This document shows positions 1-6,185 of a stretch of 6,185 nt of DNA, piece by piece (positions within the stretch are counted from its first letter, which is position 1; each line of letters opens with the position of its first letter). The notes under the pieces were generated by a model. That model had not been told where the DNA came from. It saw only the letters and a list, made by a program, of their open reading frames with translations, and searched no databases. Made by a program: the position numbers and the translations under genes. Location of the stretch: the IMG/VR virus record IMGVR_UViG_3300045988_042857, positions 1 through 6,185 of that record, one strand, 5' to 3'. The stretch comes from a virus.

Positions 1-55
1 AACACGGCCTATCAAAGGGCCGTAGAGGACATGAAAAAAGCAGGCCTTAATCCTA
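1..55. repeat. Terminal redundancy copy 1 (assembly overlap of a circular molecule)
   Basis: AACACGGCCTATCAAAGGGCCGTAGAGGACATGAAAAAAGCAGGCCTTAATCCTA is identical to 6131-6185. Confidence 0.97.
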
Positions 56-447
56 TACTTGCATTCCAAAACGGCGGCGCAAGCACGCCGGGAGGTAGCG
101 CAGGAACGATTTCAGGCGCAAGCATGGGCGCACCATCATCAAGTGCACTGGGAGTAAGTAGGGCATCCGGTTTCGTACCCAACTCATACTCAAGTGAAAG
201 CTGGTCACAAAGTGACTGGTACAACGCCGCACAGAGCTGGAACCAGATGTTAAGCAGTACAGGAATGACACCACTTGGATTACAAGAAACACTGTCCGAC
301 ATCGGCAAAAACACAGGCAACGCAATCAAAGACGCCATAGGAGCAGGAAGAAAAGCAGGCGGAAAATTAAGAGGAAACATAAACAGAGCCAAAGACAACG
401 TAAAAAACGGCCACGGAATCGACAACATCACAGGAAGGAAAAGATAA
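1..447 (+). CDS. VP2: DNA pilot / minor capsid protein VP2, C-terminal part (5' part of the gene is at 5714-6130 across the circular junction; full protein 287 aa)
   Basis: Frame 1 is open from position 1 (NTAYQRAVEDMKKAGLNPILAF...), the conserved microvirus pilot-protein motif. TAA stop at 445-447. The tracked start at 31 is only an internal Met. In frame with 5714-6130 (417 nt = 139 codons). Confidence 0.88.
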   Translation, partial: NTAYQRAVEDMKKAGLNPILAFQNGGASTPGGSAGTISGASMGAPSSSALGVSRASGFVPNSYSSESWSQSDWYNAAQSWNQMLSSTGMTPLGLQETLSDIGKNTGNAIKDAIGAGRKAGGKLRGNINRAKDNVKNGHGIDNITGRKR

Positions 448-450
448 AAA

Positions 451-1470
451 ATGAGCTGTTATAATCCATTAATCCGGATATACAGCCCAGACGACAAAGA
501 AATTACCGGGCAAGTGTATTCACTTGCCCGGTTTTCTGAAAGAATGGGCAAAAAACTGAGATATGAAGATTTGATGTATAACCCACGAGTCATGTTAATA
601 CCATGCGGGCAATGCATCGGATGTAGAATAAAGCAAAGAGAGGACTGGACAACAAGAATTGAGCTAGAGGCAAGACAATGGCCGAAAGAGCAGGTGTGGT
701 TTATCACACTGACATATGATGATGAACATGTTCCAGGAATGATACTCAAAACAGGTGAATTATTAAGAAAAGCGCAATATGTATGGAAACCAGGCGAAAA
801 ATCGCCGGAAAGCGTACAAACATTACTATACACAGATGTACAGAAGTTCTTAAAAAGGCTCAGAAAAGCGTACAAGAAGCAACTAAGGTTTTTCTGTGCG
901 GGAGAATACGGAGAACAAACGGCAAGACCACACTACCATATGATACTATACGGATGGGAACCAACTGACCTGAAACAGCTATATAAAATCCATCACAACG
1001 GGTATTATACAAGCGAATGGCTAGAAAAGCTGTGGGGAAACGGTCAAATTCAAATAGCACAAGCAGTACCAGAAACATATAGATATGTTGCAGGATATGT
1101 GACAAAAAAAATGTACGAAATTGACGACCAAAAAGCAAACGAATACCATAAACTAGGACAGCAAAAGCCATTTGCGTGTATGTCGCTCAAGCCGGGGTTA
1201 GGCGATTCGTATTATCAAGAACACAAAGAGGAGATATGGCGACAAGGGTATATACAGTGCACCAATGGAAAGCAAGCACAGATACCGCGATATTATGAAA
1301 AGATGATGGAGAAGGAAAACCCAGAAAGGCTATGGAGAATCAAGCAGAACAGGCAGAGGAAAGCCATAGAGCAAAAAAGACTGCAGTTAGAAGGACAAGA
1401 CTACAAAACACAGTTGGAAGCAAAAGAGCGTGTTACCAAAAAGCAAACGAAAAAGCGCGGCGTGCTCTAA
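451..1470 (+). CDS. VP4: Replication initiation protein VP4 (HUH rolling-circle endonuclease, Microviridae Rep)
   Basis: 339 aa. Carries the CxxCxxCR motif PCGQCIGCR (aa 51-59). HUH motif I is FITLTY (aa 84-89, nt 700-717). Motif II is HYHMILY (aa 161-167, nt 931-951). Motif III with catalytic Tyr is YVAGYVTKK (aa 212-220, nt 1084-1110). SD AGGAAGGA lies about 10 nt upstream of the ATG. Confidence 0.95.
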   Translation: MSCYNPLIRIYSPDDKEITGQVYSLARFSERMGKKLRYEDLMYNPRVMLIPCGQCIGCRIKQREDWTTRIELEARQWPKEQVWFITLTYDDEHVPGMILKTGELLRKAQYVWKPGEKSPESVQTLLYTDVQKFLKRLRKAYKKQLRFFCAGEYGEQTARPHYHMILYGWEPTDLKQLYKIHHNGYYTSEWLEKLWGNGQIQIAQAVPETYRYVAGYVTKKMYEIDDQKANEYHKLGQQKPFACMSLKPGLGDSYYQEHKEEIWRQGYIQCTNGKQAQIPRYYEKMMEKENPERLWRIKQNRQRKAIEQKRLQLEGQDYKTQLEAKERVTKKQTKKRGVL

Positions 1471-1482
1471 TTGGTGTCACCT

Positions 1483-1519
1483 AGCCCAGTACCTATCAAG
1501 TAAGGTACTGGGCTTTATT
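1483..1519 (+). terminator. Rho-independent terminator-like hairpin downstream of rep
   Basis: Perfect 12-bp stem AGCCCAGTACCT (1483-1494) / AGGTACTGGGCT (1503-1514) with the 8-nt loop ATCAAGTA, followed by TTATT. It begins 13 nt after the rep stop. Confidence 0.7.
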
Positions 1520-1563
1520 CGCGCACACGCGCACGCGTAGACGCGCGCACACGCGCACGTGTA
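1520..1563. repeat. Duplicated alternating pyrimidine-purine (CG/CA) tract, Z-DNA-prone
   Basis: CGCGCACACGCGCACGCGTA (1520-1539) and CGCGCACACGCGCACGTGTA (1544-1563) are 19/20 identical, with the first 16 nt exact. The tracts of perfect Y-R alternation are 1520-1539 (20 nt) and 1542-1563 (22 nt), separated only by GA. The element is very GC-rich in an otherwise A-rich genome. Confidence 0.85.
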
Positions 1564-1601
1564 ATATTATATAACTTGTTGTAGACGTAGTAGTAGAATA
1601 C

Positions 1602-1764
1602 GTGGAAAAGTTGAAAACAGATAAATTTGAACGTTAGAACGTTAGAAAAAGGTAAAAAAGAGCGTTGAAAGATTTGTTGAAAAAATGTTGAAACGTTGAA
1701 ATACTCTGTTGTGCTAAAGTTTAACAATGTTAAAAAGTTGAAAAGTCTGTGGAAACTGTTGAAA
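1602..1764 (+). repeat. Iteron-like array of GTTGAAA heptamers
   Basis: Exact GTTGAAA at 1610, 1664, 1676, 1687, 1695, 1737 and 1758. Degenerate GTKRAAA copies are GTGGAAA at 1602 and 1749, GTTAGAA at 1633 and 1641, and GTTAAAA at 1729. All copies share one orientation. Central spacings are 12, 11 and 8 nt, and 21 nt between the last two. Confidence 0.85.
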
Positions 1765-1794
1765 GAACGGCCAATAAAGCAGGGTGAGCAGTAG

Positions 1795-1885
1795 CGGCAA
1801 AGTCTGACGGAGCGCACCGACAGTCTGACCGGCTTTGCCGGTCTTATCAAAAAGAGCGCCTGCGGGCGAGAGTCTAACGGCGCTC
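1795..1885 (+). promoter_or_regulatory. Cluster of GC-rich stem-loops with three AGTCTRAC(C)GG direct repeats; candidate single-strand (complementary-strand) origin or regulatory structure
   Basis: Hairpin 1804-1823 is CTGaCGG/CCGaCAG. Hairpin 1827-1843 is GACCGGC-TTT-GCCGGTC. Hairpin 1854-1885 is GAGCGCC/GGCGCTC with an 18-nt loop. An alternative 8-bp long-range stem pairs 1795-1802 (CGGCAAAG) with 1833-1840 (CTTTGCCG) and competes with the second hairpin. The direct repeats are at 1801, 1822 and 1871. Confidence 0.55.
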
Positions 1886-1928
1886 CTATCCTAGGGAAAC
1901 AGGAATATATCCTATTTTATAAAATAAC

Positions 1929-1957
1929 TTGCAATAACTTGCAATAAGTGGTATAAT
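1929..1957 (+). promoter_or_regulatory. Sigma70/sigmaA-type promoter P1 (extended -10) for the accessory gene module
   Basis: TTGCAA (1929-1934), a 17-nt spacer, then TATAAT (1952-1957) preceded by TGG (TGn extended -10). The -35 lies in a tandem ATAACTTGCA duplication. It is followed by SD GAAAGGAAGG and the ATG at 1985. Confidence 0.7.
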
Positions 1958-1984
1958 AGAATCACAGAAAGGAAGGTGCTCAGA

Positions 1985-2146
1985 ATGACAATAAAGAGCT
2001 ACAGAATCGAAATGATAAACACAAAAACTGGTAAAAAGGAAGTCCGGCACACGCTGGCAGAAAGTAAAAAACTTGCAAAGTGTCTTATCTGGACAAAAAA
2101 AGATATTATAAGTCAGTGGAAAATAAAAAAAGTAGAAGAAGACTAA
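1985..2146 (+). CDS. Hypothetical small lysine-rich protein (53 aa)
   Basis: Not in the supplied track because it is short. ATG 1985 lies 8 nt after SD AAAGGAAGG (1968-1976) and just downstream of P1. Translation is MTIKSYRIEMINTKTGKKEVRHTLAESKKLAKCLIWTKKDIISQWKIKKVEED, with TAA at 2144-2146. The next gene starts 3 nt later. Confidence 0.6.
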   Translation: MTIKSYRIEMINTKTGKKEVRHTLAESKKLAKCLIWTKKDIISQWKIKKVEED

Positions 2147-2149
2147 ACA

Positions 2150-2359
2150 ATGAAAACTGCAAGATTAACCAAAAACCAGTTGACGAAACTAAAAGAAAAC
2201 GGTAGATTGTGGGGCAGGAAATACTATTACGAAATGGAATTACCCGGAATCGTAAAGTACCACGAAATCTATTACACCGACAATGACCAAAGCAAAAGAC
2301 TCATGAATGATGAGTATGCAAAACACAACAATCTTTGGGAATATAGAAAAATCAATTGA
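2150..2359 (+). CDS. Hypothetical protein (69 aa)
   Basis: The ORF is tightly packed after the previous one, on the same strand as all phage genes. Only a weak SD (GAAGAAG) is present and I recognise no motif. Confidence 0.55.
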   Translation: MKTARLTKNQLTKLKENGRLWGRKYYYEMELPGIVKYHEIYYTDNDQSKRLMNDEYAKHNNLWEYRKIN

Positions 2360-2384
2360 CAACCGGAAATTTTTTTTGTATAAT
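2356..2384 (+). promoter_or_regulatory. Perfect-consensus sigma70/sigmaA promoter P2 immediately upstream of the peptidase gene
   Basis: TTGACA (2356-2361), a 17-nt spacer containing a T8 run (2370-2377), then TATAAT (2379-2384). The -35 overlaps the TGA stop of the upstream ORF. Confidence 0.75.
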
Positions 2385-2405
2385 ACGAACAAAGGAGAAA
2401 AGGAG

Positions 2406-2795
2406 ATGCAGACAATATATGTTGAGACGTATCCCGGGACACTATTAGGCGCAGAACATTTCACAGGAAAAGAGTTTAGATGTAAGGACGGAACAGAAGA
2501 ATTCCTATTCTCTCCGAACTTAATAGAAGTACTGGAATTAATCCGGGAAAAGTTAAAAGCGCCTGTAATAATCAACAGTGGATACAGAACACCGGAATGG
2601 AATAGAAAAGTAGGAGGTGCAAAATGTAGTTATCACATGAAAGGAATGGCAGCTGATATAGTGGTCAAGGGACACACGCCAAAAGAAGTGGCAAAAATTG
2701 CGAACGAAATCATGAAAAACTACGGCGGGGTTATACGCTACACAAATTTTGTTCACGTAGACGTTCGTGAAAAATACTACAGAAAGGGGGTATAA
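2406..2795 (+). CDS. Zinc metallopeptidase, peptidase M15 family (PF08291/YcbK-like D-Ala-D-Ala carboxypeptidase fold); putative peptidoglycan hydrolase/endolysin
   Basis: 129 aa from ATG 2406, with SD AAAGGAG at 2391-2397 and the start downstream of P2. Family signature is INSGYRTPEWNRKVGGAKCSYHMKGMAADI ... FVHVDVR. Predicted Zn ligands are H77 (nt 2634-2636), D84 and H117. No N-terminal signal peptide or TM segment is evident. Confidence 0.88.
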   Translation: MQTIYVETYPGTLLGAEHFTGKEFRCKDGTEEFLFSPNLIEVLELIREKLKAPVIINSGYRTPEWNRKVGGAKCSYHMKGMAADIVVKGHTPKEVAKIANEIMKNYGGVIRYTNFVHVDVREKYYRKGV

Positions 2796-2920
2796 ACAAT
2801 AGCTCTTATCAGCATTAAAGACGTCAAACAGGCAGTCAAAATCATGATGCAGATTCTGGAAAAGTTGGACGAAATCTACCACGCACTGCGGGACCAGCTG
2901 AACGAAAAGGAATAACAAAG

Positions 2921-3148
2921 ATGATTGCAAAATCATGGAACATCAGGGACCAGACCGAAAGAAGCTTATCAGAATTGCTTGAAAAGAAATATAAAGAAGT
3001 CGAGAACGATTACAAGCTCCTCCGAAAGATAAGCGAAATCGAGACCGCAAAAAAGATGATAGATGAAATTTGGCAATGCAAAAATTTTATCAACGCTATC
3101 GAGTTGGAGCTAATCAAGAGAGGATTCTACAATGGGACGTCATCGTAA
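2921..3148 (+). CDS. Hypothetical protein (75 aa), predicted helical/coiled-coil, charged
   Basis: ORF with an AAAGGA SD-like element upstream. No alternative start occurs upstream in frame. It overlaps the next gene by 17 nt. Confidence 0.55.
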   Translation: MIAKSWNIRDQTERSLSELLEKKYKEVENDYKLLRKISEIETAKKMIDEIWQCKNFINAIELELIKRGFYNGTSS

Positions 3149-3254
3149 AGTCATGCGTGGCGGCAAAGACAAAAAAATGTTTAACGTAACCGCGCGAAAA
3201 ACAAAAAGCATCAATTTAAGTCAGAAACCGATGAGAGGCGGCATCAGACTGTGA
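3132..3254 (+). CDS. Small highly basic DNA-binding/packaging protein (phiX174 J / gokushovirus ORF8 analogue), 40 aa
   Basis: Not in the track because it is short. Translation is MGRHRKVMRGGKDKKMFNVTARKTKSINLSQKPMRGGIRL, with 13 of 40 residues Arg or Lys. The C-terminal RGGIRL resembles the RGGIRF-type ending I recall for chlamydiaphage ORF8. SD GAGAGGA lies about 8 nt upstream. TGA at 3252-3254. Confidence 0.65.
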   Translation: MGRHRKVMRGGKDKKMFNVTARKTKSINLSQKPMRGGIRL

Positions 3255-3340
3255 CGTTACTCGCAACAGCAGAAGCATATATGTACATCTGCATTGGAAC
3301 GGCAGCAATTTTAATCGCAATAGAAATCTTAACAAAATAA
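3251..3340 (+). CDS. Possible hydrophobic mini-protein (29 aa from GTG 3251, or 19 aa from ATG 3281); single predicted TM helix
   Basis: Translation is (M)TLLATAEAYMYICIGTAAILIAIEILTK. GTG 3251 overlaps the TGA of the preceding gene (GTGA coupling arrangement). It fills an otherwise non-coding 97-nt gap. Only a weak or distant SD (GAGAGG, 3233-3238) is present. Confidence 0.3.
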   Translation: MTLLATAEAYMYICIGTAAILIAIEILTK

Positions 3341-3351
3341 GAGGAAAAAAA

Positions 3352-3591
3352 ATGAAACATCTGTACTATGGTATCTACGACAACGTAGCGAAGTGCTACG
3401 CATGGGTAGGCGAAAACAAAAGCAACGAGACGTTTGCACGGATGTGCAACGTAATGCAGAAGGACAAGAACACGTTCATCGGACAATCCCCGGCCGATTA
3501 CGTGGGCTACAAGCTGGCACAGTTTGAGGACGAAACAGGCGAATTCCATAACGACAAGGAAAAGGTATGGGAGGGTAAGCCACATGAATAA
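3352..3591 (+). CDS. Conserved microvirus nonstructural protein, VP5-like (79 aa)
   Basis: A strong SD (AAGAGGA) sits upstream. The pattern IYDNVA...F.....N.ETFARM......N.......PADY.GYKLAQFEDETGEF matches the YD..A / A.R.F / P.D..L..LG.FD..TGE pattern I associate with small microvirus nonstructural (VP5) proteins. The gene sits immediately upstream of the scaffold gene. Confidence 0.6.
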   Translation: MKHLYYGIYDNVAKCYAWVGENKSNETFARMCNVMQKDKNTFIGQSPADYVGYKLAQFEDETGEFHNDKEKVWEGKPHE

Positions 3592-3982
3592 GAGATATGA
3601 AGAGGGACGCAAGTCCCTCTTTTCTGCGTCAGGCGAGAAACAGCGTAAGCAGTACGTATGGGCAAAAGACAAAGAAGGCAAAGAATATCTCCAAGAAACC
3701 GAAAGCATCGACATTCAAAGCGAAATCGAGAGCTATGCGGATGAATGCGACATAAAAAACATTGTACGCAAAGCAAGTTTTGACCCTCAGTTTATGCAGA
3801 GTCTTTCACAGGGAGCACTAGACGGAGCAGAAATCGATATTACGGAATGGCCGCAGAACATTCACGAATACCACAGGATGATTTCAACAGCGCAGGCAAA
3901 CGCGCTGGCACTGCAAGAAATGCAGAAAGAAGCACCAAAAGAAGCACCGAAGGAAGGAGAAATGAAGAGTGAACAGGAATAA
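3584..3982 (+). CDS. VP3: Internal scaffolding protein VP3-like (132 aa)
   Basis: ATG 3584 lies 8 nt after the strong SD GGGAGGG (3569-3575) and overlaps the upstream stop (ATGAATAA). The protein is acidic, with the ESYADECDIKNIV motif typical of gokushovirus VP3. The C-terminal KEAPKEAPKE repeat overlaps the VP1 start. Confidence 0.6.
   Translation: MNKRYEEGRKSLFSASGEKQRKQYVWAKDKEGKEYLQETESIDIQSEIESYADECDIKNIVRKASFDPQFMQSLSQGALDGAEIDITEWPQNIHEYHRMISTAQANALALQEMQKEAPKEAPKEGEMKSEQE
3599..3625 (+). terminator. Terminator-like hairpin inside the 5' end of the VP3 coding region
   Basis: AGAGGGAC (3601-3608), GCAA tetraloop, GTCCCTCT (3613-3620), extendable by A-T and G-U pairs to 3599/3622, followed by TTTTCT. 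It begins 8 nt after the VP5-like stop. Confidence 0.45.
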
Positions 3983-5675
3983 CGAAAGACATTTTAACCA
4001 AATTCCGAAGATGAAAGCAAGCCGAACGCGGTTTAATCGAGACCAGACGATTCTAACAACGTTTGACGCGGGAAAACTGATTCCGTTTTACGTGGATGAA
4101 GTCCTACCGGGTGACACATTCAGCGTTGACACGCTGGCCATCATCCGTATGACAACACCCAAATACCCGGTGATGGACGATAGCTTTATCGACTTTTATT
4201 ACTTCTTCTGTCCTGATAGAATTCTGTGGGATAACTTCAAACATTTCATGGGCGAAGTAGAGGAAACGCCGTGGATGCCGGCAAAGAATTACACGGTGCC
4301 GCAAATCAAAGTCAATGGCACGGACGTAAAACCCGAACCGGACGAAAAGTCTATTTTGGACTACATGGGCGTACCTACGAAAATTAAAAAGCCTTTCACC
4401 ATAAACGCACTGCCTATCAGAGCATATGTAAAAATCTGGAACGAATTTTTTAGAGATGAAAACGTAGAAAACGCGGCAGTCCTGAAAAGTGACGATGCAG
4501 ACGTAACATATACCATGAGCACAGGCGAAGAAGACACCCTGGAAAAAGAGCTGCAGGAAGCAGTAACAGGGGGCAATCTCTTACCGGTAAACAAATTCCA
4601 TGATTATTTCACGAGCTGTTTACCATCTCCGCAGCGTGGGCCGGAAGTGACAATCCCGATGCTGGGCGCGGCACCGGTAAGACCATACCTCATCGGAAAC
4701 AAAGGAACGGGAATTTGGGGATACAACGTGCCTGTAACGAGCTACGGAACAGGGACCGAAAGATATGAAGGACCGCTTTACGCGGGACAAGTGACCGATG
4801 GAAAATACGCTCTAGTAACGGGAGTGGACGAAGCTTTTAAATGGCACGGAATCGAAGATGGAAAAACCGTAAACTCAGGAAATGCAGCATTTGCAGCAGA
4901 CTTAAGCAGCGTAACAGCTGCAACCATAAACCAGTTAAGGCAGGCCATCAGCGTACAACAGTACTATGAGGCGCTGGCACGTGGCGGCTCCAGGTATCGT
5001 GAACAGGTACAGGCGATTTGGGACGTTATCATTTCGGATAAAACCGTACAAGTGCCTGAATATCTGGGCGGTGGACGCTATCACGTCAACATTAACCAAA
5101 TCGTGCAAACCAGCGGACAACAGAAAGCAGCAGATACGCCAATCGGTGAAACCGGCGCAATGTCTGTTACACCCATCAACGAAAGTTCCTTTACAAAGTC
5201 GTTCGAAGAGCACGGTTTTATAATTGGCGTTGCATGTGTGAGACACAATCGCAGCTATCAGCAGGGCCTTGAGCGATTTTGGAGCAGACAGGACCGACTG
5301 GACTATTACGTGCCGCAGTTTGCAAATCTGGGCGAGCAGCCGGTAAAAAAGAAGGAAATCATGCTCACAGGCGATACGACCGATGATGAAACATTCGGCT
5401 ATCAGGAAGCATGGGCAGACTACCGGATGAAACCGAACCGGGTTAGTGGTCTTATGAGAAGCAACGCAGAAGGAACGTTAGATTTCTGGCACTATGCCGA
5501 CAACTACGAGAAAGTTCCTACACTGTCGCAGGAATGGATGGAAGAAGGCAAAGCGGAAATTGCAAGAACGCTAATTGAGCAGACAGAGCCGCAGTTTTTC
5601 GGAGCAATCCGCGTGGCAAACAAAACCACGCGCAGAATGCCGCTTTACAGCGTGCCGGGCCTGTATAAGCTGTAA
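3969..5675 (+). CDS. VP1: Major capsid protein VP1 (Microviridae F-protein family)
   Basis: 568 aa. The N-terminus HFNQIPKMKASRTRFNRDQTILTTFDAGKLIPFYVDEVLPGDTF and the later ATINQLRQAISVQQYYEALARGGSRYREQVQAIW are hallmark microvirus capsid motifs. The GTG start at 3969 lies 9 nt after SD AAGGAAGGAG. A large variable insertion at roughly aa 230-310 is consistent with the gokushovirus surface loop. Confidence 0.97.
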   Translation: MNRNNERHFNQIPKMKASRTRFNRDQTILTTFDAGKLIPFYVDEVLPGDTFSVDTLAIIRMTTPKYPVMDDSFIDFYYFFCPDRILWDNFKHFMGEVEETPWMPAKNYTVPQIKVNGTDVKPEPDEKSILDYMGVPTKIKKPFTINALPIRAYVKIWNEFFRDENVENAAVLKSDDADVTYTMSTGEEDTLEKELQEAVTGGNLLPVNKFHDYFTSCLPSPQRGPEVTIPMLGAAPVRPYLIGNKGTGIWGYNVPVTSYGTGTERYEGPLYAGQVTDGKYALVTGVDEAFKWHGIEDGKTVNSGNAAFAADLSSVTAATINQLRQAISVQQYYEALARGGSRYREQVQAIWDVIISDKTVQVPEYLGGGRYHVNINQIVQTSGQQKAADTPIGETGAMSVTPINESSFTKSFEEHGFIIGVACVRHNRSYQQGLERFWSRQDRLDYYVPQFANLGEQPVKKKEIMLTGDTTDDETFGYQEAWADYRMKPNRVSGLMRSNAEGTLDFWHYADNYEKVPTLSQEWMEEGKAEIARTLIEQTEPQFFGAIRVANKTTRRMPLYSVPGLYKL

Positions 5676-5685
5676 GAAAGGAGGA

Positions 5686-5711
5686 AGCCCGGAGAAATCC
5701 GGGCTATTTTA
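5686..5711 (+). terminator. Hairpin between VP1 and VP2 (leaky terminator and/or SD-bridging structure)
   Basis: AGCCCGGA (5686-5693), GAAA loop, TCCGGGCT (5698-5705), then ATTTTA. It is flanked upstream by AAAGGAGGA (5677-5685) and downstream by ATG 5714. Confidence 0.6.
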
Positions 5712-5713
5712 AA

Positions 5714-6185
5714 ATGGCATTATCACTATTAGGAGCGCTGGGAACAATAGGAAAAGTGGCCGGAACAGTCGGAACCATAGGAAATGCAATAGGTTCATTA
5801 GGAAATGCATTCGGTGCATGGGGTCAGGTAGGACAGAGCCAAAGTCAGGGAGGAAGCACACAGCAGGGCGGCGGGCACAGCCAGAGCATGAGCAAATCCG
5901 GAACGAATGACGAACAAGTTATGGAATATCTGAAAGGAGCATACCAATACCAGAACGCAGAAGGAGCACGACAGAGCCAGTTCAACCAGAGTTCCATGCT
6001 GCAACAGATGGGCTATAACACTCTGGGCGCAATCATGCAGGGCGTATATAACCACATCGAAAACGCTACAGCGATGAATTTCAACAGCACAGAAGCTATG
6101 AAAAACAGAGAATGGCAGGAACACATGTCAAACACGGCCTATCAAAGGGCCGTAGAGGACATGAAAAAAGCAGGCCTTAATCCTA
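5714..6185 (+). CDS. VP2: DNA pilot / minor capsid protein VP2, N-terminal part (open at the window end; continues at 1-447)
   Basis: ATG 5714 is the first start after the in-frame stop at 5666. The N-terminus is glycine-zipper-like, MALSLLGALGTIGKVAGTVGTIGNAIGSLGNAFGAWG, followed by a Q/S/N-rich region. No stop occurs before the window end. NTAYQRAVEDMKKAGLNP at 6131-6185 duplicates 1-55. Confidence 0.88.
   Translation, partial: MALSLLGALGTIGKVAGTVGTIGNAIGSLGNAFGAWGQVGQSQSQGGSTQQGGGHSQSMSKSGTNDEQVMEYLKGAYQYQNAEGARQSQFNQSSMLQQMGYNTLGAIMQGVYNHIENATAMNFNSTEAMKNREWQEHMSNTAYQRAVEDMKKAGLNP
6131..6185. repeat. Terminal redundancy copy 2
   Basis: Identical to 1-55. Confidence 0.97.

Follow-up and report, generated by a model that had tools for sequence, protein, structure and literature searches.

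A cluster of GTTGAAA heptamers downstream of the replication gene of a small gut phage is probably an oriC-like element that would bind the host DnaA protein and unwind the duplex. The heptamers and a row of TAG triplets beside them most likely mimic the presumed site of binding and unwinding by DnaA in a host oriC, with the same sequence, order and spacing. The repeated boxes appear to be of a non-canonical type that belongs to Oscillospiraceae and Ruminococcus, most likely TTTTC(A/C)AC(A), or (T)GT(T/G)GAAA(A) in the plus-strand sense of the phage. The array would then be one half of what is likely to be a complete copy of a bacterial basal unwinding system (BUS). The argument draws on the sequence grammar of the module, its identity with host origins, its conservation, selection on its boxes, and its independence from both Rep and orientation. 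It suggests that the phage recruits host DnaA, and the module also hints at the identity of the host.

Genomic setting and composition of the module

The window, which is the whole stretch of 6,185 nucleotides that was analysed, is one unit of a circular gokushovirus-like microvirus genome of ~6130 nt, and bases 1-55 recur at 6131-6185. The source virus is a microvirus, a small single-stranded DNA gut phage, and its genes encode Rep VP4 (451-1470), an M15 peptidase, VP5, VP3, VP1 and VP2. VP4 is an HUH replication initiator encoded on the plus strand. It matches PF23343 REP_ORF2-G2P (65 bits, Pfam), carries the motifs PHYHMILY (H-U-H, here H-Y-H) and YVTKKMY, and is 94% identical to the feature 'similar to VP4' of MG945642. 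The VP4 gene is the context of the array and lies outside the repeat module. The region downstream is non-coding, in agreement with the original prediction, and the antisense ORF that runs across the array (1515-1850) has no Pfam match. An Rfam search of the whole window at a permissive threshold gave a single chance-level match, outside the array. The first strong promoter, TTGCAA-17-TATAAT, is found at 1929-1957, so that the array lies upstream of it. The distance from array to promoter varies widely among relatives, and in the relative L004 the array ends only ~60 nt from a TTGACA -35 element. TTGAAA was also considered as a series of -35 hexamers; this gave one weak promoter-like match (1677-1705, 9/12) that is not conserved as a promoter, and the candidate was dropped.

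Exact GTTGAAA occurs seven times on the plus strand, with starts at 1610, 1664, 1676, 1687, 1695, 1737 and 1758. Three one-mismatch sites on the same strand (GTGGAAA at 1602 and 1749, GTTAAAA at 1729) bring the total to 10. All 10 sites within 1602-1764 share one orientation, and the minus strand of the region has just one one-mismatch site. The seven exact copies and the single orientation had been predicted and were recovered, but reaching the predicted count of about six degenerate copies requires that two-mismatch sites such as GTTAGAA (twice) and GTTTAAC be included. The rest of the window has only two copies of GTTGAAA, both on the minus strand (3882 and 6079). Over the whole window 1.25 copies (sd 1.17) are expected, and none of 200 shuffles reaches nine. 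When the 505-nt intergenic region was dinucleotide-shuffled 2000 times, the mean was 0.14 and the maximum 2, against seven observed. The start-to-start spacings of the 10 sites are 8, 54, 12, 11, 8, 34, 8, 12 and 9 nt. The central copies do lie 8-12 nt apart, as had been noted, but the spacings follow no strict helical phase. Tandem Repeats Finder detected merely 2-3-copy fragments of period 8, and the array is therefore not a simple tandem repeat. Folding of the array as single-stranded DNA gave no significant structure (z = -1.6), which makes a structural single-stranded or RNA role unlikely.

The heptamers are part of a larger ordered module on the plus strand. It starts with an AT-rich tract, ATATTATATAACTTGTTG (1564-1581, 83% A+T), which is a candidate duplex-unwinding element; a GC-rich alternating (CG/CA)n tract occupies 1520-1562 on its far side. 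The AT-rich tract is followed by the DnaA-trio-like triplets TAG ACG TAG TAG TAG (1582-1596), of which the three nearest the boxes are perfect 5'-TAG-3' (3'-GAT-5'). The pattern (TAG)3-N3-6-GTKGAAA has a single match in the whole genome, in this module. A spacer, AATAC (1597-1601), separates the trios from the first heptamer by 5 nt, or from a 9-mer box by 4 nt. It leads to the tandem trio-proximal boxes GTGGAAAA GTTGAAAA (1602-1617), which are 8 nt apart from start to start. A variable spacer cassette with dyad symmetry, here AACGTTAGAACGTT (1618-1663), has a mean column identity of 0.65 and might, at a guess, be a bending or nucleoid-protein site. The central cluster (1664-1701) contains four exact boxes, at 1664, 1676, 1687 and 1695, in the orientation of the proximal pair. 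A conserved inter-cluster element of 27 nt, TACTCTGTTGTGCTAAAGTTTAACAAT (1702-1728), has a mean column identity of 0.77 and is replaced in one subclade by a different cassette with a small hairpin. The distal cluster (1729-1764) comprises GTTAAAA at 1729, GTTGAAA at 1737, GTGGAAA at 1749 and GTTGAAA at 1758, in positions that are kept across 73 aligned relatives.

Conservation and independence from Rep

The array was compared in 8 GenBank relatives and in 80 of the 233 IMG/VR relatives (Rep 79-95% identical). Each of these genomes has 3-10 heptamer copies on the gene strand downstream of rep, with rare inversions. Position-by-position conservation of the array extends to more than 120 distinct sequences from related microviruses. 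From a conserved anchor, 73 sequences could be aligned almost gap-free, and they share one layout: an AT-rich TATTATATAACTTGTTG, TAG nnG TAG TAG TAG, 5 nt, GTGGAAAA GTTGAAAA, a ~47-nt cassette, four boxes, the conserved 27-nt element and four boxes. The sequence of the ~47-nt cassette is swapped in discrete types among relatives, with its length and the ~54-nt box-to-box distance kept. Over the 73 genomes, identity to the window is 93% in box columns and 66% in spacers, a pattern that indicates selection on the boxes. Homologous sites in relatives alternate between GTTGAAA, GTGGAAA, GTTAAAA, GTTGAAT and GTCGAAA, and in some genomes they are perfect canonical DnaA boxes (TGTGGATAA in L060, TGTGAATAA in L051 and L053; the canonical box was taken as TTATCCACA). 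In the clade as a whole, the base before the heptamer is T at 78% of the sites and the base after it is A at 57%, and the resulting 9-mer is TGTTGAAAA. A Spo0A box (TGNCGAA) was prompted by TTGTCGAAA at one site in L003 and L007. It was dropped because this C is T at nearly all sites and because the host-origin match explains the motif.

Conservation extends to the other parts of the module. The trios TAGTAGTAG, the 5-nt distance to the first box and the adjoining AT-rich tract all reach at least 95% conservation. This figure also holds, over 121 distinct microvirus modules, for the TAGTAGTAG trios and for the string T.AACTTGTTGTAG directly 5' of them. Genomes that keep the module are 5.3-6.3 kb in size and strongly constrained in it, and their Rep proteins are 40-95% identical. 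In one subclade the module is flanked by short inverted repeats. Conservation among relatives, the check proposed at the outset, is clear within the clade, but six gokushoviruses with 30-38% Rep identity have no clustered repeats, and the array is therefore not a general feature of gokushovirus origins.

The module does not follow the Rep protein. A scan of viral contigs for TAGTAGTAG-N5-GTKGAAA returned at least 120 loci, at least 76 of them with a VP4 homologue among the matches listed. VP4 lineages at 40-58% identity keep ACTTGTTGTAG-nnG-TAGTAGTAG-N5-boxes, often with a host-like spacer (GGGAG, GGGGC or GGGGT). Whereas the repeats of HUH iterons change with Rep, this heptamer is the same from 95% down to 40% Rep identity. 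BUS-like modules also occur in other viral contigs, in a siphovirus with the same box type and in larger contigs with canonical boxes. The 39-kb siphovirus contig L282 has a similar module beside tail genes, without ACTTGTTG and without a VP4-type Rep, and contig L268, which encodes a primase-polymerase, has one that likewise is without ACTTGTTG. Iterons should vary with Rep and should be missing from unrelated replicons and chromosomes. The heptamer does neither, and a Rep-iteron reading is thus unsupported. At least five distinct microvirus contigs carry the entire module, from the AT-rich tract to the last box, in inverted orientation relative to rep. These contigs belong to the close group (L068, L221) and to the group at 40% (L263, L296, L312). 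The unfolded state of the array and its inversion as a unit with the rest of the module fit an element that acts on double-stranded DNA.

The AT-rich tract contains a microvirus-specific invariant string, AACTTG|TTG (1573-1581), 21 nt from the first box. The bacteriophage phiX174 is nicked at AACTTG|ATAT (rep_origin annotated at 4306) and has the hexamer AACTTG in common with the tract. AACTTG|TTG is accordingly a candidate nick or recognition site for Rep, a candidacy that stems from this 6-nt resemblance to phiX174. T.AACTTGTTGTAG is absent from the host origins and the siphovirus module that were compared. The six distant gokushoviruses do not have TATCAAG, the hairpin loop, or AACTTG in common at comparable positions, so deep comparison did not fix the nick site. 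Candidate stretches for nicking by VP4 are TATAACTTGTTGTAGACG and a hairpin at 1483-1514.

Correspondence with dnaA-dnaN origins of Oscillospiraceae and Ruminococcus

Several clues pointed to a bacterial origin of replication. Read on the opposite strand, TGTGGAAAA becomes TTTTCCACA, a match to the E. coli DnaA box consensus TTWTNCACA, and GTGGAAAA becomes TTTTCCAC, a match to positions 1-8 of that consensus. GTTGAAA itself corresponds to box positions 8 to 2 with one mismatch, at position 6, relative to the E. coli consensus. Position 6 is said to matter for E. coli DnaA, as Schaper and Messer reportedly found in 1995. A further clue is the resemblance of the TAG triplets to DnaA-trios. In view of the box-like heptamers and trio-like triplets, bacterial genomes were scanned.

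The scan covered one genome per bacterial species, required three spaced copies of GTTGAAA, and gave 120 matches. Only three of these had dnaA within the fetched stretch; most of the others were unrelated coding or tandem repeats, such as the Enterococcus PAVETP-type repeat in L131. Mixed GTTGAAA/GTGGAAA clusters were present in several Oscillospiraceae/Ruminococcus contigs. The box clusters of L118, L138, L148 and L159 (Ruminococcus/Oscillospiraceae) are of mixed orientation. In three Oscillospiraceae/Ruminococcus contigs, dnaA (TIGR00362, 453-485 bits, cut-off 344) is on one side of the cluster and dnaN (TIGR00663) on the other. Six more dnaA-dnaN regions were retrieved by way of DnaA homologues whose source names are Ruminococcus sp., Oscillospiraceae or Clostridiales. 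Each of these regions contains 3-22 TTTCAAC/TTTCCAC boxes, versus 0-1 in the 500 nt upstream of dnaA, and TTATNCACA occurs in none of the six. Altogether, nine Oscillospiraceae/Ruminococcus genomes have a dnaA-dnaN origin filled with TTTCAAC/TTTCCAC, the heptamers as read on the opposite strand. Their enrichment and position in the nine origins suggest that the DnaA box of these bacteria is the non-canonical TTTTC(A/C)ACA. A similar sequence, TT(T/A)TCAACA, was proposed earlier as the mollicute DnaA box (PMC3322544).

The correspondence includes the end of the host origins. In the sense of dnaA, L195 ends with TTTCAAC ag TTTCAAC acccc CTACTACTACTA followed by AT-rich sequence, and L106 ends with TTTCCAC cg TTTCAAC acccc CTACTACTACTA. 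The ending box-box-acccc-CTACTACTACTA-AT-rich is found in L106, L195 and L333, and also in L336 and L337. A recognisable box-Ncccc-CTACTA...-AT-rich end is present in four of the six added regions; the terminal box and triplets are degenerate in L334 and L338. By its sequence, this end, with its (CTA)n, boxes and AT-rich DNA, is a bacterial BUS. The pair GTGGAAAaGTTGAAAg in L195, spaced by 8 nt, is identical to the proximal pair of the window. The spacer of 5 nt between trios and first box has the length found in L106, L195 and L333, where it is GGGGT. Its composition in the window, AATAC, is not GC-rich, but it is GC-rich in many related microviruses (GGGAG, GGGGC, GGGGT). The full 9-mer TGTKGAAAA has one site only in the window (1675). 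Several pairs of boxes are 8 nt apart and would overlap if the boxes were 9-mers, and 8-nt pairs are present in L195 too. The boxes of host origins occur in both orientations, whereas the phage array is unidirectional.

The BUS, exemplified by B. subtilis incC and predicted to exist in ~85% of bacterial origins, combines tandem DnaA boxes with a GC-rich gap, DnaA-trios and an AT-rich tract (PMC8287927, PMC6669920). Its rules are two boxes by the trios, a trio consensus of 3'-GAT-5', a GC-rich gap of ~4 bp on average, and a minimum of three trios (PMC8287927). The phage module agrees with it in its parts, in their order and in the strands on which they lie: an AT-rich tract beyond the trios (1564-1581), at least three consecutive trios with a central A (TAG TAG TAG at 1588-1596, plus TAG at 1582-1584), a gap of ~4-5 nt, and two co-oriented tandem boxes of the host type, GTGGAAAA GTTGAAAA (1602-1617), 3' of the trios. 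It matches the Oscillospiraceae/Ruminococcus BUS at the level of letters. At the level of sequence, the element appears to be a BUS in every respect except the spacer, which is not GC-rich in the window. It differs in its setting, a 6.1-kb single-stranded DNA phage, where it lies by an HUH rep gene and not between dnaA and dnaN, and in its ~10 boxes, all unidirectional. The AT-rich tract of the phage is also short (18 nt) and holds the invariant phage-specific AACTTGTTG. The corresponding tract of B. subtilis, a 27-mer, is longer.

Known phage and plasmid origins resemble the module in part. Like the origins of phiX174 and the pMV158-type plasmids, it is positioned by an HUH rep gene, and the pre-nick AACTTG of phiX174 is invariant just 5' of the phage trios. 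In contrast, the phiX174 origin is 30 nt long, lies inside gene A and has no repeats, and pMV158-type iterons are Rep-specific and co-vary with Rep, whereas the phage repeats are those of the host and are constant across Reps. Domain B of the f1/M13 origin is an AT-rich replication enhancer bound by host IHF. It is similar to the phage module in occupying 100-160 nt on one side of the nick region and in using a host protein to aid the phage initiator, but IHF is a bending protein and the domain has neither repeated heptamers nor trios. DnaA boxes are accessory sites at plasmid and P1 origins, and a 2024 review states that no interaction of DnaA with a single-stranded plasmid DUE had been demonstrated (PMC10797057). 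RK2 oriV, F, pSC101 and P1 oriR are, like the phage, mobile replicons with host DnaA boxes by their own initiator, and in them DnaA assists and does not replace the initiator (PMC10797057). They differ in having winged-helix Reps with their own iterons and 1-4 canonical boxes; the phage has no separate Rep iterons, its DnaA-trios are present, and its initiator is a rolling-circle HUH nuclease. The injection-stop region of T5-like phages is also non-coding and reminiscent of oriC, with a conserved set of consensus and one-off DnaA boxes, TTATCAACA among them, in a precise arrangement (bioRxiv 10.1101/866236). Unlike the phage module, it has eight boxes, paired within inverted repeats, and is described without trios; its suggested task is to halt the injection of DNA (bioRxiv 10.1101/866236). 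T5 is also a double-stranded DNA phage of Enterobacteria.

Function of the module and its bearing on the host

We infer that DnaA would bind the module and open the origin as follows. The incoming single-stranded DNA would first be made into the double-stranded replicative form. ATP-DnaA could then fill the same-orientation boxes head-to-tail, and the DnaA oligomer would grow from the proximal pair onto the plus strand TAG trios. As a result, the trios and the 18-nt AT-rich tract would melt, and the (CG/CA)n tract at 1520-1562 would limit the bubble. HUH nucleases require single-stranded DNA, and the use of the bubble that we favour, at somewhat under even confidence given DnaA action, is that melting presents AACTTG|TTG as a single-stranded substrate for nicking by the HUH Rep. 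Exposure of the nick site by DnaA is favoured because T.AACTTGTTGTAG is so highly conserved and is confined to the microvirus modules, and because AACTTG is common to phiX174. In this case, an inverted module would flip the packaged strand. About one time in three, by our estimate, the bubble would instead be an entry point for the replicative helicase of the host, with the replicative form either amplified in theta fashion or maintained. The full scheme of two initiators, in which DnaA on an oriC mimic melts the origin and the HUH Rep nicks AACTTG|TTG, or in which the phage persists as a DnaA-dependent minichromosome-like episome, is tentative.

DnaA might also bind the boxes without melting an origin. 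The replicative form would then be a DnaA sink, like datA, that shuts down or times host initiation, or DnaA would serve as a transcription factor or growth-state sensor for the promoter at 1929-1957. Some ~10 boxes per genome in many copies of the replicative form would titrate DnaA, the array does lie upstream of TTGCAA-17-TATAAT and, in L004, close to a -35 element, and a non-replication role has been proposed for the DnaA-box arrays of T5-like phages (bioRxiv 10.1101/866236). Such roles are nevertheless unlikely, since neither needs DnaA-trios, yet the TAGTAGTAG trios, the 5-nt spacing and the AT-rich tract are highly conserved and arranged as at host origins. In addition, the module can be inverted, and the variable distance to the promoter argues against transcriptional control. 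The original prediction had placed the Rep protein on the heptamers, as the 'bind' locus of the double-strand origin by the nick site. The array is indeed 130-300 nt downstream of rep in nearly all relatives and adjoins the invariant, phiX174 nick-site-like AACTTGTTG, and direct repeats by nick sites are known in pMV158-type plasmids, geminiviruses and circoviruses. We consider binding by VP4 improbable all the same, because the heptamer is unchanged while Rep diverges to 40% identity, the alternative sites in relatives are canonical DnaA boxes, and gokushoviruses with 30-38% Rep identity are without the array. Moreover, a siphovirus contig that lacks such a Rep has this heptamer and grammar, and so do nine bacterial chromosome origins.

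Two readings leave DnaA function out altogether. The A-rich region upstream of the promoter could be a curved or UP-element-like A-tract platform or a set of sites for other nucleoid proteins, and counting two-mismatch sites as well brings the average distance between sites over 1602-1758 to ~10.4 nt. This is very improbable, and the bent-DNA or packaging element suggested at the outset is not favoured: the heptamer letters are conserved and the A-tracts are not (93% versus 66%), the 10 sites are not phased, the module is used in either orientation, and the trios and the identity with dnaA-dnaN origin repeats are left unexplained. The module could, with the faintest probability, be a functionless passenger, a piece of host oriC gained by recombination. 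Even the spacers resemble host origins (GTTGAAAgattGTTGAAAaGTTGAAAactt in L195, GTTGAAAgatttGTTGAAAacttGTTGAAA in the phages), and the inverted repeats in one subclade could be read in the same way. A passenger, however, would hardly be kept in more than 120 distinct, size-constrained genomes whose Reps range so widely; site turnover also stays within the motif family, and boxes are better conserved than spacers. A platform for a host factor had been among the functions first proposed for the array, and the evidence supports this and makes the factor specific, pointing to host DnaA.

With DnaA as the preferred ligand, some features of the window still deserve mention. A rolling-circle phage is not known to need DnaA, which counts against the DnaA reading. 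The non-GC spacer AATAC, the lone full 9-mer, the overlapping 8-nt pairs, the unidirectional array and the deviation at position 6 also speak against it. In the literature searched, which was incomplete, there were no DnaA boxes in Microviridae, no DnaA-trios or oriC-like module in any phage, and no such box in Clostridia. A prophage and host search of 185,579 species genomes with VP1 as the query found no relative; it gave neither a prophage nor any other independent link to the host, a further point against the DnaA reading.

To our knowledge, the origin of gokushovirus-type microviruses has been uncharacterised. The module offers a concrete architecture for a large and abundant gut clade of 233 IMG/VR relatives and more divergent lineages. 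If DnaA does act here, a DnaA/BUS module abutting a putative nick site would represent a new way to open a rolling-circle origin, with DnaA as the opener for an HUH nuclease. In the episome version, a carrier state tied to the initiation cycle of the host would be possible. The comparison also reveals a probable non-canonical DnaA box, TTTTC(A/C)ACA, and a clear BUS in Oscillospiraceae origins, of which no description was found in the literature searched. The hosts of gut microviruses are, as far as we know, almost never known. The box type and the BUS grammar match Oscillospiraceae/Ruminococcus and not hosts with canonical boxes, and, by the origin match alone, we propose a host of this group, independently of CRISPR and prophage evidence. 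If this is true, mimicry of origins by phages could be read as a host label for uncultured microviruses, here one that names Oscillospiraceae/Ruminococcus.

A hairpin and an alternating tract between rep and the boxes

The region downstream of rep, the gene for the HUH replication initiator VP4, contains a hairpin (positions 1483-1514) that begins 13 nt past the stop codon. It is formed by a perfect 12-bp stem (AGCCCAGTACCT / AGGTACTGGGCT) and an 8-nt loop (ATCAAGTA). The hairpin is strongly conserved, with a compensatory change from C-G to G-C in the close relative L001, and its fold energy as single-stranded DNA is -13.8 kcal/mol (z = -5.3). Read on the opposite strand, the loop region includes ACTTGATA, a match to the phiX174 nick region. 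The hairpin may terminate rep, serve as the origin of the complementary strand, or be the hairpin that is actually nicked. Further downstream, an almost perfectly alternating pyrimidine-purine tract, (CG/CA)n, occupies about 43 nt in two blocks (1520-1562) and directly adjoins the AT-rich tract. Relatives keep the type of this tract and not its exact sequence. It folds no more stably than shuffled sequences do (z = -0.4), and it has the potential to form Z-DNA or a cruciform.

An exchangeable cassette and the sequence beyond the array

The array of GTTGAAA-type boxes, which we read as host DnaA boxes, is interrupted between box 2 and box 3 by a cassette of about 47 nt (1618-1663). Across close relatives (L001, L006, L008, L013, L046, L055 and others), this cassette is exchanged for several discrete sequence types, each showing a dyad symmetry of its own, such as GGTACTTTTTCTT...AAGAAAAAGTACC, TTATCACGTGATAA and AACGTTAGAACGTT. 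The distance from box 2 to box 3 stays near 54 nt despite the exchange. The cassette may provide a spacer that bends easily, or a second protein site that is specific to each lineage.

The array and the promoter are separated by a GC-rich block (1766-1895) containing short inverted repeats (CGGCAAAG...CTTTGCCG and GAGCGCC...GGCGCTC). Some relatives share this block, and in others different GC-rich blocks take its place. It shows no significant folding (z = -0.8), and no Rfam match was found for it. At the strong promoter-like site (TTGCAA-17-TATAAT, extended TG), the -35 is overlapped by 2.5 tandem copies of AATAACTTGC (1923-1957), which contain AACTTG twice and are not conserved in relatives.

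Module orientation and Oscillospiraceae/Ruminococcus origins

In the close relatives L068 (= L325) and L221, and in L263, L296 and L312 from a group with about 40% Rep identity, the entire module has the opposite orientation with respect to rep: AT-rich tract, ACTTGTTG, TAG trios and every box. In the L006/L008 subclade, 8-bp inverted repeats (AGCGCTGT ... ACAGCGCT) flank the module and could mediate such inversions.

Judged by their dnaA-dnaN regions (L095, L106, L195, L333-L338), the origins of Oscillospiraceae and Ruminococcus appear to rely on TTTTC(A/C)ACA as their box, with TTATCCACA essentially absent. DnaA domain IV reads GGRDHST(V/I)VYA in the two sequences examined, L106 and L095, whereas E. 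coli and B. subtilis DnaA have GGRDHTTV(L/I)HA at this site. Numbered as in E. coli, the substitutions are T435S and H439Y; M. tuberculosis DnaA likewise has Y at the second position. Four further Ruminococcus/Oscillospiraceae contigs (L118, L138, L148, L159) carry mixed-orientation GTTGAAA/GTGGAAA clusters, with no dnaA beside them in the contig stretch examined. These may be additional clusters of DnaA boxes, or halves of origins truncated where a contig stops.

Modules in other viral contigs

The same kind of module is present in the non-microvirus viral contigs L282, L303 and L268, in the order AT-rich tract, TAGTAGTAG, GGGCG, GTTGAAA ct GTTGAAA and about 10 further boxes. In L282, the 39-kb contig IMGVR_UViG_3300045988_134603, it lies at about 1780-2100 and adjoins siphovirus tail genes; in L268 it is near a primase-polymerase gene. 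No dnaA was found around these modules in the contig stretches examined.

Viral contigs of 28-161 kb (L388/L361/L340, L393, L359), none of them a microvirus, carry canonical-box modules with the same grammar: AT-rich sequence, TAGTAGTAG, GGGGC or GGGGT, TGTGGATAA TGTGGATAA and 4-6 further boxes. Neither dnaA nor dnaN is present around them in the stretches examined. Modules of the bacterial basal unwinding system (BUS) type may be more widely borne by phages or prophages; these contigs could also stem from host contamination.

Follow-up and report, generated by a model that had tools for sequence, protein, structure and literature searches.

Genome organization and the peptidase locus

The window, that is, the whole stretch of 6185 nt that was analysed, contains a circular microvirus genome of 6130 nt, bases 1–55 being repeated at 6131–6185 (55-nt overlap), and every gene is encoded on the + strand (Table 1). 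With VP1 (Phage_F), VP4, VP2, VP3 and VP5 encoded by a circular molecule within the ~4.5–6.3 kb range, the window is a gokushovirus-type microvirus. A gene for a putative zinc peptidase is preceded by a consensus promoter and two small ORFs, orf53 and orf69, and followed by further small ORFs. Downstream of the peptidase, genes are closely packed or overlapping. Neither orf53 nor orf69 has a family match in Pfam, PHROGs or NCBIfam, and orf69 also yielded no tblastn match in the phage collection. The ORF directly behind the peptidase lacks an ATG start in this genome (ATA at 2799), lies in frame behind the peptidase stop codon and has an internal ATG at 2844; no family match was found for the 37-aa protein. 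An Rfam scan of the window returned nothing meaningful (single match, E=0.88).

Table 1. Coordinates of genes and other features in the window
Feature	Position	Strand	Remarks
VP4 replication protein	451–1470	+	
Perfect 12-bp hairpin followed by TTTATTC	1483–1514	+	After VP4; terminator-like, -24 kcal/mol
Mobile cassette, ~1 kb	1770–2796	+	End of non-coding region, second promoter, orf53, orf69, 12/12 promoter, peptidase
Second promoter-like site, TTGCAA-17-TATAAT	1929–1957	+	10/12, TG extension; ahead of orf53 and orf69
orf53	1985–2146	+	Travels with the cassette; 87% identical in relative L097
orf69	2150–2359	+	Travels with the cassette; 84% identical in L097, 69% in L098 and L099
Sigma-70/sigma-A-type promoter, TTGACA-17-TATAAT	2356–2384	+	12/12; sole 12/12 site in the window
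Shine-Dalgarno sequence, AAGGAG	2392–2397	+	8 nt upstream of ATG 2406; read from the sequence
Peptidase_M15_3 (M15A-like, LAS-fold), putative zinc peptidase	2406–2795	+	129 aa, single catalytic domain
Homologue of a 37–38-aa ORF	2796–2915	+	Conserved directly downstream of the peptidase in nearly all relatives
Conserved 75-aa ORF	2921–3148	+	
40-aa highly basic ORF8-like protein	3132–3254	+	phrog_10695
29-aa hydrophobic ORF, GTG start (VTLLATAEAYMYICIGTAAILIAIEILTK)	3251–3340	+	Sole membrane-type small ORF in the genome
VP5	3352–3591	+	Downstream of the peptidase, no terminator between
VP3 scaffold (Chlamydia-phage-type)	3584–3982	+	Downstream of the peptidase, no terminator between
VP1 capsid	3969–5675	+	Phage_F, E=3e-136
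Hairpin followed by TATTTT	5686–5710	+	After VP1; terminator-like, -16.9 kcal/mol
VP2 pilot	5714 across the circle junction to 447	+	

The peptidase and its relatives

The full M15 signature that a sequence-only reading had described for the 129-aa protein is borne out by profile searches. The protein matches PF08291 (Peptidase_M15_3; E=1.1e-25, 90.3 bits against a cutoff of 23.2) over profile positions 2–108 of 108, as well as PHROG 894, ‘endolysin’ (E=4e-35), and its motifs are SGYR (58–61), N66, GG (70–71), SYH (75–77), GMAADI (80–85) and FVHVD (115–119). The zinc-ligand pattern H-x6-D, the C-terminal His and the Arg of SGYR are all present, and H77, D84, H117, D119 and R61 are invariant in an alignment of 35 homologues, leaving the previously noted H/D/H triad intact. 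In the Streptomyces Zn DD-peptidase 1LBU, the counterparts of H77 and D84 are H154 and D161, which we take to be zinc ligands of that enzyme; H77, D84 and H117 are labelled here as putative zinc ligands. Of the profiles proposed for this protein beforehand, PF08291 was matched, but PF13539 and PF02557 (VanY) were not, nor was PF01427 (VanX), all at E <= 0.01; the match to Pfam M15_2 is secondary (38 bits). The lysin of phage T5 falls in another M15 subfamily, among PF13539, PF02557 and PF01427. Assignment to MepK (YcbK), a murein L,D-endopeptidase (NCBIfam NF053624), was rejected, as the peptidase scores 48.3 bits against an equivalog cutoff of 185.

The AlphaFold model of the peptidase (pLDDT 88) is consistent with these assignments. 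A Foldseek search against PDB retrieved 1LBU, VanXYc, VanY, PLY500, ChiX and Hedgehog-N with probabilities of 0.9–1.0, at modest E-values (~3e-3) and TM ~0.5, whereas viral M15A peptidases in BFVD match the model at TM 0.85–0.92. Thus, the predicted fold is of the LAS/Hedgehog-DD-peptidase type, in agreement with the earlier expectation, and the likeness to VanX and VanY is at the level of the fold only. The dN/dS of the gene is 0.08–0.10, indicating that it is under purifying selection. No N-terminal hydrophobic segment, signal peptide or SAR domain was found in the protein, the lack of a signal peptide having already been noticed by the sequence-only reading. The literature searches brought up no study that had tested a microvirus M15 peptidase biochemically or genetically.

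A longer reading frame of 162 aa, beginning at the in-frame ATG 2307, was set aside in favor of the start at 2406, because AAGGAG is located 8 nt before the latter, because homologues of 127–130 aa begin at the same residue, and because the promoter falls inside the longer frame. Among relatives, 66 of 69 have a Shine-Dalgarno-like motif of at least 4 nt ahead of the chosen start.

The peptidase is found in 77 of 80 contigs picked by VP1 similarity alone, including all 73 of the near-complete ones (at least 5.3 kb), and it occupies the same position in >150 independent microvirus contigs and GenBank genomes. The best 120 homologues all reside on contigs of at most ~6.1 kb, except for one head-to-tail dimer. 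Two further samples yielded assemblies (L100 and L101) with an identical gene and the same flanking ORFs, namely orf69 upstream and, in L100, orf75 downstream. Identity to any GenBank microvirus peptidase is at most 67%, compared with 93% to a metagenomic one. The peptidase is a fixed, selected core gene of a gut gokushovirus-like clade and not a sporadic pickup, in contrast to the sporadic occurrence in metagenome-assembled microviruses that the sequence-only reading mentioned. Nor is an M15 peptidase in a microvirus new, as that reading had itself allowed at the family level: Roux et al. 2012 (PLoS One 7:e40418; PMC3394797) described M15_3 peptidases from Gokushovirinae and Alpavirinae of the gut, showed their horizontal transfer and proposed an endolysin role, the report was repeated by Kirchberger 2020, Kirchberger 2022 and a 2024 roseophage paper, and GenBank relatives carry the annotation ‘peptidase M15’. 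These peptidases (GenBank KX513868, KX513877 and MG945xxx among them) belong to the same Pfam family, are likewise encoded between VP4 and VP5, and share the inferred horizontal origin, the endolysin role and the affinity to Firmicutes homologues; the one in the window differs in having two additional small ORFs and a full-consensus promoter ahead of it. The MG945xxx genomes are pig, rhesus and human faecal microviruses. Overall, the family-level finding is already known, and the new details are the cassette, defined to the base and including the promoter and two ORFs, and the absence of a conserved holin-like ORF.

The closest cellular homologues (43–50% identical) are almost all from Clostridia, combine M15_3 with PG_binding_1, and their genes are directly followed by a Phage_holin_4_1 or Phage_holin_1 gene. 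In five such Clostridia prophage endolysin–holin cassettes (L019, L025, L029, L026 and L031) all catalytic residues are kept, but the microvirus peptidase has neither their C-terminal PG_binding_1 domain nor their adjacent holin gene. Similar in size are the single-domain M15 endolysins of Gram-negative tailed phages (~130–140 aa, 40–47% identical), such as the 47%-identical ‘endolysin’ of Vibrio phage D478, which has a holin encoded nearby; the same group includes the ‘myramoyl peptidase’ of phage K1E, to which the annotation of Yersinia phage phiR1-37 refers. These phages differ from the microvirus in genome type and size. The sole PDB sequence match (profile E=1.6e-6) is the M15A prototype, the Zn D-Ala-D-Ala carboxypeptidase of Streptomyces albus G (1LBU), whose SxHxxGxAxD motif aligns with the peptidase and whose fold is the same; however, identity is ~21% over the aligned part, and 1LBU is a secreted bacterial enzyme with an extra N-terminal domain. 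With (pro)phage endolysins as the nearest non-microviral relatives, the horizontal origin and muralytic role suggested by the sequence-only reading appear reasonable. Clostridia homologues score 103–114 bits and the Vibrio phage endolysin 103, a margin too small over ~110 residues, and therefore no donor or host is named. In 79 bacterial loci with homologues no microvirus VP1 or VP4 was detected, the exception being a free 5.7-kb microvirus contig binned into a Bacteroides MAG; since these loci hold no integrated microvirus copies, no prophage-based host assignment is made. The consensus promoter and the Shine-Dalgarno sequence hint at a host with sigma-70/sigma-A and Shine-Dalgarno expression, possibly one of the Clostridia.

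A promoter-plus-peptidase cassette exchanged between distant microviruses

The perfect TTGACA-17-TATAAT promoter reported ahead of the peptidase is present, its -10 hexamer ending 21 nt before the ATG and its -35 hexamer enclosing the stop codon of orf69 (TGA 2357–2359). From base composition, 0.0014 such 12/12 sites are expected per strand per genome and 3e-5 per given 120-nt stretch. The 10 weaker promoter-like sites in the window do not exceed the number in shuffled sequences, leaving the 12/12 site, together with its location, as the one remarkable feature. A match of at least 10/12 within 120 nt upstream of the peptidase is found in 51 of 88 peptidase-selected and 42 of 69 VP1-selected relatives (~60%; the genomes are related, and these counts are not independent events), compared with 2.4% of random 120-nt sequences. 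Those 120 nt contain the best + strand promoter match of the genome in 45/88 and 41/69 relatives, respectively, most sites being located 19–28 nt before the ATG, and in many relatives the site is the only match of at least 11/12 in the genome. The promoter is identical in L100 and L101 and 11/12 in L097. By contrast, the strong promoter is missing just ahead of the gene in ~40% of relatives, among them L098 and L099 with a peptidase 88% identical to that in the window; thus, the link between promoter and gene is frequent but not obligatory. As to the second promoter-like site, its -35 hexamer is built by a tandem AATAACTTGC repeat.

The stretch behind the peptidase lacks a hairpin with a T-run, and no terminator-like structure was found between 2795 and VP5. 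For this reason, and because these genomes seldom contain another sigma-70-like site of equal or greater strength, the 12/12 promoter probably heads the whole structural operon. The hairpin after VP1 is probably a partial terminator, and that after VP4 is the probable end of the long transcript.

The comparison with L097 shows that this promoter and the peptidase have moved together. Cassette 1770–2796 is about 91–93% identical to L097 at the nucleotide level, against protein identities of 41% for VP1 and 39% for VP4, and its right edge coincides with the stop codon of the peptidase. A promoter-plus-peptidase cassette has therefore been exchanged between distant microviruses. The recombining module described by Kirchberger, Martinez and Ochman 2022 (mBio 13:e00588-22) is likewise a peptidase segment of ~0.7–1 kb swapped between distant microviruses, VP1 of MG945328 and MG945336 being 21% and the peptidase 74% identical. 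Compared with that module, the block exchanged here is defined to the base, includes the promoter and two upstream ORFs, and combines 91–93% nucleotide identity with 41% VP1 protein identity.

Cell lysis and competing explanations

To find a membrane partner of the peptidase, + strand ORFs of 18–199 aa (13 genomes) or 20–160 aa (sets of 88 and 69 genomes) were scanned with a 17-residue hydrophobic window. In the analysed genome, the scan yielded a single hydrophobic ORF, the 29-aa one at 3251–3340. It lies in a 97-nt spacer, the longest among 130 relatives (median 16 nt), has no significant homologue and is absent from the first 12 relatives compared; the atypically long spacer and the lack of homologues led us to reject it as a conserved partner, and it is at best a weak candidate for a membrane-lesion partner. 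The 37-aa ORF was rejected as a membrane partner as well, being amphipathic and not membrane-spanning. Any small hydrophobic ORF occurs in 1 of 69 VP1-selected and 9 of 88 peptidase-selected relatives, at varying positions, and no holin-like membrane ORF is conserved across the 13, 88 and 69 genomes scanned. Nor did the + strand ORF scan reveal a conserved small overprinted membrane protein with an N-terminal transmembrane helix, of the phiX174 E type. The E protein and other amurins do the same job, exit of a small phage without a full lysis cassette; however, E is an overprinted membrane protein that inhibits MraY, whereas the microvirus peptidase is a soluble predicted hydrolase. Of the components of a canonical holin–endolysin system, a muralytic-type enzyme is encoded, but no recognisable holin or export signal (signal peptide/SAR) was found, and an endolysin that stays in the cytoplasm and cannot get to the wall makes up only part of a lysis system. 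The ‘canonical’ enzymatic lysis implied by the sequence-only reading is thus not supported, since relatives have no holin-like ORF.

The best explanation, to which we give a probability of roughly two in three, is that the protein is an M15A-type peptidoglycan peptidase, a core gene product derived from a tailed-(pro)phage endolysin and encoded by the first cistron of the operon, that lyses the cell. It would descend from the catalytic domain of such an endolysin, with the wall-binding domain and the holin stripped off. Transcription from the 12/12 promoter would begin at ~2391 and yield the main polycistronic mRNA, which would have a short leader, carry the peptidase as its leading, well-translated cistron, continue across the small ORFs and the VP5, VP3 and VP1 genes, and end at the hairpins behind VP1 and VP4. 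The peptidase may then accumulate in the cytoplasm along with the capsid proteins and cut the peptide part of murein, whereupon the cell would burst and release progeny. Its crossing of the membrane would set the timing of lysis, with no recognisable holin, signal peptide or SAR domain.

Tailed phages have virion-associated M15 domains, and the microvirus peptidase could by analogy be an entry enzyme, either part of the virion, inside or at its surface, or set free together with the pilot protein, that opens the peptidoglycan locally at infection and takes no part in lysis at the end. BFVD indeed shows the same fold in Gp5 OB-fold proteins and in 900–1200-aa ‘cell wall hydrolase’ virion proteins; an enzyme that works from the cell exterior could do without a holin; and the Clostridia affinity hints at a Gram-positive host, in which case the thick wall would be an obstacle that a tailless particle could not pass unaided. 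Nevertheless, such a role is improbable: the closest homologues are stand-alone endolysins encoded beside holins and not virion modules, the gene is located among non-structural small ORFs and shows no fusion or overlap with VP1, VP2 or VP3, and we know of no microvirus that packages an enzyme (phiX174, Chp2 and SpV4 structures). Still less probable is an enzymatic ‘amurin’, which would destroy D-Ala-D-Ala or UDP-MurNAc-peptide in the cytoplasm, so that growing cells starved of wall synthesis lyse. VanX and VanXY act on wall precursors, and phiX174 E, Qbeta A2 and LysM follow the same logic without catalysis. Since its substrates would be cytoplasmic, no holin would be needed, in line with a peptidase that has no signal peptide and genomes that have no conserved holin; moreover, the cytoplasmic LAS-fold enzymes VanX and VanXYc (dipeptidases and pentapeptidases) are among the structural matches, and phiX174-type microviruses are known to lyse their hosts by blocking wall synthesis (Roux et al. 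2012, discussion; PMC3394797). Nothing in the sequence discriminates between the substrates, but Pfam gives no match to VanX or VanY at E <= 0.01, and the nearest relatives (46–50% identical) have peptidoglycan-binding domains and holins, implying that those relatives act on assembled murein.

Another question is whether the 12/12 site serves the peptidase only, as a self-contained ‘moron’-like unit apart from structural transcription. Promoter and gene do move together, in a cassette that ends on its right side with the stop codon of the peptidase, and the additional promoter-like site at 1929–1957 lies upstream. The description of the promoter as the gene's ‘own’ holds in that the cassette carries it along; service to the peptidase alone is too narrow, as no terminator follows before VP5. 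Downstream genes are, furthermore, closely packed or overlapping, and the site is often the sole one of at least 11/12 in relatives, which would leave the capsid genes without a comparable promoter. A dedicated promoter is therefore doubtful. Finally, an assembly artefact, whether a chimera or a piece of bacterial or tailed-phage DNA wrongly joined to a microvirus contig, is hardly worth entertaining: beyond the general risk of metagenomic assemblies nothing points to it, and it is countered by the recurrence of the gene at the same position in independent contigs and GenBank genomes, by the identical gene with flanking ORFs in L100 and L101, and by closure of the genome as a circle.

Few phages of the mammalian gut are as abundant as gokushoviruses, and the clade carrying the peptidase offers a clean case for studying their lysis: a conserved, presumably strongly expressed enzyme of muralytic type with no visible route to the wall. 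A bolder and rather doubtful extension of the lysis reading is that a gut microvirus clade keeps a holin-less, soluble, endolysin-type core peptidase and lyses by a not-yet-described route, the promoter–peptidase block being a self-sufficient mobile lysis cassette. If so, one option would be enzymatic destruction of wall precursors in the cytoplasm, making the peptidase a catalytic analogue of the ‘protein antibiotic’ amurins, and the other would be export via a structural protein, for example, the glycine-zipper N-terminus of the VP2 pilot, or with help from the conserved 37-aa and 75-aa neighbour ORFs. The design of tests is aided by the clade-wide presence of the gene, by its consensus promoter and Shine-Dalgarno sequence and by the mobility of the ~1-kb cassette. 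If active, the small stand-alone peptidase might also serve as a compact lysin.

Identity and ancestry of the peptidase

The M15 motifs named in the sequence-only reading are all found in the 129-aa ORF, and the profile search it called for returned a PF08291-family match (Pfam Peptidase_M15_3, E=1.1e-25, 90 bits, cutoff 23), together with PHROG 894 'endolysin' (E=4e-35). Residues H77, D84, H117, D119 and R61 are invariant across 35 aligned homologues (61–93% identity). The sole match in a PDB sequence search is the Streptomyces zinc DD-peptidase 1LBU, whose H154 and D161 align with H77 and D84. Structure prediction, likewise called for, produced a LAS-type fold: the AlphaFold model built from the alignment has a mean pLDDT of 88, and Foldseek against PDB matched it to LAS/Hedgehog-DD-peptidase folds (1LBU, VanXYc, VanY, PLY500, ChiX, Hedgehog-N) with probability ~1, yet with TM of only ~0.5 and E ~3e-3. 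Searches against BFVD returned viral 'Peptidase M15A' models (TM 0.85–0.92), some annotated in marine microviruses. A dN/dS of 0.08–0.10 against three relatives shows strong purifying selection on the gene. The initial observation, peptidase and promoter alike, holds and goes well beyond chance expectation. A longer, 162-aa reading from the ATG at 2307 is unlikely, because homologues begin at the same Met as the 129-aa ORF and the promoter lies inside the longer frame.

Peptidases in microviruses are not new. PF08291 peptidases were reported in 11 human-associated microviruses, five of them Gokushovirinae; horizontal transfer was shown, and homologues were located in holin-endolysin cassettes of Firmicutes prophages. 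The enzyme was proposed to act as infection ends, by dissolving the wall, with speculation about Gram-positive hosts (Roux et al. 2012, PMC3394797). Gokushoviruses were later noted to carry 'horizontally acquired bacterial peptidases' (Kirchberger and Ochman 2020), peptidases were classed as lysis-type accessory genes and a peptidase segment was documented to recombine between microvirus families (Kirchberger et al. 2022), and five of six cultured roseobacter microviruses have M15 metallopeptidase genes (2024 study). GenBank relatives of the window are already annotated with 'peptidase M15' or 'similar to peptidase'. Thus, the initial interpretation was partly right, but the phenomenon had been described in 2012 and stood in public annotation. 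No biochemical or genetic test of a microvirus M15 peptidase was found in the literature searched. Two modest additions come from this analysis: the gene belongs to the core of its clade and recurrently has a consensus promoter, and a cassette of promoter plus peptidase, with precise bounds, has passed between microviruses that are only distantly related. The remaining interest also rests on the presumed holin-free route.

When a single genome was searched for each bacterial species, the top-scoring cellular proteins (43–50% identity) came almost entirely from Clostridia (Alkaliphilus, Lachnospiraceae, Ruminococcaceae, Oscillospiraceae). Several of these proteins have 216–245 aa, combine M15_3 with PG_binding_1 and are directly followed by a Phage_holin_4_1 or Phage_holin_1 gene, and therefore represent textbook endolysin-holin cassettes; neither VP1 nor VP4 of microviruses was found in these loci. 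Vibrio phage endolysins, single-domain like the peptidase and with a holin nearby, are nearly as close (47% identity, 103 bits, compared with 103–114 bits for the Clostridia proteins). Together, these cassettes and phage enzymes make an endolysin ancestry, as first proposed, well supported. Going by what is generally known of Bacteroidota expression signals, Firmicutes or Proteobacteria would be a better fit than Bacteroidota for the sigma-70/sigma-A consensus promoter and the strong Shine-Dalgarno sites. A complete microvirus contig with a 55-nt terminal repeat and a 63% identical peptidase (CAVKUS010000079.1, 5739 nt) has been assigned to a 'Bacteroides sp. CAG:545' MAG, at odds with the peptidase's affinity to Clostridia; the binning could be an artefact or a host hint.

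Distribution and exchange of the peptidase cassette

At E<=1e-10, a large protein search with the peptidase yielded 814 clusters. The best 120 of them (61–93% identity) lie on contigs of up to ~6.1 kb, except for an 11.2-kb head-to-tail dimer, and at least 546 viral contigs of IMG/VR carry a relative. Among 80 IMG/VR contigs picked by VP1 similarity alone (71–83% identity), 77 encode the peptidase, including all 73 of at least 5.3 kb. The peptidase is therefore a core gene of the clade, neither a recent acquisition nor, as first suggested for metagenome-assembled microviruses, a sporadic one. The dimer (11190 nt, a JGI contig, peptidase 69% identical) repeats a 5.5-kb microvirus genome and reflects either the way a circular genome was assembled or a concatemer formed in replication.

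One distant contig, L097, is closely similar to the window in the peptidase (93%), orf69 (84%) and orf53 (87%), but VP1 and VP4 are only 41% and 39% identical. The shared nucleotide block covers 1770–1944 (93%) and 2067–2796 (91%) and ends at the peptidase stop codon. Conversely, three contigs (L003, L005, L007) with VP1 81–82% and VP4 90–94% identical to those of the window have peptidases of only ~50% identity. The promoter, two small ORFs and peptidase have thus moved jointly between very different microviruses, which adds to the recombination described by Kirchberger et al. 2022. The two small ORFs have a GC content of 0.33–0.35, below the rest of the genome (0.40–0.49), lack family matches and occur in few relatives, always alongside the window's peptidase allele; they may be accessory genes imported with the cassette.

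Genome layout and transcription

The genome is a circle of 6130 nt, the 6185-base window having a 55-nt terminal overlap, and bears a gokushovirus-type gene set entirely on the + strand. Its closest matches in GenBank are genomes of Microviridae from pig, rhesus and human faeces (77–85% identical nucleotides across roughly one half to three quarters of the genome), and the order VP4, peptidase, 37-aa ORF, 75-aa ORF, basic ORF8-like protein, VP5, VP3, VP1, VP2 is conserved in relatives.

Features of the window
Feature	Position	Strand	Remark
VP4 replication initiator	451-1470	+	
Non-coding region, 0.5 kb	1471-1975		after VP4
Strong hairpin	1483-1514		after VP4; -24 kcal/mol
orf53, orf69 (small ORFs)	1985-2146, 2150-2359	+	
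Peptidase	2406-2795	+	Pfam, PHROG matches
Further small ORFs	after peptidase, up to 3340	+	
VP5	3352-3591	+	
VP3 scaffold	3584-3982	+	Chlamy_scaf
VP1	3969-5675	+	Phage_F, E=3e-136
Strong hairpin	5686-5710		after VP1; -16.9 kcal/mol
VP2 pilot protein	5714 across junction to 447	+	

The promoter reported ahead of the peptidase, TTGACA-17-TATAAT, is present at 2356–2384 as the sole 12/12 site in the window (~0.0014 expected per strand from composition), and AAGGAG lies 8 nt 5' of the ATG. The orf69 TGA stop (2357–2359) falls within the -35 hexamer, so that coding sequence and promoter overlap. Comparable sites recur in relatives, although the surveyed genomes are kin and the counts are not independent events; hexamers, spacers and flanks vary between lineages. 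The placement of the best match is far above chance, since 120 nt make up ~2% of the genome. Most sites end 19–28 nt before the ATG and hence leave a short leader that includes the SD. Gene and promoter are not always linked: the promoter is absent in two contigs (L098, L099) even though their peptidase is 88% identical to that of the window.

Promoter matches in the 120 nt before the peptidase start; random, 120-nt sequences of intergenic composition
Match	Peptidase-selected	VP1-selected	Random
>=10/12	51/88	42/69	2.4%
>=11/12	38/88	35/69	0.14%
12/12	10/88	5/69	0 in 5000 trials
Genome's best + strand match within the stretch	45/88	41/69	

The promoter was originally described as the peptidase's own. 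No hairpin with a T-run was found 3' of the peptidase, strong hairpins stand after VP4 and VP1, and in many relatives the upstream promoter is the only >=11/12 site in the genome. These features are most economically read as a structural operon that has this site as its main promoter and begins with the peptidase as first cistron; as regards transcription, a truly dedicated promoter seems rather improbable.

The non-coding region has a dense repeat architecture and may be an origin or regulatory region. GTTGAAA occurs nine times in the window, seven of them at 1610–1764 (1.25 expected genome-wide; nine reached in 0/200 shuffles), a CGCGCACACGCGCAC-type repeat lies at 1520–1563, and an inverted-repeat-rich stretch at 1795–1840 gives a better fold than shuffled sequence (z=-2.4). 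Judged by eye, a relative (L014, 1620–1870) has repeats of a similar kind, GC-rich and TTGAAA-type. In three others (L009 ~1825–1915, L010 ~1645–1725, L011 ~1990–2072), a GC-rich hairpin reading CCCAGGG-TTGACAG-CCCTGGG or GACCGGT-TGACA-ACCGGTC has the -35 TTGACA in its loop, and the peptidase 5' leader has a conserved hairpin, CCGCGCTTCGCGCGG; this arrangement may be regulatory or represent a terminator that overlaps the promoter.

Proposed wall degradation and membrane passage

We propose that the predicted zinc peptidoglycan peptidase would be made from the main promoter alongside the capsid proteins, would pass the membrane through a non-holin event and would degrade the peptide part of the wall, releasing progeny; for this mechanism as a whole we estimate a probability of about 0.65. 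A virion-associated entry enzyme is unlikely, although the same fold is present in large virion proteins of tailed phages, and an enzyme that, like VanX or VanXY, stays in the cytoplasm and destroys precursors of the wall is slightly less likely still. An assembly artefact is excluded for practical purposes by the many independent assemblies.

The reported lack of a signal peptide was borne out, and no SAR-like N-terminus was found in the peptidase either. We scanned every + strand ORF (18–199 aa in the window and the first 12 relatives, 20–160 aa in the two larger genome sets) for a hydrophobic 17-residue window. Such small ORFs are found in none of the first 12 relatives, 9 of 88 peptidase-selected genomes (in different places) and 1 of 69 VP1-selected ones; the single match in the window is a 29-aa ORF (3251–3340) that lacks a significant homologue, with partial similarity only in L183 (13 aa, E ~0.1). 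Consequently, neither a conserved holin nor an overprinted lysis protein of the E type is present. The 29-aa ORF starts with GTG between the ORF8-like gene and VP5, in a spacer of 97 nt, longer than in any of 130 relatives (median 16 nt), and could be a small membrane peptide or a mere insertion. The VP2 N-terminus (5714–5830) has a glycine-zipper-like run, MALSLLGALGTIGKVAGTVGTIGNAIGSLGNAFGAWG, with Gly every 3–4 residues, which suggests a membrane-inserting helix; speculatively, VP2 could thus damage the membrane from the inside.

Directly 3' of the peptidase, a 37–38-aa ORF is conserved in nearly all relatives. The window copy (2796–2915), in frame behind the peptidase TAA stop, has lost its ATG (ATA at 2799; first ATG at 2844), which is not a sequencing error, since L100 and L101, assembled independently from other samples, have exactly this sequence; the ORF may use a non-canonical start, give a shorter product or depend on read-through of the stop codon.
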